This document shows, in pieces, positions 1 to 64,000 of a DNA stretch of 64,000 nt. Position 1 is the first letter of the stretch. Each line of letters opens with the position of its first letter. The position numbers and the translations under genes are program-made. This stretch comes from Callorhinchus milii (taxonomy: Eukaryota). The notes beneath the pieces were generated by a model, which was given only the letters and a program-made list of their open reading frames with translations, was not told the origin of the DNA and did not search any database. Location: positions 6,758,001 to 6,822,000 of the forward strand of contig NW_024704760.1 of assembly GCF_018977255.1 (NCBI RefSeq). The letters run 5' to 3'.

Positions 1-131
1 AATTGGCTGGCACGTTTCGCCCACAAAACAAACAGTCAATTCACTTGACAATATATTCTGTGAAGCACTTTGAGACGTCTCGAAGATGTGATAAGGCGCT
101 ATATCAAATGCAAGGATTGTTATATTATTAT
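1..131 (+). mobile_element. 3' part of tRNA-derived Deu-domain SINE with (TTA)n tail
   Basis: AATTGGCTG..CAGTCAATTCAC..TGTGAAGCACTTTGAGACGTC..AAGGCGCTATATCAAATGCAAGGATT(ATT)n, the tail shared by many copies in this window. Confidence 0.85.
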
Positions 132-899
132 TGTAAAACAGGAAGAGTAAATCGGGGATTGTGTCCCACCGCAGCTTATAACCTTCTACTTCATTGAGTT
201 TATACTTTGCTGCGGCAGCTTATTTGAGAATATATTAAACAAGATTCACGGGTTTAAGTCAGGGCCGCGGTATGTCATGTATTATTATTGCCTGGTCACC
301 GGGTTTTATGACATGTAAGAAGGCTCAGTGTCTGTGCTTTGCTGCATCCTAAATGAGTCACTCAACTAACCAATTCTCGGTTTTAATTGGAATGCCAGCA
401 GGCAACCACATCTGCATAAAATTGAAAAATAAATTTTTTTGACAGACTGCAAATCCCAAAAGACAAGGATGTCTGCGAGGAGAGCAACAGGAAAATCAAA
501 GATAGGTAATGGGCAGAGACAACAGTTTTACTTGCTATAATAACATTTCATTTATTTTCATGCAACGTATGCTTTCCAGGCTATAATTGAAGCAAGCTCT
601 TCTCTCATTTCCATACATGGTCTTATTTATATGCAGGTCTCAATGCTGCCTTGTTCATCACAACATTAACCCCATAGTAGGGTCTTAACCTATAATATTT
701 ATTAACTGGATTCTTTCAATAGGAATCCACCAGTATTCCACGATAGAAGGAGATCATGAAGGCGCACGATATGTTTCCCACAGGAGATTCCAATGTGCTA
801 CCAATTCCTAGAAGGAATCCCAACCTGCACAACTTATTAAGGAATCCCAATAAGAAATCGCGCAAGTTGGAGCCCAACTGTCTCTGGAAACTTTGCTTT

Positions 900-1112
900 G
901 TTCCTTTTTAATCTCCCTCAGTCCCTCCGCTTTGCCCCCTCTCTCACCTTTTTCAAGTCCTGCCTGAAAACCTTCCTTTTCGACCATGCTTTGCGTCACC
1001 TCTCCCCCCACCACCCCCGGCTCGAAGTCAGGCTCCGCCACTGTTAAGCGCTCTGAGACGCTACCCTGCGTGGAGGGCGCTGTATAAGTGCAAGTTGTCG
1101 CTGCTGTTGTTG
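900..1112 (+). mobile_element. L2-clade LINE 3' end remnant
   Basis: Pyrimidine-rich CTGAAAACCTTCCTTTTCGACCATGCTTT followed by AAGCGCTCTGAGACG..GGGCGCTGTATAAGTGCAAG(TTG)n tail; similar to 13390-13700. Confidence 0.7.
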
Positions 1113-1770
1113 CTAATCGACACAAGGACCGAGCACTGAGGAACACCCCAAATTTGTTCCTTGATCAGACACTGGGGTAAACGCGCACTCCACTTTCCTT
1201 CTATCCTCAACGCACCACTCACTTCCTCTACCCCCACAACCCCCCCACCCACTCCTGGAATCCTGGTGTAGGTCAGTGGAATCCAGTGTTAACTCTTCAC
1301 TAAGGACATTCAATTCAGGATTCCCAGGGACTCTACCATTTTGCAAAGATTCTAAGGGAATTGGCTTCGAGGGAAGTGATAACTATTGGATGCTTTTGAC
1401 CAGATTTCTGATGTGATAATTAGCGCCAGTGATTATTATCTGCAATAATTTTCACCCCATTGAGTTATGAAAAACCTGTGTCCTCTGGGGGCTGTGCTTT
1501 TTCCATTTTCAAGGCAACCTGTCAGATATCAGATGCTTGCTATTAGCGGGCAATCAGATTGACGTCTTGAACCTCAAGAAAATATTTCAAGTTATTTCGA
1601 GAGAGTAAAAAAAAAATCCATTTTTTTTTAGTAGTCAACCATAGGTCAGTTTCACAACCATTAAAAAATTCATTTCACAAAATAAAACTTCACTTTAATA
1701 TTCCTTGCATTTGTGATACGGTGCCTTTTTACATCGGCAGGTCTCAAAGCGCTTCCCAAGAGTAACTGTA

Positions 1771-2149
1771 GTAATAATAATAATAATCCTTACATTTGAT
1801 ATAGTGCCTTATCACATCTTCGAGACGTCTCAAAACGCTTCACAGAATATACTGTAAAGTGAATTGACTGCATATTTTGTAGGCGAAACGTGGCAGACAA
1901 TTGAGCACAGCAGCGTCCCACAAACAGTCGTGGATTGAGTGACCAAATTATTATTATTATTTTTGAAGGAATTATTACCCCCGGAAAAGCCATCTGCCAA
2001 TCGATTAACAACCAAGTTCCTACTGACTGTTAGGTGAACAGTGGTGTATGGAGTAAGGAAACTTGCCCAACATTTCGCCCTGCCGGGGAATCGAACCAAG
2101 GGCTCTCACTTGCGAGGCGAGGGCTCTAACCACTGAGCTGCAGGACTCC
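1771..2149 (-). mobile_element. Near full-length tRNA-derived SINE (tRNA head + Deu-like body + L2-type tail)
   Basis: Minus strand GAGTCCTGCAGCTCAGTGGTTAGAGC (A box)..GGTTCGATTCC (B box), body TGTTTGTGGGACGCTGCTGTGC..AATTG, (TTA)n tail. Confidence 0.9.
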
Positions 2150-2337
2150 ACAACTGTAGTGCAGTTTGTGTGTATTTTGTAGGTAATAACTGCAAGGTGT
2201 AATATATGACCGAGAATTGAATGCTTTGCCAACAATTAAAAGTTAGGGTCTTTAACGCAATGACTGTTACTGCACTAATAGTGCACAGGCATTCAAGCAG
2301 AGGACCGAAACCTTCTCCACCTGCTCTATGGTATCAT

Positions 2338-2771
2338 AGAAGAAATCTATATTCTCTAAAATATAGAAGAATTAGAGGTGATCTTATAGAAACCTATAGA
2401 ATTCTTAAGAGTCTTGACAGGCTGGATGCCGTGAGACTGTTTCCACTGGTTGGAGAATCTAAAACTAGGGGTTCTAGTCTCAAGATTAAGGGTCAGCCTT
2501 TTCGAACTGAGTTGAGGAAACATTTCTTCACTCAGAGAGTAGTGAATTTGTGGAATTCTCTACCCCAGAAGGCTGTGGATGCTCAGTTCTTAAACATATT
2601 CAAGACTGAGGTTAATAGATTTCTAAAGGATAGAGGGATTAAGGGATAGGGGGATAGGGCCGGTGAATGGAATTAGGTTAGAAGATCAGCCATGATCTAT
2701 TAAATGGTGGGTCAGGCTCAAGGGGCCAAATGGCCTACTCCTGCTCCTATGTCTTATGGTTTTATGGTCTT
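2338..2771 (+). mobile_element. CR1 LINE 3' end (ORF2 C-terminus + 3'UTR)
   Basis: ORF 2221-2649 contains LYSLKYRRIRGDLIETYRIL..FFTQRVVNLWNSLP, typical CR1 ORF2 C-terminus; followed by GGGCCAAATGGCCTACTCCTGCTCCTA and short TTATGGT tandem tail. Confidence 0.9.
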
Positions 2772-3827
2772 AAAATATCATCCACGTGAGCCAAATCATA
2801 GGCTTTCAAAGGTTATTCACTTTAACTCTTACATTCAATGCCGGGTAACAGCTGAATAGAATTTGATCTGAGATACTGGAGAAAAAGTAGTGGTATATAT
2901 AATAATAATAATAGTAATAATACTTGCATTTGATATAGCGCCTTATCACATCTTTGAGATGTATGTGATGAGGTATGGCAAATTACTGTATTAATTAATC
3001 CATGTTTTTGTTTATTTTGCTTTAATTCTTCACCTGAACTGATCATCTCCGCACAAAACCACTTTTATTAAAAACGCATTTATTTACAACTAAATTCACA
3101 TTTCTCTCCAGTCTCTCAGCCTTTTTTGCTGGCAACTAAATGATCCAGAAGCATTTTTCCTCCTACCGTTTTTCATTAACGAACTGTGAGACCGAGCATG
3201 TTAGCATAATTTAATCTGACAGCGTTGACATTTCTGCTTAAAGCAACATGTTCACTGCCTCAAATACTTCAAAACTAAGTGTCTTTCATGTACGTTTATG
3301 AGTCCTTGCCTGTTAAGTAGATCAGTTATCTCACTATGGTTATAAATGACTTCACGCAGCAGTGCAGAGTGACTATAAGAATGACATACATCGCACGTCT
3401 GAAGCTTTGTGCAGCAGGCCAAGGAAGGCTGGTGAGAATGAACATTCAGTTACTGGCTGGTGTGTTTTCCCACTGGAGAGCTTGTGGGAAATGCATTCAG
3501 CAAAATAAAAGAACAATTTGCTTAAGAGAACACGTTGGAAGGATTGCAGTTCAGAATTCTATAAGGGAAGGAGGTGGTGCATTGCAGTCTCCATCCACAA
3601 CCTGGGAATTTGGAGCAAGAGCACCACCAAGTGGTAAGGTTAAGCTTGACATCCCCCCCCCCACCCCCCCCCACCCCCACACCAACCCCATCCCCAGCTG
3701 ATGTCAGCAAAAGCAACCCGCGGGGAAACAGATGGAACGTCGAGAGATGGCGAAAATGGATGAGGTTGCAAATGGAGCACAACCTCAGCTCAGTGCTCCA
3801 GGCCCTCAAAAACAACAGCGTTAATGT

Positions 3828-4063
3828 GGAGTCCAGCGGCATAGTGGTTAGCGAGCGAGAGGACCTGGGTTCGATTCCCGGGCAGGGTGAAACCTTAGGC
3901 AAATTTCTTTCCTCCACACGCCTCTGTTTACCCAGGAGTAGGTAGGAACCTGTGTTGACGGATCGCTTTCCGGGTGCAAATCCTTGACTGTCCAGCGCCT
4001 TGGGATGTCCTCCCAAACGTGAAAGGCGCTGTAATAATACAATTTGTTGTTGTTGTTGTTGTT
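3828..4063 (+). mobile_element. Short tRNA-derived SINE with direct L2 (TTG)n tail
   Basis: Head GGAGTCC..TAGTGGTTAG..GGTTCGATTCCCGGGCAGGG like the main SINE; tail GACTGTCCAGCGCCTTGGGA..GTGAAAGGCGCT..(TTG)n like the L2 copies. Confidence 0.8.
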
Positions 4064-5337
4064 CATTGAGCAATCCAGAAACATTAGAATCCCCGATGCT
4101 GCCCGCAACCCTGCTCCCCGAGTGCATAAACCATTCAAGGGGCACATCTTCGGAGTTTTTACTCCAAAATAGGAAGTGATGCATTTCTGAGGGTTGCCTC
4201 GAATGGGCACCAACTCTCCACTACAGGTGTCAATTGTGCTGCCTCATTCACAATGACAGACAACAGAACGAACTTCAGTTCTCGTGTGAGAGATGCCTCA
4301 CTAGACTTTTCTCCGCACTGCCATTTCCCACAACAGGTTCAGTCATTGTTTCGTTCCACGAAATAAAATAAATTGCGACTTGTGAAGGGTTGATTAGCAC
4401 ATCGCAAAGCGCAAAGCAGGTCTCAATCTTCACCTCCGCGAGCGTAAAAATATTTTGCGGCGTGTTAAACCTACGTCAGAATTGGAGGACCTGGTGTTAG
4501 TACTTCTAAACTGGTATTTATATTGGCATAAAAATTACCAACACTACCCGAAAAGAAAAGAGAGATTCTCCTGATGTCCTGGCCAAGAATTCCCCAAATA
4601 AAATTGGTCACTCACCTCATGGCTGTTTGTGGGACGTTGTTATACATCAATTGGCTGCCTCGTTCATCTAAGAATACAAATACAGTCACCGTGTGAAGCA
4701 CTTTGAGAAGTCTCGGCCACATGATAAGCAAGGATTATTTATTATTAACAATTACGTTATCAACTATATTTCTGCCTCAAGGGTTCCTCCTGAATACTTC
4801 ATGGAATATTACAAACATTGTGAAAGTGGAAGCAGATGGAGTCACAATACAACACAGCCTGCCTTAGGAACTCATTAATTTGTGCATGAATGTTTTGGTG
4901 GAGTCAGAACATAAGGGCCTTGATGGTATCAACACTGCTGGGCCTCAGATTAAAGCAGGTTGCGTGTGGAAATTCCATGACAGCTGCACAAGCAGTGAGG
5001 CATTTAGGTGCTGAGTTATTTAGACTATCAACCACAGAATAAGGTACCTTGTTCTCCTTCCATAAACAAGCTGGTCCCGAAATGTGGGACAAGGCAACTT
5101 TCCGTCAGAGTCTGCAACAATTCATATCTGTCAGCCTGGCTCACGTGGTAGCACTCTCGCCTCTGAGTCAGACGATTGTGGGTTTAAACCCCACGTCAGG
5201 GCTTTGAACTCACCTTGCGTCCTCCAGACGTGAAAGGCGCTATGCAAATGTAATCTTGTTGTTGTAGTCTAGGCTGACACTCTGTTGCAGTGCTGGGAGA
5301 GCACTGCATTGTTGGAGGGACCATCTTACAGATGCTG

Positions 5338-5620
5338 ATAATAATCATAATAATCCTTGCATTTGATATTGATATTGACTGCATGTTTTGTGCACGAAAC
5401 GAGCAGCCAATTGCGCACAGCAGCGTCCCACAACCAGTCGTGGATTGAGTGAGCAATTTATTATTATTTTTAAGGAATTATTACGGGTTCATACTTACTG
5501 CTCGGTAAACAGAGGTGTGTGGAGTAAGGAAACTTGCCCAACATTTTGCCCTGCCCGGGAATCGAACCCAGGTCTTTCGCTTGCGAGGAGAGTGCTCTAA
5601 TCACTGAGATACAGGACTCC
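5338..5620 (-). mobile_element. tRNA-derived SINE, internally deleted
   Basis: Same head (A/B boxes) and tail as 1771-2149. Confidence 0.85.
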
Positions 5621-6127
5621 AAGGATTCCAATCACCTAAGAGTCACGGTTGGAGGTTTACAGTCAGAGTACAGGAGCTGCTATTTGCCAGGAGAAGATCC
5701 AATTTGCCCTGAGAAAACCTCGATATATTACCAGGCAGCAAGTACTGCCAACCCAGTGTGGCATTTCACAAGAGGCAAGAATACCCATCACAGTGAGGTT
5801 AATTGGAGGTGTTGTTTGACATGTTATTGTTGTTGTTTGACATCTGACAAGCGCGGGTTTGAGACCTCACTATATTGATGGCAGGTACTGTGTATTTTTG
5901 TAGGCAAATGTGACAATCAATTTTCACACAGCAGGTCCCACATGTGGACAGGAAGTAAAAAAAAATGATTAATAATTATTATCTAGGAGCATTGTTCGTC
6001 AGGACATCAGGAGAAACTCCCTCGTTGTTTCAGATTTAGAGCAGATGAGGGTAGAGCAATATCAAATAAAACAAGGTCCATTGAAGAAGCTGAAAGATTA
6101 GATCTTTAAATATTTAGTGCTTTAATA

Positions 6128-6336
6128 GTAATACTTTCCGGCAAACAAGGTAAGCAGGATGCATCCCTCCAGGGAAAGAGTGTGCATTCCATTCCAACAA
6201 TCTATCTCTGGGAATCTCTGGGATTTCCATGTGTAGGTGGGATGCATGGATTTCTCAGTTTGGTTTGGATACTCTTAAGCAACGGTGATGGGTTTCCGCA
6301 TGTGTTAGACACCCAGCTGACCCCCAAAAATGATTC
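6128..6336 (+). repeat. Unclassified interspersed repeat, copy 1
   Basis: Shares GTAAGCAGG..CCCTCCAGGGA..TTTCCATGTGTAGGTGGGATGCATGGA..GGTGATGGGTTTCC..GACACCC with 16940-17225 (+) and 57405-57685 (-). Confidence 0.75.
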
Positions 6337-7110
6337 TTTTTCCACGCTTTTAATCCAGTTACAGACGCCCTCGCCTCATTTGCAGCAAAGAACATTTGAA
6401 AGCAACACTGTAAGTGTAGATTGGCTTTTACACACATGTTCTCAGAACACAGTTTGCATGGTTTTTCTTGTGAGATCATATTGTTTTTCAGGATTGAAGA
6501 GACATGGTACTGGAATTGGACATTATAAACGGATTCACACAACTGCTGACAATCGCTGAACAGCACAGACCAAAATCGTCCCTTTAAAATTACAATGTCT
6601 TTGTATCACCAACAATAAACACCTGTACTTGATTGTCTCAAACCAGATCTCCCGCGCCCCCCCCCCCCCACCCCCCACTCCCCTCAAAGGATTAGTTTCC
6701 AATTAGTTTCCATTCAGAAATAACTATGTGTTTTATAGTATTTTAGTTAGTCCATAATATCGGTTGAATTATGAACAACAACAACAACAACAACAACAAG
6801 ATTCCATTTATAAAGCGCCTTTCACGTCAGGAAATATTAATGAAGTATTAAAAGCTAGTGCACTGAATAAATCCCAAGGCTTTTAATTCATACACCTTTA
6901 GGAGTCTTTAATGCAAGCTGTATTCATTAAATTAGTGTTATTACCGCTGCCCAGATTCTAGCAAAAATCAACACCAGTAAGCAGTTAACGTGTTGCTTGG
7001 GTGCTTTCAAAAAGAAAGGAACTAGATATTTCTCTGGCTAGAAAAACAAGACTAAGGTTAGACGTAGAGAAAAGATGATCAGATCCATGCAATATTACAT
7101 GCAAGTATCC

Positions 7111-7602
7111 AACAACAACAACAAGAAATTACATTTGTATAGCGCCTTTTACTTCAGGAATACGTCCCAAGGCGCTGGACAGTCAGTGATCCACATCCGA
7201 GCTGGTGGATGGGATCAGGAGGGGTAGAGGGTGGGGAGGGTTGGGGTAGGAGAGTGGTGAAAGGCACGGTCGAAGAGGAGGGTCTTGAGACGGGTCTTGA
7301 AGGAGACAAGGGAAGAGGTGATGCAGAGGGAGAGTGGGTTGGAGTTCCAGAGGGTGGGGGCAGAGAGGCTAAAGGTCTGCCCCACTACGGGGGGAGGGCA
7401 AGGTGGGGATGTGAAGCAGGCCAGAGCCCACTGATCGATGGGAACGGACAGGTTGGTAGGGTTTTAAGAAGTCACAGAGGTATGGAGGAGTAAAGCTGTG
7501 GAGGGCTTTGAAGGTGAGGACCAGGATCTTAGTGATGGGGAGCCAGTGGAGCCGGGCGAGGATGGGGGTATTAGGGTCGCGGAGCCTGGTGTGGGAGAGG
7601 CA
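7111..7602 (-). mobile_element. L2 LINE 3' end (ORF2 C-terminal remnant + tail)
   Basis: ORF 7369-7626(-) TPILARLHWLPI..KILVLTFKALH..PPYLCDFL is the L2 ORF2 C-terminal signature; (TTG)n tail at 7111-7125. Confidence 0.9.
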
Positions 7603-8087
7603 TGAAGTGTGGTGTGTCATGTTCACCTACAAAAATACACAAGCCCTCAACATTGCCAAAAAAAATGGACCAAGCAAGTAATCATAAAGCCAGTTCAGAT
7701 CCCATTTACCTCTCTCCCACCACCCCCCTCCCCCCACCCCACTTCCAACGGAGGATAATATTTGCTGCAAACAGTTTACAAACATTAATGGCTAGCGATT
7801 TCTCTATAGATCACTGTTGACAAGTCATGTTATGCTCTGCCAATGGATGTACTGTCTTTTTTTATCCTCATTAATGTTTCTAGCAATCTATGCCCAAATC
7901 AAATCAAGTTAAAGCATGAACGAAAACTAGGCCAGAAAAAAACAGTTGCATTCCATCAGAGGTCTGCCACATTCAGTCTTCTCCATTATTAATGGAATGG
8001 TGATGGTGGGCTGCAAAACACAGATTAAAATTAGTTCAGTGTAAGTGCGCGGATTCTCACCTGTATCTGGCACGTGTGAATGCCAGA

Positions 8088-8463
8088 GTAATAATAATCC
8101 TTGCATCTTGACATAGCGCCTTATCACGTCTTCGAGACGTCTCAAAGCGCTTCACAGAATATACTGTCAAGTGAATTGACTGTGTACTTTGTGGGTGAAA
8201 TGCGGCAGCCAGTTGTGCATTGCGGTGTCCCACAAACAGTCATGGATTGATTGACCGATTTATTATTATTATTTTGGAAGGAATTATTACCCCCGGAAAA
8301 GCAATCTGGCAATCAACTAACAACCAGGTTCCTACTCACTGCTCGCTAAACAGAGGTGTGTGGAGTAAGGAAACTTGCCCAACATTTTGTTTTGCCCTGC
8401 TGGGAATCAAACCCAGGTCTCTCGCTTGTGAGGCAAGTGCTCTAACCGCTGAGCTACAGGATG
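8088..8463 (-). mobile_element. Near full-length tRNA-derived SINE
   Basis: Colinear with 1771-2149 from head to (TTA)n tail. Confidence 0.9.
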
Positions 8464-11400
8464 CCCTATAGGATTATCTAATAATAATCCTTGCATTCGA
8501 TATGGTGTTTTATCATGTCGTCAGATTGACACAATCATATGTGAGGAAGTGTTGTTGGCAGGCAAGCAGAAAGGCTTTGATATTCAACTAGAGGAGCTTA
8601 AGACTCAACCAGGACTTAATAGTGTGTCCGGACAGCAGTCGTGCTGGAGTCTAGGATGGAGGCAGGGATCCAGAACAGAGCCCAATACCCAGTCTGTGCC
8701 TTTATCATTAAATGCCTTTTGTTTTAAAAGCTTTATTTTTAAAACTTCATTTAAAAGGCAATAAAAAAACACTTCAAATACAAGTAAAGATGAAACAAAT
8801 GTATTCCATGGAATGGAAAAGGCTATTCAGCCCATCGTGTCTGTTCTCTCCAAGAAGCCGTGTCAATCTATCTGATCCCTGATTCTATTGGACTTATTAA
8901 AAATTGTGCTTTTCACTTAAAATAAATGTCCCGAAATGCTTTACAGAATGTAATTAATTTAATCTCTTAAAGGAAGCTCGAAAATGTCTCACTGATCCCA
9001 AAGCTAATTGATACATTTGCACAAAGCAATGTCCCACAAACAGCCATGAAGTGAATGTTTGTTTTGCTTTTCCGGGGGTTATAATTCCTTAAAAAAATAA
9101 TACATTGATCACTCAATCCATGACTGTGAGTGCAATTGGCTGTCGCGTTTCGCTCACAAAATATGCAGTGAATTCACTTTAGAGTATATTCTGTGAAGTG
9201 CTTTGAGACGTCTCAAAGATGTGATAAGGCGCTATATCAAATGCAAGGATTATTATTATTATTATTGTTATTTGTCTGGAAGATTGTTAGCTCAGGACAT
9301 GGGAAGAATTCCCTCCCATCTGTCAGGAGTTTTCTTTTATGAAGGTATTAAATTATTTAGGGTATTTCACTGCCTCCTGCCAAGAACTATCCTTCTGAAA
9401 CCTACAATAACAATGCCCCTTGGAGCATGAAATGGATAAAGCAGGGATTTTAAATGCCTTTCGCAATCATTTCTGGATATTCCAAGGTGTGAATTGATTC
9501 ATACAATCCAAAATACAAAGAGCAGAGAGCAACAAACTCATTCCGTCACTGATAATGTTATTGAAAGAACAGAATAAATGCAGTGAAGCAAGCAAATACC
9601 AAAATTCACTCAAATTCACTTTTCTGTTGCTGGCTTAATGCATGAATAAATCATGAGTCTAGATTTACATTGGCCTACTTAGAGGTTATGGCAGCGCACA
9701 ATAAGAAAACACAGACACAGAAAATTGCTTTGTTATTGTAAATTTTAAATCATAATCAGCAGTGCATCGGAAGTTCAATCAGTGTATCGGACGTCCTGCA
9801 CATTTCGACGTCTGCAAACTTTCTTCCCGAAGCCAGACGGAGTGAATGATCTAAAAGAAACTCCCAAACAAACAATTTCATTATTTTCTGACACAGACAC
9901 ATCCATACTGGAGCGAGCCTGTTCCTAAAGCCATAAATGTGGTGTCCAAATGCATTCAGGATTGAGAGAGCAACTTTGCAGCTCTGTGCATCCAGTTGCA
10001 CTCAACGTTCTCACAGCCCTTTATGTGAGAAAATGTTTTCTGGGTTAACTTTACCGGTGTTATCTCTAACAATAAGATGATTTACTATTCTTGGATTCCC
10101 CTCCTGATGTGGAGAAGTGTTCCCAGTGTATTTTGTTAATCAGATCAGGACGGAGAACATCAATGGCAATGGTGAAATCTTCGGATCCATGATAAAATGA
10201 GCCAGAAAGTAATTGCGCTCAATTATCCCAAAAAAAACACACAATTACATTTGTATAGTGCCTTTCACATCGGGAGGACGTCCAAAGGCGCAATTATCAA
10301 AGGAACTGTGGTGTCATTGTGTTTCTCTCATTGACTATGGGAGCACAGTATTTACAAGTCAACGATAAAATCGTTGTTGCCTCTAGCTGGGAATAGCAAC
10401 AGAGTCGCCACAACTGGCAGAAGTTGATTCATCATCAGCTGGCCTTGGTGGTGCTTTGAGCTCATCGCAACAACAAATTAACAACAAATTACATTTTTAT
10501 CAATCGTGTCGGGAAGACACCCCAAGGTGCATTCTGCCCTCAGGCCAGTCAATGGTCCTGGGAGTGGAACGTTTTAAGACCACTTGCTACACCCAACAGA
10601 ACTACTTGTCCCTCGATCAACGCAAAAGTTATCACTGCTTGCCTCTGAGTGATGCTCTGCTTGGAAGAATCACGCGATCTCCAATTCCCTTTAACCCTTA
10701 AATGTCAAAGGCTGACTACTTTGACCTTTTTGTGTTGATCCAATGTCTCTCCATCCGTTGCCACCAGAAGCAATGCCTGATGTTTATTCTTTCCAAACAA
10801 AATCACCAAGGAAACCTTGCGGCCTTCCAGTCTGCAGACAATGGTCATGAGAAGTACAAACTTGGTATTGTCAGCAACAGCGATCACTGAGAAACAACGG
10901 GCTTCCTGCCCATATAAAAATCCCACACAGGAAGCAGCGGCTAACAGTTACTGAAGAAAACAGACATGAAAATGTTATTATAATAGCAGAACTCATATCG
11001 GAAATAGCACCTCATCATCTTGCGATGTCTCAAAGGAGTTCACCCAACTCTTCGAAGTGTAGTGACTGTTCTGTAGGGAAATGTGACTCAGTCAGTGCCA
11101 GTGATGCCGCGTAAACAGCGCAGCACTGAGATGAATGACTAATTAATCTGTTTTTTTTGTGAATTAATTGAGGAGAGAATCCCAGCCAGGATAGAGAGAG
11201 AAGCCTGCTCTTTTCTGAAACAGTGCCGTGGGATTTTTTTTTTTTTCCTTTTATTGTTTGAGCGCTGAATGTTTCATAACACATTAATAATGGCATAAGG
11301 GACGTTAAGGCACGTGACAGGCAAAGGCTGAATAGAGAACGTTGTGTAACATGTGGCAACAGACATTTCTCTCTGCCTTGCAGGGGGCAAAAGGAACAAC

Positions 11401-11534
11401 AACGACAACAACAGCAACAACTTGCATTTATATAACGCCCTTCATGCCGGGTGGCATCTCGGAGTGCTTAATAAAGACAGTAAACGGAATGTCGAACGGG
11501 TAATATAATATAATTCCTATAAAGTCCTCAAGGT

Positions 11535-11919
11535 GTCAGCCTGGCTCAGTTGGTAGCCTCTCGCCTATGAATCAGAAGTTCTTCGTCGAAACGTTGAGCT
11601 CACAGTCTAAGCTGAAGCTCCAGTGCAGTGTTGGGGGAAGGTTTCATTGTCAGAGGTGCCGTCCTTCGGATGAGACGTTAAACCAAGGTCCCGTCTGTGC
11701 CAGTTCAGGTGGATGTTGAAGATCTCGTTGCACTATTCACAAAGTGCTAGCCACAATCCTCCAGATAAAAATTGGTCATTCATTTCACGGCTGTCAGTGG
11801 GACATTGCTTTGTGCAGATTGGCTGTCACATTTGCCTACAGATATACTGTCACTACACTTTGCTTTGAGACGTCTTGATGATGTGATAAGGTGCCATGTC
11901 GATTGCAAGGATTATTATT
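11535..11919 (+). mobile_element. Older Deu-domain SINE family (second head type)
   Basis: Head TCAGCCTGGCTCAGTTGGTAGC..CTCGCCT, body GGTGCCGTCCTTCGGATGAGACGTTAAACC..GGTCCCGTCTG, same tail; related heads at 5133, 18450, 55790. Confidence 0.8.
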
Positions 11920-13389
11920 CTTTATGTAAGATAATGTCGGCAGGCACAATGTTTTTTGGGTAACCTGAAAAACCCTTGAGATAAAGATCCAAGCAAAACC
12001 ATACGTCAAAGAAACAGAATGATTAATGATTACATACAGCACGAAGATTCTTGAGCCCAATTTATGCTGATAGTTGCACAAGGATGATTAATGCGCGGAT
12101 TGTTGGACAGAAGGGTGCAAGGTCAATATCCTTTACTGGTGCAGCGAGGAGGAATAAACTGGTTTATAAGTAGAGCAGCTTGTTCTTCTCAGGAATCTAC
12201 TGTCAAAGAAGTTAATGCAGAAAATCTGAACCTGGACAGAACTTGCTGCTGAAGCAGAATTTGCTCTTTCATGAGTGGATTTGACTGTAACTGCTGCTCT
12301 TTCAATGTTTTATGGTTCTATTTACACTTAAACCAAGGCACCATTCACGACGAGGAGGCAGTTTCTCCCAGTGTCCTGGCCAGCAATCCCCGCGGATGAA
12401 ATTGGTCACTCACTCAATCGGCCCTTTCCACCTCACAACCATTCTGCCCCCGCTCTCAATCATCCCTCCCCTTGTTCACCGCACATTTCAGAGTGTACAT
12501 CTTTCACTGGCTTTCAAACATCTTTGCCCCACTCCACCCCCCCCCACACACACGCCCCCTCGACCCCTCCACACCAGCTCGGGTATCCATCGAGCATTGA
12601 CAAGCGTCTTCTCAATGTGAAGAGAGCTGTATAAATATAAATTGTATAGCAATGTAATGTAATGCGCAATTTAGCGATAAAGCTGAGATTTGCCAAGCGA
12701 TAAACAGGATCACCTCACACATATGCTATTATGTGCTGGAACGCACAGACATGGATTAGTATATCAAATATATTATCGTAACACACAGCTATCCGAGTGA
12801 TACAAAAAAAATACGTCTGTCTTGTTAGTTCCATCTGCTGGAACTAACAATACATTACTGCTGTAACACTGAAATATCCCAATAATCAAAATGAGGTCGA
12901 TCAGATGCTAATGACTAAACAACATTTTTCCATTTATCTGAAGGAAAAAATATTCAGAGCTCTATGTTTGATAAATCAACAACAAATGCTAAGGTTTACC
13001 AACCCTTAACATGGTAATATATTCTGGCGTAAAACTGCTTATGGGGAGCAAAGCTCTGCGAGGCCGATCACTTGCTGTAAAAGCAAAGATTTCACGTTCC
13101 CAGTAGTAATTGCAAAGGATAATGGTTATGTGCACTTTTACCCAGCGTGTTATAAGAATCCCATTGATAGCTGGGGATTAATGCTGCATCAATTGCGCCG
13201 ACATAATAATCAGATTATCTATTCCTCCTGTGACAATCACATAATAGAACCATAGCAATGTACAACACAAAGAAGGCCCATTTTTTTTGTGTTGGTGCCC
13301 GCTCCTCCAAGAAGCCGTCCATCCTAATCCCAATTCCCTGCTTTTTCCTTGTACTCTCTAATACCCTTCCCCTGCATGTGTTTGTCTGA

Positions 13390-13699
13390 TTCTTTTTTAA
13401 ATGCCCCCAAATCACCACACTCCCTACCGATTTGCTTACCCTGCACTCCACCACCCGCTGCCTCTGTTCAGCCGGCTCTGGACCCCAGTTTGTCCCTCGC
13501 CCGCTCCACTCCACCGTCAGCGGCCATGCTTTCAGTCACTACACCCTGAAGCTCTGGAACTCTCTCCTCCAATCCCGTCACCTTACTCCCTCCCTCCCCT
13601 CTCCCCCTGGCTCGGGATCAGACTCCGCCACTGTCAAGTGCTCCGAGACGCTACCAGGTGTGAAGGGCGCTATATAAATGCAAGTTGTTGGTGGTGTTG
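13390..13699 (+). mobile_element. L2 LINE 3' end remnant
   Basis: Translates to ..GHAFSHYTLKLWNSL (L2 ORF2 end); tail AAGGGCGCTATATAAATGCAAG(TTG)n. Confidence 0.75.
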
Positions 13700-14875
13700 T
13701 ACTCTTAAAGCCAATGCCATAAAATCACTCCACACCCCGACTACCCTCTGGGAGACGTTTTATTGACCCTCTCTTTTTACTCCCCGAGTCACAACAAAAA
13801 CAACAACAAATTACATGTGTATAGCGCCTTTCACATCAGGAGGACATCCCAAAGCATTGGACAGTCATGGATTTTATTATTTTATTATTCAACTTCAAAA
13901 AAAGGTCTCAATCTTGAATTCATGCCCTCTTGTCCTCAATTACCCAACCAGCAGAAAGAGTTTTTCACAATTAATTCTCTCAAACCCCTTCCTTATCCTA
14001 AACAGCTCAATCATAATCATACCTTCCCCCAACCTTCACTGCTCCAATCTCTCCAGCCTCTTCTCACAGCTACATGTGTAATAAATAATTAACCGCACAG
14101 TGAGTAGATGTCACATTGGAAAGATTTAACATGCAACATCAATCATTCAGTATTGTATCCCCACTACGTTTCCATCATTTATTCTGATAATATTTCTGAA
14201 TCATTCAGAAATTAAACTTTCTTGATAAGCTGGGAAAAGCTGAAGAGGCTTACATTGTTGCTTATTGCACAGTGTCCTTCTTGAAATTATTCAAGATGCC
14301 TTTCCCTTTGAGACGGAGCACCACGTGAATAACACATTCCCGTCTTTGGCTTCCACTCCTGACTCCTGAATTCCCACTTGGCCTTATGATAGACAGGAAT
14401 CCACAGCATAAAAAGTTGGGCTGCGTCAGGAGAGGAATCAGGCAATAGTGATATATATCATGTCTTGGAGACGTCTCAAAGTGCTTCACAGAATATACTG
14501 TAAAGTGAATAACTGTATATTTTGTGGGCAAAATTTGATGCAAACATGAGAGAGAAGGGAATAGAGGGGTACAGGAGAGGGGATTGGGAGGGTTGGAGGA
14601 TCGTAGGGAATTGGTCCCTCACTTCAAGACTGTTTATGGGACATTACTGTGTACGAATTTGTAGATTGGAAAGAACAAGAGGGCTGAAATTCCAGAGTGT
14701 GTTAAGCGTAGCACCTTTGGCATTGGAAAATAATAATAGGGTAAATATCATTGGGGTCCAATCACCAAAGGCGCTATGCATAAAGCTGACGGGAATTTCT
14801 GACTATTAGTCTGACCATAAAAATCTGACTATTATTAATGATAATATAAATAATAATCTCCGCATTTAATAGTGT

Positions 14876-15078
14876 GGATTCCTGTAGCTCAGTGGTTAGA
14901 GCAGTCGCCTTGCAAGCGAGAGACCTGTGTCCAATTCCCGGCAGGGTGAAACCTTGGGCAAGATTCCTTACTCCAAACATCTGAAAAAAAACCACAATAA
15001 TAATTTGGTCACTTCAATCCATGACTGTTTGTGGGACGCTGCTGTCTGCAATTGGCTGCCGTGTTTCGCCCATAAAAA
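14876..15078 (+). mobile_element. tRNA-derived SINE, 5' half with internal deletion
   Basis: CCTGTAGCTCAGTGGTTAGAGC head and Deu-like body ~1 kb upstream of GPR37L1 ATG. Confidence 0.8.
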
Positions 15079-15486
15079 GCTATTTAAACAGTCCCCGAAA
15101 GGCAACAGAACACCGGCAAAAAAAAAAAGCCAGGATTAAAACACTGTTCGAAAACAATCACAGCATAATATATTTTGTATACAATATTATTATTATTACT
15201 ATTATTGGCTGCCACGTTTTGCCCAGCAAATACCACAGTCAATACACTTTACAACGTATTCTGAGAAGCGCTTTGAGATGTCTCAATTACTTCGATTGCG
15301 AACGCAAGAATCAGTTGCAAGACTTTGTTTCGAAATTAAAGATTTCAGCAATGCAACCCAGCGGATGAAATGCATCCAGGTTTCATTCCAAATGTTTCCC
15401 CTCTGCAGCTCTTGACAGAGAAAAATCCCTCATTCCAGTCGACAGAGGGCGAGGGGGAACTTTCTATCCTTCTGGGTTCTTTTTTT

Positions 15487-15487
<1 letters not shown>

Positions 15488-15518
<31 letters not shown>

Positions 15519-15800
15519 AGCCAACAGTGCATGTTTTAAGTTGGAGGGGAGAAATCACTCAGATAGAAGGAAGGAGTGCAAATTAAGCAGAGCTGATAGA
15601 ACAGTGGACGAGTGAGAGAGAGAGAGTGAGAGAGATTGAGAGAGAAGTGTGAGAGTGAGTGAGGGAGTGAGATGTAACGCTTTGGGAAGGTCCATCTATA
15701 GTTTTTTTTTGAAGAGAGTTGATAGATCTTGCATCAATTTGCCATTTGTTTCAGGAAAGAGAGGAAGGGGGGAAAGAGAGAGAGAGAGAGAGAGAGAGGG
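15488..15800. repeat. GA-rich microsatellite cluster in GPR37L1 promoter/5' leader
   Basis: (GA)n runs at 15488-15518, 15612-15670, 15775-15798. Confidence 0.85.
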
Positions 15801-16010
15801 AAAAAAGATCAATTGGAAGTCATCCCAAAGTGCCAGAAAAGTAAGGAAAGGGAGAGAAAAAAAAATAGATTGTCTTTTGTTGGATCGATTGGGGTTTCAG
15901 TGATTTATTTTTTTGGGGGGAGTGAATTTACAAATATATTTATAGATAAATAGATATATACACACATTTAAATATATATATATTAATATATATATATATA
16001 AGGAACAAAA

Positions 16011-16772
16011 ATGAATGTCTTCATCACTGCCCTGCTCCTGGCTCAGATCGCCCTGTGGGAACCCGCAGCCACTGGCAACCTTGCGAAAAGGGGCTCGGAT
16101 TTTGCGCTGGGCGTCTACGAAACCGACAGCGAACAGCAGCTGGGGTACCAGAGCCAAGGGATGATGAGCCCTGGGATGGACAAGCAAGGACCAGGGGACA
16201 CATTCCGACACCAGTCACAGAGACGCAGACGCAGACACAGACGGGGGTCGGATGGAGAAGAAACCTTTGCCCCCCTGGTACTTGTGCAACCAGCAAACCT
16301 GCAGCCCACCAGCCAGCCCAGAGCTGCCAGTGTCCACATGGATGTGTCTCCTCTGTCTCTGTCTCTGGGGGGGGAAGGATGGTGGGTCAGGGGCAATGCC
16401 AACCAGACTGCCCTGGCCCCCAGCAGGCAGACCCCTCGCCTCTCCAAAGGGCAGCTCAGGAGAGAGAAGGCTGAAAAGAGATTCCAGTTAGAAAACACTC
16501 TCTACCCCATCACCGACAGCTCCTACAGTGCCTATGCTGTGATGCTGCTCTCACTGATTCTCTTTGCTGTTGGGGTGGTCGGCAATCTGGCTGTCATGTG
16601 TATAGTTTGCCACAATTATTACCTGAAAAGCGCCTGGAACAATATCCTGGCCGGCATGGCTTGCTGGGACTTTATCATCATCTTCTTCTGTTTGCCTGTG
16701 GTCATCTTCAACGAGATTACTAAGAAGCGTCTGCTTGGATTCGTTGGGTGCAAGATTGTACCGTACTTAGAG
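16011..16772 (+). CDS. GPR37L1: G protein-coupled receptor 37-like 1, coding exon 1 (signal peptide, N-terminus, TM1-start of TM3)
   Basis: [66 protein letters not shown] then GT donor (AG|GTAATG) at 16773, phase 0; YYLKSAWN and FNEITK are GPR37L1- not GPR37-type; adjacent to ARL8A as in human. Confidence 0.95.
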
Positions 16773-16939
16773 GTAATGTCACCTTTTTGTCTCTTATCTG
16801 TGAAGGGGCTCTTTATCAAACTGCAGATGCAAGCATTGTTTATTACTTTCAGGAACCAAAACCGAGTCCCGTTAACCCTGCGAAGCCAAAGCCCTGATGG
16901 GTGGGGTGGTCCTAACTGGACAAGCAGTGGGAAAGTTTG

Positions 16940-17225
16940 CCAGGCAGGGCTTTCAATGGGCAAGCTATGTGGTTTTAGCTGGTTAGACTCCAGCAGATAC
17001 CCCAACACACATTCTGGGGTCCTCAAGTCCTTGCCAATCTGTGCCCAATACTCTCTGGAATTAAGTAAGCAGGGTATGTCCCTCCAGGGAGAGAGTGCGC
17101 ATTCCATCCCGATAAATATCTCTTGAATTTCCATGTGTAGGTGGGATGCATGGAACTCAGTTCCGTTTGGTTAGTCTTAAGCGTGGTGATGGGTTTCCAA
17201 TTGGTTTCGGACACCCGACTGACTA
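16940..17225 (+). repeat. Unclassified interspersed repeat, copy 2 (GPR37L1 intron)
   Basis: Aligns by eye with 6128-6336 and reverse complement of 57405-57685. Confidence 0.75.
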
Positions 17226-19832
17226 AAAAAAAAGGGCAAGAGAAGAGAAAAATACAACATTTGTAAAATACAATTTTTTTTTGAATTGAAATGTAATTTT
17301 AAAGTTTAAAATCAGTTTAAATGTACGTTTTTCTCTCTCTACGTNAAAAAGTGTTAATGCCCTGAATGGTTACATGGGAAGGGTTAATATGGGTCTGAAA
17401 GACTGTTTTTGTACTTGTGAAAATTAATTGAAACTAATGGTATGATAGGAAGAGTCGGCACATTATGTTTTTTTCCAAACAATAAGTTTGAGGTTTAGAT
17501 TAATCAGCTTTCTGGGGTTGGGGTGAATTGGGATCGAGAGGATCACTTGACTGTGAGGAAATGTCTATCCGAAGGACTTTTTAAAGAGTGGTTTAATAAG
17601 AGCCTTTCCCTCGTGAAACCAGAAGGTTTTAGAATGCCGGTAAGACAAATAAATGTGTAAGCTCAAGCACTCTCGGACGCTTCCCTCCATGAGGGGCACT
17701 GTATAAATGCAAGTTGTTGTTGTAGTTGTAAACTGCCCGAGCATATCACCCTCGAAAACCCACAAAATTAACTTAAATACATATTAATTCTTGTGTTTGA
17801 GAAAAGTGCCTTATCACATCGTCGAAACTTCTCAAAGAGCTTCACGGGATTTCGACCGTGTGTTTTGTGGGTAAACACGGCAGCCAATTTGCGCGCAGGA
17901 ACGTCCCACAAACAGCCATAAAGTGAACGACCAATTTCATCTGGAGGATTGTTGGCCAGGAGACCGGGAGAAACTAGCTTAACCTTTTCAAGTTATAGTC
18001 ACGGGGAAGAAGCTAATTGTTGCCAACGGAACAAGTGTATGTAGCACTTATCAAAAGATAATTTTGCTTAAGAGTTTGGTTGTGACCCTGTAAATACTGA
18101 CCTCGTCAGACATACGACTCCTCTATCTTGTTCTCTCCAACAGTGGTTCATTGTCATTTCCATGAAACTAAATACATGAAAGAACTTCTTCCCAGGGTTA
18201 GCCCAGGACAATGAGAGATTTGATGCTCATTTAAAGGCTGTGGGTTATTTTGCAAATAAGAGTTTTAAATATTTCGCCAGGAGCGGTGATGTTTATGGTC
18301 AGGTTAGTTTGGCTAACGCGACCAGAAATTTCCATCGGTTGCAACGACGATTTATATTTACCTCGTACCTTTCGTGAACCGAGGACCTGAGTTGGGGGGG
18401 GAATAAATAAGTGGGTGTGGCGGTGGGGTGGGGAGAGAGATACAGAGGTGGCCAAAAGTGCTAAGAGTCTTGCTTCGGGGTCAGAAGGTTGTTGGTTTAA
18501 GCCCGCAGCTGTGCTCATTATCCAGGCCGACACTTCCGTGCACTACCAATGGAAAGCTGGAGTGTCAGAGTTGGCATCCTTTGGACGAGACTTTAAAACT
18601 GAAGTTTCATCTGCCCGTTCAGATACCACGGCACAGTTACAGAGACTACCACGGAATTCTCCCAATGTCCTGGCTACGTTCCATCCATTATCCAATCCGC
18701 CTTTCAAAGCAAAGCAGATTAATTGGTCGTTCCTCTTGGCTGTGGTTGATAGATTATACCGATTAGTGGTTGTGTTTTTAACCTGCGTAGCATTAAATTG
18801 TTTGAAAACTGTGATACATATACATGGGATAAGGCAGCTCTGCATTGCAAATGCAAATATTTACATTTTATAGAAATTATAGCTGTCAAACAATGAATGT
18901 TCTACTTTCTACACAATATTTAAAGATTAAAAACTATGTACAAATGGCGTAGCATCTTATTTCTGAAAGGGGGGAAAACAGGGAGAATATATAAAATGTG
19001 ATTTCTATATTCGCTTCAAATGCAAATATTTGTATTAAATGTTTATGAAACACACAGTCATTGCAAATTACAGCAAATCCTGTGAACAACTTTGAGACAT
19101 CCCCTCAGCTGAAAAGTGCTTTATCAAATGCAAGGATTATTATTTTTATTGTATTTATGTTGTGCATCCAGCATTACAAAGCCAATGGTTTACATTAAAT
19201 TGCTGAACTTATAATTACATGATGCAGAACTATACAATCCAGAGAATAAATATGCTTTAAATCCCCAGCTATAACTCCTGAAATCTTAATTATTTTGTTA
19301 AGCATTTAACACCATACGTTGAAGTAACAGCAAAACAAATTAGGATAATTTTGCAAAATGCATTGAAACAAAATGCTGTTCCAATGTTGCATTAAAGGAA
19401 TCGATTCCATCACAGAGAACACATAATGATGCTTTTCATTGTTTTCCCTCCTTATAAATAAGATGTTAATTTATTTGTATATAGTTTTTAAACTTTAAAA
19501 ATAGTTTAGAAAGTAGAATATTAATAATATTAATAAAAACTATAGGACTGTTTGTATGTAATGCTGTAATTTATCCAATAACTGGATGCATACATAAGGT
19601 AGAAAAGGATAGAGGGGTATAGGTGAGGGGAATAGGAGGGATGAGGTTTGTGTGGGGTATAAACACCAGCACAGACATGGACCAAATGGTCTGTTTCCAT
19701 GCTGAATCACTCACTCTTATGTAATTATAAATCGCCATTTCACACAAAAGTCAAAACTAGTGGGTTTGGAATTTTGAACTGGTTTCATTCTGAACACTAA
19801 TGGCTTTCATTACCCGCTTGTTTCATTTCTAG

Positions 19833-20639
19833 ATCTCTTCTCTTGGGATCACCACCTTTAGCCTGTGTGCATTAGGCATAGACAGATTCCGTGCAGCAAC
19901 AACAGCTCAGTCGCAGGCCAGACTGATAGAAAGCTGTCGGTCCATTGGGGCCAAGATGTCTGTCATTTGGATCGGATCAATGTTACTAGCCGTCCCCGAG
20001 CTTCTCCTCTGGCAATTGACGGAAGAGTCGTCTGTCGTCTCTGGAGTCACCACGGACTATTGCACAGTCAAAACCTCGCTGGACCTGCCCGAATACGTGT
20101 ACGCACTCGTTCTTACCTACGAGAACGCTAGGATGTGGTGGTATTTCGGCTGTTACTTTTGCTTGCCCATCACCTTCACAATCATGTGCCAGATCGTGAC
20201 CAGAAGGATAAGAAGCAACGAGAAGAAATCTGGTTGCAAATTGGTTTGCCACAACGGCCAACAACAAAGTCAAATGAACTACACCCTGATCGGCTTGACC
20301 ATCCTCTACGGTTTCTGCATTGTCCCCGAGAACGTCAGCAACATTGTGGTGTCTTACATGGCTTCCGAAATCTCCAAAGAGACAGTGGACTTACTCAACA
20401 TCATTAATCAGTTCTTCCTTTTCTTTAAGTCCTCCGTAACCCCGGTGTTGCTCCTCTGCCTCTGTAAACCTTTGGGCCGAGCCTTCATGGATTGCTGTTG
20501 CTGCTGCTGTGATGAATGTACTTCTGATGCCTCGGGAAGTGATAGCCACGAGACCAAGTTGAAGACAGAAATGAAATCGATTTTCTCTGACAAGCCCAAG
20601 GAAGCATCGACAATAATGGCCATGGGCACCCAGTGTTAA
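19833..20639 (+). CDS. GPR37L1: G protein-coupled receptor 37-like 1, coding exon 2 (TM3-TM7, C-tail)
   Basis: Acceptor TTTCATTTCTAG|ATC; ISSLGITTFSLCALGIDRF, YENARMWWYFGCYFCLP, FFKSSVTPVLLLCLCKPLGRAFMDCCCCCC, ends MGTQC-TAA; total CDS 522 aa. Confidence 0.95.
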   Translation: MSSLGITTFSLCALGIDRFRAATTAQSQARLIESCRSIGAKMSVIWIGSMLLAVPELLLWQLTEESSVVSGVTTDYCTVKTSLDLPEYVYALVLTYENARMWWYFGCYFCLPITFTIMCQIVTRRIRSNEKKSGCKLVCHNGQQQSQMNYTLIGLTILYGFCIVPENVSNIVVSYMASEISKETVDLLNIINQFFLFFKSSVTPVLLLCLCKPLGRAFMDCCCCCCDECTSDASGSDSHETKLKTEMKSIFSDKPKEASTIMAMGTQC

Positions 20640-21413
20640 TGGAAGGCTTTTCATAGTCACCATGTGTTGGCCTTCAGCAATCGCTATGGATCTAACAGAA
20701 GGTTATCTCTCTCTTTTTTTTCACAGCTTATAGTAAAGTGAACTAGTAGATCAGCAAAGGTTAGTTAGCTCCCAGTCAGCCTTTGCCAACTGATCTGTTC
20801 AGATAAGTGTCTTATATTTTATCTTCCAGAGTCTTGGCTTTCTTTCAGGCTGTGAGAAGTATCAAAAAACAAGCAGTGAAAACTGATCTAATCATTAAAA
20901 TGTGATGAAGGGGGGCCTTTTGCAACAACATACTAATATTTTCACTTGATTCATAATACATAATTCGATCTATAGCGAGGTCTCTCCTGTGCATTTAGAG
21001 CAAACTGTGTCTGACATTTTAATTATTCAATACAAGATATTGGTGATCAGCTTCACTGGATTAGCGCCACTCGTGACATTTGCATAGAGAACACTGGTTG
21101 TGCCATGAATATAGCACTTAATAGTCTTGCTGTGTGTAGTATATGCCATTCAATAACCATGCAATAAACGCCTTGTCTCTAGATCTGTCTGTGTTGTCCG
21201 ATGAGAATGATGTTCGTTTCTTAAAAGCCTTACAATGTACATAAGGTAGTAACTAGATACAACTACTATCTTTTCATGAAGAATTAGAAACATGGCTCTT
21301 TTCGTATTCATGGTATTATATTTAGAATAATAATACCACCAGCAGCTGTATATCCGCACAAGGGTGTGCTTTGCTCTGTATTTACAATGTTGTGGTGCCA
21401 TAGCATTGTATCA

Positions 21414-21419
21414 AATAAA
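21414..21419 (+). terminator. Candidate GPR37L1 polyadenylation signal
   Basis: AATAAA 775 nt after stop, preceded by TGTA motifs; alternatives at 21163 and ~21605. Confidence 0.5.
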
Positions 21420-23365
21420 ACTGTGAATATTATTTCAGTTCTCAATGTCCAGCCTCGGGCCTTTGTCTTATTTCATGTGGTCTCCATCTGGTGCCTTTTC
21501 CTTTCGATTGCTGCTTTGTGATTACTAAGAAGTATCCATTAACTTCTCCATTATTGTACTGTCACTACTTTTCTATCACTATTAAATTCCTGAGCTGTTT
21601 CAACAATAAATCTTCTGTATTATAGATATTATGGAACACAAGTTTCCTTCCTCTCCACCCCGTCCAATTTAATCATCAGCCTGTTGCACGTATCTTACCC
21701 CATCTGTTTTGCCATTGACGGCAAAGCTTTCAGCCACTGTGTGAAAATCTCTGAAATTCTCTCCCACAATCCCACCGGCTCACTCCCTCTTTCTCAGTCT
21801 TCAAAATACTTCGGTCACCTCGGTTCTAAACCTCTACTTCCCATCTTTGTCCGAGCTTCTACTCCATCCCTGCAAAGTCCTCTGAGACGTGTATCCTACA
21901 TGAAAGGCACTTACACAAAATATGACTTTCTCCCGGGGTCCTGGCCGACAATCTTCCCCCAAAATAAAATTGGTCACTCACTTCATGGCTTGTTTGGAAG
22001 GATGCTGGTGTGTGCAAATTGGCTACCATGTTCACTTACAAAAACACAGTTACTACACTTCACACTAAATTCCTGTGCAGCGATTTGAGACGTCTCAACA
22101 ATGTGATAAGTCTCTAGAGCAAATGAAGGATTATTGTTGATTATGATTATATAAATGCAAGGTCTGGTCATTGCTGAACAACAAACATGAGATCATGAAG
22201 CTGACTAGAGAGAGAGAGAGAGAGAGAAGTGTCTGGAGACTAAAATAAACACCATTTTGAAAAGGCTCAAAACAGTGTTGATTTTCCCAGGGTCAGTAAT
22301 AAGTAGAAAGAAAGAGCAAAATCTGTGAAAATCTCTTCTCTTTAGCAATTCTAAATGCCAAGCTTGACTAAAACGGTAGAATTAGTGCTCGAATTGAGTT
22401 CTAGTTAATGACCGTTTCTATGGTATCAGCTTTTCAAAGAATCTCACATCTCACAGGTTGTGAGAAGCCATGAGTAACTAATTTACAAAATGAGGCTGCA
22501 ATCCTCTACACAATCGCGTCTTAGAGCAGACTTACATTTGGCAAACTGGTCACCAGCAAAAATCTAGTATCGGCAAGATTCATGCTGGCTTCCCTGCTGT
22601 TCCGCTGTTTGGATCTGTCAGTCACTTGTTGTCTATAATACATTTCTGAAAGACATGCATAGATGTACATTTTGTCAAACAAACCAAAGGTGACAGGGTA
22701 AAGGAGATATAAATGGGGGCAGCCACTGGTATTATTTATTAATGTGTTGCCTTGCCCCTTAAGACAATCAGGGCATATTTTCTCACAAGCTCTTTAGATT
22801 CAAGGTGGAAAATAAAGGGTTTAGAATAATGAACCGCTAATATGAAATGTTTAAGCTGCAAAATATTCAACTAAGCAGACCAGATCATTTAAGGAAAGGC
22901 TTGAAGCTACATAGAAGGCAGTGAGGTTGGTATGCTGAAAGCAGGAGATCAAATGGACCAACAACAAAATGACATTTGTATTGCGCCTTTCACATCGGGG
23001 GGACGTCCCAAGGCGCTGGACAGTCAGAGTGCTTAGTGAGCTGAGGGTTGAGATCGGGGAGGGTGGGGAAGCAGGGTGATCGAAAGCACGGTCAAAGAGA
23101 AGGGGGGATTTTCTTCACCTCCTATGATCTAGTGGTGAGAAAATGGTGACAAATGAGTAGTTACAGCGAGATTTTCTGCCCAGAAGCAATAGGTGTGGCA
23201 AGATTCTTGGCTGCTTAGAAACTGGGAAATGTTCGCACACAATGTATTTTCCGAACATTCAGGCAGGAACATATATGTGCACTTTACAAAAACTCATTAA
23301 TGAGATGTTAACCAGTAGAGGAGAGAAGGGGATTTCTCCTGATGTCTTGCCCTCCAAAAAGCAAA

Positions 23366-23549
23366 ACAATAATAAATTGGTCATTTTCAATCTACGACTG
23401 TTTGTGGGACGCTGCTGTGCGCAATTGGCTGCCGCGTTCGCCCACAAATATACAGTCAATTCACTCTACAGTATATTCTGTGAAGCACTTTGAGACGTCC
23501 AGAAGACGTGAAAAGCGCTGTATCAAATGCAAGGATTATTATTATTATT
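23366..23549 (+). mobile_element. SINE 3' half
   Basis: Deu-like body and (TTA)n tail, followed by a second short tail at 23560-23630. Confidence 0.85.
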
Positions 23550-24435
23550 TACAGTCAGGTCTGCAAAGCACTTTGAGATGACCCGCTGACGTGAAAAGTG
23601 CTGCATGAAATGCAAGTATTATTATTATTTTGATCGTGCCTCACTTCCTACCAGGACTCAGTTTAAATGTCTTCTTGGGATCTCCAGATTTGTTTCTGAA
23701 ACGCCTGTTGTCATTGCTGCACTGACTCCACATTGTACGGACGTTTTAAAAGAATTTCCCAAGCTCTGAGCTTCAATTGCATAGTCAAGGTAAATACTGA
23801 CAGTGGAAAGTTTAGGAAGAAAATCTTTACTTGCTCACTAAGCACAGAATAACTTAATTTTTTTTACCGTAAATGGAAGTTTGTGATAAGGATTTTCTCC
23901 TTTTTTTTAACACACACACACACACACACACAAACAAAATGGGAAATTCAGCACAAACTTTCATGCATGCAAACTGTTGAAAACATTTAGTTCCATCACT
24001 TATGTAGATGTAAATGTGTTTCACAGCATGGAATGAAATGTGGGGGCTGTCAATGACATTATTGTGATATTGAAAGCCGTGCCATTTTTTTATGCTGTAA
24101 GTATCCGTTTTGTGCTGAAATCCATCACAACCGGTCATTTTCATAAAAATGTATTCAGTCGGAGAGTTGAAAAGTGCTCACTTAGCTCTGTGACTGTCAC
24201 ATTCTTTGTTTTTACTCTGGTAAAACCTCATGGCTTGACTCACACTCACTAAGGGATGGTTTTAATCATATAATGCGACTGTAAAAAACTAAGCTCCTTC
24301 ATGTAACTTTGACAATTTAAGGATTTTATCTGCCATTTCAGTTTGAATTAAATTGACATCGATTTTCTTTGGTCATGAAGTAGGTCAATGATATTTTTCC
24401 AAGCCTTTGCTGTCACGGCTCTAAGCCAGTCACCA

Positions 24436-24730
24436 ATAATAATAACAATCCTTGCATTTGATATGGCGCCTCATCAAATTTTCGCGACGTCTCAAAGCGC
24501 TTCACAGGATGTACTGTAAAATGTAGTGACTGTGTGTTTTGTTGGTGAAATGTGGCAGCCGGTTCCACAAACAGTCGTGTGACCACATTATTATTATTTA
24601 TTTTTGAAGGGATTATTACCCCTGGAAAGCGATCCACCAATCGACTAAAAAGCGGGTTCCTACTTACTGCTGGGTAAACAGAGGCGTGTGTGCGCGCGCA
24701 TGGAGTAAGGAAACTTGCCTAAGGTTTCGC
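24436..24730 (-). mobile_element. tRNA-derived SINE lacking head
   Basis: Colinear with 1771-2080. Confidence 0.8.
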
Positions 24731-27700
24731 AGAACAGCCACTTTGTTCCCGCTCTGTCCCTGTGGTGAAGCAGCCAGTCTCCCCTCAAGTCCTCACAGTG
24801 ATGTGACCACGTTCACACTTGCAGTGCAATGGGAAGCAACCCATGTTTTACCACTGTGTAGCTCCGGTGTGCTAATCCACTCCATTAGCCCCATTTATTC
24901 ACCTACAGATTACAGTCAATACACTTTACAGCATAATCCTGTGCAGCACTTTGAGACACACTCCCAACATGAAAAGCACTCGATCAAATGCAGGGGCTAT
25001 TATATATATTTAAAAATGCTATTGTGAATACTCCACACATAGAGTTTGCTACAAATTGGGAGAATGATCTGAATGACTCACCTCAGGACTGGTTAACCTA
25101 TCATTGCCAGTTCTTCTTCATTTACTGCACTCGTTTTCCAACGTTTAAACTATTGACGTGAGTGAGTATTTGTCTTTCACTCTCTCCAACTGATAGTACG
25201 GCGTCGGTGTGCATTTCACGTGATAAACATGCCAGATTTGTGTTTGTCTGCAAAAATTTATTGTGTGAAAAACTCAGTGTTTTGGCATTATGAGCCGTGT
25301 TGCCAATTTCACTTCTCAGGGTTTTTTCTATGGACTGCCATTTGTTAGATATCCTCCAGTGAGTTTTTGAACAATGCATATTTTATGGTTTGCATTTTAT
25401 ATGCAAAATGAATCATATCTCCAGCGCGTTGCAGGGAATATGATGATCTGAAAGGTTAGGGGTAAAATAAATATTGTTCGGTTTCTGGGATCTACACCAC
25501 TTAAAGCATACGTTTTTAATATGTATTTGGCTTGTGCTTTTCACTTGTTTAAATTTCTATGCATTTCTTTCATTTTGCAAATTTCATGTTCTCCTGTCTG
25601 CTCCAGGACACTACACCGTGTGAAAGGCGCTATATAAATTCAAGTTGTTGTTGTTGTATAACACATAATTCTCCAATAGAGAGAACAGCAAGGTTTATCA
25701 CTTCCCAGAACTCCATCTATGTCAGGTTTGACTCAGTCAGGATCATGTGGGGACAAGCACTGTGTACCTGACTTGCTATTGACAAGCTAAAATAGGGTCG
25801 AGTCATCAGTTTACTGTATTTTTCTTTGGTTGATCTGTTCCCAGAACTCGTGTCGGATAGAAATTGCTGCTACAACCTCCGTTACTCCCTCCTCCTCCAT
25901 CTACCTTTAAATTCTCCCCCTTCCTCACCTGCTTTGACTGGGCTTACAGTCACACGTGACCAGCCTCTTGGCTGTTTTCTGTACTGGATCTAGTCCTCCT
26001 TATGTCCTACTGACCTCATTTCTGTTCCTCATAATCTTCCAGGTCTGACCAGGGGGTTAAATGCTCATTATTTTATGCGGTTTCTGATCAGCAGAATTTT
26101 GCACATTTCCTCCCTCAGGTTCTTTGTTCACAAAATACACAGTCGCTTTGAGACATCCCCTTGATGCAAAGGGCATTAACTATATCAAATGCAAGGATTA
26201 GTGTTAAAAAATTCAAACGGACTTGTATTCAGTTTTTACTCCGAATTTGCAGAGGAAGGAATTTCAGGTGTTGGAAGAAATTCAGAAAAATTGCCGTTTA
26301 GCAAAAGCTTCACCAACCTGGCCCCAGTTTTTCCTAAAAGTACATTATATGCTCATTTGTCCAAATAAGGCTCCCATTGAAACTCTCTGCCACTAAATGA
26401 AGTGTTCAAAACACGACATGCAAATGTGATGAGAATATATTAGAAGAGTATGATCATCCTTGGCCAGAGAGCTAACCAAAGGAGATTGAGAGTGGCTATA
26501 GCTCCCGCTGAACTTTTGCCAGTGTTGGACAATGTTTGTCTTGTTCAAAGTTCAGGCTGAGTGGGGATAAGAAAGTCAAGCTATCAATTCTGAGCACTAT
26601 GAATTGTTGAGCAGCCAAGAACATAGCCAAGGAGTCCAGTTTAATTTGCTGAAGTATGCAAACATCTATGAAAAGGAATTGTACAGTTTTCAGTAATCAG
26701 AATAAACACAGGAACTGTTTTTTTTCCCCCCATCACATTGTGAGCACCTCTCGGAAGTTAAAATATGAAAGGCAGATTCGCTAACAACGGACCTGGACGC
26801 ATTAATATTCTTTAACATCTTGCCCGGAACAAAGAGGGTACACATCATGAAACAAAAACATAAAAACTTATGATTTAAATACTTTAATTTCATACGCCAC
26901 GGCAGTATTAGTGATTCCACTGCCAGTTACCAATAGCAACTGAGGCAGTGACCTTTTCGTTTGAAGGCTTCTGCGATATTAAACTTTAATGCATTCTTTT
27001 ATGTCTCCAAGTGAACAGGCGGTGTGTTAAAATTTTATGTACCTCTCCAGCATTAAATCGAAGGCCGGTGTCTATACATTTCACTCAAATAACAATTACG
27101 TTTTAAACACTGATGCAAAAGTACTTTTTTGGGGGCATTTTTTAAAAAAAACTTGGGTTACTCAACCTTTTGTTCTCATTAAGAAAAAAACCTTCAGTCC
27201 AATAGCTTTTTTTCGATGAAGTGGAGGCTTGTGTTAACCAATAGTAATTATTCAGGTGAAGCGTTTTGATAAATAAACTGCCTCACACACAAACCCCCTG
27301 AAAAATCCAGGCAACAGGATCTGATCTGTCTGAAAACGATTCTGCCAGTGTCCAGGATAACAATCCTCCAGATAAATTGGTCATTCACTGTTTGGCTATC
27401 TGTCAGACACTGCTGCACCTCCAATAAATAGCCATCCTGTCTGCCTACAAAATACATCTCTATCCTTACCTTGGCAGTAATTACTGTAACACTTTGAGAC
27501 GACTTGATACAAGGCTCCATAAAATAAAAACATTTTCTTTTAGTTTGGCCTTGTGTTTCTCAATTGAAGGATAACGTCACTGCAAAGTATAGATTAATCA
27601 TCACTTAGCAATGCTCTTCATCGTTCATTTTAACTTGCGCCTTACATCATCATGTATAATAGATAAGGTGAGCTATTTAAAATCAAGAAATCAATGCTAA

Positions 27701-28242
27701 CCCTTTCCCCTCAACAGATCTTTGTGCACAAACCCCATGACATTTGCTTCCCTGCAAATGGACAGATTCTCATCTCAGAAAAATCCCACGGAACAAGAAT
27801 CCCGATGATCCAATTTAAAAAGGTGGGGAACCAAATTGAGAAAAGACTGACTTTCGACAAGAAACATTATTAATCATCGGATACACCATTTTGCCCCAAT
27901 GTGTTCTGCACATAGACCGATAAGAAAGTTTCTTAAGTTAACAGTATCGACCAATAAACAAAGCCACGTCATAGATTACACGTGCATTCACAGGCGGATC
28001 TTAAAACAGAATGAGGGATTGCAGAGAATTTTCAAATATATATTCTGCAAATGAAGTACAACAACAATTATTTTCATTGCCACAACTTGTAACTTGTTTT
28101 TTAGTAACCGGATTTTTTTGTGCTGATGAATTGCAAATAGATAATGTTTGTACAAAAAGGTCAGTGAAAAAAAACAGCCAAAGGAAAGCAAGGAAAACAG
28201 CCAATCAATGGTAACGTTTGGCTTTTGGTGCATCAAAAATTA

Positions 28243-28564
28243 TCCTGGAGGTAGTGGTTAGCTCACTTGCCTTGCCAGCGAGAGACCCCAGGTTCGATTC
28301 TGGGTGGGGCGAAACCTTAGATGAATTTCCTTACTCCACACCCCAATGTTTACCCAGCAACAACCTCGCTTTCCAGGGATAATCCCTCAATAAAAATAGG
28401 TCACTTAATTCACGACTGTTTGTGGGATACTGCTGTATGCAATTGCTGCCGAGTTTCACCCACAGAATACAGTCAATTCACTTGACAATATATTCTGTGA
28501 AGCGCTTTGAGACGTCTCAACGACGTGAACAGGCACTATGTCAAATGTCAGGGTTATTATTGTT
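28243..28564 (+). mobile_element. tRNA-derived SINE, near full length
   Basis: TAGTGGTTAG..GGTTCGATTC head, body and tail. Confidence 0.8.
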
Positions 28565-29145
28565 GTCATATTGCGATATTTATAGGACTATTGCTTTGAA
28601 TTTATATTGCCAAACAAACCTAAAAAAAAACACCAACCGCTTAATCCAGGACACAAGGGAGGGCAACAGGTTGTTTGAAATAAATGCAGAGCTCATACGT
28701 TTTTAGGCATTTCTTCGTGAAGTAAATTTGAAGCTGATGGTCACCAATGGGGAAAATCAATAGAATATTGTGCTTCACATTGTGACAGATGGTAAAATAG
28801 TCTCACTCTTTCAAGATGTACCCTAATTAATTCAGCTCCAACCTAAATGTCAGAAAGCAGAGTGCATAGAAAGTACTTTGTGACCTTTTTAATATTCAGT
28901 CCAGATTACAATAGTCCAAGTCCTTCAGCAACTGCTTTCATATCGTCAAAACTGAGTGCATCAAAGATCGGAAAAATATTTTAAAACAAACATGGAAGTA
29001 TTCAAGGACTTTTTCATTTTCTTTGGTGTTTTTTTTAAACAAAACAACTAGACTCTTTCAACATGGTTTTATTTCAGGCTAAAGGTTGATTTTTTTTTAA
29101 AAAGCTGTGGAAGAAGTCTTTTCTCCCCTGGTCACCGAAACCTGA

Positions 29146-29710
29146 TAATAATAATAATCCTTGCATTTGATATAGCCCCTTATACCATCTTCGAGACGTC
29201 TCAAAGCTCTTCACAGAATGTGCTGTAATGTGAATTAACTGTATATTTTGTGGGCGAAACGCAGCAGCCAATTGCTCATAGCAGCGTCCCCACAAACGGT
29301 CATGGATTGAAGTGACCTATTTATTATTATTATTTTATTGAAGAAATGATTACCCCATAAAAGCGATCCACCAATCGACTAACAACCAGGTTCCTACTTA
29401 TTAATAGGTAAACATGGCGAAATGTTGGTCAAGTTTCCTTACTCCACACGCCTCTGTTTACCTAGCAGTAAGTAAGAACCAGGTTGTTAGTCTATTGGCG
29501 GATCGCTTTTCTGGGGGTAATAATCCCTCCAAAAAAAAATGATTTGGTCACTGAATCCACAATTGTTTGTGGGACACTGCTGTGCGCAATTGGCTGCCGC
29601 GTTTCGCCCACAAAACAATCAATTCACTTTACAGTATATTCTGTGAAGCGCTGTAAGACCTCTCGACGTGATAAGGTGCTATATCAAATGCATCAATTAT
29701 TATGATTATT
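29146..29710. mobile_element. Two head-less SINE copies in inverted (head-to-head) orientation
   Basis: 29146-29413 minus-strand copy abuts 29414-29710 plus-strand copy; tails point outward. Confidence 0.85.
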
Positions 29711-31913
29711 ATCAGACTATAATCTTCTTACTGCGACTGTCAAGGAACCAGGCCCACAAATTTCAAGAATATGTTAATTAAATGGAGGTTAATTTAGCAG
29801 CCGATACATGTTTAGTACAGATGTACTGCAGACGCCATTCTCAATGGCAATATCCGTAACCCTTGATCCCCTCGGCAGTCATTCAATTTTTTTTTACTTT
29901 AAAACTGGTTAGATCGACTGCAATTGCCTGTTCCTACCCAATATATTCAAATATTCTTTTCAGTGTATCACCATCTCCAGTTTCCTTGAATCCTTTATAC
30001 CATTTGTATTTTTCTTTTGTGCTATTTTAACTGCTCTATCCAAAATGTGAAGGGCTTTCATATTGTGCAAGTGCAATTTGCACCTTTGCGAAAAAACACT
30101 AAAAGTATGGTATTCTTTTTTCCTTCTCTGCAGTAATTAAAACTTTTTTTTACAGCTACCTCTCTGCTTCAATTAACTTCACTGAAATGTGGGTGATTCA
30201 TTCCACCTCTGGCTCCATGTATATCTGAATATAAAATGCAATGAAATCATAATCATTAATACACAAATGCTCCTTGAGCTCTGAACTCTGTCCACCGCAA
30301 GCTCATTACTGCATATTACATTCAATGGAGGCCTCTTTCCTATGCTCAATGTTAACGCATTCAGATCCATTGCTGAACATGGTGACCTTTTGAATAATTT
30401 GAAAAAAATAAATTCAGAGACGATAGGAATCCTGCAAACTTTGTAGAAATGGGTAACTTTCTTCGAAAACAAGTGTTAGAAACCGGCGAAGTATGACAAC
30501 TGCGAGGAACCTTTAAAACAATGGAACAACTTGGAACTCAAGGCGAAGAATCTTGAATTCCAAGCCACAAGGGACCAGTGGTGGCCAACTCAGGGGCCTG
30601 GAGGCCAGATATGGCCCATAGGACCATCAGGAAGCGACCCCGCCCCACCCCCCACCAAACATTCACACTAATCCAGGTAACTGTGTCCGATCAGTAGGTT
30701 TTTCCTGATGGATTTATGCCGAAAATCAAGAACTATCCAATCGAGAAAATTTAATTTGTTGGCTGACTAAAAAGATTGGCTTCCGATGAGTTGGATCCCA
30801 ATCCTTTCTAATGTGAACAAATGAACTCCCTTTAATACAATGAATGAGAAAATATACGATTTTCCCAGAAGGAAATCTCAGTCTTGGTGTACTGCCAATA
30901 GCAGAATATCCAAAGGCTACCTATAGCAAAACAAAATAAAAGTCCTTTGTTCCTTGACTGAAGGAGAACAGAAAGCACAATGTTCAACAACACATAAAAG
31001 TTAAAAATCAAAGCAATAAAAAGTGAATTAATAAATCTATCAGTTAATATAAAATTGGTGGTAACAACAAGAAAACGTACATTCAGCTAAAAGAGCTCAC
31101 ATTGTGGTTTAAGAAATCAGATTTGCGGAATATAAAATTGTGATAAATAAACAAACCTCTCAGGCAAAACAAATGCACCGAAAAGGAAAACTAAATTACA
31201 TGAAAATCGAACTCATAATAATTATGTCGTAACCTAATCTGATTATTCGGGTCCACAACACATATGTGCAAATGGAGAGGAGTAGACTTTAAAATCTGGG
31301 AGTGAACTTCCTGTAGCAGATTGGAACAAAATCCCATTTTAATTCAAAATCATTGCTTACTTATTGGGTGCTGCCGTGACATATGTGAAAAAAATTCTCC
31401 TGAGGAGGAAGGAAGCTTCCTGGTAAAATACTCATTAGATTGGGTGTGATGAGGTGCTAGGAAAAAGCCTTAATCAGATACTTTTTGTAGGTTAGTTATA
31501 CCTACTAAGGGATACAATGCAGATACTACTCTGCAAGGTCAAAAAAGCATATGTAATTAAACACAATTATAACCATTTTCATGCACAACATTTCAAGACT
31601 TCATTTTACAAAACGGTAGAGATCTACAGAAAATATAAGAATATAAACCTCTGTAAATATAAAATAACAAAATAAAATGACAAGTTTGCAGAGCTATGGG
31701 GAGAGAGCAGGGGAGTGGGATTGCTTTGGATAGCTCTTTTAAAAGAGCTGGCACAGATACAATGGGCCAAATGACCTCCTTCTGTGCTGCATAATTCTAT
31801 GAAATCCAAGTGGAAGAGTAAAGAAACAAAACAAACAAAATCTTGCATATCGGACCCAAAATACTATTTCAAAAAGTGAGATTACTGGAGCCAAGCAGCT
31901 TTGTGTGGATGCG

Positions 31914-31919
31914 TTTATT
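31914..31919 (-). terminator. Candidate distal ARL8A polyadenylation signal
   Basis: AATAAA on minus strand ~1.9 kb after the stop, at the end of a repeat-free AT-rich stretch; proximal candidate at 33083-33088. Confidence 0.45.
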
Positions 31920-33839
31920 ACAGCACTAGCTTCATCAAATGACAAGAGCAACAGTACATTAATCACCCGCAGGACAAGTTGACAAGTTGACTGTACAGGT
32001 CAACAAGCTATTATTATAGGACACATTATGCATTAACTTCAATATTTACCGGTTTCTTAAAACTGCTGGAAAAAGGATTCACTTAAAATCGTCACAGTTC
32101 AAGAAAGAAAAACATACTACAAGCTATTAGTCCATCATTCTCCTCATATAATAGACAGATAATGCAGCAAATACCGCTAACCACAAGCTTTCACAGCCAA
32201 GTACCTGTATTGAAGCAAATTACTATCTAATACAATATTTATCACAAATTCATTTGTAAGTTTTTAAAAATTTCAACGATTTGGTTTAAATCTGTATGTA
32301 CAAAACTGCAATTAAACACAGATTGTAAACTTATTAAAAGGCAAGTCACAATAAAAACAAGCTTATCACCTGGTATAATACCTGTCAAAAGTAAAAATAT
32401 TTCAATGTGCACCTATAGGGATGTGCTATTAAACAGCAGCAAGTATTAAAATACATCAAGAGAACATGCAGGCTAAAAAGCAGGAAAAAAAATAAAAAGT
32501 GGATAGCAGTAGTTTGTCTCATTTCCCCATCCTGAGGATTTTTAAAAAAAAATTACTGTACAAAAAAAAGTTCATCAAATAATTTCGGAGCTACGAAGCA
32601 TAGACACAATTTATAATGTGTACATGGCAAGATTATCAGTGAAATCTGTACTGGCTTCTTCACTGGACTGGCGGGAGTGCTACTCTTATGAGGTCACATT
32701 GCTCATGTTCCATGCCAAGCAAATGCAAGAATAGAGAATAATTTGTTAAATATAATAAAGATAGAAACGGTCTCAGTCTGCCTTTCTGTCATGACTGGAA
32801 ATGATCTGGCCAAGTCAAATCTAAGCCTCTCCATCATACAATATGTACAGGATCGGTGAACCAGAGGAAATTTCAAGGCAATAAATACAATTAAGGGGTA
32901 AAGTAACATAATACATACAAGAACTCGGACTGTTTTAACACCTTCCCGTCATGTTCGTACAAGAAATTGCTGGCAACTTAATTTCCAAAGCAACTAAAGA
33001 TCTTCATTAAGTACATAAAGTTATTGACACCAGGTATTTGATTATGTCAATAATACTATTATTGGAAGGGTATGAAGATTATTTTATTGTAGTGGATCAG
33101 TAAGGCATTCAGTACCTTTTTAATATATATATCTATATTTATATGGCAGATTACATGGGTGACCATGTATTATCCCCTCCGTCCTTTACCAGCAACAGTC
33201 TCCTCATCTGAGATTTTAAATATGTCATACTTGAAGATAAAATGGACTCGGATCTCAATTATTCTGTAAATTATCTGCATTGATTCATTTATGTTCTTTT
33301 TAAAAAAAAAAATCGGTGACCAACAAAAGGCTATCCACAATTTTTTTTCAAGTTGAACCGGCCAAAAGGAGGCTTGTTAGGTGCAATAATGAAACAAAGG
33401 TAGGTTTGCCGAGATGCACAATTGGGCTACCTCACGCTGGCCTGAGTTGATGCAATGGGATGTAAATGTGCTTCCTGCAACTTATGGCATCTTGGGATGA
33501 GGAGTTCCATTGTGCAATGGGGCTTTATAGGCATGCGTATTAAAAATAAAAAAAGGCCCCATTTATACAAAAACAAAACCCCTTTTTCTAAACGGACAGT
33601 GGTAAACATTTTATGCTTCACAAGGTCAGATTTAGTAACTTTGCTTATTTATATATATATATTTTTAAAAAAACAACAACAGTGCAAAACAATGTCAAAC
33701 ACTCTTTATGATAAAAACATTAATTTGACCTCAGTGTTAAGATAGCTTTCTAGACTTTTGTTCCAGGGAGGGAGAAAGGGAGGTCTGCATTAACTACAGC
33801 AGGTCCTGGGTATGAATAAGAAATCAACATCCTTTTTTC

Positions 33840-33889
33840 TCAGCTTCGTTTGGTCTTTGAATGCTGAGTGAGCCACTGTAGTGTTATAT
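33840..33889 (-). CDS. ARL8A: ADP-ribosylation factor-like GTPase 8A, coding exon 7 (last)
   Basis: TTTCAG acceptor; (D)ITLQWLTQHSKTKRS-TGA. Confidence 0.93.
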
Positions 33890-34111
33890 CTGAAAGAAAA
33901 GGTTTCAAATTTAAAACCGCACTACATACATAGATTATAGCCGAAAACAGCCCATATGGCCCAACTACTAATTGCCAGCATTTACGCCACCTTCAACAAC
34001 TCGCATTTATATAGTTTATAGATTCATATAGTTTCATCCACAAAATACACACTCAATCTACTTTACAGTATACACTTGATTCCCTGTTCAACCAGATGAC
34101 AAAATATTTAC

Positions 34112-34182
34112 CAATGTTATCCTTTTCTTTGCAGGAGATGGAGTAACAACAGATTTCTCGATCTTGGATTGCTGAAAGATTC
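34112..34182 (-). CDS. ARL8A: ARL8A coding exon 6
   Basis: 71 nt, AG/GT flanks; [23 protein letters not shown]. Confidence 0.95.
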
Positions 34183-35416
34183 CTAATTCAACAAAAAACA
34201 GTCAACATTTAAAAAAAAATCTCGGTAAGAAATGACAACAATAAAAATAATTACATGGAAAAAATATACCCGGGGGTAAATACATCAGATCAAACAAATG
34301 CAAAACACAGCTTCAAGCAGAAAAATTTAAATTTAAACTTTGCGTTAAAAAAAATCCAACAACTATTTGTACAAAATACATAGTTAAATCTTTATAAAAT
34401 TATGAAAATTCTGAGAAAGACATCTTTTAGATAGTTTTATTGAAGAAGAAATATATTTAAATACTGGCGCCCAGAGACTGAAGCATCATTTCCATGTAGA
34501 AGTGGAATAGACATTTGGGTATAGAATTTCTTTCAGAACTATTAGGATTATAAACCAAATGTTATTTTTTTTGCTTTGCAAAACAAGACACGTTTCGATT
34601 GCAGATCTGTGAAACATTTTCATTTCTAAAGGCTGATGAAAAGGGTACATAACTTTACCATCCAAGTTATAAATTTAGGTTTAAAATAATGAGCTCCTAA
34701 GAGGTATAAAACACCCCAGTTTCAATAATTAGTGCAATTACTGTTATGCAAATTTAATAAAATGGGACAAGGAGAGATGGCAGCTGGAAGGGTGGCTCAA
34801 ACAGAAATAAAAAGTCAACCATAGATGTGTATTATTTTCAACTGCAGACTTGACTTTTAATTAGTTTGTACATTTGGAACATTCATTTTTTAGATTACTA
34901 GATTTTTCAAGCAAAATAGAATTTGGGTTAAATTTAATTACTGTATCCTTTTAATTGAAAATGAAACTCTTAATTAAAACCATAGAAATGTACGACATAG
35001 GAGAAGGCAATTCAGCTCATTTTTTCATTGCTTCTTCCAAGATGCCATCATTAATCCCAATTCCCTGTGCTTTCCCCATGCTCTCGAATACCCCTCTTTT
35101 CTAGAGGATTACTTAATCAGAGCAATTGTAAAAGTCTGGACAAGAAACTAGTGAACATATATAAAAACAAGAGGGTGTCTATCAACAGAACTGGGAAAAG
35201 GTATATAATAAAATTAATAAAAGCAAGTGAAAAAGATTTCCCGTATAATTTAAGATTTGTGAAATGATTTTTTTTAAAACTGAAATATTCTGTATGAAAT
35301 GAACGCCACTACTGTGGCCAAACAGTTAATTTGCAATTGTCTTTTTTTAAAAGATACACAGGAACATTTTCTGTGTTGGAAGATAATGGCTGAAAGTTTG
35401 CAAGTACAACACTCAC

Positions 35417-35484
35417 ATTTTTTCAATAAGTTCTTTTTCATCCAACGCGTCAGGCAAATCTCGCTTGTTGCCAAGAACTAGTAC
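35417..35484 (-). CDS. ARL8A: ARL8A coding exon 5
   Basis: 68 nt, AG/GT flanks; VLVLGNKRDLPDALDEKELIEK(M), G4 motif NKRD. Confidence 0.95.
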
Positions 35485-38400
35485 CTAAAGTGATACAATA
35501 GAGAGTAATAAGCCCAACATCTAGAACGTGGTCAAATATTTAACCAGTCTCATTGACGCAACCTTTAAAACCTGGTGTGTTCTACAAATCATGGGAAAGG
35601 GGGCGAGTTTAGTTAGCACAGCTGCCAAACAGCCCCTTTAATACAGAGACAGCCCCCACCTAGTAACAAAGATATCAAACACAATTGCGAATGAATAATT
35701 ACAAAGAATAAAAAAGAATGTGCAAGATATGATGGAGTTACTTCTTCTGGAAAAAAGGTATCCTCACCCATTATAACTACGCTACAGCAAAACATCTACA
35801 ACTTAATACGATTCCCTCTCCCTTATTTATTTTTAACAAGACGTTGCCCTTGTGAATCCACAGGGAGCAACGTAGATCAGCATCCTACTTTGTGTTATGC
35901 GACGGTTAAGAGTCAGCAAGGAATCAATTTACCTTTCACCCTCAGCTATCTCCCAGATGCAAAAATGATTGCCAAACTGTACTACTTGCAGCAGGTCCTT
36001 GGGGCTTTGGGGCAATTTAGACACCACAAATGACAGGAATTTGCAAAGGAGGGAAATTATATCAAATGCTTCTGCTACGAGGTTAAATAATTTTGAAACT
36101 ACTTTAACTTACCTACTGTCAGAAATTTAAACTGAAAATACTTCTTCTCTTCTCCCTCCCCTTAATATATACACAAAAATCAATTTACTTTAATGTATAT
36201 AGTAAATTCTCAGAATGTTTAATTTCCAGGTACCGAATAGAATGTCTCTTACTAACTGCTCTGGTGAGATCAATAGCATTTTGTTTTGTTACCAGATAAT
36301 CCGGGGAAGCTACCTACTAGCTAAAATGGATGAAAGCTAGAAAATGGAAGAGTAATGCAATTTTCAGTTACTCAATGGAGAAAGTGCTATTGGAAGATAT
36401 GTACTGTTTCGCCAGCAGATGGCTCCATACATAGTCTGAAAACAAACTGCCTGATGCAGTTACCTCTGATTCAATACAATGTTCTGATTATACTTTGTGT
36501 ATTTCCCCCAGTGATCTTACATGGAGCGGATAGTTCAAATGAAATTAGAAACTATCAAGATAAAAACGTGAGGGGTTAGCTTTTACCCGCCAAAGTTATA
36601 AAAAGATTTGTAACAGTACGAAAAGATTCCGAACGGTAATATTCTGTTTCAGTAGCAGCCTTCCAGAGAAAGTACTCTATAACTATATATCGTGCATTAT
36701 GACAGATTTAGTACAGAAAAATCTTACTTTCAAGGAGTTTATAGAAATAGTAATATTGTATTAACAGATACGGGATCCAAGAATGTATCCAAAGCATTTT
36801 TCCATTAAACTGTTAACAATGCCAAGCTTATTGAATACCAATGTTAATCCATTTAAAACATGAAATATGGATATGCACAATTCTGACAGAGAGTCAGTAA
36901 TGAATGCAAGTTTAATCCAGTTCTTTTTAATGGACAAAAGTATTAAATTTCAAGCACTGGTGAAGTCACAAGCAAACCTCAATTGAATAATGTTTAGAAT
37001 AAAATATCTATATATTTTTCATAATTAATATGATTTAATACTAGCAGAGTAGTCAAAGAAGCTATTTGGGAAATGATGCATGAATAATTACAGCAGTGTT
37101 TATGGATTAACTAGACTTTTTACAGTAAAAATTCTGATTGCCAAAGCACAGTAATTATAGATCTGTCAAGAGTGAAGCAACGTGTATTTTGGGAAGCTTT
37201 TTGTCATTTTCATGTATTATTACTTTTATAGCTACAGACAACAATGGGTGGGAGATGTACCTTAGAAAGATGTGAAGGCCGCAATTTAAACCAAGGCAAT
37301 TTTGTTTTTAATTTTAATCCTTCTGCACAAATGTCATGCCGGTGACAAAAAGCAATATTGGATCAGTACTAAGGAACATGGTGTTATCACCGGGATCAAA
37401 TGCTCAAGGTAGTATCATAAATACATCTACCGCAAAACTCCCTCCACATTGCTCAAACCAACCTGCTCAGACATGCAGTTACATTTAGACCATTTGTTCC
37501 TTGAAGGTAGTTAAGTTGATGACTGTGATCATATTCACAAACATTTTAAAACTGCATCAGTATAGGCTTGTACTGTGAACTTGTGGCCCCTGGAAACTTA
37601 GCTTAGACATCTCAAGTTTCCCTCAGCATCCTTATGGTAAGAAGACTGACGTAAAGGTCTTCCGGCCTAGAATCAAACCCCAATGTCAAGAGTTGAAAAT
37701 AAGCGTTCTAACCAATTTCGTTGCCTATTTTTGCCTATTTCTAAATATCTACTCTTCAAGCTCATAATTTTGAAGCTGTCATTAACACCCATGTGAAACA
37801 AATACACCTAACTGCACTTCTGCCTTTAGGACTCAAGATACTGTATATTCACATGACAATCAACCACATCAGACTGTATGGGTAAATCATGGGGCTTGAA
37901 ATCTTGCAGCCATACACGCAGATCTAGACTTGTGTTTGCCCATAGCATAGTGACAAGCATTTATTTAGCAGTACCCAGTATAGGGTTAAAGATGGGGAGA
38001 AAAATCAGTACATGAGACAGAAAAAATAAATTAGTGAGAGTAAGAAACAGATGAAAGAGATAAGAGAGAAACAGTGAGAAAGAGAGAAAGCTAGACAGAC
38101 AGAGTAAAGTAAGACTCAGAAAGAGAAAGAAAGAAAATTATAGCTTTAGCTTCTTTATCATAGTTGGTTTGATAGTTTTCCAAGGAATGATGGTTGACTT
38201 GGTTAAAATTATTAGTAATATAGGACCACTGGTAATTCTGGGATTACACTCATTTCAGCAGGGAAAGAACAACCTCGAACACATTGTAAATTGACCGCTG
38301 CCCACAAATATACAGGCAATTCACTTTACAATCTATTCTGTGAAGTGCTTTGAGACGTCTAGAAGATGTGAAAAGCGCTGTCTCAAATGCAAGTATTATT

Positions 38401-39240
38401 ATTATTATTCTCAATGCACTTCACAAGTAATGGTTGTCAAGTGCAGTGTGATGCTGTTTTGTTGGTCTTAATAGAAGCATGGAATGGCCATTTGATTCCA
38501 TCGGTCTGAGCAAACTCTCTCCTTTCACACACCTTGCACAACTCGGTGCATCACAGACTATGTCATCATCCAATCCGTGCATAAATCTCAAATAATAATG
38601 AAACAAATTGTTAAAGAGATGATCTTTCAAGTGCCCTTTACTTTCTGAACTGTAAAATTGCTTTGATTGTTCTATGGTTCTCATTATCTTATACATGGAA
38701 TCTTATTGGTAATGAGTCAGTCTAGATCAGTGACTAGATCAACTGAATACTTACACAAAGTCAGCAGCCATCGCACTATTATTGGCTAAAACACTGATCA
38801 AGTTCAAATTCAAGATGACACAATTGTAGGAACAGCTAGGCATCCATTAGCTGTACATATCCACCAACACTGATCTTTTGTCTGCATCAATGTCACATGG
38901 TGGAAACTATGATTAGCAACTGCATGATGACTTGCTTCTTCAGCCCCAAAAGTACTGCACAATTTATATAGCCTAGAAGTTATGACGCCTTTCCTTTGTA
39001 AAAGTAATAAGGCACTATATCAAATTAAAGGATTATTATTATTATTTACCAAGTTTCAAAATCAATAGAATTATTTGCCCAATGTATCCCACTTCAAATC
39101 CCTGAATTAAAATCCCAAGAATCGATTGCAACTGGTCAAGTTTACCAGCTTAACACTTTGAAGATTTTTCTTTTTTTTTCTTAAATATTCAGCAAAACTC
39201 TACACATCTTTTATTAGAAGTTCAAAAGGAAGAGACTTAC

Positions 39241-39334
39241 TGGGATGCCCTGTAACTGTGGTTTATCTAATAAATTATGCAGCTCATTCTTTGAAGCTTC
39301 AATCTTCTCGTGGTCTGCAGCATCCACCATGTAC
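39241..39334 (-). CDS. ARL8A: ARL8A coding exon 4
   Basis: 94 nt, AG/GT flanks; [31 protein letters not shown]. Confidence 0.95.
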
Positions 39335-40387
39335 CTAAAAAATGCACAGAATATGGTGGTCATTAAAATAGTACAGGAATATTTGCATTTTTGAATCAAA
39401 ACACTTTTTTTAATATAACTCGAGAGGTCCGTGCATAACTTAGATAGCTACATTAAAATACAGTTTGCATAAATTATACACAGAGTATATACTGATTAGG
39501 ATGCCAGTGCCAGTCGAGCAGGATTGGGGAGTGAGGAAGTCAGAGAGGTACCAGAGAGTGAAGGTACAAGAACATTGTGCCTTCACTCTCTGGCCTGGCA
39601 CAGAAACAATGGGCCGAATGGCGTCCTTCTTTGCTGTGTAACTATGATTCTATGAACGTTCTGTGGTTTATTGGGATGGATAGCCCGATACATTTTCAAT
39701 CAGGTTACAGCAGGATAAGAAGGCATCAACGCCAAATAGTATTAAATTGGAATCGGACAAAACGGACTGCTATTTTCTTTAGTCAAAGCAGTTTAAAGTG
39801 GCACTGGCTCGCTGCACCTAAAATCAAAAATTCCTCCTAATCCTGAATTACAGTAGTTAAGATAAGAGATAGTAATTGGACCTATGTCAAATTGGAAGAC
39901 AACACATTTTCCTGTAACTCTAGGCATGATTAACAAGCTCCACACTACAGCCAACCTAAATGTGGGTCATGTATATTCATTCAGTCACCGCAGAACAAAT
40001 TTTATGCGGCAAAGAGAATTTACGATTTACAAGACCTTTTCGGACTTCTCTGGCTATATTATTGGTATGAGAAAGCAACTGAGTGACGTGGGTCCGAAAA
40101 TCAATGAAACACCGAGATTCTAGCCAGTATGGAATTTTTCAAATCAGTTCTAATACCCAGTTTCAGCACCTTAAAGGCACTGTTAGACGAATAAGAGAGA
40201 TTAGTAGAGTATTGGGCAAAAATTCAAATACTTGGAAGTGGGTGGAAACCATCTGCGAAGAGCCGAAGGAGGCTATTTTAGGCACCTGTGCTGTGCTGCT
40301 TGAATTCTTTGTCCTAAAGAACAATCATCAACTGGAAAAATGACTATCATCGTTTCTTAACTAAGAAACTCAAGGAGCAATACTTAC

Positions 40388-40461
40388 ACAATGGCACTGA
40401 CGCCCCTGCAATATCGCTCCCACATGCTTCTAAATCGAGGCTGTCCACCGATATCCCAAAG
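40388..40461 (-). CDS. ARL8A: ARL8A coding exon 3
   Basis: 74 nt, AG/GT flanks; LWDIGGQPRFRSMWERYCRGVSAI(V), G3 motif; LWD and GVSA are ARL8A-type residues. Confidence 0.95.
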
Positions 40462-40971
40462 CTAAAGATAATGGTTTAACAAGGCTCAATGAATATATAA
40501 TATACATTGTTATAAAGTAATGCTGACACAAAGGAATAAAGTTGTATTGCTCCTAACCCATGTGAATCCCTTGTTATATTCATGTCAACTGCCTTTATTT
40601 TCTCAAGTTGTACTTTTTTTCCACCAAAAATGCCAATGGAGGTGCAAATCACATGCTCATAGGTAATCTCAGTGAAGTAAAGGTACACACAGAACAACTT
40701 TCAGGGAATATTCTCAGTCTATAATTTGTTGGTAATATTCATAGAATTACCCACTTTTTTCTTCACCAAATCAGCCCCCCTCCTCCCAGTTCAGTTTATT
40801 GACATGAAAAATAAAGATCCCCTCCCCCGCCCAAAAAACACAAACACAGAAATATAACAGGGTTTTTATTTTGTGGATAACTCCACGGTTATTCATCATT
40901 AAACATATTACATGGTCTTGGTTCAACCCATTAAAAGAAAAACTGCAACTTTCATAAAGTGACCATTGTAC

Positions 40972-41052
40972 CTTGATGGTAACATTTCCTTTGGTTATTT
41001 TTCTCATGTTAAATCCCACAGTTGGTATCATATCTTCACTGAACTGTCCACA
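40972..41052 (-). CDS. ARL8A: ARL8A coding exon 2
   Basis: 81 nt, AG/GT flanks; [27 protein letters not shown] (switch I). Confidence 0.95.
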
Positions 41053-41238
41053 CTGTTGGTATAAAAGCAAAAATACTTTAAGAAAACTGAATAGACAGTG
41101 TTGTGGTAGAAAAGCCTTTCAATGGAATAAAGTGAATGCATTGTGGGTAAAGTTATGGCGATTCTTGTTAAAAATAAGATCACGGAGCATCTGGATAGTA
41201 ATAAAATGATAACAGATAGTCAATATCAGTTTATTAAA

Positions 41239-41830
41239 ATTTAATGTAGAGAAACGCAAAGTACTTCACATGGAGACAAAAAATCCAGGAAGGGAGTATT
41301 CTTTAAATGAAAAGAAAATCTGCACGGAAAATGAGAAGGACCTAGGTGTCCGGACTGACAATAAATTGCAGCTATTGCAACAGTGCTCGGTAGTAGTGAG
41401 TAAGGCAAACCAGATGCTGGGTTGTATTAAAAGAGCAACATTGGGCTGAAATAGTGGGGTATTCCTGCCACTTTATAAATCACTGGTGGTATGACCGCAC
41501 TTGGAATACTGTATGCAGTTCTGGCCATTGCAATATATGAAGGATATTGCAGCGATTGAGAGGATACAGAGGAGGGCAAACCAGATGATTGAGGAGTTGG
41601 AGAGACTGGACTATGAGGAGCGATTAGGTAAACTGGGCAAGTTCACACTGGAGCAGAGAAGGTGGAGTGATACGATTAGGGTCTTGAAGGGACTAGATAA
41701 TGTAGACCATGATGAGCGGTTTTATCTTGTAGAACACTAGAACCAGAGGACATGGCCTGCGATCAAAAGGGGATAAATTCAGAACAAATCTGCGAAAACA
41801 CTACTTCAGTGAGCTAGTAAACTTATCGAA
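41239..41830 (+). mobile_element. Degenerate CR1 LINE ORF2 3' fragment
   Basis: ORF 41501-41740 EYCMQFW..YMKDIAAIERIQRRA..YEERLGKLGKFTLEQRR; upstream FNVEK.KVLH and EKDLGV-like remnants; stops/frameshifts. Confidence 0.85.
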
Positions 41831-44800
41831 GTAGTAAACTTATATTCAAAGTCTTCTGCACGACTTATTATAAAACAAAACGTTGAACTTTCTTGGGCTA
41901 TTGATTCTCAGCACTTCACACAGCAGTGTAAATTGCACCTGAATTCCACATCAAATTTGGTGCTTCTCAACACAGGTTCATACAACACTTTAGTTTTAAA
42001 AAAACAGCAAATTGCCATGAACACAGAATTAAACATGTAACATCAGTTATTTCTGTAGGTTCAAATATCACAGAAACCAGCAAACTAACACAAGCCTTTG
42101 GAACATTAAACTTTCAGCGGGTCAGTGGAAACAAACCTACTGCATACAGATCTGTTACTGTTTCAGTCAAAAAACTGAAGCTCTGATGCAGAGTATTCAA
42201 TTTCCCCTCACATTAACAGCATCAGGCCAATATAGGCTATCAGTGGTGCACAAACAAGTACACTTCTTTCACAATCGAAAGGTCAAAAGATGCGAGTGCA
42301 CGGCCTAATGATTCTCAAATCTGCAATCTGCACGCTTTCGGTGTGCCCTTAGATTGTAGTGCAGCAGTTTGGAATACTTTACTTTTACCAAGCAATTGCC
42401 CAGTCTGACGTGCTCCACCTAACCTCCAGGCTCAAAGCCATTATGCAGACAAGATGAAGAAACGGAGAGAAAAAAAATCTATATTCTTGTATCCATTTTG
42501 TGTGAGCCATGTACAGTTTTTTTTAAAAAAAGGCCCCATAGATGACCTTTGCACTGTTGTACTTATGACACCACACGCCTATTGCTCATCACTGTTAATC
42601 GCTTCCCTATCAGTTCAGTCGGTTGACCCAAGCTCTTACGCTGGTTACATCCACAAACTGGCACATACTCTGCAGTATGCAAAAATGACAGATGGCTTAA
42701 CAGAATCAGATACGTATGGGATTACAGGTTGCACAACATATACCCAAGTGTGTCATTGCAGGGCAAATAGATGGGATGACACCCACTAGTGAAATGAACT
42801 TAGTCTGCAAAATGTGGAGGAGGAAACAAAATCATTTGTCTCAAGACCCTCTTCTTCAACCGTGCCTTCGGCCATCCTCCCACCCTCCCTTACCCCAAAC
42901 TCCCCCCCCACCCCCCACCCCGGGTCCAAATCCCTGTCAGTCCATCGCCTTGGAACATCCTCCTGACGTGAAAAGCTCTATACAAATGTAATTTTGTATT
43001 GTTTTTGTATAGTAACTAGAATGTATTTTAGAAAAAGACGAAATGGAAGACAAATGGAATCTAGATTAAGCACAATCGATAGCAAGAGTTCAGAATCCAT
43101 TTATAAACTACACAAATATCATTTGAACCCTTCCATCCAAATATTATTTGACATTAATCTGCCAAGTTAAACTGTACTAAAATACCGGAGAATCCAAGTT
43201 CAAATAAATGTAATTTACTCTTCGCAACTAATTTTTGACCCTAGTTGAATCTTCTTCTCTTTCTTGTAAACATTCCTCAGAACAGAGTGTAACGCAGTGA
43301 CTGGAAAGGATTACAGGGAATTAACGTAATCAAGGTGTTTGGATCATTTCAGTAAAAACAGTAGAGTAACTGTCTGTAGTTTGTTTAAGTCATCTGCCAC
43401 CTGCCTGTAATCCTCAACCACTCATGAAACGCTTAAATTCACTTTGTCTCAAATCTGCCGCTGTTCATTGATTTGACCGATATTGCACCTCGCAACACAT
43501 GGGGCCTGTGACGTAAAATGAGTATCAAGCTCTTTGGATTGCAACCAAGTTCATGATTCTTCATATAACACAGCTGCAAAACATGAAATATTGTATCACT
43601 GATCAATAAATACAGTGCAAGTTAAAACATGCAGGTCCATAGCATCAGTCGTCCTTTGGTACTTTGTCAAAACCATTTACCATCCTTAGTCAGGCCTATA
43701 CAGCATATGTCAGCAGGGTGTACACATATATATGCTTTTCCAGCAGGGTTATTGGAAGGAATTTAGAGTAAAAACTCTGGCTGACCTCAGACAGAGATGC
43801 TGAATGCAACTCACTATCACCATCTAGCTAATTCTGCATACTAAGGCATAATCTTGGGCCTTTCTGATCTACTCACGATTCATTTTTGTCTATTACTCAA
43901 TTAGCAATCGAGCAAACTAGCAACTAAGAGTGATCAAATAATTACAACGGAATAATATACAGTTAATCAACATCCCTGCAATACCATATCCATTTTTTAA
44001 AAAATGAAACCAAGAATTACAGAAAAGTAAGAATCAAACCGATTTGTAACTGGTAGCCTTGTTATATTTAGAATGATTTAGGTTAATTTAGTAAATTATG
44101 TTGAATTAACATAACACAATTTGCAGTTATGCCTTACACTTAATATGAATCTCAACTTTTCCCAAAGCACATTATGCTTTTATTGATTTAAAATAAAAGG
44201 AANTTTTTTTTTCACAAACAATGATTGGCAAAGAGAATTACCAGTAAAAGGCAAGTGAGCTTTATGGAGGTGGGAAGATTGATATTTTCAACATAAATAT
44301 TTACCTTTATATTCATTTCAAAGGTATTTGAAACCTTTCTTTTGAAATAAAATATTAGTTGGAGGGTGGAAGGAACATCAAATGTTCTACTGACATTTGA
44401 TGAGAAATCCTCATGGAACATCAACAGCACACTTCCTAACATAAATTCAGTGGAATCTCAAGAGTAAAACAAGACAGGTATCTTTTCTGATGGGTAAAGC
44501 CTAATGTAACAGAGTGCAACTGCTTCAATCTGTCATGATTTTTTCTATGCTCTATGGACAACTCCGTTAACTAAGAATTTATTCAAAAGACAAGATACTT
44601 AAAAATAAGGAAGACACATTCAAATAATTATTTGAGAGTGAAAGAACCCCCCCCTTGCAATTCCTCTTTGTTTAGTGAATCATAACTTCCACATTTAATT
44701 GGTAGAACTAGTTTGATATAAGCTCTAAACGGTGCAAAGTTCTTTACCCAATCCAGTAAAGTTCAACCTATAAACTATCATTTTATGGTTTTCATTATTT

Positions 44801-45844
44801 TAAGTTGCTCTAATGTGTAAGTTGATTCTCTACATTAAGCACACAAAGTGCAATATATACAGGTATTCAGCATTGTTTACAGGAGTTCAACTATTTTTAA
44901 TGCTAGAATAAGAAAAAAATTAACATTAAACATCACACCTTCATCTCTATTTAACTCAGCTCTATCCCTTTGCTTACAACATGCACACAAAAGAATGTCT
45001 CAAAGCTTAGCAATTTTTTGCTTAACAAAAAATGAAAATAATAATAATTTGTTCACGTCTATTTTGAGACACTGCAGCATTTGAGATAATTGTCTGCCTC
45101 GTTTCGCTCACACAACACAGTCATTACACTTTACAGGACATTCTGTGATGCCTTTCAGACGTCTTAAAGAAGTGATAAGGCGCTGTATCAAATACAAGGA
45201 TTATTGTTATTACAGTTGACGATATCGAGCAAGAAGTGGAAACAATTTAAGGTATTAAAAGACCTGATCAAGTGATGAGTACTTAGCATTGGAAGGAACC
45301 ATAGTAGTGGTGTGCAGGATGAATCCCTGGCCTCGGCTTCCGAAAGGTAGAATGGAATGAGTGGGGTGCAGACAGACACACAAATACGGTGAGCCATTTG
45401 AAAAGGAGAGAGTGTGGACTGCCAAAGAGTATACAGATGATAGAATGTTGGAGGGATTTAAACATGAATACTAGGATATTGAATTAGATACGCTGCAGGA
45501 CCAAATGATCATATAAATGACACAAGGTGTCCTGTCATGTGCTAAACTAAACCCTAATCAGTTTTAAAACCACTTGCAAGTAATCCATACCTGCACTAGA
45601 AACAGCAGAATCGCCAAGTTAAACAGTCACGAGTTTATCACTGCAATGTCCTTTTTTTTTAAAAAAAGGCTCAAAATATTTATGGATAGAAAACAATCTA
45701 AAGGATATAATGGCTACATGTACAGTCAGAACTCCCCTTTATACTTCATGCCTTACACACATTCTCAAAAATGTATTACAGCTGATATAATTCTGACTGG
45801 GAGGGTTTGCTGTTCAAAATGCAGCATCTATTTTTTACGAGGTT

Positions 45845-45992
45845 GTTTTTGGTCAGCTCAACATGCGGAAACCACACCTAAGAGGATGGAAACCAGACTT
45901 TCCACATACAGAATGGCGAGACCCGTTGCTTGGGGACCCCAGGGTGTACACTGGAGTTTAACGAGCTAAAAAGTACAACTTGCCATTGAGAA
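45845..45992 (-). repeat. Diverged/deleted copy of the unclassified repeat family
   Basis: GGTCAGC..ACATGCGGAAACC..GCTTGGGGACCCC..CTAAAA..CTTGCCATT shared with 57415-57685. Confidence 0.55.
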
Positions 45993-46119
45993 CACAGTCT
46001 TACTCAGCTAAGATCACACTAAGATTACACGCTTTGAGACGTCGCGACAAAATGATCAGACATTATATCAATTGCAAGGCTTATCATTAACAGTTAACAG
46101 AAGTTGAGTGAAAGGTCTT

Positions 46120-46499
46120 CTCCCCTCTAAGCCTTGCTTCTCCCTACCTCTGTGACCTCCTGACCCCCTACCAATCTGTCCACTCCCTCCGCTCAGCGGG
46201 CTCTGGCCTGCTTCATGTCCCCCGCCTTGCCCGCCCCACCATTCGTGTTGGACCTTCAGCCTCTTTCCCTCTACCTTCTGGAACTCTATCCCACAGTCCT
46301 TCCGCCTCGCCCCTTCCCTTGCCTCCTTCAAGACCCTTCCCAAGATCCTCCTCTTCGACCGTGCCTTCAATAACCCTCCTACCCTACCCTCCACCCCTCC
46401 TGATCCCAACCACGAGCTTGGGTGTGGATCTCTGACTGTCTAGTGCCTGGGGACGTGCTCCTGACATGAAAGGCGCTATACATATGTAATTTGTTGCTG
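46120..46499 (+). mobile_element. L2 LINE 3' end
   Basis: Reverse-complement similarity to 7111-7500; tail GAAAGGCGCTATACATATGTAATTTGTTG. Confidence 0.85.
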
Positions 46500-46718
46500 T
46501 CAAGGAACTAAACTGACTGGTCTGTCATCGTCTGTGTCTTGGGAGTACTGAGGATTTTCCCGGACAACCAAGTCCACGACAGGTCAACTCGATTCTGCCA
46601 TTCTGTTCCTAACCACATCATTTTGGCGCTATCTGAAGCCTTAGCGGATCCTACTCAGCTCCCTCCACATCTCCATCCCTGAGGCGTTGTATCAAATGCA
46701 AGTAGGATAGTTTACAAC

Positions 46719-46940
46719 ACAAAAACAGAAGGCGCTGGGAACACTCAGCAGGTCAGGCAGCATCTATGGAGAAAGGAAAATGGGTCAATGTTTCGGGTCC
46801 ATGACCCTTCGTCAGAACCGAAGGGTCGTGGACCCGAAACGTTGTCTCACTTTCCTTTCTCCATAGATGCTGCCTGATCTGCTGAGTGTTCCCAGCGCCT
46901 TCTGTTTTTGTTTCAGATTTTCAGCATCTGCAGTATTGTG
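46719..46940. mobile_element. Palindromic Penelope-like pseudo-LTR remnant (93-bp inverted arms) with hammerhead-like motif
   Basis: 46719-46811 is the reverse complement of 46819-46911 (6 mismatches by my count), 7-nt loop; same sequence recurs at 61040-61140. Confidence 0.75.
46783..46819 (-). ncRNA. Minimal type I hammerhead ribozyme-like motif (degenerate stem III)
   Basis: GGTT-CTGACGA-A-GGGTC-ATG-GACCC-GAAAC-AT-T-GACC: conserved core CUGANGA/GAAA, stem II GGGTC/GACCC, stem I GGTT/GACC. Confidence 0.55.
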
Positions 46941-47414
46941 CGTTTAGGATAATTTGCAAGCTCGTATTGTTCATTTTTTTAAAAAAAATGTGCATTTCAA
47001 TTGCTGAGTATCTGAAGCTGAAATAAATGGATACCATCCACGTCAGGAATAGCTGGAGGGGAGGCTGTATAAAACAGGACATTATTTTTGGAGATCCTAA
47101 AAGGCCTGGAAGGGTTACAAAACAAATTAGCAAGTTAACAAATGACATTTATATCCCGAATAATAATAACAATCCTTGCATTTAATGCAATGCCTTTCAA
47201 GTCAGACAGAAATCTCAAAGCATTTCAAAGGATTTACTGCAAAGTAGGGTTGCTATGTATTTTGGAGGCCATTGCAGCAACCAATTTGCGCACAGCCATG
47301 TCCCACAAACAGCCATTAAGTTGGGCATGGACAGAAATTTGAACCAAGGACAGAAATTACTTTCTTTTAGAAGGGAGGAGCCGGGAGGGGACAATGGCAG
47401 GGGAACCATTTAAC

Positions 47415-48530
47415 ATACACACACACATACACACACACATATATATATATGTATAGATATAACATTACTATTATTATTATTACTCAGTTACAAGCGGATT
47501 AAAACAGATTCAAAATATATGTAAAAACAATGCCCTGCGTCTCTCTCTTCGGTGTCTTCACATGTTTTTGCAAAATATTTTATTTGGTATCGGGGTGGGT
47601 GTGAAGCCATGTTTATATATATATATATATATATATATAATGCGTGTGTCTCTCTTTTTATTTATATACAGAAACAAAACACAAAATGAATTGGCGATCG
47701 ATGGGAATACCAGAAAATGAAACGCGGATCAAACAAAGCCAGGATACTGTCTGGGGTTACGAAAAAATAATTGAAAAACATAAGTAATAATGATCATGAT
47801 AATAATAATAATGATGATGATGATGATGATGACGATGATGGTGTGGAGGAGATGTAAGCCTTGAAATGGAAGGACGTGTGTGAACGATTTGCCAACTGTG
47901 TGTGTGTGTGTGTGTATATAACTGGGGGGGGGTGTGGGGCCTTTCCTTTGTGTGAGAGAGAGAGGATGAGTGTGTGAGAGGAAGAGAGAGAGAGAGAAAC
48001 ACACAGGGTGTGTGAGAGAGATATCGAAAGAGGGTATGAGTGAGGGGAGGGGGAGAGAGAGAGAGAGAGAGAAGGGTGGGAGAGGGCGAGGATGTGAGAC
48101 AAGGATGAGAAGGTGAGAGGGAGAAAGAAATTGAGAGACCTTGTGTGAGTCGGAGAGGGAAGGGGAGAGGGTGAGTGAGAAGAAAGGGAAGTAAGTGAGA
48201 GAGGGGAAGGAGAGTGAATGAGAGAGGGAAGTGAGGACGAGTGAGAGGGAAGAAGAGGATGAGTGAGAGAGGGAAGGATGAGTGGGTGAGACAGGGAAGG
48301 AGAGAGAATGAGAGAGGGAAGGAGAGCGAGAGGGTGTTAGAGAGAGGGAGGGTGGTAGAGAGAGAGAGAGAGACCGTGCGTGTGTGTGTGTGTGTGTGAG
48401 AGAGAAGAGAGGGAATGAGGGTGTGGAGAAGGAGAGAGGATGAGTGAGAGAGAGAATGGGGAGAGGATGAGTGAGAGGGAAAGGAAAGGAGGGCGTCACG
48501 AGAGAGAGTGTGTGTGTGTGAGGGAGGGGG
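47415..48530. repeat. Low-complexity/microsatellite block in 5' part of ARL8A intron 1
   Basis: (CA)n,(TA)n,(ATA/ATG)n,(GT)n and long GA-rich purine tract. Confidence 0.9.
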
Positions 48531-48643
48531 GAGGCCTGGGGAGGAGACCTGGCCGGAGCCTGACGGGGGGGGGAGGCCTGGCGGGGGGGGGGAGGCCTGG
48601 CGGGAGGAGGCCTGGCGGGGGGCTGGCGGGCTCGGGGCCTGTG

Positions 48644-48775
48644 NNNNNNNNNNNNNNNNNNNNNNNNNNNNNNNNNNNNNNNNNNNNNNNNNNNNNNNNN
48701 NNNNNNNNNNNNNNNNNNNNNNNNNNNNNNNNNNNNNNNNNNNNNNNNNNNNNNNNNNNNNNNNNNNNNNNNNNN
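48644..48775 (-). other. ARL8A: 132-N gap probably hiding ARL8A coding exon 1
   Basis: Expected 123-nt coding exon 1 (ATG..P-loop..VNVIA) not found elsewhere; minus strand enters the gap at ..GGCCCCCCGCC (Kozak-like) and exits into GC-rich intron-like DNA. Confidence 0.7.
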
Positions 48776-48806
48776 GGCGGGGGGCCGAGAGGGTGTCCGG
48801 GGGGCC

Positions 48807-49348
48807 TGACTGACTGACTGTCTGTCTCTCTCTCTGACTGACTGACTGTCTCTCTCTGTGACTGACTGTCTGTCTCTCTCTCTCTGTGACTGACTGTCTC
48901 TCTCTCTCTCTCTGGTGTAGTGACTGTCTCTCTCTCTCTCTCTCTGGTGTAGTGACTGTCTCTCTCTCTCTCTCTCTCTGTGTAGTGACTGTCTCTCTCT
49001 CTCTCTCTCTCTGACTGTCTCTCTCTCTCTGACTGACTGTCTCTGACTGACTGTCTCTCTCTGTGACTGACTGTCTCTCTCTCTGTGACTGTCTCTCTCT
49101 CTCTCTGACTGACTGTCTCTCTCTGACTGACTGTCTCTCTCTGTGACTGACTCTGTTCAGTGTCGTCGGCTTCAAAATCTTTTTTTTACAAAATGAATAA
49201 ATAAATATAGAGATAGAGAGATAAATAGATAAGACAGAGAGAGATAAATAGATAAGAGAGAGAGAGATAAATAGATAGAGAGATAAATAGAGAGAGAGAT
49301 AAATAGAGAGATAGAGATAAATAAAGAGATAGAGAGATAAATAGATAA
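48807..49348. repeat. Compound microsatellite (CTGA/CT then GATA/GA/AAAT) upstream of predicted ARL8A ATG
   Basis: Directly visible GACT/CT and GAGATAAATAGATA units. Confidence 0.9.
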
Positions 49349-49379
49349 GACGGAAGAAGTTTAAACAAAAACACAAACA

Positions 49380-49900
49380 AAACCGCCTTCCTCTAAAGAA
49401 GGGGTGGGGGTGGGGGGGGGAGGTGGGGGTGAGGGGGACGATGCGGGGTGTATGTGATGTGAAAGGGGGTGAGTGAGTGGGTGGGGGAGGGGAGGACGGT
49501 GGTGTTTACGCTCTCGAGGCCCTACCGACCCCCACACACACACCCACACACACACCCACACACAGAGCCTCCACCACCCACCGGACCTGACCTGACTGAC
49601 TGGACCGACTGACTGGACTTGGACCGCACTGACTGAGAGGCGCCACACGAAGCCCCCGCGCGCGCGCTCTATCTCTCTCTCCGTCTCCCTTCCCTGAAAC
49701 ACTGGCCAAGAGTAGCCCCTCGGCACCCGCTCCCCTGCTCCACACCGCTCTGTCGCTCCGTCTCCGTCTCTCGCCGCCCTCGACAGCGCCACCTTCAGTC
49801 CTGGAGGACGCCACTACCACTCTCACTCAGCCTCCAGGAGGATTTTTTTTTGGAGTGGTGGGGGTGGGGAGGGGGAGGGGGAGATGTTGGCCTCTTGGCT
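49380..49900 (-). promoter_or_regulatory. CpG-rich putative ARL8A promoter/5'UTR
   Basis: High GC and CpG density (CGCGCGCGCG at ~49657) upstream of ARL8A on the minus strand. Confidence 0.6.
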
Positions 49901-49950
49901 CTTGGCTTGACCCATTTTCGGTGTCTCTCTCTTTCTCTCTCCGCTGATTA

Positions 49951-50146
49951 TTAATAATAATAATAATAATAAACTGGTCGCTTCGAGCCACGTAACTGTT
50001 TGCGGGGCACCGCCGAGCGCAATCGGCTGCCGGGTTTCGCCGACACAAAATATACGCGGTCGTTTCACTCTGCGGTACACTGCGTGGAGCGCTCAGAGAC
50101 GTCTTGAAGACGTGATCAGGCGCTATCACAAACGCAAGGATTATTC
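49951..50146 (+). mobile_element. SINE 3' half, GC-shifted
   Basis: Same body/tail as other copies with many A/T->G/C differences. Confidence 0.8.
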
Positions 50147-51409
50147 TGATCACAAGCACGTAAACCGTAAAAGCATAAAATATATAAAAAGATCAATTAT
50201 ATGTTAGGAGAATAGCCCTTGGGAGTATTTTTATTGATTACATCTAAAATCTATAAATGCGTAATATATAAAATAATCGTAATACATTTCACGCTTTTAG
50301 TGACATTAGCAATTTAATAAATTACGTTTTTCATAATTCTCTTTGCATTTCAAATCGGGAGTACGATTCAAAGTGCTTCACGGGATTTGCTGTAAAGTGT
50401 ATTTTGTAGGTGATAACGGCAGCCAAATTGCACACATCAGTCTCCCACAAACAGCCATGGAGTGAATGACCAATTTTATCCGGAGGATTGTTGACCAGGG
50501 AACCAGGAGAAACTTCCCTCTCTTTTCAAATAGTGTCAAGGGAGGCAGGACATCACTCTATTGTCTCATCCAAGGGACAGATAATTGAAATTATATTTGC
50601 CAATATTTTCGGTAGTGTATTTAGAGCTTCTTGAACCTCAAAACAAAGGCTCCCAAATATTTTCTCCCCTATAGTATAAATGCCTTATGGCTCATGTAAG
50701 CTAATTGAATTAAAGTGACTTATTTTGTCAAACGGGCAGTTTTAAAATTTGATTCAATGCTTTGATTTTACAAGATATGTGACCGTTGCACCAATTTACT
50801 GTAAACTTTTATTCTAGGTATGAATACGGTACGGATTCAACTCAGAAATCAATACTGTGGAATTAACTGTATAGGAACATAATCTTACATGTTGTACCAA
50901 CTCAATAGCTGATGTCCTTAGAGGAGGAATGCTCCCCCCTCTCCCACTATGAATAAAACCAGAACAGTGTAAACAGTGGCAGAAAGTGACTTGAGTAGTG
51001 TGACTGGGAACAATTGGGTAACAAGTTAAAAATAAATGAGATGACATCAACATCACAAGCCTATCTTGTTGGCATTCAGCCCTTCATAAAGGTAAACAAG
51101 GATGTCCTGCCATTAGCTTGGTTGAAGTCACTCTGCTGTGAAGGTGCGATACAAATTGGGACCATTGTGATCTATTTATCTTCGCTTATTTCAGGAAGAA
51201 GCATATTAGCATCTTGGCCTGATTTTGTCCAATAGCATTTCGTGCTGAACAGCAATATGCAATCAACAATGTGTCACTGAGAAAGTGCAAGCCAGTTACT
51301 TTCATAGTGGTTCATATGGATTAAAGAACTATTAAAAGTACAGACAGGAGAGTAAACAACTTGTCACTTTCTTCGCAGTGAAATGTTTCCAAAATGGAAT
51401 GAGAACTCC

Positions 51410-51706
51410 ATGTTCCCCGCCTGGCCAAGCCCCACTATCGGCAGTTGGGCCTTCAGCCTCCGCCCCCACCCTGTGGCACTCCATCTCACAATCCCTTCGC
51501 CTCGCTCCCTTCCTTGCCTCCTTCAAGGCACTCAAGACCCTCTTGTTCGACCACACCTTCGGTCACCCTCCTGCCTCTACACTCCCTGCCCTCCACCCCT
51601 CCTGATCCCAACCCCCTGCTCGGGTCCAAATCTCTGACTGTCCAGCGCCTTGGGACGTCCTCCCCGTGTGAAGGGTGCTTATACAAATGTAATTTATTGT
51701 TGTTTT
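51410..51706 (+). mobile_element. L2 LINE 3' end
   Basis: LWHSI..FLASFKALKTLLFDHTF (L2 ORF2 end) plus tail. Confidence 0.85.
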
Positions 51707-52779
51707 ATATCTAAATCTGGGTTGCTCAAGAAAGTAACTGGAAGTTGCCCTTGACTTTTCTGTTGGACTTGATGATTTGGTGCTGTCTGTGCTGCTATTA
51801 GTAATCTCAGCGGCAGTTTTAGAAGCAGGTGAGTTTTTTTAAATAGTATATGAATATTAATATACTCTTGGCTATTTTCACGAAATAATAGCTGGTCTTT
51901 GGTTAATGCTTCCTATCCCCCCCAACCTAATATTATCTGCTCGAGAAGAGGAACACCCAGTTTGCAACATGGACCTTTAATGATCTCATACATTGTTTGA
52001 AGGAACAGCATTTGGTTATTCATCTCATTGTTGGCGCAGATTGCTGGTCATGTTTATCGACGTAAGACTTGCTACACTCAAAGTAACTCATTGTGTTTGT
52101 GATGCTTCAGTGTGATAAGCTGTCATATCAGAATTCACGTTTTACTTCTTTAACTCAAGGGAAGATTTGCACCAAACACTAATAAAGCGTAATATAAATG
52201 CATTATATTTTACACCTGCACAGTATCTTTTCCTTGAATCTTATTTCCTACAGATAAGGCAAAATGAGTAGAATAAGTATCATTTATAATATTATTAAAA
52301 TGCTTTACAATAAAGATTATATGCCGTGGTCAAGTATTTGATGCAATAAATATCTGTAAGCAGGGACAATTTTATGGGCCTAAATACTAAATTTGACATA
52401 CATATCTCACCATGATGTATTTATAAATTCACTTTACAGTATATTCTGTGAAGCGCTTTGAGACGTCGAGAAGACGTGAAAAGTGCTTTATCAAATGCAA
52501 GGATAATTATTATTATTATACTGTGTTTTCAACTAAGATGTATGCTAATATGGTTTTCTGCAGTTCACCAATATCAGCTGAAATTGTATTTTGATATCAC
52601 ATTTATATGATTTATGCAATAAATCTCAAGAAATTTAAATCTCACAAATTATTGGAAATCTAAACGTATGCGCCTGTTGTTTTCCAACGGCACAACAATC
52701 AACTGTTGCAAACTATTGTACGCACCAATTTGCTCCCTGATAAAAAAAGTCCCCAAGGTGTGCAAGAGATCTGAGAAAT

Positions 52780-53027
52780 GAATAATAAATAATAATAATC
52801 CTTGCATTTGATATAGTGCTTTTCACATCTTCTTGACGCGGCAGCCAATTGCGCACAGCAGTGTCCCACAAACAGTCGTGGATTGAAGTGACCAATTTAT
52901 TATTTTTTTCTTCTTGAGGGTTTATTATCAGGCGTGTGGAGTAAGGAAACTTGCCCAACATTTCGCCCTGCCGGGAATCGAACCCAGGTCTCTCACATTC
53001 GAGGCGAGTGCTCTAACCACTGAGCTT
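52780..53027 (-). mobile_element. tRNA-derived SINE with internal deletions
   Basis: A/B-box head at 52960-53027, tail at 52780-52835. Confidence 0.85.
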
Positions 53028-54017
53028 CATATTACCTTACAATTTCCTCTATCCGTATGCCTCTGCTTGGCATATCCTTGAGATCATTGAGTTCAGATAG
53101 GGAACTCGCCCGTTATATAAACGTAGCTGTATATTGCCCCACACAGGGACTCTGTGTCTAGGCTGACACTCCAGACAGCAATATCTATATCAATATTGTT
53201 GGGAGGTGCCGTCCTTTGGATGAGATGTTAAACCAAGGTCCCGTCCGCCTGTTCAAGTGGATGCTAAAGATCTCATGGCACCATTTCAAAAGTTTCTCCT
53301 CTTTTCTTGCCCAACAATCTCCCCCACCACCAACCCCACCCCGTAAGATCGGTCATTTACTTCATGGCTGTTTGTGTGACATTGATGTGTGTAGAATTAA
53401 CTAACGCATCGCGCCAAGAAGATATACTTACTGCACTTTACGGGAAATCTTGTGAAGCACTTTGAAATGTATGCATGTATTGTTATTATTGTTATAAATC
53501 CAAATTCTCCCCACTCTGTGGTGCGCTGCATCTGCTCAGACCCACCAGCAGCACCGAGGGCGAACACAACAACAACAACTTACATTCATACATTGGCCTC
53601 ACTCCACCGCAGGCTGGGGCGAGGTGACCGTGGGCACCCTCGAAGAGGAAGGTCTTTGGGCGCGATCTGAAGACGGGCAAGGTGGTGGTAAGGCAGAGGG
53701 ATTGAACCAAAGATCTCTTTATTACCAGAGTGTACGTTTCCAATATAGCCCGTTGTACGTCTTCGCCCGAGCCCTTGATGTTTAACGAATAAAGCCCCCG
53801 CCCAGCTGAGTTTGGTGCGATATTTGAGCGTGGGGGGGGGGGGGGGGGGAGGGGATGTTGAGTTGTCTCCGATGTATCATTTACGTAGCGCCCTTCACGT
53901 AGGACAGGGCAGCGCCTCAGAGCGTTTTCCGTTCAGAATCTAAGCTTATGATCCCCTCTTCCCCCCCCCCACCCACCCCCCCACCCCGTCTTGTTCCCTT
54001 TCATTTTGGGGCGTCAG

Positions 54018-54219
54018 TAATCATTTGGTCGCTTCAATCGCACGACTGTCGGTGGGCGGGACGCGCTGCTGCGCGCGCAATCGGCTGCCGCGCTTCGCCC
54101 ACAACATACGCCGTTGATTCACTTTGCGGTGTATTCCGTGAAGCGCTTTGAGACGTCGCGAAGACGTGACGAGGCGCTGCATCAAGTACAAGGATTATTA
54201 TTACTATTACTATTATTAT
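54018..54219 (+). mobile_element. SINE 3' half, GC-shifted
   Basis: Same body/tail with elevated CpG and GC. Confidence 0.8.
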
Positions 54220-54639
54220 CCTCAACCGGGTGGCAATGACACTCCATGGAAAAGCCTCTGGTGCTGACTCACCTCCTCATGCTCCCCCCCCCCCCAACCC
54301 CCACCCCCCACACACACACACACACACTCTCACTCACTCTCCCCCTCTCCTCTCTCCCCCCATCCCAAACCCTCTCTCCCCTTCCCCTCCCCCCCCCTCT
54401 ACTCTCCCCCTCACCCCCCCCCACACACACACACACCCTCCCCCCTTCCCCTCTCCCCCCCCCATCTCCCACCCTCTCTCCCCTTCCTCTCTACTCTTCC
54501 CCTCCCCCTCTCCCTCTCCCCCTCTCCCACACCCCCTCTCCCCCTCTCTCCCCCACCCCCTCTCCCCCTCTCTCCCCCACCCCCTCCCCCCTCTCCTCCC
54601 CACACCCCCTCCCCTCTCCCCCCCTCCCCCTCTCTCGGG

Positions 54640-54656
54640 CCGGAATCTCGCGAGAT
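54640..54656 (+). promoter_or_regulatory. UBE2T promoter: ETS core (CCGGAA) abutting TCTCGCGAGA (CGCG/BANP) element
   Basis: CCGGAATCTCGCGAGAT at 54640-54656; TCTCGCGAGA at 54646-54655; GTGAGT donor 50 nt downstream. Confidence 0.7.
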
Positions 54657-54705
54657 CAGGAGCCGCGACCGCGAGAGCGCGGGAAAGAGAGACACCGCAG
54701 AGAGA
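54657..54705 (+). other. UBE2T: Putative non-coding exon 1 of UBE2T (start uncertain)
   Basis: CpG-rich segment ending at GAGA|GTGAGT donor (54706); first coding exon has an acceptor 15 nt before ATG, requiring an upstream exon. Confidence 0.55.
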
Positions 54706-54720
54706 GTGAGTAACCGCGAG

Positions 54721-55160
54721 AGGACAGAGAGACCCCGGGGGGGGGGGGGGGGGACAGAGAGACCCCCGGGGGGGGACAGAGAGACCCCCGGGGGGGGGGG
54801 GGACAGAGAGACCCCCGGGGGGGGGACAGAGAGACCCCCGGGGGGGGGACAGAGAGACCCCCGGGGGGGGACTAGCTGGGGGGAGTGACGGGGGGGGGGG
54901 AGAGAGTGACTGGGGGGGGTAGTGACTGGCTGGGGGGGGGGGGGAGTGACTGGCTGGGGGGGGGGGGAGTGACTGGCTGCGGGGGGGGAGAGTGACTGCT
55001 GCGGGGGGGAGTGACGGGGGGGGGGAGAGAGTGACTGGGGGAGAGTGACTGGCTGGGGGGGGGGAGAGTGACTGGCTGCGGGGGGGAGTGACGGGGGGGG
55101 GGAGAGAGTGACTGGGGGGGGGAGTGACTGGCTGGGGGGGGGGGGGCAGTGAGAGAGTGA
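54721..55160 (+). repeat. G-rich VNTRs (GGACAGAGAGACCCCC(G)n then GAGTGACTGGCT(G)n)
   Basis: About six units of the first type then about a dozen degenerate units of the second; long G runs. Confidence 0.85.
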
Positions 55161-55260
55161 CGGATTGGGGGATGGTGAGTGTTTGGTGTAACCTGGAGAG
55201 TGTGAATCACTCCTGATCTTTCAGCCCCAGGATGGCGGTTGCTGCGTGAACCTTCTTGTT

Positions 55261-55800
55261 GGTCTCGCTCTCAGTTGGCCTGGCTCAGTAGGTCTCGCTC
55301 TCAGTTGGCCTGGCTCAGTAGGTCTCGCTCTCAGTTGGCCTGGCTCAGTAGGTCTCGCTCTCAGTTGGCCTGGCTCAGTACGTCTCGCTCTCAGTTGGCC
55401 TGGCTCAGTTGGTCTCGCTCTCAGTTGGCCTGGCTCAGTACGTCTCGCTCTCAGTTGGCCTGGCTCAGTACGTCTCGCTCTCAGTTGGCCTGGCTCAGTA
55501 GGTCTCGCTCTCAGTTGGCCTGGCTCAGTTGGTCTCGCTCTCAGTTGGCCTGGCTCAGTAGGTCTCGCTCTCAGTTGGCCTGGCTCAGTTGGTCTCGCTC
55601 TCAGTTGGCCTGGCTCAGTACGTCTCGCTCTCAGTTGGCCTGGCTCAGTTGGTCTCGCTCTCAGTTGGCCTGGCTCAGTACGTCTCGCTCTCAGTTGGCC
55701 TGGCTCAGTTGGTCTCGCTCTCAGTTGGCCTGGCTCAGTTGGTCTCGCTCTCAGTTGGCCTGGCTCAGTTGGTCTCGCTCTCAGTTGGCCTGGCTCAGTT
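55261..55800 (+). repeat. 30-bp minisatellite, 18 units, derived from a SINE 5' head
   Basis: Unit [G/C]GTCTCGCTCTCAGTTGGCCTGGCTCAGT[A/T]; last unit runs into GGTCGCACTCTCGCCTCTGAGGCAGAAGGTTGTGGGTTCA SINE body (to ~56055). Confidence 0.95.
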
Positions 55801-56211
55801 GGTCGCACTCTCGCCTCTGAGGCAGAAGGTTGTGGGTTCAGGCTTCACATCGAAGCTTTGTACCCATTCATAGTCTAGGCCGATTCTCCCAATTCAGTGC
55901 TTCTCACCCGGTGTCTTGGCCAACAATCCCCCCAAATAAAAGTGGGCCTTTACTTCAATGGCTGTTTGTGGGGCCGTCACAACACTTTACCTGGTGTCCT
56001 GTGAAGTGCTCCGAGACGTCCTCCTGACGTGAAAGGCGCTGCACGAAATGCAAGAGTTCTGATAAAGTCCCGCAGACGTCATCAGTTCGAGCAAATTTGA
56101 AGGATGAGTTGCAATCGCGCGTGAGAACGTTGGTTGATGTTCACCCCCCACCTTCCCTTAAGCTGCAGCGGCTTGTGTTTTGTGTGTACCTTGCAGAATA
56201 AATCTACAACA

Positions 56212-56317
56212 ATGCAGAGAGCTTCAAGGTTGAAAAAAGAGTTGCAGCTTTTGACGAATGAACCCCCGCCTGGAATCTCTTGTTGGCAAGATAACCAGAT
56301 GGATGATTTGCGAGCAC
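56212..56317 (+). CDS. UBE2T: Ubiquitin-conjugating enzyme E2 T, coding exon 1
   Basis: Acceptor TTGCAG at 56196; MQRASRLKKELQLLTNEPPPGISCWQDNQMDDLRA + C|GTACGT. Confidence 0.95.
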
Positions 56318-56978
56318 GTACGTTTGTAATCTTTCGAGCGGACTCGTTATGTTTAGGAGAGCCGCAATCATTTCAAGTTCCAATGTTTATTGCATATTAT
56401 CTTTCGCACAACTAACATTCTGGGACTACTACTGGATCTTTTTTCCAATTCACTGTCTTTGTTTTTTTTTAAGAAATGTTTAGAATACAATCCAAAATTA
56501 CATTTGTATAGCGCCTTTCACGTCAGGAGTATGTCCCAAGGCGCTAGACAGTCAGTGATTTGGACCCGAGAATCGACTAGCGAGTCTGGTGTAATAGCTG
56601 GTTAAACAATCTCTTCTGAAACCTGAGTTTGAATCCTCCTTAGACCAATGAAATCAGCATCTACTCTCAAGCGTTTGAAAGTAGATTAGCTTTGGGCAAC
56701 CCATTTGGTAGGATTTTATCGCCTCATACAGTAAAATTTACTGACCTATGAAGAATAGAATACTCTTGTCTGTCGAGGTCAGGAAATTTACCGTTGTTCA
56801 GAGAACTCTACCATTGATGTAGATGTACGCAGACTTTATTAAACCTGTCTTGTTACAGCTGGGCAAAACTGCAGGGCATGGGGTTATAGTGATTTTGTGG
56901 CATGCTGCAATCTGTCTTTACATTTCTGGCTTTCAAGCCAGAAAGTATATTTTAACAGTTTGCAATCTTTCCCTCTAG

Positions 56979-57048
56979 AGATTTTAGGACTCGTTGACTC
57001 ACCCTATGAAAGTGGGATTTTTAGTCTTGAAATTATTCTTCCTGAAAG
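56979..57048 (+). CDS. UBE2T: UBE2T coding exon 2
   Basis: 70 nt; (Q)ILGLVDSPYESGIFSLEIILPE(R), AG/GT flanks. Confidence 0.93.
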
Positions 57049-57147
57049 GTACTAGTAGAGAATTTTTTTTACTGTTGTCTTCATACTATTTCGTAAGTTC
57101 AATGTTTCCATTGTTTTTGCATAGTGTTAATTCTTCGCGAATCGTAA

Positions 57148-57294
<147 letters not shown>

Positions 57295-57404
57295 TGAATT
57301 GATTTTAAAACAAAGGCACTTAGCGCTAGGCTTCCGATCAATATTTAAACAAATGCACAGAAAGTTAAGAGTACTTCACAAAGTAATCCAGCCTCTTAGC
57401 TGGA

Positions 57405-57685
57405 TCATTTTTTGGGTGGGTCAGCCGGGTGTCTTGACACATGCGGAAACCCATCACCATATCCAAACCAAGCTGAGAATTCCATGCATCCCATGCACAT
57501 GTAGATCCCAGAGGTAGATTGTTGGAATGTGATACGCACTCTCTCCCTGGAGGATCGGATCCTGCTTACCTAATGCCGGGAAGTATTATTCGCAAGTTGT
57601 CAGGAGCCAAGGCTTGGGGACCCCTGAGTGTGAGCTGGGATGACTGCTGGAATCTAACCAACTAAAACAACACAGCTTGCCATTC
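57405..57685 (-). repeat. Unclassified interspersed repeat, copy 3 (UBE2T intron)
   Basis: Reverse complement matches 6128-6336 and 16940-17225. Confidence 0.75.
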
Positions 57686-57990
57686 ATAATAATAATAATA
57701 ATAATGATGCTTGTATTTGATGCAGCGCCTTATCTCGTCTTCGAGACGTCTCAAAGAGCTTCACAGAATATACTGTAAAGTGAATTGAATAGATTTTGTG
57801 AGCGATAGCACTGTTTGGCATGCTTTCTCATTCCTTGTCCAGCTGAATTTACAATAATAAAAATAATAATAATAATCCTTGCATTTGATATAGCGCTTTT
57901 CATGTTTTCTATATATCTCAAAGCGCTTCACAGAATATACTGTAAGGTGAATTGACTGTATATTTGTGGGCAAAACGCGGCAGCCAATTA
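57686..57990 (-). mobile_element. Two tandem SINE 3' fragments
   Basis: Tails at 57686-57790 and 57855-57990. Confidence 0.8.
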
Positions 57991-58270
57991 GAATACAATA
58001 CAAGCAGAATTAGAAGTGAGTGAAATCTTTTTGAAATTACCAAACTATTATACTTGCAATTATTTGGATATTGAGGAGATTCCCGTCTTAAAATGAAGGA
58101 CAACTGAGATTATTATGCCCGGAAAAAAATTTAGTTTCTTAAAACACTTAAGTGTTAGGCGATTAGTGTACTTAATACTTGGAAAAAATGTTTTATTGTA
58201 AAGTTGGTCTTGGAAGTGCTAAATGCTCGAATTAGTTATGCATTAAAATGCTAATTTTATTCTTCTACAG

Positions 58271-58369
58271 GGAGCCTGGAAGCCATCTCTCAGTATCTCT
58301 ACTGTGTTAACCTCCATTCAATTGTTGATGTCGGAACCCAATCCAGATGATCCCCTCATGGCTGACATA
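58271..58369 (+). CDS. UBE2T: UBE2T coding exon 4
   Basis: 99 nt; [45 protein letters not shown] flanks. Confidence 0.96.
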
Positions 58370-59870
58370 GTGAGTTGATATTTTAAAAGCTGGAATTGTT
58401 TAGAGAAACCAAAAAAAACCGGGCACTTTACCGTGAATCCTGTGAAGCGCTTTAAAATGCTCTGCCACGCAAACAGCACTGTATCAAATGCAAGGTTTAT
58501 TATTCTTTGTTAAACCAGGAATATGGGCAACGAGACTTATGGCTGGCTCTGAGGTACATTCCAGATATTTCATGTTAGAATTTGTACCAAGAAGATAAAT
58601 CATTGCCGGTCGCTGAGAGAAGTAGGATATCTTGCCACCAGGAAGGATATAGCTGTACTTAACTTACGGCATGAAATTAGCCATTGACGGTTTCAAAATA
58701 AACATAGCATTTTATTCAGCAAATAAATCTTAACCTTGGGTGGGCAAGGTCCAGGACAATGCAATTTCATTTTACAGGATCATTGGTCCAAAAATATTGC
58801 GTGCCTTTTGAGTGGTACAGTAGCAAAGCAAGGTTCCTACCACTGGAGGGTGCTTCAGCTTTATATCTCAGAGGGCCTTTAATGTCTAAAACTCCACTGC
58901 AATCGTGAACAGACCTGTTCGTGAAAGATTCTTGTTGGCACAAATATTAGTGTTGATTAGTATACCCACTATATAATGTTGTAAATCAATGTGCTCTTGA
59001 TAAAATGTTAATCAGATCTAAATTCTGTTAATTCTTCAATTTGACCGCTTATCGGATTTTTTTTAAAATGGTTGCGTTTTGAGTCTCCCTAAATCAGCAA
59101 AAAAAAACTGCATACATGCAGATGAATTTTTTCTGATTTTTTTAAAAAAAAGCTCCACTGTTGGTCAAATATATTAGGAATCCATTTTTGAACTCTTTTC
59201 ATTGGAAGAATTGTACAACGTTCAGCATTATTGCAAATTACAAGCTTTTTCAATGCTCGAGGTTGTATTAGATTCTATTCTGGTCAGCGAAAACATTCCT
59301 CCTTCATTAAACTTGGATTTTAATTTGAATATATGAGAAATCATTTATATTGTGGAAGCAAGTGTAGTTGAATGTGTACTTGTTTAATGTGAGGTGTGAA
59401 GAGTTATTTTACTGATTCTAGTTGAATAAGATCAACCACCACCTAGGCTAGAGATATTCTGAAAAATCAGACTAATGTAAATCACTAGAATAGTTGATTG
59501 TTTTCCCCTGTCCCTCATCCGTAATACAGAGTAAATCAAAACTCCTTACTCATAGGTCTATCTGAGATGTTCAAACTACATGTCATTTACACATATCAAC
59601 TCGGTAACAAACGTTCACAAACTTGATGAAAGACATCTCCTGTAAGAGTTGCACAATCTCTTAACAATGTTGTCTTAAAAAACATAATTAACGACTAAAA
59701 ACTATGATTCACCCTATATTCGTATAGCACAGAAGGAAAAGGTCAAGATTATGTTTATCCAATTACATAGTTCAAAGAGTTTGAAATGTTTGAAATGTCC
59801 TGGTGTACAGCATATTTGCTGTACTCTGTCAGCTAACTACCAACTCTATAATCTTTTCTATATTTTTCAG

Positions 59871-59960
59871 TCAGCAGAATTCAAATACAATAAGCAGTCT
59901 TTCATTGAAAATGCAAAACAATGGACATTAAAGCATGCAACGCAAACTAAAAAGGATGAG
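59871..59960 (+). CDS. UBE2T: UBE2T coding exon 5
   Basis: 90 nt; SAEFKYNKQSFIENAKQWTLKHATQTKKDE, TTTCAG/GTATGT flanks. Confidence 0.92.
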
Positions 59961-60093
59961 GTATGTTTGGGCCTTGGGAAGAATTTGGGATTTTGCTTTC
60001 CTACACCTGCTCTTAACAACATGGCGAATGCTCATTAGCTCTTCATTAGATTTATTTTCTCCCTCTCTTCTCCTCTGCCTGCCCCATTTCTAG

Positions 60094-60150
60094 CCATTAA
60101 GTCCCCTCAAAGAGAATCGCAGTCAATTGGATTCTGCGACTGAATTTTAA
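60094..60150 (+). CDS. UBE2T: UBE2T last coding exon (as written: PLSPLKENRSQLDSATEF*, 175-aa protein; 195 aa ending at 60229 if the 19-nt insertion is removed)
   Basis: Polypyrimidine tract + TAG acceptor at 60093; TAA at 60148-60150; AATAAA at 60308. Confidence 0.7.
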   Translation, partial: PLSPLKENRSQLDSATEF

Positions 60151-60307
60151 TTTGAATATATGAGCTTCTCTGGTTTCAAGGAAGAGATCTGCCAGCGATA
60201 CTGAAGATGCCAAAAAGCCTTGTTTGTAGATTGTATGTAATATTTCTTGTATTTAATACCTTTTCTTCTTAATGCACTTTCAGAAGCTTTGTAAAATTGA
60301 ATTGCTC

Positions 60308-60313
60308 AATAAA
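60308..60313 (+). terminator. UBE2T polyadenylation signal
   Basis: AATAAA downstream of last exon, second AATAAA ~60334, T-rich tract follows. Confidence 0.65.
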
Positions 60314-60452
60314 ATATTTTTTTAAAACGGTGAAATAAATCACCTTCCTGAGTTTTTTTTTAACATCATGATGACATTCAAAAACAATTTTGTCAACCAA
60401 GTTGTTTTTTGCTAAATGATGCACAAAAAGAATTTTCTCCCAATGATGAGAT

Positions 60453-60690
60453 TCAACAATAACACATTACACGTGTATTATGCCTTTCACGTCGGGAGGA
60501 TGCCCAAAGGCTCTGGACAGTCAGCGGTTTGGACCTGAGCTGGGGGTTGGGATCAGGAAGGGTGGAGGGCAGGTAGGGATAGGAGAGTGACCGAAGGTGC
60601 AATTGAGGAAGAGGGTCTTGAAGGAAGCAAGGGAAGGAGCTAGGCAAAGGATCTGTGGGGTGGGGTTTCAAAGGGTGGGGGCAGAGAGGC
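60453..60690 (-). mobile_element. L2 LINE 3' end
   Basis: Similar to 7111-7370. Confidence 0.8.
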
Positions 60691-61034
60691 TGTGGATTAT
60701 TCAGTTATTTTTCAAATGTAGCTTTGGTGATATTGACACTTCAAGTGCTGATCAAAAAGAAACGACCAGCCAAGTGCATGGAAACTCAAACGTGACTGCC
60801 TATCTAAATCATGAAAAAGACCCTGGGATTTGTACTGCGCTCTTACAATGCATTGTGTTTTTAGTCATTATTAAAAGTCTGTACTTTGCAATTGAGATTC
60901 AACTGATCTCAAACTCCTCAAATAACTAGACCAGATCAACTTGGTCAAGTAATGATGAACTGACCCGATACTGGATGGGTGGATCTGTGCTAATCTTGCA
61001 TCATATTCAATAAAAAAATGTCAAACTGAGGTCC

Positions 61035-61255
61035 AGAAACGAAAACAACAGTCGCTAGGAACACTCGGCAGGTCAGGCAGCATCTATGGAGAAAGGAAAG
61101 TGAGTCACCGTTTCGGGTCCACGACCCTTCGTCAGAACTGGGGCACGTTGGGAGGGAGAGGCTTTTAAGGGCTAACAGTAAGTGGGGAGGCAGGGCAAGG
61201 AAAACAGGAGAAAATGGGGCAGAGGACGGGATGATAGGTTATTAAAGGTGTAAAA
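61035..61255 (-). mobile_element. Penelope-like pseudo-LTR fragment with hammerhead-like motif (61103-61139)
   Basis: Near-identical to left arm at 46719-46819; minus strand AGTT-CTGACGA-A-GGGTC-GTG-GACCC-GAAAC-GG-T-GACT. Confidence 0.65.
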
Positions 61256-64000
61256 AGAGGTCCCGTCTGCCTGGTCAGATTTAAGCCCCACGTTTGGGAC
61301 ATTGAGCTCGTATTCTAGACTGATGCTTCATTGCAATGTTGGGGTGACGTTGCTTCTCAGAAGTGCCATTCTTCAGATAAGGTATTATTTATTGAGTACT
61401 GTCTGTTCAGGTAGACGTTAAAAGATCCCATGGCACTATTAGAAATGAGAAGTTTCTCATCCCGGGCAACACTTCCCCAAATAAAATGAATCATTCACTT
61501 CATCAGTGTTTGCCGCTTGCTCCATGGAACTGTCTTTCAAAATCTCTCCACCTCCTTTCCTCCCTCTGCTTTCAAAACCCATCTAAAAACCTATCCCTCC
61601 ACAACCTCTCCGCAGTCATCTTCCAGCTCAGGCTCTCACTCTTGAGACATTCTGCGCCAAATGCACTGCGCAAGTGTGAATTGCTGGAAAAAAACTCAGA
61701 TCGTGAGCTTGATATCTCGGTTGAATTATAGCAGATTAACTACGGTACTACAAGAGTTAAGGCCAGAACCATCTACAAAGACTCCCATCAAAGGGTTCTC
61801 AGCAGATGCTTCATTAGCCCTGCAGCGCTGCTAGCAGTTTCCGGGTGACAGCATGGCAAGATAAATGAGGTGAGCTCCCTCTAAGGTGTGAAGTGTGCGC
61901 TGGAGGAATAGAGTTTGGGGAAAGTTGCTTCTCACTGATTGCAGCAGGGCCACCTGCTGTTTTTTAACCGAGGATGATCTAAATATTCATTGTGCCCTTT
62001 AGCGCTAGTTTTTATATCGTTGGCCCAGAAAATGAAATTGTAAATGCAATTTCACTTGCAAAAACATTGCCTAAGCTTTCCCCAGATCGCCTTTAATGAG
62101 ACTCGAGTCTCTACTGGATATCAAAGTGTTTATTAGGATGGTGCAGAATGATTCACCAAACAATTTTTACAGCTACGCTGAGGTTTGGGGAGGGAGGGAA
62201 GACATAAAGCCACTTGCTATAACTTGCTGCGTTTAATGCCTGCAGTTTCATCCACATGGCCTTTGTGTGTGGTGGAGTGGTGAAAGCTTTATAATATTTA
62301 CCAGTATTTTTTCAAATAAACTCAAATGCTCTTTTCTAGGACCTAATCACAAGAGAGGTGCCCTATTTCGGATGAAATGTGGAAGTTAAAGATCCCATCA
62401 CACTATTCGAAAAGAAAAGGGAGTTTCTCCCGGTGTCCTCGACAAGAAATCCCACAACTAAAATCGGTCACTCACTCCATGTCTATCTGGTACACCGCTG
62501 TGCACAATTACCTGCCGCGTTTCACCACAAAATAATCATTCAATCCACTTTATAGTATATCCTGTGAAGCACTTTGAGTCGTCTCGACAACGTAATAAGG
62601 CGCTATATCAAATGCTCTAAGACACTACCCCGTGTTGTATTAAATACTAATGGACTCAGACAGTGTGCTGCCATAGGACATTATTTCAGTTTCTTGCAAA
62701 GTTCTTACACATTAGTTTCTCACCAAGTCTGTTATGTGCACTCGTGAAGACTGGTTTGGTTGCATGATAATTAGCTATATTTGCAAAACAATTAGCATAA
62801 CTCAACAAGATGACAAATCTTGAGGGTGAAGGATTTATATTCTGTCCAGCACTGGAACCTGGTGGGGTGGAAAGTGAGGACAAAGCGGGAAGAGGGAGTG
62901 TGGGGGTGTGGAGATTTTTTTCCAGTGAGGGGTTGGAGATGGAGGTGGGTTGGGTGGCAGGGAGGCGGATGGAGGAGTTGAGAGGGCTTTGTCGGTGATG
63001 GTGATGTCCAAGACCATGAGGCCCCAGGTAGGATAAGCTATGGGTCTTATAGAGGCACGTTATGTCAGAGACAGAGGCTTACCAAACAGGCTGTTGTCTA
63101 TCACCCATTTTGTAATTCTCTATTAAAGGAGATAACTGGATATGCATCACCACAAGCCCTACATATGCACCTCAGAAGGAACCAGCTGCAGAAGGAAGGC
63201 CAGATTTCATCGTCTAGATTCTTTCACCTGCAATTTAGCATGCTCACTTTTTGTTCTGCATTCCTCAAGCCTTTTCTTCTCTTTGTTTGCTCTTTTGGGT
63301 GAAACGTTACATTATTTTCAGCTGAATAAAAGTATGAGGCATCAAGTGATATGGCAAGAATCGGATAATTGCATTAAGTGGCACAAGTGTTTGGTGTGTT
63401 TTGTTGGAAAACACAGCTCTGCACACGTATAAATCCATGGTTATACGGTGAGAATTCAGAGCTGAAATAAGCATTTCACAATGTAATTTTGAAAAGCCAA
63501 GGATGCAATGGTAACAGTAATTCCTTAAATCCTCCTCCATTCCTAGGAGTTTGTATTTCAAATTAGTATTCATGTTTGTTGATAATTTTTGAGGTACTTT
63601 GAAGTGCGGTGGGTAAGAATATACTTTGTTATCTTGATTTTAAATTGGTCTGTCTTGTTGGGAAGTCAAACATAAGTTATTAATGGGCATGTCTAGTCAG
63701 ATAACACATGGATATATGTAATTTGGGCAGCAATAGGACTAAATTACATAACGTTAATCTCACAGGAATTTGCCCACAAAACATGCCTGAAGGGGAAATG
63801 ACTACAATAGGCTAGACAGAAAATAGAAATTTGCATTTGGCATATTAAATGAACTGCGGTCGCACATGGAATTTCTGTAAACAAACATCGGTTAACCGTG
63901 TTTGAAGGTAAACATTGATTGCAGAATCTTGCATCATAACTGTCCGCCTCATGTGGCTAAATGTATATGGACAAGAGGCTCCAAAAAAGTAAATATGTTT

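Follow-up and report, generated by a model that had tools for sequence, protein, structure and literature searches.

A probable intron-templated replacement in the last exon of UBE2T strands the basic C-terminal tail of the Fanconi E2 enzyme in the 3' UTR of Callorhinchus milii

UBE2T (FANCT), the class III E2 enzyme of the Fanconi pathway (human Q9NPD8, 197 aa), normally ends in an extension of ~45 residues with a KR...KK motif, whereas the gene of Callorhinchus milii stops after 24 residues of it. How this stop arose, whether it is general in the species and what became of the tail are the questions raised by this locus, which lies in a 64,000-nt stretch of contig NW_024704760.1 (hereafter the window; all positions refer to it unless stated otherwise, Table 1). 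Six spliced coding exons read in frame into the TAA at 60148-60150 and give a protein of 175 aa ending in ATEF, a truncation of UBE2T by 21 residues. The original prediction had read this product from the DNA alone, and it agrees with the database: the translation is identical to XP_042197935.1 and one residue off NP_001279345.1 (AFK11147.1), both named C. milii UBE2T, 175 aa long and ending in ATEF.

Table 1. Features of the UBE2T locus in the window
Feature	Position	Strand	Remarks
UBE2T coding exon 1 (ATG 56212)	56212..56317	+	model translation identical to XP_042197935.1
UBE2T coding exon 2	56979..57048	+	gene model matching XP_042197935.1
UBE2T coding exon 3	57180..57285	+	HPN and catalytic Cys (C85, aligned to human C86)
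UBE2T coding exon 4	58271..58369	+	RNA loose ends connect exon 4 to 59871
Intron flank ending in TTGGA (59313-59317), candidate priming microhomology	59312..59317	+	TTGGATT shared with exon 60127-60133
Intronic 21-mer, inferred template	59317..59337	+	single-copy region; most or all covered in organism B depth bins 59287-59360
UBE2T coding exon 5	59871..59960	+	phase-0 donor; RNA joint skips 133 nt, GT..AG, 3/3 RNA runs
UBE2T last exon, translated part	60094..60150	+	ends ATEF-stop (TAA 60148-60150)
Deletion-insertion, inferred extent (32 nt where organism B has 16, net +16)	60132..60163	+	comparison with organism B
Exonic 21-mer copy	60144..60164	+	86% AT; source of TAA and of TGA (60161-60163, tail frame)
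Stranded ancestral tail frame, now 3' UTR	60164..60229	+	21 codons and TAG; RKR...KK motif; no stop or frameshift
Ancestral 3' UTR	60230..60332	+	AATAAA 60308-60313; contigs of two RNA runs end 60331-60332

The UBC domain is complete. Human UBE2T structures, two of them with chains of 154 and 156 residues, can be aligned to residues 1-158, with E=2.5e-85 for PDB 5ngz. The domain is closest to UBE2T, and HPN, the catalytic Cys and the equivalent of human K91 (K90 here) are intact, bearing out the intact domain claimed earlier. A genome search found matches of 63-83% in exon order exclusively at the UBE2T locus on C19, all other loci being partial and at most 64% identical; the C. milii genome has one full UBE2T gene, and the search found no tailed paralogue. 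Two inverted E2-like loci 38 kb apart on another contig (G000:C5:26128798-26129043 and 26090317-26090451) match part of the UBC domain of ray UBE2T at 51-64% identity and probably belong to another E2 family. At the 5' end of the gene, coding exon 1 has one codon fewer than its human, shark and ray counterparts (56290-56300). An in-frame upstream ATG (56137-56211) gives the 25-residue N-terminal extension of the UniRef models P0001 and P0009, which spans an apparent intron acceptor (ttgcag, 56192-56197) and is probably a prediction artefact. A tandem array with a 30-nt unit (55138-55917) and G/C-rich simple repeats (54270-55150) lie upstream of coding exon 1.

The stop is found throughout the samples of the species. 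Of 24 runs, eight were compared, five of them from C. milii and from four studies: X1 and X3 are likely DNA, and X5, X7 and X13 likely RNA; no run is recorded as RNA, and the status is an automatic guess, although GT..AG joints are present in all three. In each of the five, a single contig crosses the site without a gap there and carries the 21-nt patch that holds the TAA. Mapping of reads and RNA at this site had been proposed with the original prediction, and the patch in all five runs leaves no sign of an assembly error. Such an error, for which we found no support, would have a vanishingly small probability and is rejected, as independent DNA and RNA contigs and the RefSeq cDNA-type record share the sequence. 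X1 and X3 carry other chromosomes than the window, since they differ from it at 59408, 59859, 60069 and 60250. These within-species differences, with a further one at 60352, comprise two substitutions, a CTC insertion in the pyrimidine tract of the last acceptor, and 1-nt indels within or after the 3' UTR.

Tail-intact chromosomes could still be segregating, given a sample of only five and contigs that drop rare variants; among the 10 chromosomes sampled, an unseen tail-intact allele could reach ~26%. We regard such a polymorphism as very unlikely, because the patch is shared by the five samples from four studies, by the window and by two database proteins distinguished by residue 167. Since the 175-aa form equals the RefSeq UBE2T, it is the normal C. 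milii protein rather than a rare allele, and the earlier term "truncated allele" is not appropriate for a patch that none of the five samples lacks; "fixed or nearly so" is a fair wording.

Could the tail still be made? RNA contigs of all three runs join 59960 to 60094 (GT..AG) and splice directly into the exon that carries the TAA, as expected from the original prediction. A stop in the last exon of a spliced message is not expected to trigger junction-dependent NMD. The tail frame is undamaged, and on paper the tail could be regained, in part or in full, through an AG before 60185 or through mini-introns of 43 or 64 nt that end at 60164, so that production through alternative splicing or recoding might be imagined. 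We find this highly improbable: 60094 is the sole acceptor in the three RNA runs, none of which has a joint within the last exon; the AG before 60185 is preceded by an out-of-frame one before 60181; and a +1 slip at TTT-TAA reaches the TGA at 60161-60163 ahead of the tail, which blocks frameshift rescue. Moreover, a late event equally predicts an undamaged tail. Among the 14 AGs enumerated as alternative acceptors, one retains most of the tail and none is used in the RNA contigs, so the earlier proviso that another acceptor might restore the tail finds no case in the three RNA runs. The patch also makes a branch-point-like TTTTAAT ~30 nt before a pyrimidine-rich AG (60144-60181; exon start 60181), use of which would give an out-of-frame ending of seven residues, not seen in the three RNA runs. 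Retention of the last intron (59961-60093) would give the 207-aa model P0009; a low-depth X5 contig over 59931-60121 may be pre-mRNA or DNA.

The patch has an evident partner within the gene. The 21-mer of the last exon recurs with no mismatch in the intron upstream, as originally noticed, and no third match is present in the window at up to three mismatches. The whole 0.99-Gb genome holds exactly two exact copies, spaced 827 bp (control 0); none of 100 shuffles had two matches, and the analytic probability of a copy within 1 kb by chance is ~2e-8. The intron around the upstream copy is single-copy, and with two copies genome-wide a dispersed repeat was rejected as the source. Two-copy exact repeats of at least 18 nt within 3 kb number 17 in the window (11 direct, 6 inverted). 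Flanks were scored for the direct ones, among which the 21-mer is unique in having flank identity at random level (13/60, against 31-40/60 in the others).

The state of the exon before the patch can be read from a related species, organism B, and from a fragment elsewhere in the C. milii genome. In organism B, one contig of run X19 (record 17) covers 60085-60325 with 222 letters against 241 in the window; 16 of its 19 gaps fall within 60133-60163, and its frame is open to the same TAG. This exon is known from that single contig of one run, X15 and X20 not spanning the site in one piece; its gap count is complete, and single residues are uncertain as six of the 25 letter differences are unlisted. 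The reconstructed last exon of organism B has 120 nt and 39 codons, where the earlier reconstruction had 38. The fragment, L002 (1468-1590; G000:C1:44542544-44542665), lies on another contig and is an old copy of the last exon of UBE2T together with the start of the 3' UTR. It is 83% identical and likewise 16 nt shorter, has an open tail frame with the stop changed to TAC, and is followed by a common repeat. No other UBE2T exon (UBC) lies within 10 kb of it, and it is likely a 5'-truncated retrocopy. It likely predates the split from organism B, to judge from its sequence, because it keeps residues found in sharks and rays, and it can be regarded as a fossil, within the genome, of the exon before the insertion.

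Proteins of sharks and rays give the same picture. A tail-bearing isoform is present in all 11 named species retrieved, in agreement with the earlier claim that the truncation removes a basic tail encoded by orthologues; no UBE2T protein of another chimaera was found among the 120 matches listed of 437. The distance from a conserved Q to the basic cluster is 12 residues in nine of the 11 species, in organism B and in L002, and a 19-nt cut in C. milii would make it 11. As organism B and L002 are both shorter by 16 nt and the spacing of 12 residues is kept in nine of the 11 species, the net change at the site is +16 nt with respect to both outgroups, and the patch is derived in the exon. A 19-nt insertion into an exon for a 195-aa protein, as originally put forward, is therefore not borne out, the ancestral exon having 39 codons. 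Cutting 19 nt does reopen the frame to the TAG at 60227-60229 as claimed; since cuts of 16, 22, 25 or more nt do so equally, the figure is a choice rather than a measurement.

The direction of copying likely runs from intron to exon, because the exon of organism B lacks the patch, while in its runs X15 and X19 the intron is covered across bins 59287-59360 (depth 5.25/18.4 and 7.15/25.0) and not in the adjoining bins. Judged from these bins, the depth ratio of 3.5 in both runs best fits a 27-nt single-copy piece (59318-59344), and the template is likely present in the organism B intron. The piece itself is absent among the matches listed for organism B, and a further species, organism C, has no depth in 59287-59360. 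The window and organism B differ at five positions of the 66-nt stranded tail, and at all five the window has the letter of L002. This and the identity of the two 21-mers suggest that the event was comparatively late and that the tail was under selection for most of the branch, although the numbers are small.

The junction holds further information. Between the anchors TTGGA (ending at 60131) and GCTTC (starting at 60164), the window has 32 nt and organism B 16 nt. Differences from organism B are concentrated immediately 5' of the 21-mer, at five of 13 positions (p=0.002), or three of 11 and a gap (p=0.045), compared with five of 66 in the tail, which suggests that the event starts near 60132. 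TTGGATT is present at both 59313-59319 and 60127-60133; a match this long occurs at 23 of 6305 control positions and one as long as the ancestral 5-mer TTGGA at 32 of 6305, so that the null is 0.4-0.5% for both lengths of a match that was noticed post hoc. The candidate microhomology is thus 5 nt (TTGGA) on the left, 12 nt upstream of the long tract and likewise noticed post hoc, and 1 nt on the right. The flanking homology of 1 nt described in the original prediction depends on the 19-nt cut, and the TTGGA upstream is a better candidate. For the middle 10-12 nt, no template of at least 8 nt was found in 56000-63000 of the window; a 6-nt inverted match at 60117 is no better than chance and was rejected.

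One of three gap models does align the junction as a clean 19-nt insertion with a separate 3-nt deletion and five substitutions. On that account a 19-nt templated insertion with 1-nt flanking homology was added to an unrelated earlier 3-nt deletion and nearby substitutions, which would explain the open frame 5' of the patch as well as the frame reopened by a 19-nt cut; in worms, TMEJ typically involves homology of a single nucleotide (PMC4490562). We consider this rather unlikely, as it needs the five substitutions in 13 nt against five in 66 next door as well as an independent loss of a codon at this site, and leaves the TTGGATT match to chance. An intron-templated replacement of 16 nt by 32 nt, with the stop at 175 aa in all samples and a tail loss that was likely tolerated, is in our judgement the probable history.

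The 21-nt patch was likely copied from the intron 827 bp upstream by a template switch during repair or replication, as its uniqueness and the comparison with organism B indicate, and to this extent the original proposal of a patch templated from its own intron is upheld. In such a switch, a 3' end at the exonic TTGGA (60127-60131) would have annealed to the TTGGA of the upstream template (59313-59317). Stuttered synthesis would have given TT and then ~10 further nt, followed by 21 nt copied from the intron and a return to the exon at the 1-nt G overlap, with loss of 16 ancestral bases. The switch may have been of the MMBIR or fork-stalling type, or theta-mediated at unusually long range. The allele could then have drifted to fixation fairly late on the lineage, as the enzyme would still charge ubiquitin and serve FANCL.

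Among known systems, insertions made by Pol-theta (TINS) are defined as at least 5 bp identical to flanking DNA with a template within 50 bp, and their first-round tracts are "rarely more than 10 bp" (PMC7165422). The patch resembles them (PMC7165422, PMC4490562) in its size within 3-30 bp, its AT content (21 nt, 86% AT), its direct-repeat arrangement and the accompanying deletion, and differs by a single tract of 21 nt, which is long, and by a template at 827 bp. Since this distance far exceeds 50 bp, a template switch during replication or repair is the better fit, and the "Pol-theta signature" of the original prediction does not agree with the published definition. Insertions of the MMBIR type (MMB-TI) are likewise short templated patches, with possibly several switches and with microhomology at the junctions, for which TTGGA is a candidate here, but the C. 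milii patch lies in a coding exon and in every sample of the species, whereas gene-disrupting events are expected mainly in disease; germline events of at least 25 bp number ~100 per human individual (PMC8421209). As in that type, the segment is absent from the exons of organism B and L002 and, on the evidence of the depth bins, its template is likely present in the organism B intron.

What was lost can be judged from other vertebrates. Of 134 UBE2T proteins retrieved, 109 with tails of canonical length were kept; the 25 left out were two exon-skipping forms without the anchor, 14 shorter ones (including four C. milii entries) and nine longer ones. Two basic clusters 5-14 residues apart, a loose pattern, are present in 101 of the 109. 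The classical bipartite NLS pattern is KR-x(10-12)-K[KR]x[KR]; it occurs in none of the 109 tails nor in the stranded tail of C. milii, so the "bipartite-NLS-like" label given earlier fails in the strict sense, and the loose two-cluster pattern fits. While an extension of ~40 residues with the basic motif is a mark of UBE2T orthologues, the 24 residues of C. milii have a net charge of -1, and the motif is left in the 3' UTR.

The extension is described as unstructured, poorly conserved and of "negligible effect" on FANCD2 monoubiquitination in vitro, on the basis of unpublished observations cited there (PMC5095918), and Ube2T 1-152 has been used in FANCD2 ubiquitination assays (10.1101/429076). 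Nothing further on the tail came from 10.1101/854158, PMC9996685 and PMC4951507. A search by title and opening of abstract, with subscription journals mostly outside its coverage, found no report of importin-alpha binding or nuclear targeting by the tail. The C. milii genome has FANCL RING exons and 28 FANCD2 matches. The mass of the 175-aa protein is 19.9 kDa, at which passive entry into the nucleus without a signal is plausible. The C. milii protein is thus likely a catalytically competent enzyme without a tail, as predicted from its sequence, and the loss was likely tolerated, given the complete UBC domain and the in vitro activity of human UBE2T without its tail. Conservation of the motif in 101 of the 109 argues for a role in vivo, so that the loss may not be harmless.

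The truncation would also remove the tail lysines, which in human UBE2T are auto-ubiquitinated (10.1101/429076). The loss may then have been selected, altered auto-ubiquitination, stability or location of UBE2T benefiting the animal, as would suit a motif otherwise conserved and an event that looks late and yet is present in all samples. We hold this to be distinctly unlikely, since the loss concerns a single lineage for which drift suffices and the lysine near the active site (K90, human K91) is kept. A broader proposal, which we advance as speculative and quite unlikely, is that the KR...KK tail is an unrecognised regulatory element of UBE2T throughout vertebrates, of which C. milii would be a natural whole-species knockout, made by a long-range switch and possibly selected. 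If true, the motif would act in nuclear targeting, as an auto-ubiquitination switch, or both, and the Fanconi E2 of C. milii would be differently localised or less self-inhibited.

The 175-aa protein already stands in the databases as the reference entry, and both such scars and lineage-specific loss of disordered tails are of known kinds. A literature search linking "Callorhinchus milii" with "UBE2T", which mostly did not extend to subscription journals, found no account of the cause of the short form. The locus offers a clean, datable deletion-insertion in a coding exon, for which template, outgroup and genomic fossil are all at hand, and it draws attention to a conserved motif inside an extension that reviews call poorly conserved (PMC5095918). 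The C. milii gene shows that a vertebrate can do without a UBE2T motif retained by 101 of 109 homologues, which bears on how truncations late in the Fanconi gene FANCT are to be read.
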